This document shows, one piece after another, positions 1-64,000 of a stretch of 64,000 nucleotides of DNA. Positions within the stretch are counted from its first letter, which is position 1; each line of letters starts with the position of its first letter. The position numbers were made by a program, and so were the translations under genes. Under the pieces are notes generated by a model. It had not been told where the DNA came from. It searched no databases and saw only the letters and a program-made list of their open reading frames with translations. Source of the DNA: Cyanobacteriota bacterium. GTDB lineage: Bacteria > Cyanobacteriota > Cyanobacteriia > Cyanobacteriales > Nostocaceae. Where the stretch lies: positions 1 through 64,000 of the forward strand of contig JBJOKS010000019.1 of the NCBI GenBank assembly GCA_046045965.1. Reading direction: 5' to 3'.

Positions 1-149
<149 letters not shown>

Positions 150-295
150 AAATGACATCTGAATTTCAATACACAAAACTCTGCCAACCAGATTTGAAAC
201 TTACCCGGATCAAATAATCAATTACTCGAAGTAATTATGTATTATTGATTTTTGATTTCTCTACACAAATGGTTCACCCATCTCATCTTAACTAA

Positions 296-1219
296 ATGAT
301 ACATCAAACTTCTGGTCGCTGGCGTTTAGGACTAAGTTTATCCTTACTAACAGTGTTTTTATGGGGAATTTTACCAATTGCCTTAAAGGTAACTCTACAA
401 GTTCTAGATGTCTACACCATCATTTGGTTTCGGTTTTTGATGTCATTTTTACTATTGGCAATTTATTTATTTGTACAGAAAAAATTACCAACTCTACAAC
501 AATTACGTTCTAGTTCTGGCAAATTATTAGTAATAGCGACAATATTTTTGGGAGGTAATTATTTTCTCTTCATGCAAGGTTTAGCTTTAACAACAGCTGG
601 TAATGCAGAAGTGTTAATTCAGTTAGCTACTGTTTTATTAGGTTTTGGTGGTTTAGTTATTTTTAAAGAACGTTATACATTATGGCAATGGCTTGGTGTT
701 AGTATCTTAACTACAGGGTTTCTGTTATTTTTTAAAGCTCAAATTACCAATTTAATTACAGCCCAAGGACAATATCTTTTAGGCAGTGGATTACTTGTAT
801 TAGGTGCTGTTTCATGGGCTATTTATGCCTTGGCACAAAAGCAGCTATTACAATCTTTATCATCCTATCATATTATGATGATAATTTACGGTGGATGTGC
901 TTTATTATTTACTCCCTTTGCTAAAATAAATGCAATTTTTGATCTGGATATTTTGCCTTTATCAATGCTGCTTTTTTGTGGTTTAAATACTTTAATTGCT
1001 TATGGTGCTTTTGCTGAATCCTTAGAACATTGGGAAGCTTCCAGAGTGAGTGCAGTTTTAGCTTTAGCTCCCATTATCACTTTAATAGCTGTTGAGTTGG
1101 TAGCGAGTATTTTTCCTAATCTCATTCCCCCAGAACACATTACCTTAATAGGAATTATTGGCGCTTTGTTGGTTGTTTCTGGTTCAGTAGCGATCGCTTT
1201 GGGTAAATCTGCAAAATAG
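296..1219 (+). CDS. DMT/EamA family permease
   Basis: 307 aa, about 10 hydrophobic helices in two repeats, LWG and RF motifs. Confidence 0.85.
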   Translation: MIHQTSGRWRLGLSLSLLTVFLWGILPIALKVTLQVLDVYTIIWFRFLMSFLLLAIYLFVQKKLPTLQQLRSSSGKLLVIATIFLGGNYFLFMQGLALTTAGNAEVLIQLATVLLGFGGLVIFKERYTLWQWLGVSILTTGFLLFFKAQITNLITAQGQYLLGSGLLVLGAVSWAIYALAQKQLLQSLSSYHIMMIIYGGCALLFTPFAKINAIFDLDILPLSMLLFCGLNTLIAYGAFAESLEHWEASRVSAVLALAPIITLIAVELVASIFPNLIPPEHITLIGIIGALLVVSGSVAIALGKSAK

Positions 1220-1551
1220 AATTGAGATATATTCCCGACTTCTCACCTCAATTCGTAATTTATTGATCACATTAAAATATAAGTTGGGGATCAGAATTAT
1301 CAAATTATTTGATATTTAAAGCTACATAATCAACACTGAGGAAAAATATTATTAATTTTGCTATTCTCGAATCAGAATATATAATATTTTATTTTTTATT
1401 ATTCTTTTATTATTTTTTACTCAATAAAAAAATCAAAACTATCCAGAAAACAGAGACAAACAATAGTATATAAATTAATCGATCAACAGGGTGTTTGAAT
1501 AACTACCAAATTTAACGCCTCGCTAAACAACTTCACTGAAACATTTGAGCG

Positions 1552-3270
1552 ATGAATAGTTTATTTGGTAACTTGTCCAGGGGAATGAGAAAAAATTCCC
1601 TATTACTGATACTGTCAATTTTGCTGCCCACATTTGGAATTAGTAACTCTGTTATGGCAGCAGAAAAAATATACGCTTCTTATTCTATACTAGAAATTCC
1701 TATTCCTGTAATTAGTTTAGAAACCTATACTAAAACGGGAATAATTGATGATGAGTTGGCAGTTTATCAGCAATATATTTCATCTCAACAACTGCAAGAA
1801 TTACGCCAAATTTTACTCAGGGCTATAAAAATTAGTCCCGCAGTTGCTTCACAATTTCTCCACACACAGCAGGGAGAATTTATAATGCGACGTTTGGCAA
1901 AATTAATTACAGCTAAATCTCCTCAAACACAATCAGAATTTGATGATTTACGCACTGCAATAATTTCCGCATCTGGAGAACCAGAAGGTTTAACATTATT
2001 AAATTTATTACGGAAGCATCCCAGCAGTATTATTCGTCTGAACTTAGCTGATAGCTTAGAAATCGCTGGTGAATTGGAAAAATTAATTAGTGAAACAAAT
2101 CAAGCGATCGCTATAATTCAACAACAATCAAAAATAGAAGCCGCTACTATCCCCAAGGGAAATTTATCCTTCTTACCAGATTTACAAAATCAAGGAATTT
2201 TTACATCTAAAAAATCTACACTAGAATTTTTTGACTCCACTCGAAATCGGCATTTATTAACAGATGTTTATCTTCCTAATATTCCACATCCCACACCAGT
2301 AATTGTTATTTCTCACGGCTTAGGTTTAGATAGCAGTAACTTTCGTTATTTAGCTAAATACCTAGCATCTCATGGATTAGCTGTTGTTGTTCCTAATCAT
2401 CCGCATGGATATCTAAGTAATAGTAATAGTAATAATAGAAAATTGCAAGAAGCAAATGAATTTATAAATAGACCTTTAGATATCAAATATATTTTAGATC
2501 AACTAGAAAAAGCTAACCAGTCCGATGCCGAATTTAAAGGTAAATTAAATTTACAACAAGTGGGAGTATTTGGCCAGTCTTTTGGTGGTTACACTGCTTT
2601 AGCTTTAGCAGGGGCAAAAATTAACTTTCACCAGCTACAAAAAGACTGTCAACCAGAGACGCTGCAAGATACCTGGAATATGTCTTTATTGCTGCAATGT
2701 CGCGCTTTAGAATTGACAACTAAATCTCGAATCAAAGATAATTTCAATTTAGGGGTTAATTTGCAGGATGAAAGAGTTAAAGCAGCGATCGCAGTTAACC
2801 CCATCACTAGTTCGATATTCGGTGAAGCCGGCTTAAATCAAATTACAACTCCTGTCATGTTTATCGGTAGCAGTGGAGATACTGTAGCACCGACTTTATA
2901 TGAACAAATCTTACCTTTTTCTTGGTTAACTAATCCCCACAAATATCTGGTTATGCTTGTTGGTGGAACTCATTTTTCTAGCATTGGTAATAGTAAAACC
3001 GGAAGTCAGCAAATAGCATTACCCGCAGACATGGTTGGTGATGCTTCCCAAGCACGTGCTTATATTAATTCTTTAAGTTTGCCTTTTTTCCAAACTTATG
3101 TATCTCAAAAACCTCAATATCTTCCCTACTTGAATGCTCTTTACGCTCAAACTATTTCTAATCAGTCTTTAGGTTTGAGTCTCGTTCAATCTTTCAACAG
3201 TCCACAGTTAGCACCAGTATTAGGTAATAATTATCAACAAACTATCCCCGCAAAAAAAAACTCTCTTTAA
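1552..3270 (+). CDS. Alpha/beta hydrolase with N-terminal DUF1400-like domain
   Basis: Signal-like N-terminus, ISHGLG, GQSFGG nucleophile elbow, GTHFS. Confidence 0.8.
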   Translation: MNSLFGNLSRGMRKNSLLLILSILLPTFGISNSVMAAEKIYASYSILEIPIPVISLETYTKTGIIDDELAVYQQYISSQQLQELRQILLRAIKISPAVASQFLHTQQGEFIMRRLAKLITAKSPQTQSEFDDLRTAIISASGEPEGLTLLNLLRKHPSSIIRLNLADSLEIAGELEKLISETNQAIAIIQQQSKIEAATIPKGNLSFLPDLQNQGIFTSKKSTLEFFDSTRNRHLLTDVYLPNIPHPTPVIVISHGLGLDSSNFRYLAKYLASHGLAVVVPNHPHGYLSNSNSNNRKLQEANEFINRPLDIKYILDQLEKANQSDAEFKGKLNLQQVGVFGQSFGGYTALALAGAKINFHQLQKDCQPETLQDTWNMSLLLQCRALELTTKSRIKDNFNLGVNLQDERVKAAIAVNPITSSIFGEAGLNQITTPVMFIGSSGDTVAPTLYEQILPFSWLTNPHKYLVMLVGGTHFSSIGNSKTGSQQIALPADMVGDASQARAYINSLSLPFFQTYVSQKPQYLPYLNALYAQTISNQSLGLSLVQSFNSPQLAPVLGNNYQQTIPAKKNSL

Positions 3271-3434
3271 CTATAGTCAAATGGGGATTTCGGATATTAG
3301 ATATTGCTGTATCCTTGTTTGATGTCATGATTCTTTTCATTTCTTAGATCAGCAACTTCTTTAAGAAATCGGGGATCTGATTCGTCACTACATAGAATAT
3401 AATTAATAACAAATTACAAATTACAAATTATTCT

Positions 3435-4313
3435 GTGCAGGGTTTTCTCAACTTAAACAAACCTTATGACTGGACTTCCCATGACTGCGTAGCACGGGTA
3501 CGGAAACTGCTGCGTTTAAAACGGGTAGGACACGCAGGAACTTTAGATCCAGCAGCTACAGGGGTATTACTCATCGCTTTAGGTAAAGCCACCAGATTAT
3601 TACAATATTTACCAGGTGAAAAAGCGTACAAAGCTACCATCCGCCTTGGTGTACGTACAACTACTGATGATTTACAAGGGGAAGTGATCACATCTCAACC
3701 TTGTCCTGGCTTAAATTTAACATACATAAAAACAGCACTTTGTCAATTTATCGGCAAGATTGAGCAAATTCCCCCTAGTTATAGTGCCATTCAGGTTGAG
3801 GGGAAACGCCTGTATGATTTAGCACGCCAAGGGGAAATTGTGCAAGCACCTGTACGGACAGTAGAAGTATTTAATATAGAAGTTTTAGACTGGCGGGATA
3901 GTGATTTCCCTGAGTTAGAAATAGCGATCGCTTGTGGTGCAGGAACATATATTCGAGCGATCGCCCGTGATTTAGGAATTATATTCAACACAGGTGGAAC
4001 ACTAGCGGCTTTAACAAGAACAGAAAGCAGCGGATTTCACTTACATAATAGTCTCACCTTCACAGACTTAGAAACCCAACTCCAAACCGGCACATTTCAA
4101 CCCATCCCCCCAGATACAGCCTTACAAAAATTACCATCTGTAAATTTACCAGGAACATTTGCCAAAAAATGGTGTCAAGGACAGCAAGTAGCAGTAAATT
4201 CTGATCTGTTAGGAATAGTGCGAGTCTATGAACAAGAAACCCGCTTTTTAGGTATTGGAGACTTACAAGATCATATCTTGATTCCCCAAATGGTTTTTGA
4301 ACCCATTTCCTAG
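3435..4313 (+). CDS. truB: tRNA pseudouridine-55 synthase
   Basis: [15 protein letters not shown] and [12 protein letters not shown] motifs. Confidence 0.97.
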
Positions 4314-4440
4314 CATTGACAAAAACAAAATCCCCAAATTCTTCCAGAAGTCCGGGATCTGACCAAATTATATCTTGTATAAATACGGAATTTGGCTTTT
4401 TGAATGTGGATTTTAATTAAGTATCAAGGGGAATCTTACT

Positions 4441-5250
4441 ATGATGAACTTGCAAAATCCTATTAATTATCTGTTAAAAATTGCAATCAGACTTTCTCCA
4501 GCCCTAATTATCCTCGTAATTTTATCTAGTTCTAATTTACCCACACTGGCACAAACTGAACCAAGTATCAAATTTCCCACAGGACATGACAGAGGTAGAC
4601 CTAAAAGAACACAAGCAGGAGGAGCAAGATTGATCTTCCCAACTACTCAAGATCGTGGCGCTCCGCAAAGAACAGGTGCAGCAGGAAGAAGAGGAAATTC
4701 TTGTATTATTACTGAGAATGGCCAACCATCCTTAACAGCCCTCATGCCAACATCAGATAATCATGGGCAAACAGTAACCGACAATCCCATATTATACATT
4801 TATGTTCCCAAAAGCAGCACAAAAATTGGAGAATTTGTAGTTATAGATGACCAGGGAAATGACATTTACCGGACCAATTTTACACTACCTAGTCAACCGG
4901 GAATAGTGCAACTTACCATCCCAACCAGTGCTTCCCTAAAAATAGGTAAAACATATCAATGGTACTTTACTATAACTTGTAATCCTGAAGATAGAAGTCA
5001 GGATCAATCTATATTTGGTGCATTGGAACGTACTACATTAGGTTCACTTTTAAATACTTCTCTTGAGCAAGCAACACCTATAAAACGAGCCAAAATTTAC
5101 GCCAAGAATAAGATTTGGTATGAAACTATCAGTAATGTTGCTTCCGTGCGAACTGAAAACCCAGAACTATGGACAGATTTGTTAAACTCAGTAGGTCTAG
5201 AAGAATTTGCCAAAGTACCTTTTGTTGATTTTGGTACACCAGAACCTTAA
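4441..5250 (+). CDS. DUF928 family exported protein
   Basis: Signal peptide, GAPQRTGAAGRRG motif, YQWYFTITC, IWYET, LLNSVGL. Confidence 0.8.
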   Translation: MMNLQNPINYLLKIAIRLSPALIILVILSSSNLPTLAQTEPSIKFPTGHDRGRPKRTQAGGARLIFPTTQDRGAPQRTGAAGRRGNSCIITENGQPSLTALMPTSDNHGQTVTDNPILYIYVPKSSTKIGEFVVIDDQGNDIYRTNFTLPSQPGIVQLTIPTSASLKIGKTYQWYFTITCNPEDRSQDQSIFGALERTTLGSLLNTSLEQATPIKRAKIYAKNKIWYETISNVASVRTENPELWTDLLNSVGLEEFAKVPFVDFGTPEP

Positions 5251-5260
5251 TTTTGTAAAC

Positions 5261-5557
5261 CTATTCCCAAGTTGCCACATCTCTGAATACAAGAGGAATT
5301 TCTCCCTGTGATAAGGGAAATTCTAAAAAAGTTTCCCTATATCCCAAATATCCAGATTCAGTAAAAGACATTAACATCCGTCCTAGTGCTAACCATACCT
5401 CAGACTCATATTCCCAATCACTAGCACGTCTAGCACGACCAGCAATAGAACGTAACGCCCAAAAATAAGAATTCCTCACCACCGAACCACCTTTTTTAAA
5501 TTCAGGTACATCCTCATGGTGAAGAAATAAAACATTATTTTCAATTCTCGCTCTCAT
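5261..5557 (-). CDS. Conserved hypothetical protein
   Basis: 98-aa ATG ORF with normal composition. Confidence 0.65.
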   Translation of the reverse strand: MRARIENNVLFLHHEDVPEFKKGGSVVRNSYFWALRSIAGRARRASDWEYESEVWLALGRMLMSFTESGYLGYRETFLEFPLSQGEIPLVFRDVATWE

Positions 5558-5677
5558 AATAATTTTAGATTTTAGATTTTAGATTTTAGATTTTTTATAT
5601 TATATTTTCTATATTATATTTTATAACGTTTCTCCTAGCCCCCCTTTTTAAGGGGGTTGGGGGGATCTAAAAAACAA

Positions 5678-7762
5678 CTATATACTAGAAGTTAAACCCA
5701 GACGAAAAGTAAACCCAGGACTATAAATCCGATTAACTCGTTCATATTGTTCACCCAGTAAATTTTCTAAGTAAACAGTCACTCCTAAATTTTTACTTAC
5801 AGGAATACGACCACTCAAATCTAAATTCACAAAAGAAGGTGAAAAATCTGTATTTCTATCACCAGCAGCAGTATTAATAAACAGAGCGCGGCGACTACCA
5901 CTATTATAAGTCAGATACAAATTAGCTTGCCATCCATTCTTTTGATAACCAATTCCACTTTGCAGCAACGAATAAGGAATCAAAGCTAATTGTAAACCTT
6001 GCTCAGTTCCCGTTTTAATTTGAGCATCTGTATAAGTATAGTTGACAAAAGTAGACCAATCACGAGCAATTTTTAATCGCAAAGCAGCTTCTAAACCATT
6101 GGTATCTACCAAACCAACATTTTCCCATCTGCCATTAATTACTCCTAACCGATTATCTAAACTACTGCCAAAATATGTAAACTGTGCCAGCAAATTACTA
6201 AACAAATTAAAATCTACACCCGCAGTCCAAGTAGAACCTGTTTCCGGTTGTAAATCTGGGTTTGAATCCCACCCATGAACCGTATCATAAAGATATAATT
6301 GGTCTAAACCCGGATTGCGTTGCGCTCCAGCCCAACTTCCCCGCACAGCAACTACAGAATTAATGGCATAACGTAAACCAGCACTGGGATTTAAATAACT
6401 ACCAAATAGCCCATCAAAGCTTTGTCTCAAACCTAAATCAACTAGAAAATTATCACTAACATTCCAAGTATTAACCGCAAACAAAGCTGTATTTAAAACA
6501 CTTCTATCTTCGGTTTCATTGAGAGCAATTCGAGAAGGTAATGTACTAGAAACTTCACCATTTAAGTTAGTATTTTGTAAATCTATACCCCAACGCAATT
6601 GGTTATTAGGACTAAGTTTCCAGTCATGATCTACCCTAGCTGTGATTTGTTGAGTATCTAAAACTCCAGTTCGGAAAAATGTCGCTCCCGTTGGCCCATA
6701 AGTGCTAAAGTAGTTTTGATTATAACCGATGCTAGTTGTCAGATTTGAGTCGTTACCCTGACCAAGTTTAGTTTTCCAAGATAAGCCAATATTCAAACCA
6801 TCATGATCTAATCTGTCTCTTTGCAAAGGAAAACCAAAATAAATTAAACCCCGACGACTACTCAGGGTAGTTACATCTAAATTCAAAGAATTTTTAGCAT
6901 CTAAATCTAAACCAATACTACCAAAATAGGTACTGGTTGAAGTATCAGCATTGAATAAAAACCCTTCAGAATCACGATTTGCTGCACCTTCAGGAACACG
7001 GTAGCGGTTATCTATAAAATATCTTTCAAAGCTAAAATTGTATTTGACTTTATTAGCTGAACCAGCATAAGTTACTTGTTGATTATTTAAATTTAATGAC
7101 CCAAATTCCGCACTACCGGTTAATTTTGGTTGACTAGCACCTGTTTTTGTAATAATATTCACAATTCCGCCAAAAGTAGAGGAACCATATAAAGAGGAAG
7201 CAGCACCGCTATATAATTCAACTCTTTCAATGGACTCAACAGGAATACTATTTAAATCTGTGCTACCGTGATAAGTGTTGACATTTGTGTTGATAGGTCT
7301 ACCGTTAATCAAGAAAACCGATTGATTAATAGATGCACCACGATAGTATGTACCTGTGTGAATATCTGCACCATGACCAACATCATTGATAGCAAAACCA
7401 GGCATTCTTTTTAAAACATCAGCAACGCTGGTAGCACCTTGTTTTTGAATTTCTTCTTTTTCAATGACATAAGTTGGTGTAGATTCGGGTAAAGCGTCTT
7501 TTTCTCCAATCGCTTCTAGGGAAATGTCTGCATTATTTGTAGGAGTTAAATCTTCTTCTGGCTCAGTTTCTTCCTCAACTTGATTTGCTGCGGGTTGTTG
7601 AGTTAATAACTGTGCATTAGTAGCGGGTAATTCAATTTCACTTAAACTAGGAATATGTGAATTTACTATCTTATTTTCACTTTTATTATTATCAGCTACA
7701 GCAGGAAAAGATCCCAGTAAAGTCAGTAAAGAAATTGGTAGGAAAAAAAAATTATTATTCAT
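5678..7762 (-). CDS. TonB-dependent outer-membrane receptor (likely start ATG 7762)
   Basis: Signal peptide, plug domain (IERVELYSGAASSLYGS..GGIVNIITK), NPDLQPE, ENLLGEQY barrel end. Confidence 0.92.
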   Translation of the reverse strand: MNNNFFFLPISLLTLLGSFPAVADNNKSENKIVNSHIPSLSEIELPATNAQLLTQQPAANQVEEETEPEEDLTPTNNADISLEAIGEKDALPESTPTYVIEKEEIQKQGATSVADVLKRMPGFAINDVGHGADIHTGTYYRGASINQSVFLINGRPINTNVNTYHGSTDLNSIPVESIERVELYSGAASSLYGSSTFGGIVNIITKTGASQPKLTGSAEFGSLNLNNQQVTYAGSANKVKYNFSFERYFIDNRYRVPEGAANRDSEGFLFNADTSTSTYFGSIGLDLDAKNSLNLDVTTLSSRRGLIYFGFPLQRDRLDHDGLNIGLSWKTKLGQGNDSNLTTSIGYNQNYFSTYGPTGATFFRTGVLDTQQITARVDHDWKLSPNNQLRWGIDLQNTNLNGEVSSTLPSRIALNETEDRSVLNTALFAVNTWNVSDNFLVDLGLRQSFDGLFGSYLNPSAGLRYAINSVVAVRGSWAGAQRNPGLDQLYLYDTVHGWDSNPDLQPETGSTWTAGVDFNLFSNLLAQFTYFGSSLDNRLGVINGRWENVGLVDTNGLEAALRLKIARDWSTFVNYTYTDAQIKTGTEQGLQLALIPYSLLQSGIGYQKNGWQANLYLTYNSGSRRALFINTAAGDRNTDFSPSFVNLDLSGRIPVSKNLGVTVYLENLLGEQYERVNRIYSPGFTFRLGLTSSI

Positions 7763-7830
7763 ATTTCTGAACTCACACCTGGTAACGACAATTTTAGGTA
7801 GTTTCTCTATTAATAAAAAAATTGTCAAAA

Positions 7831-7841
7831 GACAATCTGTC
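7831..7841. promoter_or_regulatory. GAC-N5-GTC inverted repeat (candidate PetR-type copper box) upstream of the TonB receptor
   Basis: GACAATCTGTC about 70 bp upstream of ATG 7762, adjacent to a minus-strand TTGACA. Confidence 0.35.
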
Positions 7842-7887
7842 ATATTTCATAACATCAACTTCTTAAAGCAGTCGGGGAGCATTAATA

Positions 7888-7915
7888 AAAATTAAGCGGG
7901 ACAAAAAGCCCCGCT
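7888..7915 (-). terminator. Intrinsic terminator after cytochrome c6
   Basis: Minus strand AGCGGGGC-TTTTT-GTCCCGCT hairpin followed by a T-rich tract. Confidence 0.7.
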
Positions 7916-7945
7916 AACTATTAGTTGATCAACTCAGATATCAAT

Positions 7946-8284
7946 TTACTTGACCCAGTTTTTGTCTGCTTGTTCAAGTACGTAAGCAGCTACATCTTCA
8001 ATTTGGTCAGGTTTTAAACGCTTGCCAAAGGCTGGCATAGCACCTTTACCATTTGTAACTTGAGCAATGATGGCTTCAGCAGAGTACATACCGTACTTTT
8101 CCAAATCTGCTTTTTTCAGGCTTTTAGCAGCATTCACTAAATTTTTACCACCTGCATGACATTGGGCGCAATTAGCACTAAATACTTTAGCTCCATTAGC
8201 AGCATCTGCCGCCAAAGCGGGACTACTGAAGGCAAAAGTGAAGATAGTGATGCCTAGCAGTAATACAGAAATTATCTTTTTCAT
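7946..8284 (-). CDS. petJ: Cytochrome c6 (basic, canonical)
   Basis: Signal peptide, CAQCH heme motif, [12 protein letters not shown]. Confidence 0.95.
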
Positions 8285-8364
8285 CTCGTGTTCTCTCTAC
8301 AACAATCGCTGATTAGGTGAAATATCCTCCATAATTCTCTTTTGATTTTGTTGCATTAGTCAAA

Positions 8365-8377
8365 TGACAGGCTGTCA
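8365..8377. promoter_or_regulatory. TGAC-N5-GTCA box upstream of petJ (candidate PetR site)
   Basis: TGACAGGCTGTCA about 80 bp upstream of the petJ start, overlapping a minus-strand TTGACA. Confidence 0.55.
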
Positions 8378-8575
8378 AACTTGGGCTAAATAATTGAGAT
8401 GTTAAGATTGATTGATTGTGATATCAAGGGTTTGTCAAAAATGTAAAATTATGTAAACAGAAGAAGTCTGCGATACCCCTTGTTCAGTATTGATAATTCT
8501 ACTAATATAATTGAACAATCAGATCCCCGACCTACAAAAAAGTCGGGAATATATTTCGTTATCTGACTGATAAAC

Positions 8576-8905
8576 TTAGTTTGCCCAGCCAGCTTCTGCT
8601 TGTTCCATGACGTAAGCAGCTACATTGGCAATTTCATCAGAGTTTAAACTATCTTTGAAAGCTGGCATAGCATTTTTACCATTTGTAACTTGAGCAATAA
8701 TAGCAGCTTCTGAGTAAAGATTGTACTCTTCCAAATCTGCTTTGCTCAAACTTTTGGCAGCATTAACTAAATTTTTACCCCCTGCATGACAAGAAGCACA
8801 ATTAGCTGTAAATACTTCTTTTCCATCAGCAGCTAAAGCGGGACTACTGAAGGCAAAAGTGAAGATAGTAATGCCTAACAGTAATACAGAAATTATCTTT
8901 TTCAT
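8576..8905 (-). CDS. petJ: Second cytochrome c6 paralog (acidic)
   Basis: Identical signal peptide, [17 protein letters not shown]. Confidence 0.9.
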
Positions 8906-9282
8906 TGTGTGTTCTCTCTACAACAATTGCTGATCAGGAGCAAGATACTCCATGAGTCTCTTTTTATTGTGTTGTATTAGTCAAAATAAAAACTGTAAAA
9001 CTTGAACTTAATAATTGATAATCATATATTTAAGGCTTATTCTTTCAGTGGTTTGGGGGAAATGTTAAATTCTTTGGAACTAAAATATAAAACTTAATTC
9101 GAGGTATTTTAATAATAATTTCAAAGTTAAACATGAGAAAAATGGTAATGATTCAGGGTTAAAAAAATGGGAGATATATGTATAAATAAATCCTGGTGAT
9201 AAGATCCCTGACTTCTTGTTTGATAATAACAATAAATTATCAGAAGATTTTAGAATTCGGGGATCTCTGTTTGCACAAATTT

Positions 9283-9774
9283 CTATTGATTTGCTAACTC
9301 AGTTATTACTGCTTCACTCACACGACAAATTCGCCAATCTTCTAAAATATCAGCGCCCATACTGCGGTAAAATTCCTGTGCGGAAACATTCCAATCTAAA
9401 ACACTCCACTCTAACCGCCCACAATTACGTTCTAGAGCTATTTTGGCTAATTTATTCAGCAGAGCTTTACCAATACCTTGGCGGCGATATTCTGGTAAAA
9501 CAAATAAATCTTCTAAATAAATTCCTGGCTTGGTGAGAAAGGTAGAATAATTGTGAAAAAATAAAGCAAAACCCACACCCTTACCTGCAACTTCAGCTAA
9601 AATTGCCTCTATATATTTTGGTTCACCAAATAGATGTTCTTGTAGTGCTTGAGCATTACCAGTGACAGCATCAGATAATTTTTCATATTCTGCTAGTCCC
9701 TGAATCAATTCAAACAATACAGCACTATCACTAGCTTGGGCAAATCGGATAATTAAGTCACTATGGTAAGTCAT
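9283..9774 (-). CDS. GNAT N-acetyltransferase (SSAT-like)
   Basis: LAEYEK, YLEDLFV..YRRQGIG, EWSVLDWN. Confidence 0.9.
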   Translation of the reverse strand: MTYHSDLIIRFAQASDSAVLFELIQGLAEYEKLSDAVTGNAQALQEHLFGEPKYIEAILAEVAGKGVGFALFFHNYSTFLTKPGIYLEDLFVLPEYRRQGIGKALLNKLAKIALERNCGRLEWSVLDWNVSAQEFYRSMGADILEDWRICRVSEAVITELANQ

Positions 9775-9874
9775 TAGTATTGAGCGTATAGTTCAAAGTC
9801 CATACATAGTTTATAGCTAAGTGTGTAAATTTTCTTAACTAATGACCAATGACTAATGACTAATGACTAATGAC

Positions 9875-11044
9875 TTAAATTAACCAACCTTTTAAACGTT
9901 TAGCTATATGAGGACGACGTAATTTTCGCATCGCTTTACTTTGAATTTGACGTACTCGTTCACGGGAAAGGTTAAACATATTACCAACTTCTTCCAGAGT
10001 GCAGGGTTCACTGGTTGTCAGTCCATAGCGTAAAGAAATTACGTCTTTTTCCCTGGGGGTGAGTACATCTCCTAAGACTTCCCATATCTCCTGACGCATC
10101 ATATTTTCGTTCATTTTTGCTTCTGGAGATTGGTTATCTTCGTCTTCTAGCAAGTCCATCAATTCCGTATCTTCTTCTTTACCGACACGGTGGTTCAGGG
10201 AAAGTGCTTGACGACGCAGTTGTTGCAGTTGACGCAGTTGTTGGACGCTAATTTCCAAACATTCTGCCATTTCCGCTTCTGTCGGGTTGCGAGCTAGTTT
10301 TTGCTTCAGTTCCCTTTGAGCTTTTTTAAGTTTGTTGAGTTTTTCAACAATGTGAATTGGTAAGCGGATAGTGCGAGCATCATTAGCGATCGCTCGTGTA
10401 ATTGCCTGTCTAATCCACCAATAAGCGTAAGTCGAAAACTTATAGCCCTTATCAGGATCAAACTTCTCTGTAGCGCGATTTAAACCCATTGCCCCTTCTT
10501 GAATTAAATCTAGAAAAGGTACTCCCCGGTTAAGATATCTTTTAGCAATAGATACTACTAATCTCAAGTTAGAGCGAATCATTTTCCGCTTCGCTACCCT
10601 ACCTTGATACAACCGACTTTCCAGTTGCTTTTCCGTCATATCAAACTTAGCAGCTACCTCGTTTTTGCTGGGGTGTTGTCCCAGTTCTTCTTCTAAAGCC
10701 GCTTGCAAGTCTTTTACTTCTTCTAAAAACCTAACTCGACGCGCCAATTCTACTTCTTCATCAGGTTTAAGGAGGGGATAACGCGCCATTTCTTTAAAAA
10801 ACGCGCCCACAGCATCGTCATGTTCGGTTTTATTATATCCCGAAGGACGAGCGGCTGCCATTTCATCCCCATCTCGTTCATCTGACTCCAAATTTTCGAC
10901 AATTGAAGCGTCTTCAAATACTACTGCTTCTAAACTATCCAGTGATGGTTCTTCATGATCAGCAGCGTTATCCAGTATTTCCATTGTTCCCAATTCAGCA
11001 AGATTCATAGTTTCCTTTCGGGATAGTTGCTTTGTTTGGTACAT
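9875..11044 (-). CDS. Group 2 RNA polymerase sigma factor (SigE-like by petJ/priA context)
   Basis: NLRLVVSIAK, DLIQEG, KFSTYAYWWIRQ, SRERVRQI. Confidence 0.93.
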   Translation of the reverse strand: MYQTKQLSRKETMNLAELGTMEILDNAADHEEPSLDSLEAVVFEDASIVENLESDERDGDEMAAARPSGYNKTEHDDAVGAFFKEMARYPLLKPDEEVELARRVRFLEEVKDLQAALEEELGQHPSKNEVAAKFDMTEKQLESRLYQGRVAKRKMIRSNLRLVVSIAKRYLNRGVPFLDLIQEGAMGLNRATEKFDPDKGYKFSTYAYWWIRQAITRAIANDARTIRLPIHIVEKLNKLKKAQRELKQKLARNPTEAEMAECLEISVQQLRQLQQLRRQALSLNHRVGKEEDTELMDLLEDEDNQSPEAKMNENMMRQEIWEVLGDVLTPREKDVISLRYGLTTSEPCTLEEVGNMFNLSRERVRQIQSKAMRKLRRPHIAKRLKGWLI

Positions 11045-11649
11045 AATTTAGTGACAGCTGCTCGTTTGAGAATAGTTAGTTTTTACCAGAGGACATATAC
11101 ACCCAATTTACTCAGCCAAATACAATCTTCTTGAAAATTCCTGATTCGGAATCAAAATCTGTATCTGCCTGTCATGTTTTGGTTACATTTAGATACAATT
11201 TATATTGTCTTTGCACCCAAAATACCATCTTTTCCCACTACCAGCAGACATATTCCTAATTTTTTTCTTAATCACCAAATATGTCAAACCCCCCTCAAAC
11301 ATTCTCCAGCTTAACAAATATAAAAATTCCATCTAAAGACCCTATACATTAAATTTTCATGTATTTTCATGAAGTTTTGTTGGATTTGGAGTAGGAAAGT
11401 CAACGCTTCCCAAATGATCCAAATTACAAAAATAGTAGCTTAAAATCCGGACAATCTTGATTGTATAAGAGCATCTCACATACAAAATCTCTTGAATATC
11501 TATCAATAGGTGGAAAAAGCCTACTACCTATTTAGTAGATAAAAAACCGATTCATTAATATCTAAGATACTTTCATTTGTGTAGTTAGCATCAAATATTT
11601 ATTGCACGTACTGTAGATATTAATTGATCTAGTAGATTACACATAAACA

Positions 11650-11691
11650 AAGTTATCAAGTATGATGAGTAAGAAAAGTATTGCGAAATAC
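11650..11691 (-). promoter_or_regulatory. NtcA-activated promoter (GTA-N8-TAC, N22, TAN3T) facing the sigma factor gene
   Basis: GTATTGCGAAATAC at 11678-11691; minus-strand TAACTT at 11655-11650, exactly 22 nt away. Confidence 0.65.
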
Positions 11692-11787
11692 AGTTTATTT
11701 GTAGTAAAGTAAGAACTTACAGTTAAGTAAGCGTGGTAAATTTTCTCCAGGCTGGTGAGCAAATATCTATTAAAAAAGCCCAAAATT

Positions 11788-14322
11788 ATGTATATTCAGG
11801 ATGTAAGTTTATCCTCTCTAGTAGTAGCTGAACCAGGGGAATTATACAATTCAAAAACAACAGTTTATCGTTGGATTGAAGTATTGGTAGATTTTCCAGG
11901 AAGCTCAGAGTTATTTACATATAAATTACCAGAACAGTTAGAAATAAAACCAGGGGATATTTTGACTGTTCCCTTTGGGACACAACAGGTAGGAGCGATC
12001 GCGATTCGTTTCTTATCTCAACCACCAGCAGATTTAGCACCAGAGAAAATTCGGGAAGTAGAAGATGTAGTTAGCAAAGGATTTTTTCCTAGCACCTATT
12101 GGGAATTACTCAATCGTATTGCTGCTTATTACTATACACCCTTAATTCAAGTAATTCGGGTAGCTTTACCACCAGGAATATTAGGGCGATCGCAACGTCG
12201 TTTGCGTTTGACATCCTTGGGAAAAGATCAAGATGTTTTGAGCAACACTTCAGTTTTCATGTCACCAACAGCGCAACAAGTTTTACAACTCTTGCAAAAA
12301 ACTTCAACAGGTGACTATAGCTATTACTATATCCAACAAAAAATTAAATCTGCCTATCGGGGAACTCGTGAATTAATTCGCTTGGGATTAGCAGAAAACT
12401 ACCTAGAACCACCAAGACTAAATCAACCTAAATTACAAAAAGCAGTCACCCTATTAGATAACAATGACCAAAATTTAACACCTCGTCAAAAAGAAATTAT
12501 TGAAGTGCTAAAACGACAAGGTGGAGAATTATGGCAAACTGAATTATTACAAACTTGCAGCACCAGTACCTCCACATTGAAAGCCTTAGAACAAAAAGGT
12601 TATATAGTAATTGAAGAACGGGAAATATTACGCAGAGAACAAAGTCCCCTTATGGCTGGGGATCAAGCTAAATCATTAACCGCAGCCCAAAATAGCGCCT
12701 TAGAAACTATCAAATCATTAAATGGATTTACACAAGTTTTACTACACGGTGTCACAGGATCAGGAAAAACCGAAGTTTACCTACAAGCGATCGCACCCCT
12801 ACTCAACCAAGGAAAATCAGCATTAGTATTAGTCCCAGAAATTGGACTCACACCCCAACTCACAGACAGATTTCGCGCCCGCTTTGGTAACAAAGTCCAA
12901 GTTTATCACAGCGCCCTTTCCGACGGTGAACGTTACGACACCTGGCGACAAATGTTCACAGGAGAACCCCAAGTAGTCATCGGTACACGCAGCGCCATTT
13001 TTTCCCCATTACCCAACCTGGGATTAATTATCCTCGACGAAGAACACGACAGCAGCTTTAAACAAGACTCACCCATCCCCACCTACCATGCTCGCACCGT
13101 CGCCCAATGGCGTGCAGAATTAGAAAATTGTCCTTTAATTCTGGGATCAGCCACCCCCTCCCTTGAAAGTTGGGTAAGTATCAAGGAAAGCAGGGGAGCA
13201 GGGAGCAGGGAGCAGGGGGAAGTTAATAACCCAATACCCCAATACCTATCCCTTCCCGAACGCATCAACTCCAGACCTCTACCACCAGTAGAAATAATTG
13301 ATATGCGGCGAGAGTTGAAAGAAGGAAACCGTTCGATATTTAGTAGATCCCTGCAACAAGCTTTAGAAGAATTAAAAGAGAGAAAACAACAAGGAATATT
13401 ATTTATCCATCGTCGCGGACATAGCACCTTTGTGTCCTGTCGCAGTTGTGGTTATGTGCTGGAATGTCCAAATTGTGATGTGTCCTTGGCTTATCACCAT
13501 GTAGAAGCGGGTGCGCCTGAATTATTAAGATGTCATTATTGTAATTATGGTCAACCACACCCCAAACACTGTCCTCAATGTAGTTCCCCCTACCTGAAAT
13601 TTTTTGGTAGTGGTACTCAAAGAGTCGCCCAGGAACTCAACCGCCAATTTCCCCACCTCAAATTAATTCGTTTTGATAGCGACACCACCCGCAACAAAGG
13701 CGCACACCGCAACCTTTTAACCCAATTTGCCAACGGTGAAGCAGATTTATTAGTGGGTACACAAATGCTCACCAAAGGATTAGACTTACCCCAAGTTACC
13801 CTTGTAGGCGTAGTTGCGGCTGATGGGTTACTACATTTATCAGATTATCGCGCCAGTGAAAGAGCTTTTCAAACCTTGACCCAAGTTGCAGGAAGAGCGG
13901 GAAGAGGAGAAGATCCAGGAAGAGTAATTGTGCAAACCTATACCCCAGAACATCCAGTTATTGAAGCTGTGAAAACCCACGACTATCAATCTTTTTGTGA
14001 TGCAGAATTAGAACAACGGGAAGCTTTAAATTATCCCCCTTATGGTAGATTAATATTATTACGTTTGAGTAGCCTTGATCCCATTCAAGTACAAAATAAA
14101 GCCCAGATCATTGCGACAAATTTCAGCGAACAAGAAGGATTTGAGATATTAGGACCAGCACCAGCTAGTATATTAAGAGTAGCTAATCGTTATCGCTGGC
14201 AAATATTATTGAAATTTGCTCCCGATGCCCTACCAAATTTACCAGATTGGGAGGAAATCAGAAAGCTTTGTCATCCTGCGGTCAGTTTAACGATTGATGT
14301 AGATCCTATCAATATCATGTAA
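11788..14322 (+). CDS. priA: Primosomal protein N'
   Basis: GVTGSGKTEVY, DEEHD, Zn-finger CxxC pairs, QVAGRAGR; start uncertain (11755 or 11788). Confidence 0.97.
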   Translation: MYIQDVSLSSLVVAEPGELYNSKTTVYRWIEVLVDFPGSSELFTYKLPEQLEIKPGDILTVPFGTQQVGAIAIRFLSQPPADLAPEKIREVEDVVSKGFFPSTYWELLNRIAAYYYTPLIQVIRVALPPGILGRSQRRLRLTSLGKDQDVLSNTSVFMSPTAQQVLQLLQKTSTGDYSYYYIQQKIKSAYRGTRELIRLGLAENYLEPPRLNQPKLQKAVTLLDNNDQNLTPRQKEIIEVLKRQGGELWQTELLQTCSTSTSTLKALEQKGYIVIEEREILRREQSPLMAGDQAKSLTAAQNSALETIKSLNGFTQVLLHGVTGSGKTEVYLQAIAPLLNQGKSALVLVPEIGLTPQLTDRFRARFGNKVQVYHSALSDGERYDTWRQMFTGEPQVVIGTRSAIFSPLPNLGLIILDEEHDSSFKQDSPIPTYHARTVAQWRAELENCPLILGSATPSLESWVSIKESRGAGSREQGEVNNPIPQYLSLPERINSRPLPPVEIIDMRRELKEGNRSIFSRSLQQALEELKERKQQGILFIHRRGHSTFVSCRSCGYVLECPNCDVSLAYHHVEAGAPELLRCHYCNYGQPHPKHCPQCSSPYLKFFGSGTQRVAQELNRQFPHLKLIRFDSDTTRNKGAHRNLLTQFANGEADLLVGTQMLTKGLDLPQVTLVGVVAADGLLHLSDYRASERAFQTLTQVAGRAGRGEDPGRVIVQTYTPEHPVIEAVKTHDYQSFCDAELEQREALNYPPYGRLILLRLSSLDPIQVQNKAQIIATNFSEQEGFEILGPAPASILRVANRYRWQILLKFAPDALPNLPDWEEIRKLCHPAVSLTIDVDPINIM

Positions 14323-14340
14323 ATATCAAAAACAAAAATC

Positions 14341-15639
14341 ATGGTTAACAAAGTTGCAATTATCGGTGCTGGTCCTAGCGGACTACTTCTAGCTCATTAT
14401 TTACTACGTCGTGATCACAAATACCAAATTGATATTTATGAACGTCGTTCAGATCCTTGTGGAATTTCCTTTGATAAAACCCGTACCTTTCCCATTTCCC
14501 TTGGTGAAAGAGGAATGAATGCTTTACGTCAAATTCCCGGACTAGAGGAAGCAGTGAAAGCCGTAAGCCTAGAAATAAAAGGTACAGTTCTGCATCAAAA
14601 AAACGGCAAAAATCGCATCATCAACCGCAAAAAACCTCTTATTACCCTAGACAGAAATCATTTAGCAACTGTCATTTTAGAAAATTTACTCGAAAAATAT
14701 GATAGCAGTCGCATTAATATTCACTTTAATTGTCAATGTACAGAAATAGATTTGGCAAACAAAAACATTAAAATTTACCAAACTACATCCACCGATCATC
14801 AAACAGAATTCACTGCCAATTATGACTTACTAATTGGTGCTGATGGAGCGCGTTCTGTAGTCAGAGAAGTTTTTCTAAATACCGAAGACTTTCAATTTGA
14901 ACAAAATTACGTTCCCAATGCTTATAAATCTATTTTTCTTCCTAACCCAGATCAAATACCAGGAATTGATTTACAAAAACAGAGAGTCCACAGTTGGCGA
15001 ATGAATGGAGGTGTCTCCATACTCATGTTACATCAAATAGATGGCAATATGAACGGAGTAATCCTTTTTCCCTATGCTGAAAATCCCATTGAAAAACTCA
15101 CAACTGCTGAAGAAGTGCAGCAATTTTTTCAAGATAATTTTCCAACTATTGGGCAATTAATGCCAACATTAGAAGCAGAAGAATTTGCCAAAAAACCGAT
15201 ATCTAGAGTTTTAACAGTGCGTTGCAACCGCTATCATTTAGGAGATAGTGTATTGTTAATTGGTGATGCTGCTCATGCAGTTTCTCCTTCCATTGGACAA
15301 GGGTGTAATTCAGCTTTAGAAGATGTGCTAATTTTTGATAGAATTTTAGATGAATACGCTGATAATTTAGCATCATCATTACCAGAATATAGCTTACGTC
15401 GTCAACCTGATGCGTTTGCTTTAAGAGAGTTAAGCGATTATTCTTTTCCTACTTCCAAAGAGTTATTTTCTGAGTTTATCATTCGCAATGCCTTAGCCAA
15501 ACTTCTTCATCAAATCTTTCCCAAAACTTTCTTCCCACCTATATTTGAAGCTGTATTTGCAGAGGATATTTCTTACAGAGAAATTTTGCATAAATACCAA
15601 GGTTGGATATCCAAAGTCAAAAAGAATAATGACAGGTAA
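14341..15639 (+). CDS. FAD-dependent monooxygenase (kynurenine 3-monooxygenase-like)
   Basis: GAGPSG, GADGARS, GDAAHAVSP.IGQGCN. Confidence 0.88.
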   Translation: MVNKVAIIGAGPSGLLLAHYLLRRDHKYQIDIYERRSDPCGISFDKTRTFPISLGERGMNALRQIPGLEEAVKAVSLEIKGTVLHQKNGKNRIINRKKPLITLDRNHLATVILENLLEKYDSSRINIHFNCQCTEIDLANKNIKIYQTTSTDHQTEFTANYDLLIGADGARSVVREVFLNTEDFQFEQNYVPNAYKSIFLPNPDQIPGIDLQKQRVHSWRMNGGVSILMLHQIDGNMNGVILFPYAENPIEKLTTAEEVQQFFQDNFPTIGQLMPTLEAEEFAKKPISRVLTVRCNRYHLGDSVLLIGDAAHAVSPSIGQGCNSALEDVLIFDRILDEYADNLASSLPEYSLRRQPDAFALRELSDYSFPTSKELFSEFIIRNALAKLLHQIFPKTFFPPIFEAVFAEDISYREILHKYQGWISKVKKNNDR

Positions 15640-15784
15640 CAGGTGACGATGCTCAAAGTCTTTCAGTGTCTAAGTTTTAATTTTGTTAATGTCATAACCC
15701 CTGGTCTACGACTATCATAATTAAAAGTAAGCATTTAGTCAACGCTAGGTAGACCTATTGCTAACATCAAGCTACACTACCCTT

Positions 15785-16906
15785 CTATTTTTCAGTGGCG
15801 ATAATGTGTAAATCTATTTTCTTATCTCTAATTGAATCCATTAATCGCTGAGTAAAAGAGCCTTTAATAAATCTTTTCCATTTCGGTTGTTGACTTTCAC
15901 CAATAACTATTTGAGTGATGTGATGGGTAGCAGCAACCTGAGCAATTTCTTTAGCAACATTGCTACTTTTGACGTGCAGAAACTCACCACCAAATTCTCG
16001 ACAAAGTTTCTCACAAGTATCAATGTGTAAACTTTCTTGTTTAGTAAGAAACCGTTCAGGATCAGCTATAAATAAAGCATAAAGAGGAGCATTCATATAA
16101 TTGGCAAGTCGCGCCCCACGCCGTAATAATTGAAGAGAATTAGGATAAGTAGATACACATACCAAAACCCGTTCATGGATTTTACAACTTTCTCCCGCAG
16201 CAGTCGAAGTATTTGCTTCTTCCTCAACTGTATCTGCTACTTCTCTTAAGGCTAATTCCCGCAAAGCAATGAGATTGCGACGCTGAAAAAAGTTCTTTAA
16301 AGATTGCTCAATTTTATTAGCAGCATAGATTTTTCCTTCTCGCAGACGCTCTTCTAAAGTCTCTGGAGTGACATCAATCACAACCACCTCGTCAGCTTCA
16401 TCCAGCACCCGATCTGGAATGCGTTCTCGCACCACAACACCAGTTATTCTTGCCACCAAATCATTCAAACTTTCTAGATGTTGAATGTTAAGCGTAGAAT
16501 AGACATCTATACCAGATGCTAAAATTATTTCTACATCTTGATAGCGTTTTTCTCTATCAGAACCTGGTATATTTGTATGGGCTAATTCGTCAATTAATAC
16601 CAGTTGGGGAGAGCGTTCTAAAATTGCCTCCGTGTCCATTTCTTGCAGTTTGATATTCTGTTTAATAATGGCTTTTCTGGCAATTAATTCTAATCCTTCA
16701 GCTTTGAGAGCAGTATCTTTACGTCCATGAGTTTCTAAAATGCCAATAACAACATCAATTCCCTCTTGTTTAAGTTGGTGTGCTTCCTCTAGCATTTTAT
16801 AAGTTTTACCTACACCGGGAGCCATACCAATAAAAATTTTATGCTTCCCTCGACGCGCAGGACGGATATAAGAACTATCAGGGGAGGGTGTATTAGGATG
16901 AAACAT
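15785..16906 (-). CDS. kdpD: Naturally short KdpD (N-terminal KdpD domain plus Usp domain, no TM or His-kinase part)
   Basis: GMAPGVGKT Walker A, IDELAHTN, NIQHLESLND, LRELALR, Usp-like C-terminus. Confidence 0.93.
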   Translation of the reverse strand: MFHPNTPSPDSSYIRPARRGKHKIFIGMAPGVGKTYKMLEEAHQLKQEGIDVVIGILETHGRKDTALKAEGLELIARKAIIKQNIKLQEMDTEAILERSPQLVLIDELAHTNIPGSDREKRYQDVEIILASGIDVYSTLNIQHLESLNDLVARITGVVVRERIPDRVLDEADEVVVIDVTPETLEERLREGKIYAANKIEQSLKNFFQRRNLIALRELALREVADTVEEEANTSTAAGESCKIHERVLVCVSTYPNSLQLLRRGARLANYMNAPLYALFIADPERFLTKQESLHIDTCEKLCREFGGEFLHVKSSNVAKEIAQVAATHHITQIVIGESQQPKWKRFIKGSFTQRLMDSIRDKKIDLHIIATEK

Positions 16907-16984
16907 GAATATTATCAACTTTAGTTAATAACTATCATTATACTTCCGTTTGATCCTAAAAAGCTCCCAGAGAATTATTTCTAT

Positions 16985-17248
16985 TTACAACCCACCAGAG
17001 TATGTATTTAATTCTATCCCAATCCCAAGTTCTTTTTTACTGCTTTTCAATTCTTTCCAAAGTGTTTCAATCTGATCATAGGCTTCCTCTGGAGAGAGTT
17101 TACCACCTGTTTCTAGGGCAGTTATATAAGCAACTTTTTGAGAAAATATTTGCAGGTTGGCATTAAATACTAGGTTTTGTGGCTTAACTTGACCATAGTA
17201 GCAACTGCGGGGGTAGAGGAAATTATCTTTGTCTCTTTGATTTGGCAT
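16985..17248 (-). CDS. Small conserved cyanobacterial hypothetical protein
   Basis: FLYPRS.YYG..L.FNANLQ.F.QKV..I.ALETGGKLSPEEAY pattern. Confidence 0.75.
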   Translation of the reverse strand: MPNQRDKDNFLYPRSCYYGQVKPQNLVFNANLQIFSQKVAYITALETGGKLSPEEAYDQIETLWKELKSSKKELGIGIELNTYSGGL

Positions 17249-17307
17249 TTTTATATTCTCATAAACCAGATTTGGCTAATGTAGCATCGAAACCGTCATG
17301 AAAATTA

Positions 17308-18750
17308 TCACCTTGTTAGCCCATTTCTGGACTTTAATTTATGATTTTTGACCTTTATTTGTGGTAAATCTTTTTTGTCTTTGTATAGGTAGCAAATTTC
17401 AACTAACGTAGTCCAAATTTCTAGAGAACCATGAAATTGACTAATGACATCATCAACAATTCTGGAAACGTTCTGTTGAAAAAAGTCTGGCTCAAATCCA
17501 TAGAATACTCTTGATAAATTATTAGCAAATAGTTCGAGAGATTGTTTACGTTCTTCATTTTGGGTAGATTCTGAAGCTTTGATTACCTGAGTATGTATTG
17601 CTGAGATTTTTTCCAAAATTTCCTCAGAATCCAGTAAGGTTACTTCCCCTGAGTAATGAAATTTTATTCCCAGATCATTAAGCTCATAAACACTGTTCTT
17701 AATTTTCTTTTTCAGCAGGTTACATATTTCCTCATTAAATATCTCACTAGCAAGAGGATTACGCATATAGTTATTTCTAATATGGTTTTGGACAGCATCA
17801 ACGTGTGCAGCTACAATACCTTCTTGCTGTATCCATAACCTATAGATATAATCCTCAAACCTGAGTCTAGTTGGGAAAAAGGGTGGTAAACCCAAGCGAT
17901 TATCATATCCTGCGACTCCGCAATCCATTCTCCAGTTTTTGTTAGTAATTACTGGTCTAAAATTGGTGAGAATATAAAAATCATTCAAGTCATTAGGACT
18001 GATTTGAGTTTCATCATGAAGATACATATTCACGAAATCAATGGTATCAATATCGTTAGTTCCTGTGCGAAATGTTTGGGCAATTTTCACAATGGAATTA
18101 TTTAATACTGTTCCTTCCTGTAGTACAAGACTGTTCTCTCTAAAATAACCCTTGGTGGCGTTAGTTTCTAAATCCATTGCTGTGTCCATGAGAAATTCTC
18201 CTGTTTCAAAGTTTTCAGGTACATGACTCGCTTTTTGACCAAGAACATCACCAAAAGCAGTGAGTAAATCAAAGGATTTATGAACAAATCCTTCGTCATT
18301 AGGTTTGACCAATTTACCTCGACATATTTCCGAATTTGATAAAGATTCTGGTCTAGTTTCCATCAAAGCATAAGGTCGCATATCATCATCTGCACTGACC
18401 ATGAAATGTCCAAGGGTATACATCAATGTAAAGTTACGATTACCTCCATAACTAGGTCGAAATAAGTTTTTCACAAGTGATTCCAACTTGCGATCGCGCA
18501 GTCTTTCATTTAGAAAAGTAATAAACTGCTCTTTTTCATGAGGTCCAACATAATATAGATCGTTGACAGTCTTCGTTTGTTCTAAAAGTTGGTAGTATTT
18601 TTCGTAATTACCAAGAGTTGAATCATCAAAAACGATCATTTTGATTGCGTGTCCGTTTACCCAGAAATTCTCATCATATTTCTCGATTGTTTCGGCTACA
18701 TCTCTGAGTCTATGAGTGGGAATTACAAAGATAGTTTCTTTCGGTTTCAT
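17308..18750 (-). CDS. Uncharacterised 480-aa protein, GT-A glycosyltransferase-like
   Basis: FVIPTHR, IVFDDS, GGNRN, ADDD and FED motifs. Confidence 0.6.
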   Translation of the reverse strand: MKPKETIFVIPTHRLRDVAETIEKYDENFWVNGHAIKMIVFDDSTLGNYEKYYQLLEQTKTVNDLYYVGPHEKEQFITFLNERLRDRKLESLVKNLFRPSYGGNRNFTLMYTLGHFMVSADDDMRPYALMETRPESLSNSEICRGKLVKPNDEGFVHKSFDLLTAFGDVLGQKASHVPENFETGEFLMDTAMDLETNATKGYFRENSLVLQEGTVLNNSIVKIAQTFRTGTNDIDTIDFVNMYLHDETQISPNDLNDFYILTNFRPVITNKNWRMDCGVAGYDNRLGLPPFFPTRLRFEDYIYRLWIQQEGIVAAHVDAVQNHIRNNYMRNPLASEIFNEEICNLLKKKIKNSVYELNDLGIKFHYSGEVTLLDSEEILEKISAIHTQVIKASESTQNEERKQSLELFANNLSRVFYGFEPDFFQQNVSRIVDDVISQFHGSLEIWTTLVEICYLYKDKKDLPQIKVKNHKLKSRNGLTR

Positions 18751-18806
18751 AATTGCCTTTGATTGTTTTACATGAAGTTGAAAAATTTACACCTTTCTTG
18801 TAACTT

Positions 18807-18926
18807 TTAAAAGTTAAAAGTGGTTCTGAACGTACCAATTACTGCATCATCATTGTCGGAACTTTGACCAGGATTTGTTAACCAAATTATTCCTGGAGTG
18901 ATAGAAATATTGTCGCTGAGACAATA
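18807..18926 (-). pseudogene. 3' remnant of a cyanobacterial OprB/SLH-type porin
   Basis: Reads ..YCLSDNISITPGIIWLTNPGQSSDNDDAVIGTFRTTFNF*; in-frame stop upstream at 18948-18950 and no start codon. Confidence 0.8.
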
Positions 18927-18984
18927 GATGAGACATTTTGATTTTCCTCACACCTGGTTTATGTAGACAACAATTTACTTACTG

Positions 18985-19317
18985 CTAAGAAGACTTCTTC
19001 CAGATTCTTTCCAAAGTCTCTATTTGCTGTCTTCTTTCAATAGTCATTTCTTGAGCGATATCAGGTACTCGCTTTTGGCTATTATTTAATAGCTCAATTT
19101 GGTGGATTATTTCTCTTGGAGGCAGACGAGCCTGTTTTTGACAATTTCTATACCTTAAAAAGCACCCTAAAATCAAGCCAATAATTGCCAAATTTACAAA
19201 AGATACTGCCAGATAGCCAGTATATGGTTCAGGGTGATTTACAGATTTAGGCTGACTAGGCTGAGGGATAATACCAATGGAAAAAGTAGGCTGAAGATGA
19301 AAGTTATTGAAGTTCAT
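18985..19317 (-). CDS. Small single-TM hypothetical protein
   Basis: One hydrophobic helix; C-terminal QIETLERIWK. Confidence 0.65.
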   Translation of the reverse strand: MNFNNFHLQPTFSIGIIPQPSQPKSVNHPEPYTGYLAVSFVNLAIIGLILGCFLRYRNCQKQARLPPREIIHQIELLNNSQKRVPDIAQEMTIERRQQIETLERIWKKSS

Positions 19318-19371
19318 AACATAGCTATAAATAGCGAATTATAAATGAGATCCGCAATTATAAAGTGGGTT

Positions 19372-20715
19372 TTAATTGCTTTCTAAATTCAGAACTTGGT
19401 AAACAATTTTTGAGATTTCTGTTTTCAATTTGCTAGGAATTGAATTTGATTCAACGACTAAAACCACACAAGCAATAGTAAAAGCAATCACAGTGACACT
19501 GATCTGGCACATTTTTTTTAGCTTGTATCTAGTCTTCGTATAAACAGCCGTTGATTTTTTCTCTTTTACAGGAGGTACAGCCGCCGCCGCAGCTAAACGA
19601 GGACTTAAAAACTCTGCTACTTTTCGCGCCAGTTCTCCACCTTCAGTCTTCGCAGGAAAGTAATACCAATCTTGTGTTTCAGGATTAAAAACTGTGCGGG
19701 AATAAACAGGATTATCTGCGATCGCACTTACAGAAGTTGGTGAATTTTTTTGAGGACTTAAATCAAAAAAAGGAGTTTCAAAATAGTCATCTATATTTGT
19801 GGTTTTAGTATGACCTAATAAACTATTCAAATCTATCAGTGCCTCTGCTGCAAAGTGATAGCGTAGTTTAATTGCTGGCTGTACTAAGTTACAGAGAATT
19901 TTCTCTAAAGAAAGACTGATCGGTGCAACTAAATATGACTGCCATATCCACATATCTTCACTACAATCATATAAATCAAAAGGCGACATTTGAGTTAATA
20001 AATGTAGACAAGTAACACCCAAGCTGTAAAGGTCGCTGGCAAATACAGCTTTACCTCTAATTTGTTCCGGTGCAGCATATTCTGCACTACCGATAATTGT
20101 TCCAGTTTCCCAAGGTTGCCAATTATATTTAGCAGCACCAAAATCTACTAAAAATAATTTGCTGTCTGTGCGACGACGAATAATATTAGCAGGTTTGATA
20201 TCCCGGTGAATTACTTGATGAGTGTGAATAAACTGCAATAAAGGCAACAATTCATCAAGTATTTGGCAAATTTTTACTTCATTGAACGGACCAGAATCAA
20301 ATAATTCTTGTTCTAAATTTTGTCCATCAACCCATTCCTGGACTAAATATTGCTTACCTTCTTCTTCAAAAAAATCTAAGAATTTGGGAATTTGGCAATG
20401 ATGACCTAGTTCTGCTAAACGCACAGACTCTTGCTGAAATAATGCCCTAGCTTTTTGTTGATAATAGTCTATTTCTGGTTGTGAAAAAAATTGCTTTATG
20501 ACACATAAATTAGATACTGAATCATCCAAGTATTGCCTAATTTTAACATCTTGCTCATCAACAGCTAAAAAAGTTTTTCCAAATCCTCCTTGCCCAATAT
20601 TTTTTATGAGACGATAGCGGCCACTCAGAAGAGTATTTGACTGAATAAACCCAGCATAGTTATCTCCTTCTGAAAACTTTAGGTATTGTTGTTTATCGGG
20701 AAAACCGCTGCACAT
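19372..20715 (-). CDS. Hanks-type Ser/Thr protein kinase with C-terminal TM
   Basis: GQGGFG, HRDIKPAN, DFG, YAAPEQ, SDLYSLG. Confidence 0.93.
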   Translation of the reverse strand: MCSGFPDKQQYLKFSEGDNYAGFIQSNTLLSGRYRLIKNIGQGGFGKTFLAVDEQDVKIRQYLDDSVSNLCVIKQFFSQPEIDYYQQKARALFQQESVRLAELGHHCQIPKFLDFFEEEGKQYLVQEWVDGQNLEQELFDSGPFNEVKICQILDELLPLLQFIHTHQVIHRDIKPANIIRRRTDSKLFLVDFGAAKYNWQPWETGTIIGSAEYAAPEQIRGKAVFASDLYSLGVTCLHLLTQMSPFDLYDCSEDMWIWQSYLVAPISLSLEKILCNLVQPAIKLRYHFAAEALIDLNSLLGHTKTTNIDDYFETPFFDLSPQKNSPTSVSAIADNPVYSRTVFNPETQDWYYFPAKTEGGELARKVAEFLSPRLAAAAAVPPVKEKKSTAVYTKTRYKLKKMCQISVTVIAFTIACVVLVVESNSIPSKLKTEISKIVYQVLNLESN

Positions 20716-20744
20716 ACAACGGATTACTCCTTAAATTAAATGGT

Positions 20745-20996
20745 TTAAACAAATTTTTCCAAACTTGCCTTTGTGATATTTTTCATCCCATTTCTTCCTA
20801 CTCTTCTGACACCCCCACGTTCACGTTGAAACAATTTTATTTCTTGAGTATTAGGTAATAAAATCGGGTTTTGTGATAATGGAAAAGTTTGATATTTTAA
20901 CCCCCCTAATATGAAATAGGAATAGCAAGGCGTAAATAACATCCAAATAAGGAAGTTCAAACAAATCAAGATTTTAATTTTTTCTGTTGTCAGCAT
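20745..20996 (-). CDS. Small hydrophobic hypothetical protein
   Basis: 83-aa ORF filling the gap between kdpC and the kinase; hydrophobic N-terminus. Confidence 0.45.
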   Translation of the reverse strand: MLTTEKIKILICLNFLIWMLFTPCYSYFILGGLKYQTFPLSQNPILLPNTQEIKLFQRERGGVRRVGRNGMKNITKASLEKFV

Positions 20997-21021
20997 AGAA
21001 ATTGATATTATTGTTCCTAAT

Positions 21022-21639
21022 TCAACTCCCAGACGTTAAAAAATCTAATGCAAGATTCAATTTCAAAACATTCACTCCTGGTTCACCAAAGAGATCCAAA
21101 AAACGCCCATCAGTGTTTTGAGAAATTAAAGTTTCTAGTTGCTGTGGTTCAATTCCTCTTGCTTTAGCAATGCGTGGAATTTGTACTTTTGCACTTTCAG
21201 GACTAATGTGAGGATCAAGACTTGAACCAGAAGTGTAAACTAAATCAGCAGTAGGTTGAATACCTGCTTTTTTAAGTCGCTGAATTTCACCTTCATTACC
21301 ATTAATTCTTTCCAACAATGCGGGATTACTAGGAGCTAAATTACTAGCACCAGAGACACCAGTTTTCAAAATACCAGCCTCATCATTTTTAGGATCTGCG
21401 GTGCTATAGTTAGTAGTGCTAGGACGACTCCAAAAATACTTTTCACTTGTAAAAGGTTGACCAATTAAAGCTGAACCAATAACCACACCTTGGGAATTTG
21501 TAATTAAACTACCATTTGCTTGATAAGAAAAAGCAACCTGTCCCGAAATCAACATCAATAAAGGATAGATAAAGGTTGTTATCACCCATAAAACTAAAGT
21601 TGAACGAATTGCTTTACTAATTTGGTGTCTCTGACTCAT
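21022..21639 (-). CDS. kdpC: K+-transporting ATPase subunit C (operon 1)
   Basis: QANGSL, YFWSRPS, SGASNL, SGSSLDPHIS, VNVLKLNLALD. Confidence 0.96.
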   Translation of the reverse strand: MSQRHQISKAIRSTLVLWVITTFIYPLLMLISGQVAFSYQANGSLITNSQGVVIGSALIGQPFTSEKYFWSRPSTTNYSTADPKNDEAGILKTGVSGASNLAPSNPALLERINGNEGEIQRLKKAGIQPTADLVYTSGSSLDPHISPESAKVQIPRIAKARGIEPQQLETLISQNTDGRFLDLFGEPGVNVLKLNLALDFLTSGS

Positions 21640-21779
21640 ATTAAAATCTCTCCATTTCAAAAATATTAAAGTTTTTGTTGGTTTAACACAGATCCCCGAC
21701 TTCTTTTTTTATCTTATAAATAAATTCTGAATTGATCTCAGAAGTAGGGGATCTTATTAGAGGATATTAGAAAAAATCA

Positions 21780-21998
21780 TTAAAATCTCTCAGGTTGAAA
21801 AATCACAACAAACAAATAAACACAAAGACAGAGAGTAACAAGTCCCAATAAAGTAATTGTGTAAGCAGAAAAACGTGATTCTGATCCTGGTGTTGCAGCT
21901 TGCACTGCTGGCGCTAATAACACATTAAAGCAAAGTAATAAAAACAAACTCAGAGGAAGACGATGACCTTTAGAAAATGCCATTGATAAATATTCCAT
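21780..21998 (-). CDS. KdpG/KdpF-like small hydrophobic subunit
   Basis: Two TM helices ending YLFVVIFQPERF (KdpF-like), located between kdpB and kdpC. Confidence 0.8.
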   Translation of the reverse strand: MEYLSMAFSKGHRLPLSLFLLLCFNVLLAPAVQAATPGSESRFSAYTITLLGLVTLCLCVYLFVVIFQPERF

Positions 21999-22025
21999 GA
22001 TTTTCAATCCAAAAGAAAGCTAAAA

Positions 22026-24092
22026 TTAAGCTAAACCCACAGACACAATTAAAACATCAATAATTTTGATAGCGATAAAGGGAGCAACCACACCACCCAA
22101 ACCATAAATAAAGATATTTCGTTGCAAAAGTTGGTCAGCAGTGAGAGGACGAAATTTCACACCAGTTAATGCTAAAGGAATCAAAGCCGGAATAATTAAA
22201 GCATTGTAAATTAAAGCTGATAACACAGCAGATTGGGTACTGGCTAAACCCATAATATTTAATCCACTCACACCAATACCAGGGAAAATTGCCGGAATAA
22301 TTGCAAAGTATTTAGCGACATCGTTAGCAATAGAAAAAGTTGTTAAAGCCCCACGAGTAATGAGTAATTGTTTGCCAATAGTCACGATATCAATTAATTT
22401 TGTGGGATCAGAATCCAAGTCCACCATATTAGCAGCTTCCTTTGCCGCTTGTGTACCAGAATTCATTGCCACACCCACATTTGCTTGAGCTAAAGCTGGT
22501 GCATCATTAGTACCATCTCCAGTCATAGCAACTAATTTTCCTTGAGCTTGTTCATTGCGAATGACTTCAATTTTATCCTCTGGAGTTGCTTCCGCAATAA
22601 AATCATCAACTCCTGCTTCTTGGGCAATAACTGAAGCTGTGAGACGGTTATCTCCTGTTAACATTATAGTTTTAATACCCATTCTTCGCATTTGGGCAAA
22701 TCGTTCTTTAATCCCTGGTTTGATAATATCTTTGAGATAAATTACACCGTAAATTTCATCATTTTTACAAACTGCTAAGGGTGTACCACCTAACTTAGAA
22801 ACTCGCTCATAGGCTACATCAAGTTCTGGTGTTAATTTCCCATTGCGAGAACGGACAAATCCTTTAATTGCATCTACAGCACCTTTGCGAATTTCCACAC
22901 CATTGGGTAAATTAATGCCACTCATTCGCGTTTTAGCAGAAAATTCAATACCCTCCGCAGTTTTGGGATTAAAATCTAATTTTGCCCCTAATGATTCTGC
23001 TAATTTAACAATAGATTTTCCTTCGGGAGTTTCATCAAAAACACTGGATGCTAAACAAATTTTAGCAACTTCATCTAAAGAATGACCTTTGACGGGAATA
23101 AATTCCTCAGCCATGCGGTTGCCTAAAGTAATAGTTCCCGTTTTATCTAAAACCAAGGTATTAATATCTCCACAGGCTTCTACAGCCCTGCCAGATGTGG
23201 CTATGACGTTAAATTGGGCGACTCTATCCATTCCAGCAATGCCAATTGCACTTAATAAACCGCCAATTGTAGTAGGAATTAACGCCACTAATAAAGCAAT
23301 TAATACCGCAATACTCACAGGTGATTTAACATAAACTGACACGGTAGGTAAAGTGGCAATTACCACTAAAAAAACCTGAGTTAAAACTGCTAAAAGCACA
23401 GTTAAAGCAATTTCATTAGGGGTTTTAGTTCTCGCAGCACCTTCAACTAAAGAAATCATCCGATCAATAAAACTTTGTCCCGGATCTGATGTGACTCTAA
23501 TGATTAATTCATCAGAAGTAATACGAGTTCCTCCCGTTACAGAACTAGCAATATCAGTTCCTGGTTGTTTTAATACTGGTGCAGATTCTCCAGTAATAGC
23601 AGATTCATCAACAGAAGCTACTCCAGAAATTACTTCTCCATCTGCGGGGATCACATCACCGGAGATAACTTTAATTTGATCACCACGACGTAGAAGACTG
23701 GAATTAATTTCTTGAATAGAACCATCAGGAAGCAGTTTTTTAGCTGTAACGTCTGATTTTGTTGCTCTTAAAGAATCAGCTTGAGCTTTTCCTCTACCTT
23801 CAGCAACAGCTTCTGCAAAGTTGGCAAAAACAAGAGTAAAGAACAAAATTAAGGTAATTAAACCATTAAAAAATCGCGGATTATTTCCAGATGTAACACC
23901 AAAAAGGTTGGGTTCAACAGTTACCAAAGCTGTAATAATTGTCCCCACCCACACCAAAAACATAACTGGATTTTTGATGAGATGGCGTGGGTCTAATTTA
24001 ACAAATGCTTGTTTAAATGCTCTGGAATAAAGCCCAGAACTTTGAATTTTGGGAGTGTGTTTACGTTCTTGTCTAGTTTTGGTAGTTTTCAT
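22026..24092 (-). CDS. kdpB: K+-transporting ATPase subunit B (operon 1)
   Basis: TGES, IPTTIGG, DKTGT, KGA, GDGTND. Confidence 0.98.
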
Positions 24093-24192
24093 GGAATTTT
24101 AGTTACTGTTAAATTCTGTTTTAGGAAAAACGAACCACAGAGGACACAGAGAAATACAAGTTTGAGACTGGGTAAGAAAGGAAAGATATTAT

Positions 24193-25872
24193 TTATTTAG
24201 AAAGTAAAAACCATTCTGCAATTGGACCTAAAACCAATACAGGAAAGAAAGTTAACGCCCCCAGAATTAAAATTACTCCTCCTGTAACTCCGGTAAATAA
24301 ACGAGTGTCTGTTCTGAGAGTACCGGAAGTCATGGGAACTGGTTGTTTTCTAGAAATACCATCCGCTAATAACAATAAAGCGATAATTGGAATATAACGA
24401 CCGACTAAAATACTGACACTGGCGCTCAGATTCCACCACAAGGTATTATCTCCCAAACCTTCAAAACCAGAACCATTGTTTGCAGCAGCAGAAGCATATT
24501 CATAAACTACTTGAGAAACACCATGAAATCCTGGGTTACTAATACCTGAAATAGCATCAGGAAAGGCAAAAACTATCGCCCAAGGAATTAAAACAGCAAA
24601 GGGATGAACTAATAAAACTACACTGGCAAGAACTATTTCTTGTTTTTCAATTTTTCGTCCTAAAAATTCTGGTGTTCTACCTACCATTAATCCTGTTAGG
24701 AATACTGCCAAAATCAAGTAGATAAATAAATAAGCTGTTCCTGTTCCCTGTCCTCCCCAAATAATTTGTAAAAACAGATTGGAAAGGGTGGAAAATCCTC
24801 CAGTTGGCATTAAGGAATCGTGCATTCCATTAACAGCGCCACACATTGTTGCTGTTGTCATCACTGCCCAAAGTGCTGTTTGCGCCCAACCAAATCTTAC
24901 TTCTTTTCCTTCTAAATTAGGTTGTTGTGATCCCAAGAGGGAATTAACAAGAGGATTTCCTTGATATTCACCAATAGCTGTTATTGCTACTAGGAAAACA
25001 AAGATGATAAATACCATCCAATATACTAACCATGCTTGTTTGAGATTATTAGCAAATACTCCATAAGTGTAAATTAAGGCTGAGGGAATAGAAATCATTG
25101 CCCAGGTTTCTAATAAGTTAGAAAAACCATTGGGGTTTTCAAAGGGATGGGCTGAGTTAATCCCAAAAAAACCACCACCATTTTCACCAATTTGTTTGAT
25201 AATTTCATAATGGGCAACGGGTCCGCGAGCTATAGCTTGTGTTGCTCCTTCTAATGTTGTTGCTGTTGCTACTCCTGCTAGGGTTTCTGGTACACCAGCT
25301 ATGATTAATAATAATCCCCCCACAATAGACATAGGTAATAAAATTCGGGTAATTGATTTAGTTAAATCAATATAAAAATTCCCTAGTTTTCTACCTGTTA
25401 AACCGCGAATAAAGGCAATACCTACTGCTAATCCTGTGGCTGCTGAGGTAAACATTAAAAAACCGATAGCAAAGGTTTGACTGGCATAACTAAAGGTTGT
25501 TTCTCCAGAGTAATGTTGTTGATCTGTGTTAGTTAAAAAAGATAGGGTGGTGTGTAATGCCAAATCCCAACTCGGTGCTTTTAATCCTGTAGGATTGAGC
25601 GGTAAAAATCCTTGAGTCATGAATATACAAAATACTAAAATTGCCATGACAAGATTGCTATAAAGTATGGCTTTTGCATATTGCCAACCTGTCATGTCAT
25701 CTTCATTACTGACTCCAATTAATGCGTAAATTATTCTTTCTGTGGGATTTAATACGGGATCTAATACTGTTCTTTCCCCTAGAAAAACACGAGCAATATA
25801 TTTTCCCAGTATGGGAGTGGTGGCAATGACAATTATTAATGTCAATGCTATTTGTATCCAACCTTGTATCAT
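24193..25872 (-). CDS. kdpA: K+-transporting ATPase subunit A (operon 1)
   Basis: TNTDQQ, GENGGG, TMCGA, NNGS filter loops; GRTPEFLG. Confidence 0.98.
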
Positions 25873-26386
25873 GAATTATTAAAACTCCTAATAGACTTAA
25901 TTAAATAGGCATAATATGAGCTTCACCAATTTATATCATTATTGATTTTGATCTTGAAAGCAAGGGATACAAGGATATAAAAACTGTTTATTTTTTATGT
26001 TTGTGTGTTTACTGCAAGATATATATCACTGTTTAGTAAGTTTAGTTGAAATCTAAACACTAGATATGTTTTTGTTTAAATATTGTTTAAGTGTTGTTCA
26101 GATATTTCCATTAAATACTTATGTAAAGGTCATATAATACGGAATAATTAACCACGGAAGCACGAAATACATAGAGAAATGAGGGTCTGAGAAATAGGAT
26201 AATTTTTTTGCCTTGACAATTTTCAAGTTTAATGGATGATATATTTAAGAGAAGTTGATCTTTAGGTTAATAGATTGTTATCATGATGATTAAAACTTAT
26301 ATTTTATCATCAATACCCATTACCAGTTTCAACTAGGGCAGCTAAGTATTTGATTTTGATATAAATTGAGTTTAGGTAATTAAAAA

Positions 26387-27505
26387 ATGACATATTTACA
26401 AATTAATTTATTCAACAGAAATTTTTTCCTTGGTAAAAGTTTTGTAATTATCACTATATTTATATTGCTAGTTTCTTTAGAATATTCTACCCCCAATGAT
26501 TATGTTTTTGGATATCTTTATAGTGGTTCAATTGTCTTAGTTAATTATTGGTTTGGAGGTATGGCAACAAGAAGTGCCACTTTTCTTGCTGTTTGTTTAA
26601 CTATATTAAATATTTGGATACCTGGAAATGAATCTATTCAGGCTTTTACTATTGCTAATCGCTTCATTGCAGCTATAGCATTAATAGTTACAGGATTTTT
26701 GAGTCAAAGATTGAGCAAAACTCAACAAACTATTGCATTAACTCAAAATCAATTAGCAGCCCAAGAACAACTAATGAGACTACGAGAAGATTTTGCTTCT
26801 ACACTGACTCATGATTTAAAAACTCCAATTTTAGGCGCAATTGAAACTATTAAAGCATTTCAACAAGAAAAATTTGGTGCGGTTTCACCAAGTCAAGAAA
26901 AAGTTTTAGCAACAATGGCACGCAGTCATCAAACATCCTTAGTTTTATTGGAAACTTTATTAGATGTTTATCGTAATGATATTGAGGGATTAAAGCTAAA
27001 TTTAGCACCTGTGGATTTAGTTGTGTTAGCAGAAACGGCGGCTTCTACTTTGATGGAATTAGCAGCAAATCGTCGCATTCACATATCATTAAACTATGGT
27101 GATTCTGATTGGAAGCGATCGCTTTGGGTTCTTGGTGATGCGCTACAACTACAACGAGTGGTTGATAACCTGTTAATTAATGCTATTAATCATTCTCGAA
27201 GAGGCGATCGCGTTGAAGTTATATTAGAATCCCTACTTTCCTATCAAGTTGTGAAAATTCTTGACACTGGTGCTGGTATCCCCCCAGAACAGTTTCCCCA
27301 TTTGTTTGAACGATTTTACCAAGTACACAGTGATTGTGGTGGTCTTTCCCAACGTCAAGCTAAAGGTTCAGGATTAGGACTTTATTTATCTCGACAAATT
27401 ATTGAAGCCCATCACGGTATAATATGGGCAGAAAACAGAGTTCCTAATGGAGCTATTTTTGGCTTCAAGCTCCCTGTTTTACCATTTCAGTCTTCTGGTC
27501 TTTAA
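26387..27505 (+). CDS. Membrane sensor histidine kinase
   Basis: N-terminal TM helices, THDLKTP H-box, N box, DTGAG, GSGLGL. Confidence 0.93.
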   Translation: MTYLQINLFNRNFFLGKSFVIITIFILLVSLEYSTPNDYVFGYLYSGSIVLVNYWFGGMATRSATFLAVCLTILNIWIPGNESIQAFTIANRFIAAIALIVTGFLSQRLSKTQQTIALTQNQLAAQEQLMRLREDFASTLTHDLKTPILGAIETIKAFQQEKFGAVSPSQEKVLATMARSHQTSLVLLETLLDVYRNDIEGLKLNLAPVDLVVLAETAASTLMELAANRRIHISLNYGDSDWKRSLWVLGDALQLQRVVDNLLINAINHSRRGDRVEVILESLLSYQVVKILDTGAGIPPEQFPHLFERFYQVHSDCGGLSQRQAKGSGLGLYLSRQIIEAHHGIIWAENRVPNGAIFGFKLPVLPFQSSGL

Positions 27506-27529
27506 ATATATCTCAAATATCTAGGTAAA

Positions 27530-28219
27530 ATGTCTTCTACCACCATAAAAATTCTGCTTGTTGAAGATGATGAACTTTTTCGTTTAGGTTTGTGTGTGCG
27601 ATTGCAACAGGAAATTGGTTTGGAAATTATCGCCGAAGCTGAAGATGGAGAAACAGCAATTGATTTAGTTAATAAACATTCTCTTGATGTGGTTTTATTA
27701 GATATCGGATTACCTGGAATCGGCGGACTTGAAACTTGTTATCAAATTAAACAAAAATACCCCAATTTACCAGTTTTAGTTCTCACTTCCCATTCTCAAA
27801 AATCTCTAATTACACAGTTAATTACTGCGGGCGCTCAAGGTTATTGCCTCAAAGGTGTTGCTGCTGAAACATTGGTTTTGGCTCTCCGTTCTGTTGCTGC
27901 TGGTGCATCTTGGTGGGATGAAATCGCAACTCAAGAAATTCGTTCTTCCTTAACTTTAAATTCTGCCCATTTATCTTCAGATAATAATTCCAAAACTCTC
28001 AATCCTCTCACCCATCGGGAAGTAGAAATTCTCCAACTTTTAGCAGCAGGAAAAACTAATCATCAAATAGGGGAAATTCTTTATATTACAACCGGTACTG
28101 TCAGAGTTCATGTTCACGCAATTTTACATAAATTGGGAGTTAGCGATCGCCAAACTGCTGTTACCGTAGCTTTACAAAAACAGTTAATTAGTTATCCAGT
28201 AAAAATTCAGAATTTATAA
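27530..28219 (+). CDS. NarL/LuxR family response regulator
   Basis: VEDD, LLDIGLPG receiver domain; LTHREVEILQLLAAG..N LuxR HTH. Confidence 0.94.
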   Translation: MSSTTIKILLVEDDELFRLGLCVRLQQEIGLEIIAEAEDGETAIDLVNKHSLDVVLLDIGLPGIGGLETCYQIKQKYPNLPVLVLTSHSQKSLITQLITAGAQGYCLKGVAAETLVLALRSVAAGASWWDEIATQEIRSSLTLNSAHLSSDNNSKTLNPLTHREVEILQLLAAGKTNHQIGEILYITTGTVRVHVHAILHKLGVSDRQTAVTVALQKQLISYPVKIQNL

Positions 28220-28722
28220 CAATAATCAAATCAAAAATCAACATTGGCATAACCAACAACCCTTGTATCCCTGGTTACAATCGTGCAAACATATATAATT
28301 TCCCTATATCTTCTTACACAACTCATAATTTTTCCCAAAACTCGGAAATAGAGAATATAATTATCTGCTAACCTTTGTTATGGTTGGCATCCAATATATT
28401 ACAAGTGTAGTCTTATACGATGAGCAAATAAAGATGTAATAAAATGATCAGGAGTTTTTAGATTTTTGAAAGCATAAACTTACTTAATTGCTTGTATAAA
28501 CAGATATAAATAAGCTAACTAGCAAAAAAGATGAGTAAGAGTAAAAATGAAATATTCTTAATCACAAATTCAACAAATATCCAGAAAATAGTCAATCAAG
28601 ATTGATAAATTGGGTGATATTAAGACATCATCCAATCACCAGCAATCAAATTTACCAATAAGTTAGGTATTATTTTTCCAAATCGACTGGCTATAAATTC
28701 AGTGTAATCGAGTAAGAAATAA

Positions 28723-30612
28723 ATGGGACAAGGTTTTTTACAAATTGCGTTAACGCTATGTATTGTCATAGCTATCACTCCTAGATTGGGAAAATACATA
28801 GCCCGTGTTTTTTTGGGAGAAAGCACAATGCTTGATCCCATCATGAACCCGATAGAGAACATTATCTATATAGTAGGGGGTGTGAGTAGAAAAGAGGAGA
28901 TGACAGCTTGGCAATATATCCGGGCAGTTATAAGCAGTAACTTAATTATGGGTATTGCTGTATATGCACTAATTTATTTTCAGCGAGTTTTACCGTGGAA
29001 TCCCAACGGATTTAGTACACCAACCTGGGATATAGTGCTACATACTACCATATCATTTTTAACTAACACAGACCAGCAACACTACACAGGGGAAACAACC
29101 TTAAGCTATTTTAGCCAAACAGCAGCTTTAGGCTTTTTAATGTTCACCTCAGCAGCAACCGGTTTAGCAGTAGGAATAGCATTTATTCGGGGTTTGACAG
29201 GCAGAAACTTAGGGAATGTTTACATTGATATTACCCGTGCCATTACCAGAATATTGTTGCCCATTTCCATTATCGGTGCGATCGCACTCATAGCTTTAGG
29301 TGTACCAGAAACACTAAAAGAAACTTTAGTAGTCCAAACCTTAGAAGGAGGAACTCAGTATATACCTAGAGGTCCAGTTGCTTCCTTTGAAATCATTAAA
29401 ATGCTAGGCCAAAACGGTGGCGGCTTTTTTGCTGCTAACTCAGCCCATCCCTTTGAAAATCCCAATGGCGCATCTAACCTAATAGAAATCATCGCCATGA
29501 TTGCTATACCCTCATCTTTAATTTACACCTACGGAGTATTTGCCAATAACCAAAGACAAACCTGGTTGCTGTTTTGGATGGTGTTTGTGATTTTTGTGAT
29601 TTTGATATGGGTTACAGCCTTTGGTGAACTACAAGGAAATCCCATTATTAACCAAGCATTGAACACAGAACTACCAAACTTAGAAGGGAAAGAAGAAAGA
29701 TTTGGCTGGGCAGAAACGGCATTATGGGCAGTGACAACCACTGCTACTATGTGCGGTGCAGTTAACGGAATGCTCGATTCCTTCATGCCCCAAGGCATAT
29801 TTTCCAGCTTATTTAACTTATTTATGCAGATGATTTGGGGAGGACAGGGAATAGGAACAGCCTACCTGTTTATTTATCTGATCCTCACGGTTTTCGTAAC
29901 TGGGTTAATGGTAGGACGCACCCCCGAAATTTTCGGACGCAAAATAGAACAAAGGGAAATATTTCTGGCTAGTGTTGTGCTGTTGATTCACCCGATCATG
30001 GTATTAGTGCCTAGTGCGATCGCTCTAGCTTATCCTATCTCCCTATCAGGAATTAGCAACCCCGGCTTTCACGGCATTTCTCAAGTAGTTTATGAATACG
30101 CCTCCGCCGCAGCTAACAATGGTTCTGGACTAGAGGGTTTAAAAGACAATACCCTATGGTGGAACTTGAGTAGCAGTTTCAGCATCCTAGCAGGGCGTTA
30201 CATTCCCATTATTGCCATCCTCCTCTTAGCTGATAGTATGTCACACAAACCAATAGTCCCCCAAACTCGTGCTACTCTCAGAACCGATTCTTTACTATTT
30301 ACCACCGTTACAGCTTTTGTCACCATCATTTTAGCCGTCCTCACCTTCTTCCCAGTTTTAGCTTTAGGACCGGTAGCCGAAGGTTTTAAACTAGCATCTG
30401 GAAGTTTGGGGACTGGGGACTGGGGACTGGGGACTGGGGACTGGGGACTGGGGACTGGTAAAAATCTTTTCTTCCCCTGCCTCCCCTGCCTCCCCTGCCT
30501 CCCCTGCCTCCCCTGCCTCCCCTGCCTCCCCTGCCCCCTGCCCCCTGCCCCCTGTCACCTGTCACCTGTCACCTCTTCCTATGAACTCTGCTGCAACTAC
30601 CCCAAGACCTAA
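28723..30612 (+). CDS. kdpA: K+-transporting ATPase subunit A (operon 2) with repeat-encoded C-terminal extension
   Basis: Paralogous to KdpA1 up to about residue 561, then GTGDW/PCL repeats. Confidence 0.93.
30407..30573. repeat. Tandem repeat block (GGGGACT)n, (CCCCTGCCT)n, (TGTCACC)n
   Basis: Seen directly. Confidence 0.95.
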
Positions 30613-32686
30613 ATCTTCTCGTCCGCGTCCTAGCGATCGCCGTCTCAAACGCAAAAAATCACGAATCAGCACCAAAGGACTCTACACCAGAGCAATTAGG
30701 GATACCTTTATTAAGCTATCTCCCCAATATGCCATTAAAAATCCCATCATGTTTTTAGTCTGGTTAGGAACAATCATCACCCTAGCCGCCACAATTTACC
30801 CCCCCATATTTGGACCAGTCAACCAAAAAAACCCCCAACTGTTCAACGGCTTGTTAACAGTGATCTTATTTTTCACTGTTCTTTTTGCCAATTTCGCCGA
30901 AGCATTAGCACAAGGAAGAGGTAAAGCCCAAGCCGATGCTTTGCGATCTACCAGAACAGAAACCATCGCCAAAAAAATTGTCGTTGATGGCACAATCACA
31001 GAAATTCCTTCCACCAGTCTCAAAAAAGGTGATACGGTCTACGTCTCTGCTGGTGATATCATCCCCGCAGATGGGGAAGTGATTTTGGGTGTCGCTTCCG
31101 TCGATGAATCAGCAATTACCGGTGAATCAGCCCCAGTATTGAAAGAATCAAGTTCAGACGTTGCCAGTTCTGTTACTGGTGGTACACGCATCATCTCCGA
31201 TGAGTTAATCATCCGTATCACTGCTGACCCCGGTAAGGGATTTATTGATCGGATGATTGACTTAGTAGAAGGTGCAGAACGCACTAAAACACCTAATGAA
31301 ATCGCCTTAACAATTTTGCTATCAGTGCTGACCTTGGTATTTTTGTTTGTGGTCGCAACCCTGCCCGCCTTTGCGTATTATGTTAATAGTCCCGTTAGCG
31401 TTACCGTATTAATTGCCCTCTTGGTAGCACTCATCCCCACCACCATTGGCAGCTTACTCAGTGCTATTGGCATCGCAGGTATGGATAGAGTTGCCCAATT
31501 TAACATCATTGCCACCTCTGGAAGGGCAGTGGAAGCCTGTGGAGATATCAATACTCTAGTTTTAGATAAAACAGGTACAATCACCCTTGGCAACCGCTTG
31601 GCAGAAGCTTTTATCCCCATCAACGGTCACTCAATGGTCGAAATTGCTAACATTGCTTTGGCAGCCAGTATATTTGACGATACTCCAGAAGGTCGGTCTA
31701 TTGTCCGATTGGCAGAAAAATTTGGGGCAAAATTTGATATAGACCGCAAACAAGCCCAAGGAGTAGAATTTTCCGCCAAAACCCGCATGAGTGGTACTAA
31801 CTTTCCTGGTGGACATGAAGCGCGAAAAGGTTCTGTAGGAGCAATTAAAGGCTTTGTTCGTTCCCTCAATGGACGGGAAACTCCAGAACTAGATACTGCT
31901 TATGAAGAAGTTTCCCACCAAGGCGGTACACCCCTGGCTGTTTGTCTCGATAATGAAATCTATGGTGTAATTTATCTTAAAGATATTGTTAAACCCGGTA
32001 TCCGTGAACGTTTTGAGCAATTGCGACGCATGGGAGTGCGTACCGTGATGTTGACTGGAGATAACCGCATTACTACTTCTGTTATTGCTAAAGAAGCAGG
32101 AGTAGATGAATTTATCGCCGAAGCGACACCAGAAGATAAAATCAGTGTCATTCAACGGGAACAGGCAGAAGGTAAACTGGTGGCTATGACCGGAGATGGA
32201 ACTAATGATGCTCCTGCTTTAGCTCAGGCTAATGTGGGTGTGGCCATGAATACGGGAACTCAAGCTGCTAAGGAAGCTGCTAATATGGTGGACTTAGACT
32301 CTGATCCCACAAAACTCATTGATATCGTCAGTATTGGTAAACAATTATTGATTACTCGTGGAGCATTGACGACTTTTTCTATTGCCAATGATATTGCTAA
32401 ATATTTTGCTATTATCCCGGTAATTTTCGCGGCTGCTAATTTACAAAGCTTGAATATTATGAGGTTAACCAGTGTTAATTCGGCGGTATTGTCGGCACTG
32501 ATTTACAATGCTTTGATTATTCCGGCTCTCATTCCTTTAGCATTGAAGGGTGTAAAATTTCGGCCTTTGACTGCTAATCAACTTCTACAACGCAATATTT
32601 TTCTTTATGGCTTGGGTGGTATAATTGCTCCATTTATTGCCATTAAATTAATAGATATGCTAATTACAGTTGCTGGTTTAGCTTAA
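30581..32686 (+). CDS. kdpB: K+-transporting ATPase subunit B (operon 2)
   Basis: TGES, DKTGT, GDGTND. Confidence 0.97.
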
Positions 32687-32763
32687 TCACAGATGACTGG
32701 GGACTGGGAAATACTCTTGCCGATTACCAATTCTAAAATCTAAAATCTAAAATCTAAAATTCA

Positions 32764-33369
32764 ATGATGACATTTATTCGAGAAACTATCCGAGCAATGC
32801 GGATGATTTTATTAATTTGGTTGTTAACAGCAATTATTTATCCTTTGGCAATATTATGGTTTGGCCAGTTTGCCTTTCCTTCTTCAGCAAACGGCAGCGT
32901 TGTTTTAAATATAAACGCTGAACCAATTGGTTCATCTTTGATTGGTCAACTTTTTACATCAGATAAATATTTTCATGGTCGTCCTAGTGCTGTGAGATAT
33001 AGCCAAGGTAGAAAAGCTGAACCAACGGGTATATCTGGGGGAAGTAATCTTGCTGCTAGTAATTCAGAGCTAACTAATAGAATTATTGAGGAAGCAACTC
33101 AATTAGAAGATGAGAATATACAACCTGTGGCAGATTTAATTTACAAGTCTGGCTCCGGTTTAGACCCCCATATTTCTTGGAAAGCAACTCGACAGCAGTT
33201 AGCAAGAGTGGCACAGGCACGGGGAATTAAAGAAGATGAAATTATCCCTTTAATTAATAAGTATACTGATGGCAGATTTTTAGGTATTTTTGGTGAACCG
33301 GGAGTTAATGTTTTGCGTTTAAATTATGCTCTTGATTTGCAAGAAATCAACCGTAGGCAAAATCAATAA
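32764..33369 (+). CDS. kdpC: K+-transporting ATPase subunit C (operon 2)
   Basis: YFHGRPS, SGSGLDPHIS, VNVLRLNYALD. Confidence 0.95.
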   Translation: MMTFIRETIRAMRMILLIWLLTAIIYPLAILWFGQFAFPSSANGSVVLNINAEPIGSSLIGQLFTSDKYFHGRPSAVRYSQGRKAEPTGISGGSNLAASNSELTNRIIEEATQLEDENIQPVADLIYKSGSGLDPHISWKATRQQLARVAQARGIKEDEIIPLINKYTDGRFLGIFGEPGVNVLRLNYALDLQEINRRQNQ

Positions 33370-33413
33370 TTAGTCATTGGTCATTGGTCATTGGTCATTG
33401 GTCATTAGTTTAT

Positions 33414-33553
33414 ATGATTCCCAGCAGTGAAATACATTTAACATCTGCCAATTATATCTGTATTCGCGTAGAAGGGGAAAACACAAAATATTTATTGGTA
33501 TGGCTCCTGGGGTGGGCAAGACCTAGAGAATGTTTGATCAAGGTAACATTTAA
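33414..33553 (+). pseudogene. kdpD: Remnant of the 5' end of a second kdpD
   Basis: 33467-33553 reads RRRGKHKIFIGMAPGVGKT*RMFDQGNI*, nearly identical to the intact KdpD N-terminus. Confidence 0.85.
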
Positions 33554-33592
33554 GTTAAACTATTTTTTGCAATCACAATAGAATCTCTGTAA

Positions 33593-34794
33593 ATGCAACC
33601 GACTCGTGTTATAGGTTTAATGAGTGGCACATCTGTGGATGGTATAGATGCTGCCTTAGTAGATATCGTCGGTACAGATTTGGATCTCAAAGTTGAATTA
33701 ATAGCAGGGGAAACCTATCCTTATCCTGCTGAACTACGAGAAAAAATTTTGGCTATCTGTGCTGGTGAGGCGATGTCAATGGCAGAGTTGGCAGATATAG
33801 ATGATGCGATCGCTCTCGTTTTTGCCCAAGCTGCCCAAAATATTCAAGTTGGTTATCCACCTGCCACCCTTATTGGTTCCCACGGTCAAACAGTTTACCA
33901 CCGACCATTAGGATTTTCTACTTCAGGAAATATTGTTTCAGGAAATATTTTACCCAGTCCCCAGTCCCCAGTCCCCAATAAAGAGTCACTCGGTTACAGT
34001 TTACAACTTGGTCGGGGTGCTTTAATTTCGCGTTTGACAAGTATCACTACTATCAGTAATTTCCGTGTGGCTGATATTGCTATGGGTGGTCATGGTGCGC
34101 CTCTTGTTCCCAGGGTTGATGCCTATTTACTCAGTCATCCTCATGAGGGGCGTTGTATTCAAAATATAGGTGGTATTGGTAATGTTGCTTATCTGCCTCC
34201 ACGCCATGATAACTGGCTGTCTCAAATTCGCGGTTGGGATACAGGTCCAGGAAATAGTCTCTTGGATTTGGCGGTAGAGTATTTTACCAAGGGTGCTAAA
34301 AGTTACGATGAAAACGGCAGTTGGGCAGCTAGTGGTACTCCCTGTGATCCATTGGTAGAAAAATGGCTAAGTCAAGATTACTTTCATTTACCACCCCCTA
34401 AATCTACAGGGCGTGAGTTATTTGGTTTAACTTATCTACATCAGTGTTTACAGGATTGCCAAGCCTACCAACTCAGCACAGCAGATGTGCTGGCAACAAT
34501 TACAGAACTGACAGCAGCTTCGATTGTTCATAGTTACCGTACTTTTTTACCGCGAATGCCAGAACGGGTATTATTATGTGGGGGCGGTAGTCGGAATCTT
34601 TACTTAAAAAATAGGTTAGAGTTATTGTTAGGTTCAGTAGCAGTTTTAACTACAGATGAAGTTGGCTTAAGTGCAGCGTTTAAAGAAGCGATCGCTTTCG
34701 CTGTTTTAGCCTACTGGAGACAGTTAGGTATTCCTGGTAATTTACCTACTGCGACTGGAGCAGATCAAGAAGTGGTTTTAGGAGAAGTACATCA

Positions 34795-34813
<19 letters not shown>
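33593..34813 (+). CDS. anmK: Anhydro-N-acetylmuramic acid kinase
   Basis: [44 protein letters not shown]. Confidence 0.96.
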
Positions 34814-34950
<137 letters not shown>

Positions 34951-34994
34951 CTCCTAAGATTATTGTTGTTGAAAAAATCAAAGGAAATTACAAG

Positions 34995-35441
34995 GTGACT
35001 CACAGTTTTTTGTTGGAACCAGGACGCTGGATCATGCAAGGAAGTTGGCTGGAAAGGAATAGTCTGCCGATCAGCTTTAAGGGGATGACTTTGGTAGTTT
35101 GGGATCGTGATGACTGGTTTTCTATGGCCACAAAGTTGATATTTCCTGGTAGCGATCGCTCAGAAATATCTTGCCAATACAAAGGAAGACTGCATGATGG
35201 CGAGCGCCAATATACTTTTTTACTCCAGCACAATATATTGGGACAAATTGAAGGGGAAGGTTGGATTTGTCCAGATACCATAGTACAACGTTATTGGGTG
35301 CTAGGCGATCGCGAACGTCGCAGCGGTTTTGAAACTCTACACCAGATTTCAGAGGATCATTATTACCTTACTAGTGGTATCCTAGCCGGTCATTTTCTCA
35401 CCAGTACGATGGAGGCCAGTCTAGAACGTCAGCCCCAATAA
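34995..35441 (+). CDS. Conserved hypothetical protein
   Basis: 148 aa, GTG start, beta-rich, upstream of the kinase. Confidence 0.75.
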   Translation: MTHSFLLEPGRWIMQGSWLERNSLPISFKGMTLVVWDRDDWFSMATKLIFPGSDRSEISCQYKGRLHDGERQYTFLLQHNILGQIEGEGWICPDTIVQRYWVLGDRERRSGFETLHQISEDHYYLTSGILAGHFLTSTMEASLERQPQ

Positions 35442-35510
35442 GTATATTCATCGTCTTATGGCAGCAGCCTATTTCATCCACGATTTTTGAACAATAGAGT
35501 CGATTTTTTT

Positions 35511-37109
35511 ATGTCAGACCCCAACACTGGTCGCTTACTCAGCAACCGCTACCAGCTGCAAGAGTTAATTGGTACTGGAGCCATGGGACGAGTGTATCGT
35601 GCTAAGGATATTTTGTTGGGAGGTGTACCTGTTGCTATCAAGTTTCTTGCTTTATCCCTCCAAAATGAAAAAATGCGTTTGCAAGAACGTTTTGAGCGAG
35701 AAGCAAAAACCTGTGCTTTACTAGGTCAAAAAAATATTCATATCGTCCGCGTGATGGACTATGGCGTAGATGAACATAACACCCCATACTACGTTATGGA
35801 ATATTTGCAAGGACAAAGCTTAAGCACTGTCATCCGCAGCCAAAATCTTTCTCTATCTAGATTCCTAAGCATGGCACGGCAGATCTGCCTGGGTTTACAG
35901 TCTGCTCACAATGGTATCCCCGTAGATGGAGTTATCTGCCCTATTATTCATCGTGATATTAAGCCGAGCAATATGCTGGTGATTCAAGATCCCAGTTTTG
36001 GTGAATTAGTCAAGGTCTTAGACTTTGGAATTGCCAAGTTAGTGATGTCGGATAGTGATCAGACGAAATTTTATTTGGGTACTCTGGCTTATTCTTCTCC
36101 TGAACAAATTGAGGGCAAAGAACTAGACAGTCGCTCTGATATTTATAGTTTGGGTGTGATGATGTTTGAAATGCTCACAACTAAGATGCCACTCATCCCA
36201 TCAACTCATTCTTTTGGAGCCTGGTATCAAACCCATAAATTTCAAAAACCCATGTCTTTTGCTGAGGCTAATCCTAAATTAAAAATACCAAAGCAAGTAC
36301 AAGATTTGGTAATGAGTTGTTTGGAAAAAAAACCCAGCGATCGCCCCCAAGCTATCAAGGAAATTCTTAATGTTTTAGTAGCCGCAGAACAGCAAAACAA
36401 AATCAGTCAATCAAATAGTCAAAATATTCCTGCATCCACGCAAAACTTAATCACTCAGCCGCAGCCTGAAAACAAGGGGAGAATTGAACGACGGGTATCA
36501 TCGATACCTGAAAAAATACTCAAAACTGACCTGCCGTTATCCGCAATCAATGATGATATTACTCGGTTGCTTTCTTGGCCAGCAAATAAACCAATTGCTG
36601 ATATTGTTTTTCCCCAACCTATTGATACCAATGGTGAATTTTCTCCAGCCTTGTGGGTGATGCTCCCTCAACAGGAAATTCAAAAGCGTTTAATTTGTAC
36701 TCGCTACAATCAATTCCTGTTTCTTTCTCTTCCCCATCCAATGGTGTTATGGATTACAGTCATCTACAACCGTGAACATGGGGCTAAATGGTTGCCTTAC
36801 TACCTTGATCTCAAAACCAGTTTCGGTCAGGAAATCATTCGCTTGCTACATTATACAGGTTTTTATCGCTTGTTGTTTTTTGCCCGAGAAACACCCAGCC
36901 GCTGTAATCATGTTCTACTTTCCAGTATTGCTCCCATTCAACGTGAACGACTGCAAGAGTGGTTAGAAATCAGCAAGGTATCTACATCTTCTACTGATGC
37001 CCAAATTAGTAAAAATTTGCTGAAACAGGAGTATGAAAAGATTAAACAGCAAATCTTAATCAAACTACAAACAATTGATACTGGTTCATCTTTTGACATA
37101 TCTGGTTAA
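35511..37109 (+). CDS. Ser/Thr protein kinase
   Basis: GTGAMG, VAIK, HRDIKPSN, DFG, SPEQ. Confidence 0.94.
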   Translation: MSDPNTGRLLSNRYQLQELIGTGAMGRVYRAKDILLGGVPVAIKFLALSLQNEKMRLQERFEREAKTCALLGQKNIHIVRVMDYGVDEHNTPYYVMEYLQGQSLSTVIRSQNLSLSRFLSMARQICLGLQSAHNGIPVDGVICPIIHRDIKPSNMLVIQDPSFGELVKVLDFGIAKLVMSDSDQTKFYLGTLAYSSPEQIEGKELDSRSDIYSLGVMMFEMLTTKMPLIPSTHSFGAWYQTHKFQKPMSFAEANPKLKIPKQVQDLVMSCLEKKPSDRPQAIKEILNVLVAAEQQNKISQSNSQNIPASTQNLITQPQPENKGRIERRVSSIPEKILKTDLPLSAINDDITRLLSWPANKPIADIVFPQPIDTNGEFSPALWVMLPQQEIQKRLICTRYNQFLFLSLPHPMVLWITVIYNREHGAKWLPYYLDLKTSFGQEIIRLLHYTGFYRLLFFARETPSRCNHVLLSSIAPIQRERLQEWLEISKVSTSSTDAQISKNLLKQEYEKIKQQILIKLQTIDTGSSFDISG

Positions 37110-37494
37110 AGTTCAATTAAATATATTAAAATCAGTATATATGTTGTCAGAGTAATTTATTCAAAAAAAGTAAACTTTTGTAAAGAAAATCTCTTGATGA
37201 ACCTAAATTATAGTTATATAAAATGGAAAGCTGAATCAGACTAGAGATTTGCTCTGGTAGGATGAGAGGGTATTGTAAAACTTCGGCGAATTTATAGACA
37301 ATGGTAGTTTGAATATTTTACATAAAGTAGTCCCTACAGCGTTATTCCCGGCAAACCAAAGGCATGAGATATTTGTCTATGTTTTTTGGAAATATTGGTG
37401 ATCGAAGTTGACGCCCCAACATCCCCAGCTTTTTTCCTCTGCGGGAACCAAGCAAGAGAAGGAGGTCGCCCACTGCGACAAAAGCAACCTTACT

Positions 37495-37692
37495 CTATGC
37501 CATAGTGGAACCTGAGTCTAATCCCCACTGATGCTTGAGAAGCTCTTTATAAGTTGCTTCCCGTACAACCATCTGCTCATAGAGTTTAACTAAAAACTCT
37601 TGTGCTTGTTCATGGCTCATTTCCCTAACTTGTGTAGCAAATGAACGGATGTTAAATTGCTGTTCCAAGGAAAGCTCAATTGGTTGATTCAT
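37495..37692 (-). CDS. nblA: Phycobilisome degradation protein
   Basis: LSLEQQFNIRSFATQV..MSHEQA..FL..LYEQM. Confidence 0.95.
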   Translation of the reverse strand: MNQPIELSLEQQFNIRSFATQVREMSHEQAQEFLVKLYEQMVVREATYKELLKHQWGLDSGSTMA

Positions 37693-38143
37693 AGTTAAAA
37701 CCTAAAAAACAACTCGTAAAAGTGATATCGGTGACAGAAAACCCAATTGGGTAATGCTTCGGCTGATATTGTCCTCAACATTTGTTTGTCCCACTATATT
37801 AAGAAAGATAACAATTGTTTGACAAATTGCCCATTCCCATGAGGTTGTTTTTTCCTGTTTCTGTATCTTGCACTTAAACCTACTAAGATACACACCCGGT
37901 TTACCAAGGTAGATTGTGAGTCAATAGACCTATAGAAAAATCGAGGTGTTTTACAGTAGACTCTGTTTGGGGTTAATTTCTATCCTTGCGGTTGGGATTG
38001 ACAAGGATGAGAGGTAAAAAATATCAATTTCCTAAATTATGAAAATTTAGCCTCATCAGGTGAATTGAGAGACTTAAAGATATTTTTAGCAATTTGCAAA
38101 CATAAAAAATGCTCAAATTGAACAAAATGATAAGTATATTTAC

Positions 38144-38306
38144 CAAAAACAGGGGTTTAAAGCCTCGCCCTTGAGGGCGACTTTTTGATAGAATGGAACA
38201 AACAGGCAGGGCATTGTCTGTTGGGCGAGACAGTGTAAGACGGGGATTCCTGCAACTGTTGTTTGAACCCAGAATCTCCGCGCTTCTAGGGCGGGGAGTC
38301 TGTCAA
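38144..38306 (+). mobile_element. Non-autonomous IS200/IS605-family mini-element (163 bp)
   Basis: Follows TTAC; left-end hairpin TCGCCCTTGAGGGCGA; right end GAATCTCCGCGCTTCTAGGGCGGGGAGTCTGTCAA; no ORF. Confidence 0.75.
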
Positions 38307-38399
38307 TATTAGTTATGACTCATCGGGGAGATGGGGAGATGGGTGGTTAATAAGCCAATTACCAATCACCTATTCCCTGTTCCCTGACTACTGACTAAA

Positions 38400-39134
38400 T
38401 TAAGAATTTTCCTCGACAGCGACAAGGACGACAGTGATGTTGTCATGTCCACCTTGCTCTTTTGCGGCTTTAACTAGAGAGCCGACAGCTTTATCTAGGA
38501 CAGGAAAATCTTCGAGACAGCTTTTAATCTTTTGCTCGACGAGTTCTTCAGTGAGTCCATCACTACATAAAAGTAAGCGATCGCCAACTTTTATATCTAG
38601 TGGTTGTCGATCAACTTGATGCAAGTCTTCACGTCCCAAACAGCGTGATAAAACATGACGATAGGGATGTAACCTAGCTTCTTCAGGGGTGATATCGCCA
38701 ATTTTGATAGCTCTGGCTATCCACGTATGATCTTCTGTGATTTGCTCTAGTTGGGATTCCCGATAACGGTATAGTCTTGAATCGCCGACGTGAGCGCACC
38801 AAGGTGGTTCTGAGTCACGGAAAACTACAACAACAACAGTAGTTCCCATATCAGCACGTTCAGGATGATTTTGCTGATCCTGCAAAATTCCTGCATTAGC
38901 TTTCCATAAAGCTTGTTCTAATAATTCTGGTGTAGGTTTGGAAGACTGCCAATTTTCTTCTAAATACGCCCGAATTTCTTGGGCTGCAATGCGACTGGCT
39001 TGCTCTCCTCCTGCATGACCACCCATACCGTCAGCAACTATAAAAAATCGCCCTTCAGGGTCTATATAGTAAGCATCTTGATTATTAGAACGAATAAGTC
39101 CCGGATCAGTAGAACCCGTGAAGTTAAGTTTCAT
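38400..39134 (-). CDS. PP2C-family Ser/Thr phosphatase (PphA-like)
   Basis: NQDA, VADGMGG, MGTT, VGDSR, CSDGL, DNIT. Confidence 0.93.
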   Translation of the reverse strand: MKLNFTGSTDPGLIRSNNQDAYYIDPEGRFFIVADGMGGHAGGEQASRIAAQEIRAYLEENWQSSKPTPELLEQALWKANAGILQDQQNHPERADMGTTVVVVVFRDSEPPWCAHVGDSRLYRYRESQLEQITEDHTWIARAIKIGDITPEEARLHPYRHVLSRCLGREDLHQVDRQPLDIKVGDRLLLCSDGLTEELVEQKIKSCLEDFPVLDKAVGSLVKAAKEQGGHDNITVVLVAVEENS

Positions 39135-39152
39135 AAATTTTGTTGGCAATAA

Positions 39153-40838
39153 TTAATACTTTTGATCATAACGGTCAAGGCGTGAAATTAGGCGGAGAAG
39201 GATGAATGAGACTCCGGCGGCAATTAAACCAGCGATCGCGGCTAACCATACATAATGATTAACCAAGAGAATAGTAGCTGAAACAGTAAAACCACTGATG
39301 ATCAAAGCATAACTCATTCCCATCTGAATATTACTCTGTCTTCTTAACAGACGTTCTGTTTCTACAGAGCGAACCCGCAGACGAATATCACCTCGTTCTA
39401 GTTTATCTAAAGTATCTTCTAATCGACGTGGTAGACCTAAAGCAGTGCTACTGACTTGTACTGCTTGACGACTTAATTCATTCAAAAAGCTATTCCCCTC
39501 TAAACCACTATTGTTAGTCATAAGCTCCATTGCATAAGGCTGGGCAACTTCCATAAAATTAAATTCAGGATCTAAACCCTTACCTACCCCTTCCAGGGTA
39601 GAAAAAGCCCGCATGACAAAAGTGAAAGTTGCTGGAAATCGGAATGGTTGATTGTAAGCTATTTCATACAGGTCTTCGCTGATGGCGGCCACTGATTGGG
39701 TTTCAAAGGGTTTATCCATGAAGTTATCCAGCATATACTGGACTGAACGCCGCACCGGACCCATATCGTCCACTGGTGCGATCGCTCCCAAGTCAATGAG
39801 AGACTGAACTACGCGATCTCCATCTTTTTGAGCGATACCAAACAAAGTTTCCATAAGTCCTTCACGGACATTGGATTTAATTGTTCCCATCATCCCAAAA
39901 TCGTAGAAAATCAAAGCACCATCGGCACTAACAGCCAGATTACCAGGGTGGGGATCGGCGTGGAAGAAACCATTATTGAGTAATTGATGTAAATATGCTT
40001 GAGCGCCATAACGAGCGATCGCTTTCCGATCCACACCCGCAGCTTCTAAAGCCTCATATTGGCTAACTTTAATCCCCGGCACATATTCCAAACTAATTAC
40101 CCTGGAAGTAGTATAACGCCAGTAAACCCTGGGTACTTTCACCCAGTTATAAGCGCGGAAATTGCGGCGAAAAGTATCAGCATTGCGTCCTTCACCCAAG
40201 TAATCAATTTCTTCCCAGAGAATGCGACAACATTCTTCATAAATGCCCATCCAATCTCTTCCCTTTCCCCATTTAGGATGGTTTTGGAAGTAACGAGCAA
40301 TACCCTTGAGAATTTGTAAATCAATTTCAAACAGCTTCTTGAGTCCCGGACGTTGCACCTTAACAACTACTGATTCTCCAGAATGTAGCACAGCTTTATG
40401 AACTTGTCCCAAACTAGCAGCAGCAAGGGGAACAGGTTCAAAACTGTGGAATAGTTCAGGAATTTTTTTACCTAATTCTTGTTCAATAATTGCCTCTACT
40501 TGCTCATAGCTAAAAGCTGGTACTCTATCTTGTAATTTCGATAATTCTTCGACATATTCACCAGGGAAGATATCAGCACGGGTAGAAAACAACTGGCCAA
40601 CTTTAATAAAAGTCGGACCCAAATCCAAAAACGTATTTCTAATCCAAATTGCTTGGGCTTTCCGTCTAGCAGCTTGCTTTGCTTCCGTTAAACCACCAGG
40701 GTAACTCCAAGCCTTATTATACCGCCAAATTTTGAACATAAAGGTCAAAACAAAAGACCAAATATCTACAAAACGGCGCTTGCTAGAGTATTTCTCCCGA
40801 TTCCAACGGTAAGCTTTATCTGAATAACCTTGTTCCAT
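39153..40838 (-). CDS. ABC1/UbiB (AarF) atypical kinase
   Basis: LGPTFIKVGQ, AAASLGQVH, VKVQRP, HADPHPGN, DFG. Confidence 0.94.
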   Translation of the reverse strand: MEQGYSDKAYRWNREKYSSKRRFVDIWSFVLTFMFKIWRYNKAWSYPGGLTEAKQAARRKAQAIWIRNTFLDLGPTFIKVGQLFSTRADIFPGEYVEELSKLQDRVPAFSYEQVEAIIEQELGKKIPELFHSFEPVPLAAASLGQVHKAVLHSGESVVVKVQRPGLKKLFEIDLQILKGIARYFQNHPKWGKGRDWMGIYEECCRILWEEIDYLGEGRNADTFRRNFRAYNWVKVPRVYWRYTTSRVISLEYVPGIKVSQYEALEAAGVDRKAIARYGAQAYLHQLLNNGFFHADPHPGNLAVSADGALIFYDFGMMGTIKSNVREGLMETLFGIAQKDGDRVVQSLIDLGAIAPVDDMGPVRRSVQYMLDNFMDKPFETQSVAAISEDLYEIAYNQPFRFPATFTFVMRAFSTLEGVGKGLDPEFNFMEVAQPYAMELMTNNSGLEGNSFLNELSRQAVQVSSTALGLPRRLEDTLDKLERGDIRLRVRSVETERLLRRQSNIQMGMSYALIISGFTVSATILLVNHYVWLAAIAGLIAAGVSFILLRLISRLDRYDQKY

Positions 40839-40934
40839 ATTTTTTTGTACCGTTGGGTATTCACCAAATCTCCAGTAAGAACAGACACTTTCTAAGTTTT
40901 TTTGATTAATAGGGTTGGGGGCTGGGGAGAAATC

Positions 40935-41055
40935 AAGTCAAAAGTCAAAAGTCAAAAGTCAAAAGTCAAAAGTCAAAAATTATAGATAGCTTCTGCCTTC
41001 TGCCTTTTGCCTCCTGCCTCATGCCTTCTGTTCCCTGTTCCCTGTTCCCTGTTCC
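40935..41055. repeat. STRR cluster (AAGTCAA, TGCCTTC, CCTGTTC)n
   Basis: Seen directly. Confidence 0.9.
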
Positions 41056-41061
41056 CTTTAT

Positions 41062-41385
41062 CTATTTTGACGTACTGCGATATTTTTGCAGTTCGGTTCT
41101 TAATAAGGCTATTTCTGCTCTTAATTCGTCTATTTCAGCCTGTAAGTCTGTTGAACCTACTCCTGATGCACTATTACCCGTAGTTGTTCCAGCTTCGGCT
41201 GCTTCAGCTGCCCGATTAGCTCGTGCTATTACTTCCTCTGTAAACTGGTGTAGCTGCTCTCTGGCTTCAGCATCAAATTTACCCAGTTCGCTCAACGCGT
41301 CAGTCAAGGCGACTTCTACGCGCTCATTAATTACTTCAGCTACTGCTCTGCCTACAAAAAAGGCTTGCACAAGGGGATTACTCAT
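41062..41385 (-). CDS. Conserved coiled-coil hypothetical protein
   Basis: AFFVGRAVAE...DLQAEIDELRAEIA; upstream of the ABC1 kinase. Confidence 0.8.
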   Translation of the reverse strand: MSNPLVQAFFVGRAVAEVINERVEVALTDALSELGKFDAEAREQLHQFTEEVIARANRAAEAAEAGTTTGNSASGVGSTDLQAEIDELRAEIALLRTELQKYRSTSK

Positions 41386-41818
41386 AAATTTTTGTAAAGT
41401 TGCTCCGCAAGAAAATTATAACTTGCATTTCGCATCAGGTGTTGACCATATTCAAGAGTTTATCAGTATTGGCTTGCTGATGAATCTGTATAATTTTAGC
41501 TTGTAATTTCTCAAATACTGGAAGTATTAAATAATTTTGATATCTAAATAATTATGAATAAATACGTAAATATTTGTTGCAATATATTTAATTTCTACTA
41601 AATATCTATTAGTTCAATTTAAATTAAGTAAAATAATTAAATGGTCACAATCAGGATATCCAAGATTAGAGGATTTACAGGATTAAATATCAAACATTAA
41701 ACGCAGATGAACGCAGATAAACGCAGATGATTTTTACCTCATTATCAGAATTTCCAGGATTTAAGAATTTACAGGATAGTAATTGATTAATTTTTGGTTG
41801 TTTTTTTTAAGGTTTACT

Positions 41819-44800
41819 ATGTCAAGACTCTTGGTTACTCAATATCAAACAGAAGTACAAAAAATCATCCAGTTTGGTGGTTCAAGAAAGGAAACTTCTA
41901 TTCGTTTTGCTTTTCAAAATTTGTTAAATGAATATTGCAAACCCCGTGATTTTTTACTTATTCCTGAGTTAGATTTTAAATTACCTAACGGTAAAGTCGT
42001 TTATCCCGATGGTACGGTTAAAGATGCTTTGCGGTTAGATTGGGGTTACTGGGAAAGTAAGGATGAATATGATAATTTAGATCAGGAAATTGAGAAGAAA
42101 TTAAATAAGGGTTATCCTGATAGTAATATTTTATTTGAAGATTCCCAAACTGCGGTTTTAATTCAAGGTGGTACGGAAACTATGCGCGTATCTATGCAAG
42201 ATGCAGACGCGCTAGATGGTATTATTAATAACTTTATAAATTTTGTCCGTCCTGAAGTGCGGGACTTTCGATCAGCGATTGAAGTTTTTAAACAGGATAT
42301 TCCCATTATATTAGATTCTCTCAGAAAGTTGATTGATTGTCAAGAGGGGAATAATCAATCTTTTGAAAGTGCAAGAAATAAGTTTTGGGAACTTTGTAAA
42401 AAGTCCATTAACCCGGAAATTACATTGTTAGATATTCGGGAAATGATGATTCAACATATTTTGACTAAGGATATTTTTATTAATATTTTCAGTGAGTCGC
42501 AGTTTCATCAAGAAAATAATGTTGCGAGGGAGTTACAAGGGGTAATTTCGACGTTTTTTACAGGAAGTTTAAAGCGGAATACTTTGGGAAGTATTGAAAG
42601 ATATTATGCAGTAATTAAAAGAACTGCTGCAAATATTGTCAATCATCAAGAAAAACAGAAGTTTTTGAAAGCATTATACGAGAATTTTTATAAAGCATAT
42701 AATCCCAAAGCTGCGGATAGGTTGGGTATTGTGTATACTCCTAATGAAATTGTCAGGTTTATGATTGAAAGTGTGGATTTTTTAGTACATAAGCATTTTG
42801 GGAAGTTGTTAGCAGATAAAGATGTGGAAATTTTAGATCCTGCGACGGGTACGGGTACGTTTATTACAGAGTTGATTGATTATTTACCTCCCCATTGTTT
42901 ACAGCATAAATATAAACAGGAGATTCATTGTAATGAGGTAGCAATTTTACCTTATTATATAGCGAATTTGAATATTGAATATACTTATAAACAGAAGATG
43001 GGGGTTTATGAGGAGTTTGAGAATATTTGTTTTGTGGATACTTTGGATAATACGTTATTTGCAGGTAAGCAAATGGATTTGTTTGCGATGACTTTGGAGA
43101 ATACGGAGAGGATTAAAAGACAGAATGATCGGACGATTTCGGTTATTATTGGTAATCCTCCTTATAATGCAAAGCAGGAAAATTTTAATGATAATAATGC
43201 AAATCGGAGTTATCAGAATATTGATAAATTGATTAAGGAAAGTTATGTGAAATATAGCAAAGCGCAAAATAATATAGTTCTTTATGATATGTACACTAGA
43301 TTTATTAGATGGGCTGCTGATAGACTAGGTAAAAATGGGATTATAGCGTTTATTACAAATTCATCTTTTATTGATGGGAGAACTTTTGACGGTTTTAGAA
43401 AAGCGATAAGTGATGATTTTAATTATATTTATGTAGTTGACTTACATGGTGATGTCAGAAAAAATCCCAAACTTTCAGGAACTACACATAATGTTTTTGG
43501 GATTCAAACTGGTGTATCTATTATGTTGATGGTGAAAAAACAGAATAGTGATTTTAATAAATGTCAAATATTTTATATTCGTCGTCCAGAATTTGATACA
43601 GCAGAGGAAAAATTAAAGTTTTTATCACAAACGAAATTGAATCAAATTCCTTTTCAACATATCACACCAGATAAAAATCATAATTGGATAAATCAAGCAG
43701 ATAATGATTTTGATGATCTTTTACCTTTGGTGAATAAAGATGTGAAAGCAGGAAAAGCAGAAGAAGCTGTTTTTAAATTGTTTTCAAGAGGTGTAGAAAC
43801 AAATCGAGATGAATGGGTTTATGATTTCAATCAGTCTAGTTTAAAAAATAAAATACTTTTTTTAATAGACACTTTTAATATTTCTGTAGATAATCAAACA
43901 AAAGATTTATCAATTAAATGGAATTCTTCTTTAGAACAAGTGATGACTTCTAAAATTAAATCATATTTTAATGAGGATTTGATGATATCATCCACTTATA
44001 GACCTTTTTGTAAGCTATATCTATATGCAGAGAAAATTTTTAGTCATAGATTAACCCAAAATCACTATGATATGTTTTCAAGTAATCTGAACAGTTCTAA
44101 TATTGTGATTACTTTTCAGAGTTTTGGTAGTAACCGTTCTTTCAATACTTTAGCTAGTGATGTACTTCCAGAAGTACATTTTACAGGTGCAAATCAATGT
44201 CTACCTCTGTATTTTTACGACAAAGAAGGAAACCGCATTGATAATATAACCGACTGGGGACTAAAACAAATTCAAACCCATTATCAAGATGAAACAATCA
44301 CCAAAATAGACATTTTCCATTATACTTATGCAGTATTACATAACCCAGAATACCGCAGAAAATACGAACTAAATTTTAAACGAGAATTTCCCCGTTTACC
44401 CTATTATGAAAACTTCCAAAAATGGGTAAACTGGGGAAAAAAACTCATGGAATTACATATAAATTATGAAACAGTCACACCTTATCAATTAACCCGTGTA
44501 GATATTACCTTAAAAGACACCCAAAAAACCATCAAAGTTAAATTGAAAGCAGATAAAAATCAAGGTGTAATTATCTTAGATGATATTACCACATTAACAG
44601 GAGTTCCTGAAATAGCTTGGGAATATATGTTAGGAAATCGGAGTGCATTAGAATGGATATTAGATCAATATAAAGAAAAGAAACCCAAAGATCCCACCAT
44701 TGCGGAAAAGTTTAATAATTATCGGTTTGCAGATTATAAAGAACAGGTAATAGAACTGTTGATGAGAGTGTGTACAGTGAGTGTAGAGACGATGAAAATA

Positions 44801-44848
44801 ATTAAAGAAATGTCTGAATCAGGATGTCCAGGATTTAAGGATGTATAG
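41819..44848 (+). CDS. Single-chain restriction-modification enzyme (PD-(D/E)XK nuclease, N6-adenine MTase, Type ISP-like TRD)
   Basis: PDGT...WESK, YTPNEIV, LDPATGTGTF, GNPPY, KREFPRLP; no helicase motifs. Confidence 0.85.
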   Translation: MSRLLVTQYQTEVQKIIQFGGSRKETSIRFAFQNLLNEYCKPRDFLLIPELDFKLPNGKVVYPDGTVKDALRLDWGYWESKDEYDNLDQEIEKKLNKGYPDSNILFEDSQTAVLIQGGTETMRVSMQDADALDGIINNFINFVRPEVRDFRSAIEVFKQDIPIILDSLRKLIDCQEGNNQSFESARNKFWELCKKSINPEITLLDIREMMIQHILTKDIFINIFSESQFHQENNVARELQGVISTFFTGSLKRNTLGSIERYYAVIKRTAANIVNHQEKQKFLKALYENFYKAYNPKAADRLGIVYTPNEIVRFMIESVDFLVHKHFGKLLADKDVEILDPATGTGTFITELIDYLPPHCLQHKYKQEIHCNEVAILPYYIANLNIEYTYKQKMGVYEEFENICFVDTLDNTLFAGKQMDLFAMTLENTERIKRQNDRTISVIIGNPPYNAKQENFNDNNANRSYQNIDKLIKESYVKYSKAQNNIVLYDMYTRFIRWAADRLGKNGIIAFITNSSFIDGRTFDGFRKAISDDFNYIYVVDLHGDVRKNPKLSGTTHNVFGIQTGVSIMLMVKKQNSDFNKCQIFYIRRPEFDTAEEKLKFLSQTKLNQIPFQHITPDKNHNWINQADNDFDDLLPLVNKDVKAGKAEEAVFKLFSRGVETNRDEWVYDFNQSSLKNKILFLIDTFNISVDNQTKDLSIKWNSSLEQVMTSKIKSYFNEDLMISSTYRPFCKLYLYAEKIFSHRLTQNHYDMFSSNLNSSNIVITFQSFGSNRSFNTLASDVLPEVHFTGANQCLPLYFYDKEGNRIDNITDWGLKQIQTHYQDETITKIDIFHYTYAVLHNPEYRRKYELNFKREFPRLPYYENFQKWVNWGKKLMELHINYETVTPYQLTRVDITLKDTQKTIKVKLKADKNQGVIILDDITTLTGVPEIAWEYMLGNRSALEWILDQYKEKKPKDPTIAEKFNNYRFADYKEQVIELLMRVCTVSVETMKIIKEMSESGCPGFKDV

Positions 44849-44877
44849 GATACAATATCAGAAATTAAACGCAGATG

Positions 44878-45012
44878 CAATACTGTTCGGTTAAGGATTT
44901 TCGTAGGTTGGGTTGAACAAAGTGAAACCCAACAAAACCTTGTAAACGTCGGGTTTCGTTCCTCAACCCAACCTACAAATTTTATTATTTTGAGCTTAAC
45001 CGAAAAGTATTG
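44878..45012. mobile_element. 135-bp MITE (Nezha-like)
   Basis: 18-bp TIRs CAATACTGTTCGGTTAAG / CTTAACCGAAAAGTATTG (17/18 match); flanking 10-bp direct repeat AACGCAGATG. Confidence 0.85.
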
Positions 45013-45295
45013 AACGCAGATGAACGCAGATAAACGCAGATAATTTTTGCATTTTCTCTGCGTTCTCTGCGTCTCTGTGGTTCGTTAAAAAAGAAATTGT
45101 CAGCATCAGGATAACCAGGATTAAAGGATGTACAGGATGGTAATTGATTAATTTTATGTTGGTGTTTAAGGTGATATTTGTCAGAATTAGATGATAGCAT
45201 TTTTTTAAATACAAATTCCAAATTTTAACATCAACATCCTGTAAATCCTAAAATCCTGGATATCCTGATTCAGACAATATTAAAATTAACTAAAA

Positions 45296-47989
45296 TTAAC
45301 GAGGATAATGTTTAGCTAAAAATTCCCGCGCTTCAGATTCATCCTTAATTGTACCATCAAGAGTAGCAGTCAATAAATCATCCAGAATTTGCTTATATAT
45401 TGGACTAGGTTTATAACCCAATTGTTTTAAATCATTGCCATTTAACAAAGGTTGAAAATTTGCTAAATCAGTTAAATAATACCAAATTTTACGTCTAACT
45501 TTGCGGTGACTTTTCAAAGTAATTAACATCAAAGTTGGTGCATCATATTTTTTCAATAAGTGGACAATTTGACTAGGTAATTCACAACTTGGTAATAATT
45601 GAATTACCTCTGTTTCCATTTCCGCTAATTTCTTTAATCTATTAATACTGTCATCAGCTAATTGCAGATTTTTACCTACCTTTGCTCTATATTTTGGTTC
45701 TAAATGGGCAATTAATAGCTCTAAACGCATTTGCCAAGGATTTAAAGTGTGTTGTTTGTCAAATCTTCGTAAACAAATTTCTAATAAATGTAATTGTCGT
45801 AAAAGTTCAGCATCTAATTTTAGGCTAGGATGGATACACTGCAACGCACCTAAATTATCTAATAATTGTAAAGCAGATTGCCAATAAGGTGCTTCAAAGA
45901 TATGTTTTAATTCTGTTTTTAGGCGAGTTTGTAAAGCAGGAGTTCTGATATTTTCTTGAATTGTTCTGTCATAAACTCCGCTGTTTATAGCATAGCGAAT
46001 ATACTCTTCGGTTCGTTGTTCAATTGTAAATTCAAACCGCACAGCAAAGCGAACACCGCGATAAATACGAGTAGGATCTTCAATAAAACTGTTAGCGTGT
46101 AAAACTCTAATTTGCTTGGCTTGTAAATCTAAAAAACCACCAAAAAAATCTAATAATTCACCACTGCGGGGAGATGTTAACCTTAATGCCATTGCATTAA
46201 TAGTAAAATCTCTTCTATATAAATCTTGACGAATAGAACTCGCTTCTACTTCTGGGTTAGCAGCAGGATAAGGATAAAATTCTGTTCTCGAAGTGGCAAT
46301 ATCTACCCATAATGAATCTAGTTCTGCGTCTTTGTGCCATAATAAAGCAGCAGTTTGAAATGCTCCATGAATTTCCAAACGAGCATTTTGATAAATTTGC
46401 TGGAGTGCTTTTGCTAATTCCACCCCTGCACCCACATCCGCTGCTTGATGAAAACCATCAACTACTAAATCAATATCATTAATCATTAGTGTACCAGTTT
46501 GGGCATTTGCTAATAATAAATCCCGCACTGCACCACCGACTAAATAAAGATGCCATCCGCGTTTTTCTGCTTCTTGGGATGCTATATTTAATAATTGCCA
46601 AAGTTGTGGTTTTAATTTAGCTTGTAATTGTGGTAAATTAATATTAATTTCACTTTTTTTCTCTATTTCCTCATCACTTGCACCTGCTTGATGTAATTCT
46701 CTTAAAACATCGGTGCGAGTAACAATACCAACGAGATTTTCATTTTCTAAAACTGGTAAACGTCCAATGTCATAAATCACCATTAACGACTCAATTTGTG
46801 GTAGGGTTGTATCTGGTGTAATGGTCTTTAAATTTGTTGTCATGTAACCTTTAACTGGTGCATGACTAAAGCCGTGATGTAAAGCAATATCTAAATCACG
46901 TCGAGAGATAATACCAACTAATTTATCTTGATTATTAACAACAGATAAACCAGAATGTCCGTAACGCAGTAAAATTCTTTGAGCTTCAGAAATTGTAGTT
47001 TCTGGTCGAATAGTCCGCACAGGAGAAGACATTAAATCTCTGGCTGTGGGAGGATGGGGAATTTGGGATTTCAAACCATCTAATAGTTGTTGTAAAATTG
47101 ATTGTGAGTCAGTAGTTCTAATATTTAAAGATGCGGCTTGGGAATGTCCACCACCATCAAAAGGTTGAAATAATAAATTAAGATTTGTGTGGGGAATTTG
47201 GGTTCTACCAATTACTGCTAATCTAAATTCACCATCACCCAAAGGATATTCATGTGCCAAAAGTATGGCATCAATTTCTGTTAACTCAATTAGTTCTGAC
47301 GCTAAACCTGATAACCCTGGTACAAACTCATCTGTTTTTAGCGTAATCCAACCAATCGTATATCCGCGCAGACAAAGATATTCTAAATTTTCTAGCGACT
47401 CAGTTAATAATTGTTGCAATTGGGGAGATAAACCAGGATCACGGTAAGTTGAAATTACAGATAAACTTGCCCCTTGCTGCATTAACCAAGCCAAAGCTAA
47501 AGCATCTCTGGGTGTAGACTGCTTATATGTTAAAGAACCAGTATCAACATGAATACCTAACGCCATCACCGTTGCTTGAGCAGAAGTGAGAGAAATTTGG
47601 CATTTTTGCAGTTCTTCCACCATTAAAGTTGTAGTAGCACCCACATTGTCAACATATAATTTTGTCGTGGGAATATCGCTATCTTGTCCGAGATGATGGT
47701 CATAAACAACAATCTCTTGAACATTGGGTAAATCGAACCATGCAGCAGCTTTACCCAAGCGATCGCGCTGTTGAGTATCCACAACCATCAAAGAACGGAT
47801 TTTTTCAGGATTGACAGCACGCCTTTCAATCAGCGAATATTCATCCCGATACAGAGCCAAAAAATCTCTTACAGGTGGATGCGCTCCCCCAGTTAACACA
47901 ATCTTACTCCCTGGCTTGAGGCAAGTTAACCCCACAGCCGCCCCTAAAGCGTCAAAATCAGCAGTTGTGTGACAAAGAATGATATCCAT
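45296..47989 (-). CDS. DHH-CBS-tRNA nucleotidyltransferase (A-adding type)
   Basis: ADFDA, DHH, GGGH, two CBS domains, VGGAVRD, DIDL, RRDFTIN, EDPTRI. Confidence 0.92.
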   Translation of the reverse strand: MDIILCHTTADFDALGAAVGLTCLKPGSKIVLTGGAHPPVRDFLALYRDEYSLIERRAVNPEKIRSLMVVDTQQRDRLGKAAAWFDLPNVQEIVVYDHHLGQDSDIPTTKLYVDNVGATTTLMVEELQKCQISLTSAQATVMALGIHVDTGSLTYKQSTPRDALALAWLMQQGASLSVISTYRDPGLSPQLQQLLTESLENLEYLCLRGYTIGWITLKTDEFVPGLSGLASELIELTEIDAILLAHEYPLGDGEFRLAVIGRTQIPHTNLNLLFQPFDGGGHSQAASLNIRTTDSQSILQQLLDGLKSQIPHPPTARDLMSSPVRTIRPETTISEAQRILLRYGHSGLSVVNNQDKLVGIISRRDLDIALHHGFSHAPVKGYMTTNLKTITPDTTLPQIESLMVIYDIGRLPVLENENLVGIVTRTDVLRELHQAGASDEEIEKKSEININLPQLQAKLKPQLWQLLNIASQEAEKRGWHLYLVGGAVRDLLLANAQTGTLMINDIDLVVDGFHQAADVGAGVELAKALQQIYQNARLEIHGAFQTAALLWHKDAELDSLWVDIATSRTEFYPYPAANPEVEASSIRQDLYRRDFTINAMALRLTSPRSGELLDFFGGFLDLQAKQIRVLHANSFIEDPTRIYRGVRFAVRFEFTIEQRTEEYIRYAINSGVYDRTIQENIRTPALQTRLKTELKHIFEAPYWQSALQLLDNLGALQCIHPSLKLDAELLRQLHLLEICLRRFDKQHTLNPWQMRLELLIAHLEPKYRAKVGKNLQLADDSINRLKKLAEMETEVIQLLPSCELPSQIVHLLKKYDAPTLMLITLKSHRKVRRKIWYYLTDLANFQPLLNGNDLKQLGYKPSPIYKQILDDLLTATLDGTIKDESEAREFLAKHYPR

Positions 47990-47994
47990 GATAG

Positions 47995-48085
47995 GTGATT
48001 GGGGACTGGTGACTGGTGACTGGGGACTGGTGACTGGGAATAACGATTAATTCTAAAGTCCTGAACTCCTGAACTCCTGACTCCT
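47995..48085. repeat. STRR cluster (GGTGACT/GGGGACT, CCTGAACT)n
   Basis: Seen directly. Confidence 0.85.
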
Positions 48086-48244
48086 CTTTCCTGATAACTG
48101 ATCAACTGTTACAAACCGGACGTAAAATATTAATTGTTCAGAAGATCAAGTGAGTTCACAGGGGTCACTGAGCAACCTAGTCTGTCCATCATACCGCGAC
48201 AGTCTGGAGAAAGTTACGATTTCGCTGTGTTGGGAAAAGTAAAA

Positions 48245-48433
48245 ATGACCATAGTATTCCAATTTGCTTTAGTATCTCTAGTTCTGATGTCCTTCGTCCT
48301 AGTTGTTGGTGTTCCCGTTGTTTACGCAACTCCTCAAAACTGGGTTGAATCTAAAAAGCTGCTTTGGGTTGGTTCAGGCGTTTGGATTGCCTTAGTGCTT
48401 TTAGTTGGTTTATTAAACTTTTTTGTGGTGTAG
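48245..48433 (+). CDS. psbZ: Photosystem II protein Z
   Basis: [25 protein letters not shown]; 62 aa from ATG 48245. Confidence 0.95.
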
Positions 48434-48601
48434 CTAACAAATGCGGACAGGCACAAGCGCATAACATAAACAATAGAGGAGCAGAAAAGCTAGAGGAAAC
48501 AGGTGTAAGTAACTTTTTTCTGAACTTGCTTTCCTGCTCTTCTATATTGAACACAGAAAACTGTATTGGCGAAGAAATTATAGTTAATTTAAGAGGCAGT
48601 C

Positions 48602-49159
48602 ATGGCAGTTTTTGAGGGAACATTTACTCAAACAGAGCCTTTAAAGTTTGCGCTGGTAATCGGTCGATTCAATGACCTAGTTACCGTTAAGCTTTTAGAA
48701 GGATGTCAAGATTGCTTAAAACGTCACGGTATAAATCCTGACCCTGAAGGCAATCAAGTAGACTATGTATGGGTTCCAGGAAGTTTTGAAGTTCCTACGG
48801 TAGCTCGTCAGTTGGCACTTTCCCAACGTTATGATGCCATAATTTGTTTGGGTGCAGTGATTAAGGGACAAACGCCTCATTTTGATTATGTATCTGCTGA
48901 AGTAGCTAAGGGTATAGCCGCTGCCAGCTTTCAAACTGGCGTACCCGTAATTTTTGGCATTTTGACCACAGATACCATGCAGCAAGCATTGGAACGAGCC
49001 GGAATAAAAAGCAATCACGGCTGGGATTATGCCATGAACGCCATAGAAATGGCTAGTTTGATGCGTCAGTTACGCCCCAACCTAGCAGAACCTTATGCTC
49101 ATAATGCCCAGTCTTTACCAGCATCACTCCAAAAATCGGTAGAGTCAGAAGTAGTTTAA
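48602..49159 (+). CDS. ribH: 6,7-dimethyl-8-ribityllumazine synthase
   Basis: [29 protein letters not shown]. Confidence 0.97.
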
Positions 49160-49169
49160 AAGAAGGTTT

Positions 49170-49262
49170 GGGGAGATGGGGAGATGGAGAGAAAATTCTT
49201 TCCCTGTTCCCTGTTCCCTGTTCCCTGTTCCCTGTTCCCTGTTCCCTGTTCCCTGTTCCCTT
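49170..49262. repeat. STRR cluster (GGGAGATG, CCCTGTT)n
   Basis: Seen directly. Confidence 0.9.
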
Positions 49263-49341
49263 GTTTCCCATTTCCAAAAAAAATCAATTTAGGGGTTGAC
49301 AAACCAAAATAAATCTGACAAACTAATATTAAGTTGAGATT

Positions 49342-49413
49342 GCGGGTATAGCTCAGTGGTAGAGCGCAACCTTGCCAAGGTTGATGTCGCGCGTTCGAAT
49401 CGCGTTACCCGCT
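49342..49413 (+). tRNA. trnG: tRNA-Gly(GCC), CCA not encoded
   Basis: GCGGGTA acceptor stem pairs with TACCCGC; anticodon arm CAACCTTGCCAAGGTTG; T-loop GTTCGAATC. Confidence 0.97.
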
Positions 49414-49769
49414 CTGAGAAATGATATCAAACAAATAGTTAAAAAAATAATAGTTAAAAAAATAATTAGGTCTGGGAAATCATGATTCGATTCTCAGACC
49501 TAAAATTTTTAATTGTATTAACTCCTGCCTTCTACCTTCTGCCTTCTGCCTCCTGCCTCCTATTTTGTCCAATTAAAAATAGCGGCTACAATGCTGGCAG
49601 AAATATACTAGAAATAGTGCTAAGTGTGGGGATGTTAGCCATGATCAAAGCTGAGAACGGAAGTCACCGCACTAAGCTGACTTGTGGAAACAGGTGATCC
49701 AAAAAGTAATTTTTGGCATTCCCACCCAAAACCGTTAACAAAAACTCGCTCAAGTTATTTAGACTGCTT

Positions 49770-50177
49770 GTGCCATCTCAAAAACCTGAAAAAATAGACT
49801 TAAATACGGATTATACTTGTCCTTGTCGTCGTCGGGGGCGATTAATTCCCATCACCCTAACAGACGCATTTGGCTGCGATCGCTGTCAGCAAATATTCGT
49901 TGTTGAAGAAAATGGATATGTACTCGAACAACTTTCCACCACCTATCCCTATAAGCGAGCTTGGCGCTGGACAGGGAATAGTTGGAATCTGATCCAACCG
50001 AAATTGAGAGAAAGTTATTTGCCCATAGCTTTAGGCATTATTTTCGTGCTAGTGATTATATGGCTACCATTAGCATTAAGCTGGGCAAAAGGTTCGAGTA
50101 TTATTGCTTGGGCAATAGTGGCGGTGCTATTAGCTATTCTGCCAGCAATTATGGTCTGGCTTACCTACAGACGTTAA
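49770..50177 (+). CDS. Conserved membrane protein with N-terminal Cys motif
   Basis: CPC..R.G.L.PI.LTDAFGCDRC plus two TM helices; GTG start assumed. Confidence 0.75.
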   Translation: MPSQKPEKIDLNTDYTCPCRRRGRLIPITLTDAFGCDRCQQIFVVEENGYVLEQLSTTYPYKRAWRWTGNSWNLIQPKLRESYLPIALGIIFVLVIIWLPLALSWAKGSSIIAWAIVAVLLAILPAIMVWLTYRR

Positions 50178-50181
50178 TTCA

Positions 50182-51447
50182 ATGACTTTTGAAGTTTTTG
50201 ATGATTGTCCCGAACCAGTGAATAGCGCCAAACGCGCTTATCAAGCCTCCCTGAGATTGGGGACAACCAAAGGGGCAGACCGAAGCCGCGCTGTGCTGTC
50301 AATGGCACGGGCGCTAAAACGCTCATTTGACGACATTCTCGAAGCCAATACCCTGGATCTAGAAGCCAGTCGAGAAATGGCAGTACCAGAATTAATTTTG
50401 GACTGGCTGAAATTAACTCCCTCCCGTTTAGAGAATACCGTTGAGATTCTCCAACGCTTGGGAGAATTATCCGATCCGCTGCGACGGGTGAGAAATGCTG
50501 ATTATCAACAGGAAGATTCTCAAAGTTATACCCAGTTGATGCCCTTGGGAGCGATTGGATTTATTTATGAGGCTTTCCCAGAACTAGGGGCGATCGCTGC
50601 TGGTTTTTGCCTGAAAACAGGTAATACTGTGATTCTCAAAGGCAGTACAGAAGCCAGTCATTCTAATGCAGCGATCGCTGAAGTTCTGCAAACAGCCATT
50701 ATTGAAGTTGGTTTACCAGCAGGTTGTATAGAATTAGTTACAACCGAACATGGTACTTCTGTGCGGGATTTAGTCACTCAAGACCAGTATTTAAGTTTAG
50801 TCATTCCCTACGGGCGTTCTAGCTTAATTCAGCAAGTGGTAAGACAAGCAACTTGTCCGGTGTTAAAATCAGCAATGGGCAATTGTTACCTTTACTGGTC
50901 GCTTAATGGTAGCTTAGAGATGGTTCGCTGGATGATTTTAGATAGTCATGAAAGTGAACCAGATCCAGTCAATGCCATTGAAAAAGTTTTAATTCATCGT
51001 CAAGCTTTACCATCTTCTTTATCTGTGTTGTGGAATAGCTTAAAGGATAAAGGCTTTGAACTTAAAGCAGATGCGGAATTAGTAGAAGCCTTTCCCCAAT
51101 TACAACTAGCAAAAGATGGAGAATGGGGAACACCGTATTTAACCAAAACAATAGCATTTAAATTAGTAGATAGTTTAGAAAGTGCGATCGCTTGGATTAA
51201 TCAATATAGTAGCGGTCATGCTGATTCTATAGTTACAGACTCCTACCAAGAAAGTCGCCAATTTGCATTAGGAGTCAATAGCGCCTCTACTTATATTAAT
51301 GCTTCTCCCCGTTTTGCCCGTAACCCCTCACGGGGAGATTCTGTATTTTTGGGAATGTCCAATCAAAAAGGACACCGTAGAGGGTTTATTAGTTTGGAAA
51401 CCTTGACGACTGTGAAGCATATTATCCAGGGAAATGGACGGTTTTAA
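50182..51447 (+). CDS. Gamma-glutamyl phosphate reductase-like protein (divergent ProA paralog)
   Basis: PLGAIGFIYE, KTGN..ILKG, SGHADSIVT, NASPRF, GMSNQK. Confidence 0.85.
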   Translation: MTFEVFDDCPEPVNSAKRAYQASLRLGTTKGADRSRAVLSMARALKRSFDDILEANTLDLEASREMAVPELILDWLKLTPSRLENTVEILQRLGELSDPLRRVRNADYQQEDSQSYTQLMPLGAIGFIYEAFPELGAIAAGFCLKTGNTVILKGSTEASHSNAAIAEVLQTAIIEVGLPAGCIELVTTEHGTSVRDLVTQDQYLSLVIPYGRSSLIQQVVRQATCPVLKSAMGNCYLYWSLNGSLEMVRWMILDSHESEPDPVNAIEKVLIHRQALPSSLSVLWNSLKDKGFELKADAELVEAFPQLQLAKDGEWGTPYLTKTIAFKLVDSLESAIAWINQYSSGHADSIVTDSYQESRQFALGVNSASTYINASPRFARNPSRGDSVFLGMSNQKGHRRGFISLETLTTVKHIIQGNGRF

Positions 51448-51563
51448 AACAGGTGACAGGGAACAGGTGATATTTCAGTAAATACGCTAAAGCAAGCGAT
51501 GTCAAATATATTGCGCTTTAGAAAAACTATGCTACTGTTAGTATAGTTGCTTTAGTGCTATAT

Positions 51564-52568
51564 ATGACTAAACCTAATACGACCGGGCTGAGTAACGAAA
51601 CGTCAAAAAAATTCAACTGGCCTGTCTGGTTTCCCTATCCTAGTTCTTGGTTAAAAGCCATTATTCTGGCTTTATTTTTAAGAGTTATTTCATTTGTATT
51701 TACTAATACGGGAGAGTTAGGCTTTAAAATTGCTAATTTTACCAATAGCCCAGAATTATTTATTATATTTTCAATCTTGGCAATCATATCTCCTATTTTT
51801 GTCATCACTTTTACCCATCACATATTTCATATCATTATTAGTCAATTTTTCCCTAGTATACAAGCCCCAGAAATAGGAAAACCCAAAGGATTTATACCAG
51901 GAATAGTAAGCATTTGGGAAGGGTTATATGGTTGGATGGCTATTTGGTTATCAGGACTAATATCATTTTTAATTTTGATTATTTTCTTTCCCATACTTGA
52001 TATAAATTTTTCTAAATCAGTTGAGTTTTATACAGATTTTGAAGAGGCTATAATAGTTATATTTGGAAGTATTTGGATTATCAATGTAGCTTTATTTTAC
52101 CAAATAGATTTTTTATTTAAAAGACGGCTATTAACCATATCATCAGAAACTGATAAATCAACAAATGAATTACCATCACCGCAAAATGTCAAGCATAAAG
52201 AAAAAGCTGATCATGCCAATTTTGTAGATTTAGAAATGGATAGATTGCGTGGTAGTATGGGATTAACTCAAATGAAAGGTAAGAAAAAATCACCTCCCAA
52301 CGCTCAATCATCTAACGAAGTTACAAAAGAAGATAACTTTCAAATAGCTGTTAAATTAGCCAAGAATGCAGCCCAAATAACGCGAACTGCAAAAACCAAA
52401 ACCGAATGGTATCAAGTAGGTAGAGAGTGGCAAAAAACCATAGAAATGCTCAAAACAGTACCAGTTTCTCATCCTAATTATGCAGTAGCACAAGAAAAGA
52501 TTATTGATTATCAAAAATATATTAACTACGCTCAAAAAATAGTTAATGGCAAACACATCAACAATTAA
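51564..52568 (+). CDS. Hypothetical membrane protein with helical C-terminal domain
   Basis: About four TM helices, then W..AI..LK.VP.SHPNY..AQ.KI..YQ motif. Confidence 0.7.
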   Translation: MTKPNTTGLSNETSKKFNWPVWFPYPSSWLKAIILALFLRVISFVFTNTGELGFKIANFTNSPELFIIFSILAIISPIFVITFTHHIFHIIISQFFPSIQAPEIGKPKGFIPGIVSIWEGLYGWMAIWLSGLISFLILIIFFPILDINFSKSVEFYTDFEEAIIVIFGSIWIINVALFYQIDFLFKRRLLTISSETDKSTNELPSPQNVKHKEKADHANFVDLEMDRLRGSMGLTQMKGKKKSPPNAQSSNEVTKEDNFQIAVKLAKNAAQITRTAKTKTEWYQVGREWQKTIEMLKTVPVSHPNYAVAQEKIIDYQKYINYAQKIVNGKHINN

Positions 52569-52600
52569 AGTAAACCTTAACTTCCCTATCTTTGTGCCTC

Positions 52601-53085
52601 ATTTCCAGGATTTAAGGATGAATAGGATTTGATTTTTTGCTACTTGGGGTGATAATTGAATATTAAATTTTGTCAGAATCCGGATTTCCAGGATTTAAAG
52701 ATGAACAGGATTTGACTTTTTTAATTTGGGGTGAGAATTAAATATTAAATTTTGTCAGAATCAGGATTTCCAGGATTTAAGGATGAAGAGGATTTGATTT
52801 TTTGTAATTGCTTGAATTGAAGGTAAGTCTTGTATATTTTATATATTTTTAATAATAAAACCGCTATATTTTGTTAATATTCCACCCCTCTATCCTTTTA
52901 TTCTTTATATTTTATTATTTATTGATTATCAAATCCCGAAAATCAAAACAATAACCAACATCCTGTAAATCCTCAAATCCTGGATATCCTGATTCTGACA
53001 ACTTCAAAATTATCAAATCCCGAAAATCAAAACAATAACCAACATCCTGTAAATCCTCAAATCCTGGATATCCTGATTCTGACAA
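52601..53085. repeat. Array of a ~42-bp GGAT-periodic repeat: three forward copies (period 82-83 bp) facing two reverse copies (77-bp perfect duplication)
   Basis: Consensus TGTCAGAATCAGGATWTCCAGGATTTRAGGATKWACAGGAT. Confidence 0.9.
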
Positions 53086-53093
53086 ACTCAAAT

Positions 53094-53120
53094 AAAAAAA
53101 GCCCGCACCTGCGGACTTTA
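53094..53120 (-). terminator. Candidate intrinsic terminator after desB
   Basis: Minus strand AAAGTCCGCAGGTGCGGGCTTTTTT. Confidence 0.65.
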
Positions 53121-53142
53121 TAAATCTCAACCTATCTAGGAA

Positions 53143-54219
53143 TTACTTAACATTCTCATGATGATAAGTGTGATAAACCTTAGCACCCTCATCTGGGACA
53201 AAACGGCAAACCTTAGCAGAATGCAATAATGCCTTCCAAATAGGAACTTCAGACTTGTAGTAATAATCGCCTAAAATTGGTTTAATTGCCTCAGTTGCTT
53301 TCAACAAATTGTAATGAGGCATATTCAAAAAGATGTGATGGGCAACATGAGTACCGATATCATGATGGATATGGTTAAAAATGCCATAATCTCTATCAAT
53401 GGTCGAAATTGCACCCTTTAAAAAAGTCCAGTTATCACCACGATACCAAGGTAATTCCTGTTCTGTGTGATGTAAATAAGTTACTAAATCCAACCAAATC
53501 ACAAACACAATGTAAGGAACAGCGTAGTATTTCAGCAACCACATCCAACCCCATTGATAAGTGAAGAAACTTAGCAAACCTACCATGCAAATCCAAAGGG
53601 TAGTGCTAGTGATAATATCCCATTTTTCTGAAGGTTTAAAAAGGGGACTTCTGGGGTCAAAATGTGAACCTTCCTTACCAGGAGAACGCTTAAACAAATA
53701 AATTGGATAAGCTAACAAGAACACATAGAAACGCCCTATTTTTTGTAATAAGGGCATTTTATTGTATTCAGATTCAGACACAGGATACCAGCTTTCATCA
53801 TTTTCCAAACTGCCAGTATTTTTGTGGTGAGTTCTGTGGCTAATTCTCCAACCGTGATAAGGAACAAGAATGAAAGTATGAGTGATATGACCAACCAAAT
53901 CATTTAGCCATTTATGCTTAGAAAAAGATTGGTGTCCGCAGTCATGACCAACCACAAACAAAGCCCAAAACATTGTTCCTTGCAATACCCAGAAAATTGG
54001 CCAGAAATACCAAGAATCTAGATAATGTGCAACTGCATATAAAGCAGCGACAATGGCAACATCACGGAAAAAGTAATAGAGTGATTTAACCACACTAGGC
54101 TGAAAACATTCAGCAGGAATAGCAGCTTTTAAATCTTGGAGAGTAAACGGAAGTTTATCTTCACCTTGAGATGATTCCAAGCTAGGACTTTGGTTGAACT
54201 GAACTGTATCTAATTGCAC
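53143..54219 (-). CDS. desB: Omega-3 (delta-15) acyl-lipid desaturase
   Basis: HDCGH, HRTHH, HVAHH His boxes; GTG start assumed. Confidence 0.95.
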   Translation of the reverse strand: MQLDTVQFNQSPSLESSQGEDKLPFTLQDLKAAIPAECFQPSVVKSLYYFFRDVAIVAALYAVAHYLDSWYFWPIFWVLQGTMFWALFVVGHDCGHQSFSKHKWLNDLVGHITHTFILVPYHGWRISHRTHHKNTGSLENDESWYPVSESEYNKMPLLQKIGRFYVFLLAYPIYLFKRSPGKEGSHFDPRSPLFKPSEKWDIITSTTLWICMVGLLSFFTYQWGWMWLLKYYAVPYIVFVIWLDLVTYLHHTEQELPWYRGDNWTFLKGAISTIDRDYGIFNHIHHDIGTHVAHHIFLNMPHYNLLKATEAIKPILGDYYYKSEVPIWKALLHSAKVCRFVPDEGAKVYHTYHHENVK

Positions 54220-54366
54220 TGGATTTGGTGATGTTAAAAAAATCAAGTTCGGGTAGACAATGTTCACTAAATATCGCAAACATTGAAATTTAGAAACTAA
54301 AATGATTTAATAAATTTTGATTAATTAAATCATTTTGTCATTGGTGGAATTATTAGCTAGAGACTT

Positions 54367-55425
54367 TTATCTCTGGGCGTAATATTCGTCAAAAGTTGTA
54401 TAACCAATGTCAGTTTTATAAAGTTGACATTCGTTAGTGATTAGTTTCATTAAATCCCAAGAGAACTTATATTCCTCATGGAGATATGGTTGCCAATTTT
54501 GTTTGATGCTGTCGTAAGCTAACCGCAAATTGTAGGAAGGAATAGCGGTAGAAATATGATGGGGAACGTGAACGTTAATATCATGACAAAGGATTTCTAC
54601 CCAACGAGGATAATCACAATGAACTGTACCGAATAACTGTGCCATAGCCTCGTTCCACTTGTCAGCAGTTTTAAAAGGAACATCTGGAAGAGTGTGGTGA
54701 ACAATAGTGAAGGTACTCATCCAGAAATGGTAAACCATCCAAGGGATAAACCAGAACTTAATAAATCCCCAAACACCAGTGGTAATAATCAACGTTGGAA
54801 AAACAATAGCTGCAAAAGCTACCACCACACCAACAGAAAGCTTAACATTAGCTCTATCTTTTGGCTGAAATTTTCGCGCATCAAAATGCACAACTGCCCA
54901 ATGTCCAATAGAACCTACCCACCACAGACGCTTCTGCATAAAAAATTGAAATGCAGACTGTCTGGTTTTATTCCAACTTTCAAAAACCTCTGGTCTGATG
55001 GGATGCCATGCGTTATCCTCATCTAATTTATTTGTATGTTTATGGTGATGATTATGTTTAATTCTCCAGCTGTGAAAAGGGTAAATTAGAAACATCATGA
55101 AAAAATGACCAACCAAATCATTTACCCAACGACGTTTAGCAAAAGAACGATGTCCGCAGTCATGTCCAATAACAAAAAATCCTGTTAAAGCAGTTCCTGT
55201 AAAAATCCATGCTATGGGTAGAAGAAACCAGGGAGAAATTGCTATAAAATAATAGCCTAATGCAGCCATAGATAGACTGAGAACTACAGTAGTCCAAGCT
55301 TTGCGGCTATTTTGTTGGAAACATTCCTTGGGCAGACTTTTGATAATATGTTTTAGTTTGATTTCGTCTTTACCAAGGCTTGTGGAGACGAAAGTTTCCT
55401 GGTTTTTGATGATTGATGTAGTCAT
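54367..55425 (-). CDS. desA: Delta-12 acyl-lipid desaturase
   Basis: HDCGH, HNHHH, HVPHH. Confidence 0.95.
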   Translation of the reverse strand: MTTSIIKNQETFVSTSLGKDEIKLKHIIKSLPKECFQQNSRKAWTTVVLSLSMAALGYYFIAISPWFLLPIAWIFTGTALTGFFVIGHDCGHRSFAKRRWVNDLVGHFFMMFLIYPFHSWRIKHNHHHKHTNKLDEDNAWHPIRPEVFESWNKTRQSAFQFFMQKRLWWVGSIGHWAVVHFDARKFQPKDRANVKLSVGVVVAFAAIVFPTLIITTGVWGFIKFWFIPWMVYHFWMSTFTIVHHTLPDVPFKTADKWNEAMAQLFGTVHCDYPRWVEILCHDINVHVPHHISTAIPSYNLRLAYDSIKQNWQPYLHEEYKFSWDLMKLITNECQLYKTDIGYTTFDEYYAQR

Positions 55426-55675
55426 GAATACCTGAAAAACAGCAAGTCCTCCTGCAAAATCACTAGAAAAATGAGCTTGCAGCAAAGTTTTGTAACATTA
55501 ATTTCTGAGATTATAGCAACCTAAGAGTAACTTAGGGTAGGTAATCAGCAATTAAAATTAAAAATTAAAAATTAAAAATTAAAAATTTTAATCGCTGTAG
55601 TTGTACGCAAAAAGTCAATAGTTTAGCGTCCAAATTTTGAACATAAAACTATTGACTTTCAAGATAAACTATGCG

Positions 55676-56494
55676 TTATGCTTTTTTCTCTGCCAGCTTG
55701 ACATTTGTCGCTAGACCTAGCAGTTGGAGTAATTGAATAGTCATCCAAGTCATATCAATTTCCCACCATTCCAAGCCATGACGGGCAGAATACTGAAAAG
55801 CATGGTGATTATTGTGCCAGCCTTCACCAAATACCAGAATCGCCACCCACCAACAATTAGTGGAATTGTCACCAGATTCTGGATATGTGCGATAGCCGAA
55901 CTTATGGGTAGCACTGTTGACCAACCAAGTACAGTGGTAAACCCAGATAATCCGCACAAAAATTCCCCAAACGACAAAAGACCAGCCGCCTAAGAAAAAG
56001 AGTAGTAGTCCCAGGGCAATTTGTAAGAAAATGAAATTTTTCTGTAAAAACTGATAAACTGGGTCATCAATAATGTCTTTTGTGAAGCGAGGAACTTGTT
56101 CGTGAGCGGGGGCAAAATGAATCATCCAGCCCATGTGACTCCACCAGAAACCTTGATTGGAATCATGGGGATCATTTTCTGTATCTGAGTGTAAATGATG
56201 GATACGGTGTGTACCTACCCACTCAATAGGTCCGCCTTCACAGGATAAAGTCCCGAAAATAACTAGGAGATACTCCAGCCATTTGGGAGTTTGAAAACTG
56301 CGGTGGGTGACAAGACGGTGATAACCAAGGGTAATCCCTAAACCACCAGTTACCCAGTAAAGAAATAAAGCCACACCGACAGCTTTCCAGCTAAAGTTAC
56401 TAGGAACTAAAGCGAACATAGCTCCAATGTGTAATGCAACGAAAAATAGGGTGTTAACCCAGTTAATTTGAGGTTTAGAAGTAGCAATTGTCAT
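55676..56494 (-). CDS. desC: Delta-9 acyl-lipid desaturase
   Basis: HRLVTH, HRIHH, GEGWHNNHH. Confidence 0.96.
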   Translation of the reverse strand: MTIATSKPQINWVNTLFFVALHIGAMFALVPSNFSWKAVGVALFLYWVTGGLGITLGYHRLVTHRSFQTPKWLEYLLVIFGTLSCEGGPIEWVGTHRIHHLHSDTENDPHDSNQGFWWSHMGWMIHFAPAHEQVPRFTKDIIDDPVYQFLQKNFIFLQIALGLLLFFLGGWSFVVWGIFVRIIWVYHCTWLVNSATHKFGYRTYPESGDNSTNCWWVAILVFGEGWHNNHHAFQYSARHGLEWWEIDMTWMTIQLLQLLGLATNVKLAEKKA

Positions 56495-56603
56495 GCAGTA
56501 TCCTGAATAGAAATTTGTTCAGCCTAATCTGCGCGATTTTTCGAGTAGCTAGGCGCTACGCGCCATAAATCCGCATATCTATATTTTTTTGAATGAGGAA
56601 ACA

Positions 56604-57833
56604 ATGAACAGCATAGAAAAGCTACGGCAAGCAGAACAGGCACTATTAGAGATTTTTTCTGGTATTGACGCTCAGGTCAAGCATAATCTGAAACGGGTAC
56701 TCGATGCTTTTCGTAATCACCGTGTAGGATCACACCATTTTGCGGGTGTAAGTGGTTATGGACACGATGATTTAGGAAGAGAAACCTTAGATAAAGTATT
56801 TGCCGAAGTGATGGGTGCCGAGGCTGCGGTGGTGCGAGTGCAGATTGTTTCGGGAACTCATGCGATCGCCTGTGCGCTGTATGGTGTGCTTCGTCCTGGG
56901 GATGAAATGTTAGCAGTAGTCGGTTCTCCCTACGATACATTGGAAGAGGTAATTGGCTTGCGAGGGCAAAACCAAGGTTCCCTTATTGAGTTTGGCATAA
57001 AATACCGCCAATTGGAACTAACCCAAGAAGGAAAAGTAGATTGGTCAGCTTTAAGCACCGCCATCACCGAAAATACCCGTTTAGTCCTCATTCAGCGTTC
57101 CTGTGGATACTCATGGCGGCCAAGCCTATCTATAGCTGAGATTGAAAAAATAGTTCACATCGTCAAACAACAAAACCCCAACACCGTTTGTTTTGTAGAC
57201 AACTGCTACGGCGAATTTATTGACACCCAAGAACCAACCCACGTAGGTGCTGACTTGATGGCCGGGTCATTGATTAAAAACCCTGGTGGTACACTTGTTA
57301 CAGCCGGTGGTTACATAGCCGGAAAAGCTGACCTAGTAGAAGCAGCAGCTTGTAGACTTACCGCCCCGGGTATTGGTAGTGCGGGAGGTGCAACCTTTGA
57401 TCAAAACCGCTTATTATTCCAAGGGTTATTTTTAGCACCCCAGATAGTCGGGGAAGCTATGAAAGGAACATACCTCACAGGTTACGTATTTGATAAACTC
57501 GGATATCCCGTTAACCCCGCACCTTTAGCACCACGGGGGGACGTTATCCAAGCCATCAAACTCGGTTCAGCCAAAAAGCTAATCGCCTTCTGTAAAGCCA
57601 TCCAACAGTATTCACCCATAGGATCTTATCTCGACCCCGTTCCCGATGATATGCCAGGGTACGAAAGCCAAGTAGTCATGGCTGGGGGGACATTTATTGA
57701 AGGTAGCACCTTGGAATTATCAGCCGATGGACCATTACGTGAGCCTTATGTTGTGTATTGTCAGGGCGGGACACATTGGACTCATGTATCTTTGGCGTTA
57801 CAGGCAGCTATTGAGGCTGTAGGAGAAGTATAA
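56604..57833 (+). CDS. PLP-dependent methionine gamma-lyase-like / aluminium-resistance family protein
   Basis: GYGHDD.GR, SGTHA, VDNCYGEF, GSLIKNPGG, LSADGP. Confidence 0.9.
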   Translation: MNSIEKLRQAEQALLEIFSGIDAQVKHNLKRVLDAFRNHRVGSHHFAGVSGYGHDDLGRETLDKVFAEVMGAEAAVVRVQIVSGTHAIACALYGVLRPGDEMLAVVGSPYDTLEEVIGLRGQNQGSLIEFGIKYRQLELTQEGKVDWSALSTAITENTRLVLIQRSCGYSWRPSLSIAEIEKIVHIVKQQNPNTVCFVDNCYGEFIDTQEPTHVGADLMAGSLIKNPGGTLVTAGGYIAGKADLVEAAACRLTAPGIGSAGGATFDQNRLLFQGLFLAPQIVGEAMKGTYLTGYVFDKLGYPVNPAPLAPRGDVIQAIKLGSAKKLIAFCKAIQQYSPIGSYLDPVPDDMPGYESQVVMAGGTFIEGSTLELSADGPLREPYVVYCQGGTHWTHVSLALQAAIEAVGEV

Positions 57834-57838
57834 GAAGA

Positions 57839-58345
57839 GTTTCGCGCAAAGACGCTAAGGAGCAAAGGCGCGAAGGAAGAGAAGGAAGAGAAGGAGGAGT
57901 TTAAAGTTTGTTAGCTATGCGTTTGATACCGTCTTTGATGAGGACTTCACCAAAGTTGATGAGTAGGCCAAGGCGTTTATTGGCAAGGGTGAGATAGGTA
58001 ATGAGTTGTTTTTTGTGGACGGGGTGTAGGGTGTCTAAGGATTTAATTTCAATGATGACTTTGTTTTCAACTATGATGTCTGCCCTAAAACCTTCCTGTA
58101 AATGAACACTCTCATAAACTACAGGTATTGGTTGTTGCCTTGCTACCTGTAAACCTCTACTCTCCAACTCCTAGGCCAAAATAGTCTCATACACAGATTC
58201 AAACAACCCAGGTCCTCACCTAGTATGAATCTTGTACGCAGCATCAACAATCTGAGTTGCTATTTCATTCTCCGTCATCTTCATATCCTTCTTCTTACTT
58301 TGTATCTTCTTCTTACCTTTGCTCCTCTGCGCCTTTGCGCGAAAC
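57839..58345. mobile_element. Inverted-repeat-bounded GxxExxY cassette (507 bp)
   Basis: 30-bp IRs at 57839-57868 and 58316-58345 (27/30 match) enclosing only the GxxExxY gene. Confidence 0.6.
57901..58278 (-). pseudogene. GxxExxY family PD-(D/E)XK protein with two in-frame stops
   Basis: MTENEIATQIVDAAYKIHTR*GPGLFESVYETILA*ELESRG..RADIIVENKVIIEIKS..Q..TYL..GLLINFG; stops at 58216-58218 and 58171-58173. Confidence 0.9.
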
Positions 58346-58346
58346 C

Positions 58347-59546
58347 TTATTCCGGTAATTTATACTGCGCTACGATCCGCTTGGCAAATTCTGGTACATG
58401 ATCTGCCAATTTCTCTGGATGATTCCGTTTAACATATAAGTAATTTCTTGTAAAGTGGGAATCCATCGAAAATTTCCCATATTCCAGTCCTTGTGGTCCG
58501 ATTTTATCTATGACGACTCCCATTAATTTTGCTACCCACATGGGTAAGGTGACGGCTTTATCGTAGGCTTCTATTCCTTGTTGTACGGCGGCTTTTCTGT
58601 CTCCTTTGGACATCACTGGTTGGGTGTGGAGTTGGTCTTTTACCAGTTCGAGCATTTCTTTCCCGGTATCATTTCTCACTACTATCCATTGCCAGTTGAA
58701 AGGTGCGCCCATGTATCCTACTACTATGTCTGCTAGGGAGTTGACGTAATCAAAGCAACTCATACATGATGGGGCGAAGATGTCTTTTAGTACGTTGGTT
58801 TTTAAGCCAAAGAAGGGTACTTTTTCTTCTGATCCATCTTCATGTTTAAAATGTACCCGGAAGTCTTGCATAAATTCGTAACTAACTACGGTTTCGGGGG
58901 ATCTGCTGGTGGTTTCTAGGAATTTTTGCAGTCCGGCGCGGGTAACGTTATCTACGCATGGTGTACCCAGGACATAGAGTTTTTCTAGTCCGAGTTTTTT
59001 CTCAACAGCGCGTAATGCTTGGATTTGACACCCTACTCCGATGACTAATAACCGCTTCATTCCCGATTTTTCGATTTCTTCTAATACGGAAAGGTTGGGG
59101 GATAGGGTAGGTTTGTTTACTTTGGCAGCTAGTATTTCTTCGGGGGTGCGGGCGATGATGGGCATGGGTTGAAAGCGGTCTTCTTTGGTGTTTTGGACAC
59201 AGACTACGCCTTCGACTAAGCCCCGGTTGAGCATTTCTATGGCGATGGTGCTGACTATTCCTGTCCATTGTGCGCCTTCTATGGGTTGTTGTTTTCTGGC
59301 GGCTATCATTTCTTGATGTACGCCAAAATAAAGTTCGTTGTCGTCTTCTAGGTTGCGGGGGCGGTTATGGGTGGTGGTTTCTAGTTCGTCTATTCTTTGG
59401 GTGATGAAGGCGCACGCTTCTTTGACGTAGTGGATATAGTAGGTGTCGCATAGTCCGCATTCGCTACAAAGTTCTTTGGCGGGGCGCACGCTTCCGGGTT
59501 TGAGGGCTTTGGCTTTTTTGTGTTTGCTAGAATCTATGGTAGTCAT
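58347..59546 (-). CDS. bciB: Ferredoxin-dependent 8-vinyl (divinyl chlorophyllide) reductase, FrhB-like
   Basis: CSECGLC, GAQWTG, GVGCQ, GTPCVDN, SCMSCFDY. Confidence 0.85.
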   Translation of the reverse strand: MTTIDSSKHKKAKALKPGSVRPAKELCSECGLCDTYYIHYVKEACAFITQRIDELETTTHNRPRNLEDDNELYFGVHQEMIAARKQQPIEGAQWTGIVSTIAIEMLNRGLVEGVVCVQNTKEDRFQPMPIIARTPEEILAAKVNKPTLSPNLSVLEEIEKSGMKRLLVIGVGCQIQALRAVEKKLGLEKLYVLGTPCVDNVTRAGLQKFLETTSRSPETVVSYEFMQDFRVHFKHEDGSEEKVPFFGLKTNVLKDIFAPSCMSCFDYVNSLADIVVGYMGAPFNWQWIVVRNDTGKEMLELVKDQLHTQPVMSKGDRKAAVQQGIEAYDKAVTLPMWVAKLMGVVIDKIGPQGLEYGKFSMDSHFTRNYLYVKRNHPEKLADHVPEFAKRIVAQYKLPE

Positions 59547-59600
59547 ATATTTTGTTTGTTTTACTCAAATATTGCTTTTATTACCTTACCGTTACAAGCT

Positions 59601-59807
59601 ATGAACTTGAAGATTGAGATTGAACAAGAGGAAGACGGGCGTTTTATTGCTGAGGTGATTGATATTCCCGGTGTTTTGGCCTATGGAAATACAAGACAGG
59701 AAGCAGTAGCCAAGGTTCAGGCTTTGGCTTTGCGAGTATTAGCGGATAAATTGGAACATGGTGAAGTACACTCAGATTTATTTAGTGTTTCTTTTGCAGC
59801 AGCATGA
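59601..59807 (+). CDS. HicB-like antitoxin (short)
   Basis: EQEEDGRFIAEV.DIPGV.AYG.T..EA. Confidence 0.85.
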   Translation: MNLKIEIEQEEDGRFIAEVIDIPGVLAYGNTRQEAVAKVQALALRVLADKLEHGEVHSDLFSVSFAAA

Positions 59808-60016
59808 GTCAATGGTCTAGTCAAAAAGCAAAGCGTGTTTTAGCCGCCTTGTTGCGTATTGGATGGGAAATCAAACGTCAATCAGGTTCACACAAAATTC
59901 TGTCACGTCCTGATTGGGATGATTTCATTTTTGCATTTCATGATAATGAAGAGATAGGTCCGAGAATGTTAGCAAGAATCAGTAAACTTACTGGTTTAAC
60001 TCCTGATGATTTGTGA
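59804..60016 (+). CDS. HicA-like mRNA interferase toxin
   Basis: L...GW...RQSGSH; 4-nt overlap with the antitoxin. Confidence 0.88.
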   Translation: MSQWSSQKAKRVLAALLRIGWEIKRQSGSHKILSRPDWDDFIFAFHDNEEIGPRMLARISKLTGLTPDDL

Positions 60017-60126
60017 TGTGGATTCCTTTATAATTTTCTGTATTTTATAGTTTATTGATAAAGGAATTGACATTTTCAAGCCTTTTAACTTAGAATTTAG
60101 CTTGTTATTTTATTAACCTCTTACAC

Positions 60127-60393
60127 ATGAAAGATAACATTTTTGACTTTCTGAAGAGATACAGTGCAGAAGATATTAGTGAAACCATTTCCATGTACAA
60201 GTTATTTGGCGGATTTTTGTTTGTATTTGCACTTTATTCTGCGGCATTTTGGTTAGTTCCTCAGTCAGAAATACTAAATGAACTTGTTTTTGGGATAAAG
60301 GTCACTAATGCATTAGGTACTTTTATTCTATCAACTATAACTTTTCTTTTCATAATTCTATTTGTCGGTAAGAAGAACCCGTCTAATCTGTAA
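60127..60393 (+). CDS. Small two-TM hypothetical protein
   Basis: 88 aa, two hydrophobic helices, followed by a terminator. Confidence 0.6.
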   Translation: MKDNIFDFLKRYSAEDISETISMYKLFGGFLFVFALYSAAFWLVPQSEILNELVFGIKVTNALGTFILSTITFLFIILFVGKKNPSNL

Positions 60394-60424
60394 AATTTAT
60401 CCACTTATGAATTTTTGCTTAATC

Positions 60425-60456
60425 AACCCTTCGATTAATTTATCGAGGGTTTTTTG
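60425..60456 (+). terminator. Intrinsic terminator
   Basis: AACCCTTCGAT-TAATTT-ATCGAGGGTT hairpin plus T-run. Confidence 0.7.
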
Positions 60457-60571
60457 CTGTTAAAATACATCTTTCATTATCCCACAAAACCGCCTGATAA
60501 TTAATTCTCATAATGATCGCTGTTTCAAAAAATATGCTATATTTAGCATAATCAGGATATAAGTCAGACAA

Positions 60572-60937
60572 TTGCAAACAGAACCTATAAAACCACTGCA
60601 ATGGGTAGGAAGTTCTCTAGAAGACCTCAAAAAATTTCCTGAAGAGGTACAAGGAGAAATAGGATATGCGTTATATTTAGCCCAAATGGGTGAAAAACAT
60701 CCTCATACTAAACCCTTAAAAGGATTTAAAGGAGCAAGTGTATTAGAAGTTGTAGAAGATTTTGATGGAGATACCTATAGAGCTATTTATACTGTGAAAT
60801 TAGCAAAAGCAGTTTATGTTCTTCATGTTTTTCAGAAAAAATCAAAACATGGTATTGCTACACCAAAACAAGATATTGATTTGATTGAAGCAAGACTGAA
60901 AAAAGCTAAAGAACATCATGATCAAATAAATCAATAA
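60572..60937 (+). CDS. RelE/HigB-family toxin (Gp49-like)
   Basis: W.GSSLEDL..FP, TYRAIY, VLHVFQKKS. Confidence 0.88.
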   Translation: MQTEPIKPLQWVGSSLEDLKKFPEEVQGEIGYALYLAQMGEKHPHTKPLKGFKGASVLEVVEDFDGDTYRAIYTVKLAKAVYVLHVFQKKSKHGIATPKQDIDLIEARLKKAKEHHDQINQ

Positions 60938-60951
60938 AACCCAGGAGAATT

Positions 60952-61269
60952 ATGTCAGAAAATATCGAAATTAAACCCAGTAGTGGTAATGTATTTGCTG
61001 ATTTAGGATTACCAAATGCTGATGAAATGTTAGTAAAAGCAGAACTAGCTCGGAAAATTAGTCAAGCTATTACCGCACGGGGATTAACTCAAGTTGAAGC
61101 TGCGGAATTATTAGGAATTGATCAACCAAAAGTTTCTGCTTTAATCAGAGGAAGATTAACAGGTTTTTCTTTAGAAAGAATGTTTAAATTTCTCAATGCT
61201 TTTGATAGTGATATAGAAATTATAGTAAAACCTAAATCTAGTCATAATGCACGGATTATTGTTAAGTAA
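60952..61269 (+). CDS. XRE-HTH antitoxin (HigA-like)
   Basis: SSGNVFADLG, LTQVEAAELLGIDQPKVS. Confidence 0.88.
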   Translation: MSENIEIKPSSGNVFADLGLPNADEMLVKAELARKISQAITARGLTQVEAAELLGIDQPKVSALIRGRLTGFSLERMFKFLNAFDSDIEIIVKPKSSHNARIIVK

Positions 61270-61349
61270 TTTTAGGAAGGAAATCTTTATTGAAATTTGT
61301 GATAAAATTAATCTAATTGAATGTTTATTGATATCAACAATACAAACCA

Positions 61350-61553
61350 ATGCAAGCTGATAAATATCCATTTGCTGAAGAATTAATTACTGATATTGAA
61401 GGTAATATCAGAAAAGTAGTCATGGATTTTCAAGAATACTTACGGTTGCTAGAAGCACTAGAAGATGAAGGACTTATTTTAGCAATGAAAGAAGTAGAAA
61501 ATGAAACTCCTTTAAATTTTGATGAAGCATTAGCAGAATTAGAAAAAGAGTGA
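61350..61553 (+). CDS. Putative antitoxin
   Basis: Acidic 67-aa ORF overlapping the RelE start by 4 nt. Confidence 0.75.
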   Translation: MQADKYPFAEELITDIEGNIRKVVMDFQEYLRLLEALEDEGLILAMKEVENETPLNFDEALAELEKE

Positions 61554-61822
61554 ATACCCAGTATCTACCTAGTTTTATTAAAGACCTAAAAGCACTCAAA
61601 AGTACACCTTACTATGAGTCTATTAAAAAGTTTGCTTTTGAAGAAATAATTGAAATATCAAGTTTTGCAGAAATCACCAATATCAAAAAGCTGCAAGGAT
61701 ATGATAATGCTTATCGTGTTCGTATAGGTGATTATCGTATTGGTGTTATTTTTGATGGTGAGACATTAATTTTTGAAAGAGTTTTACACCGTAAAGAAAT
61801 CTATCGTTATTTTCCCAAATAG
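61550..61822 (+). CDS. RelE/ParE-family toxin
   Basis: IKKLQG, YRVRIGDYRI, VLHRKEIY. Confidence 0.9.
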   Translation: MNTQYLPSFIKDLKALKSTPYYESIKKFAFEEIIEISSFAEITNIKKLQGYDNAYRVRIGDYRIGVIFDGETLIFERVLHRKEIYRYFPK

Positions 61823-61847
61823 ATGCTTTTGTAATAACAGTAAAATT

Positions 61848-62408
61848 ATGAAATTTAAACTAATTACACCTCTGAGCTTTTTATTAACAGCTACTCTCGC
61901 TTTATTCACATCTATCCACACTCCCAAAGTTACAGCACAACCAGCAACTTTTAATGTTGATAATCTTCTCAAATGTGCAGAATATTGTCGTCAACTTCCT
62001 ACAGATTATAAATATCGAAAGCTTAAAATTACACAAAAACTAATTAATCAATTACCCAAATGGAATAATATCTGTCAAAAATTGACAGGTAAGGGTTTAT
62101 GTGCTGTTGCTAAATCTTATCAGTTTAAAGATGGTCTAATTTATTTAAAAATTCAGGGTACTGAGTCTTTTTCCACAGATATTAAGTTTAATTCTGGTAT
62201 CAGTTCACAACAAGCTGTAAATATTGCCAAACAATCTTTTAATAATGGTGAGTCTTTCCCAAAAACAGAAAGGTTAAAAAATAGAACTGTTTTATATAGT
62301 AATCCCATTGATAATGGTGGAGAGACATTTTATTTACAAGAAACTTACTTGATTTTAAATTCCCGAAATCAAGTAAATAGAATAGTTTCAGTATCTACAA
62401 CTCCTTGA
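61848..62408 (+). CDS. Exported hypothetical protein
   Basis: Signal peptide MKFKLITPLSFLL..VTA. Confidence 0.7.
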   Translation: MKFKLITPLSFLLTATLALFTSIHTPKVTAQPATFNVDNLLKCAEYCRQLPTDYKYRKLKITQKLINQLPKWNNICQKLTGKGLCAVAKSYQFKDGLIYLKIQGTESFSTDIKFNSGISSQQAVNIAKQSFNNGESFPKTERLKNRTVLYSNPIDNGGETFYLQETYLILNSRNQVNRIVSVSTTP

Positions 62409-62466
62409 TTTTTTGGGGTTTATGAAGACTAGAGTGAATTTTGATTATCATACTAACAGAAATTTC

Positions 62467-63243
62467 TCAACTTCCCACCTTTTCCAATAACCATTTTACC
62501 GCACTTTCCACATCTGCAACTTGTTCCCCTGGTGGTATAGGTGGACGTTTCACCATCACTACTTTTATTCCCATTTCTCGCGCTGCAATAATTTTCGGAT
62601 AAGTAGCATTTCCCCCGCTATTTTTACTCACAATAGTATCAATATGATAATCTGTTAAAATTTCCCTTTCATCCTCTAAAGAAAAGGGTCCTCTATCAAA
62701 TAACATTAAACCAGGAGGTATCACCACATCAGCATTTGGTGGGTCTATCATTCGCATTAAAAACCACATTTCCTGTAAATGAGAAAAAGCAGATATTTCT
62801 TGTCTACCAATAGTTAAAAAAACCCGTTTTGTTTGATGTTTGAAAAGTTGATTTTCTAACGCTTGATTTTCTAAAGCCGTGGCTGCTTCTGTATTATTTT
62901 TTACCTCAATCCAAATATCACCCGCTTGTTTTTCCCAAGGGGAACGATTTACTAATAATCTAGGAATACCCGTTTCCGTTGCTGCTGCTGCTGCATTCCA
63001 GGAGATATGATTAGCAAAGGGATGAGTAGCATCAATTAACACATCTATTTTTTGATGTTTTAAATATTCAACCAAACCCGTAACACCACCAAAACCGCCA
63101 ATGCGAACATTACCAACAGGTGCAACAGGTTCACGGGTACGACCGGCTAAAGATGCGATCGCCTCAACTCCAGTAATTTTGCTTATTCTTGCTGTCAATT
63201 CTGCTGCATCACCAGTACCACCGAGAATCAAAACGCGCAACAT
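62467..63243 (-). CDS. cobK: Precorrin-6A / cobalt-precorrin-6A reductase
   Basis: LGGTGDA, GGFGG, DATHPFA, LTIGRQ, SKNSGG. Confidence 0.95.
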   Translation of the reverse strand: MLRVLILGGTGDAAELTARISKITGVEAIASLAGRTREPVAPVGNVRIGGFGGVTGLVEYLKHQKIDVLIDATHPFANHISWNAAAAATETGIPRLLVNRSPWEKQAGDIWIEVKNNTEAATALENQALENQLFKHQTKRVFLTIGRQEISAFSHLQEMWFLMRMIDPPNADVVIPPGLMLFDRGPFSLEDEREILTDYHIDTIVSKNSGGNATYPKIIAAREMGIKVVMVKRPPIPPGEQVADVESAVKWLLEKVGS

Positions 63244-63342
63244 AGCAATTTTGGATTTTAGATTTTAGATTATGAATTATAAAACATATCTAAATTAGAT
63301 AAAACTCTTGTGGGGTGGGCATCTTGCCCGCCCTAAGCTGAT

Positions 63343-63735
63343 TTAATTAACTGATAAAGACGGAATTCTGGCTAAAATTCCCTTTTTCAAAGGTTCAGGA
63401 CGTTCTGACCAAGGTAAAACACCATCAGGCTTATTGTAGTATTTACTTGCACATTCCAGCACAGCTTCAGCACAACCCTCAACCGGCAAATCACCAAATA
63501 AATAAGTTAACTTCCCTTGACCAGCAAAAGCTACCACACAAGAACGGTTACAAGCACTCATACATTCAACTTCTTGGATGGGGAACTGATCCCGTAAATG
63601 CCAATTTTGCGCGACTTGTTGAATTTCTTGTAAAAGTTTTTGACCACCACTTTCACCGACACGCTTACCATCTTGCCAAACACTAGCGCAGGTTTTACAC
63701 ACAAATAAACTATGAGCAGTTACATCAGTAGTCAT
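63343..63735 (-). CDS. DUF1636 family metal-binding protein
   Basis: VCKTC, ECMSAC.R.C, YLFGDL, W.ERP..L..GILARIP. Confidence 0.85.
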   Translation of the reverse strand: MTTDVTAHSLFVCKTCASVWQDGKRVGESGGQKLLQEIQQVAQNWHLRDQFPIQEVECMSACNRSCVVAFAGQGKLTYLFGDLPVEGCAEAVLECASKYYNKPDGVLPWSERPEPLKKGILARIPSLSVN

Positions 63736-63876
63736 CCCTATCCTCGCAGATTTTCACAATTTTCTATTATAAATCCCCAACTGCTTTGAGAAGTCGATAT
63801 TTACCCATCACCAATTACCAATTACCAATTACCCGCCAAACAGATATGATAGCTATACAAACAAACATGATATGAG

Positions 63877-64000
63877 TTAAAATCTTAAACCCACACCACC
63901 CTGCAAAGATAAAGCCGTACCTCCACCATTACGATAAGCATCAAAAGCAATAATAGCGTTACCAAAAATCACCGTATTACTATTAGGAACAACATAATCA
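63877..64000 (-). CDS. C-terminus of a probable outer-membrane beta-barrel protein (partial)
   Basis: DYVVPNSNTVIFGNAIIAFDAYRNGGGTALSLQGGVGLRF*, ending in a beta-signal Phe. Confidence 0.6.
   Translation of the reverse strand, partial: DYVVPNSNTVIFGNAIIAFDAYRNGGGTALSLQGGVGLRF

Follow-up and report, generated by a model that had tools for sequence, protein, structure and literature searches.

A decayed GxxExxY nuclease gene and its inverted arms form a cassette of a kind exchanged as one unit at a fixed position among related cyanobacteria

An element of approximately 0.5 kb, consisting of one GxxExxY gene with an array of a 9-nt unit on each side, the two arrays being inverted relative to each other, was analyzed in a window of 64,000 nucleotides (the whole stretch of DNA examined) from a cyanobacterium of the family Nostocaceae. 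The element is a dead copy of a kind of cassette in which a nuclease gene is accompanied by its own repeats. In related genomes the same site was found to hold any of three versions of gene plus arms, bare arms or nothing, indicating that the cassette is likely to be selfish; it is likely that it spreads by replacing its rivals. We give about even weight to the specific reading that this is a recently inactivated homing-like cassette, whose gene and arms are swapped together at a fixed site and whose nuclease probably cuts its own arms.

The cassette is located between two convergent host genes. The left flank is a PF06838 gene (Met_gamma_lyase / YnbB-type PLP enzyme; 56589 to 57833, plus strand; E 2.8e-204), which is syntenic in relatives and is the left homology arm of the slot. 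The right flank is a gene with FrhB_FdhB_N/C domains (58347 to 59546, minus strand), which we take to be HCAR-like. The left arm (57839 to 57875, plus strand) lies 3′ of the nuclease gene and contains about four 9-nt units of type C with the outer end TTTCGCGC; the right arm (58309 to 58345, minus strand) lies 5′ of the gene and is an inverted copy of the left. The initial annotation had reported inverted copies at 57839 to 57868 and 58316 to 58345, with gaps of 5 nt and 1 nt to the adjacent stop codons of the convergent genes; both distances and the match of 27/30 were confirmed, and the match was found to reach 37 nt at 84%. Mirrored purine tracts had also been proposed. A purine-rich tract is indeed present inside each arm, namely, a GAAG tract at 57876 to 57900 (plus strand), recognized from its sequence and from pairing in the fold, and a tract between the start codon and the right arm at 58279 to 58308 (minus strand) that may include a ribosome-binding site, but the pairing of the two is loose (75%). 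A scan of the cassette for promoters and terminators detected nothing above chance.

The gene between the arms (57901 to 58278, minus strand) had been described as having 126 codons. The frame is a real GxxExxY frame (TIGR04256 / PF13366) of 125 codons and a stop, but it is interrupted by two in-frame stops, a TGA at codon 21 (58216 to 58218, minus strand) and a TAG at codon 36 (58171 to 58173, minus strand), as read in frame. Contigs from three additional runs (X2, X3 and X5), each belonging to a different study, carried the same two stops, indicating that this PD-(D/E)XK nuclease gene is a pseudogene; assembly error and stop read-through were ruled out, as the two stops differ from each other and were identical in all three runs. 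Comparison with the intact copy of genome G229 revealed identity at 119 of 126 positions, with two of the seven differences being the stops, and values of 0.018 for dN and 0.27 for dS. These few differences indicated that inactivation of the present copy was recent. No excised, skipped or inverted joint of the cassette was detected in the contigs of four runs, contigs being a form of data that drops rare forms.

The stop-free part of 89 amino acids matched TIGR04256 (E 4.6e-29; 101 bits against a cut-off of 35) and PF13366 (E 4.4e-28; 98 bits against a cut-off of 22), so that the frame, although not intact, scores above the curated cut-offs for GxxExxY / PDDEXK_3. Residues G24, E27, Y30, E37, D67, E77 and K79 were invariant in 50 homologues, and a QxxxY motif, presumably RecB/Cas4-like, was nearly invariant. 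An intact homologue was modelled with a pLDDT of 95. The best PD-(D/E)XK matches of the model were 3ijm (Z 8.4, a middling value by itself), BpuSI (Z 8.2) and Cas4 SSO0001 (Z 8.0), with tRNA-splicing endonucleases among the weak fold matches (Z 5.2 to 5.6). A sequence search yielded no solved relative (one match, E 0.16), and a Foldseek search yielded no match at E ≤ 0.001. The PD-(D/E)XK fold previously suggested for these proteins was borne out by the model and by the invariant E37, D67, E77 and K79; the modelled homologue has this fold with a conserved E...D...ExK, and GxxExxY proteins are predicted nucleases. Ratios of dN/dS were between 0.06 and 0.20 in all of 13 close pairs, indicating purifying selection on the protein. 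The family is chromosomal: it was detected on 8 of 72,556 plasmids, in none of 50,697 phages and on 3 viral contigs, and each genome contained one to five matches, all clades included, with no multi-copy expansion. In the available part of PMC3424549, PF13366 is listed as being of unknown function, with multiple transfers and mixed clades.

Enrichment of flanking inverted repeats around GxxExxY genes had been set beforehand as a test and was evident in two surveys. An inverted arm match with a score of at least 30 was detected at 63 of 76 distinct cyanobacterial GxxExxY genes (from 81 matches, five being dropped as duplicates or, for the present window, as too short), and at several of the misses the arm had been read into the start of the ORF. 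In a broad survey of many phyla, comprising 78 genome records and 3 viral contigs after 2 of 83 were dropped at contig edges, 61 of 81 loci passed as compared to 2 of 147 shifted windows. Control genes from the same family of genomes were flanked by arms at 2 of 11 Mrr loci (one of 12 having no ORF) and 1 of 30 DUF29 loci, kin being non-independent in all of these counts. At least six arm families were distinguished by eye, each with its own protein clade, and several of these clades recurred at fixed sites of their own. Among 4,218 pairings of a cyanobacterium with a member of another phylum, sharing of arm 7-mers rose from 0.019 at <40% protein identity to 0.197 at >70% (rho of 0.30 versus a maximum of 0.15 in 999 permutations, with pairs not being independent). 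Four-fold sites between cross-phylum homologues were saturated (27/41 to 35/43 differ), and the tracking of protein by arm 7-mers despite this saturation suggests that the arm sequence is held by something tied to the protein. Promoterless read-through from an upstream gene was also considered: among loci for which a neighbour was called, the upstream gene was co-directional at only 47 of 73 in cyanobacteria and 55 of 69 elsewhere, as judged from crude ORF calls. The present genome (G000) contains two more GxxExxY loci, one intact at C81:6653-7000 (L350) and one split over the end of C64 and the start of C69 (L351/L352); their arms belong to inverted families of their own, CACGAAG-type and ATCCTG-type, unlike those of the present cassette.

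The stretch past the stop of the frhB-like gene was then surveyed in 130 genomes (128 of the family and 2 of another family in the order). A GxxExxY gene was present in 43 of these, 35 in one orientation and 8 in the other; five copies were clearly broken (G000, G021, G209, G276 and G186) and three were not fully readable, these assignments having been corrected manually as automatic classification mis-scored several full-length genes. Orthologous sites were also to be checked for empty alleles between the convergent genes, and these were found: seven genomes were empty (≤20 nt) and 12 had gene-less remnants, consisting of arms or hairpins, the shortest being a 14-nt palindrome (G264 and G224) that resembles type C outer ends fused at a shared GCGC. 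The remainder comprised eight genomes with other short sequence, eight with long inserts, one with a distant fragment and 51 in which the partner gene lay beyond the stretch examined. Members of another family had, at the same site, either the gene flanked on each side by a complete hairpin or a single hairpin without the gene (L071/G131 and L047/G048), and many type B and C copies retained a degenerate inner arm after the stop; inner arms and complete hairpins at this site suggest that the basic unit may be a hairpin. Other small palindromic elements were observed to have hit arms and gene in G021 (L042/L145), G007 (L045), L219, L221 and L228, and in G021 these were also hit by an end fragment of another element, presumably IS200/IS605-like.

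Three arm types were distinguished at the site: type A with GCAGAG units, type B with GCAAAG units and a TCACGC end, and type C, to which the present cassette belongs, with GCAAAG units and the TTTCGCGC end. Gene and flank trees were compared for 31 of the 43 loci (three disrupted or unreadable loci, six missed by the pattern and three without a left flank being omitted). On the gene tree the arm unit changed once, the outer end once and the orientation five times; on the flank tree the corresponding numbers of changes were 12, six and seven. An AU test on the flank data rejected type A as a clade (p-AU 6.5e-8). Types were mixed within each of three genera (C in G000, B in G001 and A in G002; A in G257 and B in G148; C in G229 and A in G025). 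Cassette genes of different types were 65 to 73% identical within a genus (three pairs measured), while those of the same type were 90 to 93% identical across genera. Synonymous differences in five same-genus pairs of different type were 0.58 to 0.78 for the cassette versus 0.10 to 0.39 for the des/mgl genes; in six of seven cross-genus pairs of the same type these values were 0.20 to 0.36 versus 0.30 to 0.60, the exception being G001-G254 (both type B), in which the cassette was no more alike than the housekeeping genes. The housekeeping controls included a stretch of three tandem desaturase genes (window positions 53143 to 56494), which we assume to encode fatty-acid desaturases. Arm comparisons gave a score of 40.5 for the left and right arms of one locus, 39.4 for arms of the same type elsewhere and 28.1 for arms of other types. 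The trees, identities and synonymous differences indicated that gene and arms had been exchanged together at one site. The suggestion that gene and arms form a mobile unit thus held insofar as they travel as one, but not in the sense of transposon-like jumping to many sites: the clade of this cassette occupied one site across the family and was swapped there.

The flanking genes bore further signs of exchange. In the last 400 bp or so of the frhB-like gene (about 58347 to 58745), 0.52 to 0.56 of synonymous sites differed from same-genus G001 and G002, as compared to 0.10 to 0.29 elsewhere. This tract resembled G257 and G148, which belong to another genus and carry types A and B, and not the type C carriers G229 and G190; genomes without a gene at the site exhibited a similar 3′ rise in divergence (G018-G212 and a pooled set). 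These two observations indicated that co-conversion of the flank is not tied to cassette type. The possibility that the divergence gradient is peculiar to cassette-bearing alleles was unsupported, as gene-less genomes rise likewise. Read from sequence comparison, the mosaic is a sign of recombination beside the cassette, and hence of a busy site, rather than proof of co-conversion. In four genomes (G236, G033, G281 and G194; L146, L048, L187 and L206), the stop of the left flanking gene was followed, ahead of the arm, by a remnant of a former 3′ end of this gene, which is what repeated short-patch replacement at the border would leave behind. A cluster of small genes of toxin-antitoxin type lies immediately upstream of the frhB-like gene, at 59520 to 61822 of the window, with a Gp49/DUF891 and HTH_37 pair, a ParE gene and a HicB-like ORF without a Pfam match.

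Arm sequences were also dispersed through the genome. In the 5.3-Mb assembly, 70 copies matching a degenerate 28-nt arm pattern were counted, as compared to zero in two shuffled versions, and a strict pattern had 29 copies versus none for a reversed control. Orphan copies, whose genome-wide number had been raised by the initial annotation, accounted for 64 of the 70 at a score of 30; the other six formed three inverted pairs within 1.5 kb, enclosing the present cassette, an Mrr restriction gene and a set of further small hairpins (C17). Solo copies of this arm variant were present in the type C carriers (29 in G000, 16 in G229 and 11 in G190) and also in G273 (25), G148 (13) and G001 (12), whose site holds other versions. 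Other periodic repeats in G000 included ATCCTG-type (227 matches), GCAGGGG-type (143), CGCAGAG-type (100) and CGCAGATG-type (73) families, several of which are the arms of GxxExxY clades in other genomes. The assembly contained 2,712 HIP1 sites, and the closest named matches were Nodularia and Nostoc, both in keeping with a cyanobacterial host. Small dispersed repeats of cyanobacteria were reportedly described by Elhai et al. in 2008, and solo arms may already be catalogued among them.

Six other arm sites of G000 were compared with five relatives, and several proved to be variable slots between conserved genes, which in relatives were occupied by Mrr, by a methylase and the gene next to it, by DUF29, by Uma2 or by a different PD-(D/E)XK gene. 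Arms were present at some, and not all, borders of such slots. The arms punctuate variable slots, and the GxxExxY gene is the only one regularly enclosed by them. One slot of G000 has an intact Mrr type IV restriction gene between inverted type A arms (C6:34034-35073; L334:536-1573), with neighbours that are presumably aspS-like and aroA-like; in relatives the contents of this slot were Mrr accompanied by a methylase and one additional gene, Mrr in truncated form, DUF29, or a different PD-(D/E)XK gene.

If the cassette is homing-like, the nuclease would recognize and cut its own arms, perhaps as single-stranded DNA or in hairpin form by analogy with SsnA, and cutting at the arms would lead to recombination by which one version of the cassette replaces another or an empty allele. 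Spread would occur through DNA uptake and RecA-type recombination in the two conserved flanking genes, a route suggested by the near absence of the family from phages and plasmids; cyanobacteria are known for competence and polyploidy. Inversion and gene loss may arise by recombination or slippage between the arms, and solo arms elsewhere, left as relics or produced as by-products, may mark other variable slots. The low dN/dS ratios (0.06 to 0.20) together with repeated decay fit the cycle of invasion, decay and reinvasion, which is that of homing endonuclease theory. Several observations count against this reading. Homing nucleases of the classical kind cleave a target in the empty allele that is absent from their own, but in this cassette the gene is itself flanked by the probable recognition sites. 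The flank mosaic does not follow cassette type, the G001-G254 pair is no more alike in the cassette than in its housekeeping genes, solo copies of this arm variant are abundant also in genomes with other versions at the site, and the arms are not exclusive to GxxExxY, as they also bracket Mrr and mark DUF29, Uma2 and other slots. More tentatively, GxxExxY cassettes may constitute an undescribed chromosomal class of selfish element in which an arm-reading nuclease of 125 residues drives its allele over empty or rival-arm alleles at a fixed intergenic site, arm codes compete across genera and stray arms seed variable gene slots. In that case, a protein together with its arms would amount to a very small nuclease with its own sequence specificity.

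A lesser but real possibility is that the cassette encodes a nuclease useful to the host, in restriction of incoming DNA or against phages, as has been proposed for SsnA, that resides in a variable slot between core genes with the arms as binding or regulatory sites, its types being swapped by ordinary homologous recombination under balancing selection and without drive. Purifying selection on the protein is in keeping with this, as are the other arm-marked slots, which hold Mrr, a methylase-nuclease pair, Uma2 and DUF29, and the finding that the flank mosaic is not type-specific; according to the accessible part of PMC11893778, transformation with DNA that carries the repeats is reduced by SsnA, whose gene is arranged in the same way. 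However, frequent decay and loss, presence in both orientations and strict co-variation of gene and arms are more simply explained by selfishness, and PADLOC detected no defence model beyond a weak Cas4 similarity (E 1e-3).

That the cassette is a true insertion sequence, with GxxExxY as the transposase, the arms as terminal inverted repeats, the hairpins as MITEs and the G264/G224 palindrome as the empty target (with GCGC duplication), is improbable. The layout of a gene between inverted repeats, the gene-less versions, the presence of other clades at other sites and of other cargo between arms, and the near identity of this palindrome to fused type C outer ends would all be accommodated. The clade, however, has one copy per genome and one site across the family, without multi-copy expansion; 64 of 70 arms are unpaired, the proposed target palindromes have no copy elsewhere in this genome and no target duplication is present outside the arms at the site. 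The palindrome is equally explained by deletion across the base of a hairpin.

The initial annotation had also offered an RNA-level hairpin cassette with flanks that pair around the gene. In such a cassette, transcripts running through from the flanking genes would form a stem between the arms, and RNase III or the cassette's own protein would process it, as in an rRNA intervening sequence. The region has a stable predicted RNA fold (z -5.3) with no promoter-like site above chance, tRNA-splicing endonucleases occur among the weak fold matches and the whole cassette is covered by one contig from a run labelled as RNA, DNA carry-over being possible. Arm mismatches, however, had no strand bias toward G-U pairs (118 versus 105 and 64 versus 73), Rfam gave no match and the contigs of two RNA runs contained no skipped-cassette joint. 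Many arms are solo, and an RNA reading leaves the replacement of types unexplained; we consider it very doubtful. Chance bracketing of a fixed gene by two independent insertions of a common repeat, of which this genome has 70 copies, is extremely improbable and is refuted by family-wide enrichment, clade-specific arms and empty alleles.

A search of the literature found no published account of a GxxExxY-plus-arms cassette, subscription papers being thinly covered and supplements being able to bear on novelty; the accessible part of the PMC3424549 entry for GxxExxY / PDDEXK_3 mentions neither flanking repeats nor cassettes. Among published systems, one of the closest is Ssn/NTS as described in the available part of PMC11893778: a small single-domain nuclease gene has its own repeats on both sides and many orphan copies, and repeat variants co-vary with the protein. 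The authors of that work likened Ssn/NTS to IS and to REP/RAYT. SsnA, however, is a GIY-YIG (cd10448) single-stranded DNA endonuclease, whereas the present protein has a modelled PD-(D/E)XK fold and is a predicted nuclease; replacement among types at the same site was observed here and is not reported in that part of the source. Unlike the repeats of Ssn/NTS, each arm here is a tandem array of a 9- to 10-nt unit and not a hairpin by itself.

As in the REPtrons and TIRtrons of PMC3733652, in the portion available, where HUH Y1 genes (RAYT or TIRYT) have REPs or TIRs on their flanks, one nuclease gene of low copy number lies between inverted repeats, and gene-less repeat families are dispersed intergenically; REPINs (PMC3116915) are grouped with these systems. 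Unlike RAYT and TIRYT in the same source portion, the cassette has no HUH/Y1 protein, and its arms are periodic and without GTAG/CGTC tags; most orphan arms are unpaired, unlike those of REP/TIR systems. The REP/RAYT analogy drawn initially thus extends to the layout and to gene-less derivatives (the 12 remnants and the C17 pair) but not to the HUH Y1 transposase. As the enzyme is neither GIY-YIG nor HUH, the cassette belongs to neither Ssn/NTS nor REPtrons/TIRtrons. An rRNA intervening sequence differs in that the present cassette lies between protein genes, with no Rfam match and no excision in contigs.

Free-standing homing endonuclease genes resemble the cassette in occupying a fixed site, in being patchily present and horizontally exchanged, and in evolving under purifying selection with repeated decay and loss, but differ in that the cassette occurs in both orientations and that no uninterrupted target was identified in an empty allele. 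We know of no homing element that lies between inverted arrays of its own with which it co-evolves. A natural experiment is provided by the occurrence of three protein and arm types, as well as alleles that are empty or dead, at a single site among relatives, and a very widespread family of unknown function gains a testable role and a candidate substrate in its own arms. The cassette would also explain abundant 9-mer intergenic repeats in cyanobacteria and other phyla. If arm-specific, GxxExxY enzymes would join Ssn as a second family of very small nucleases that are specific for repeats.
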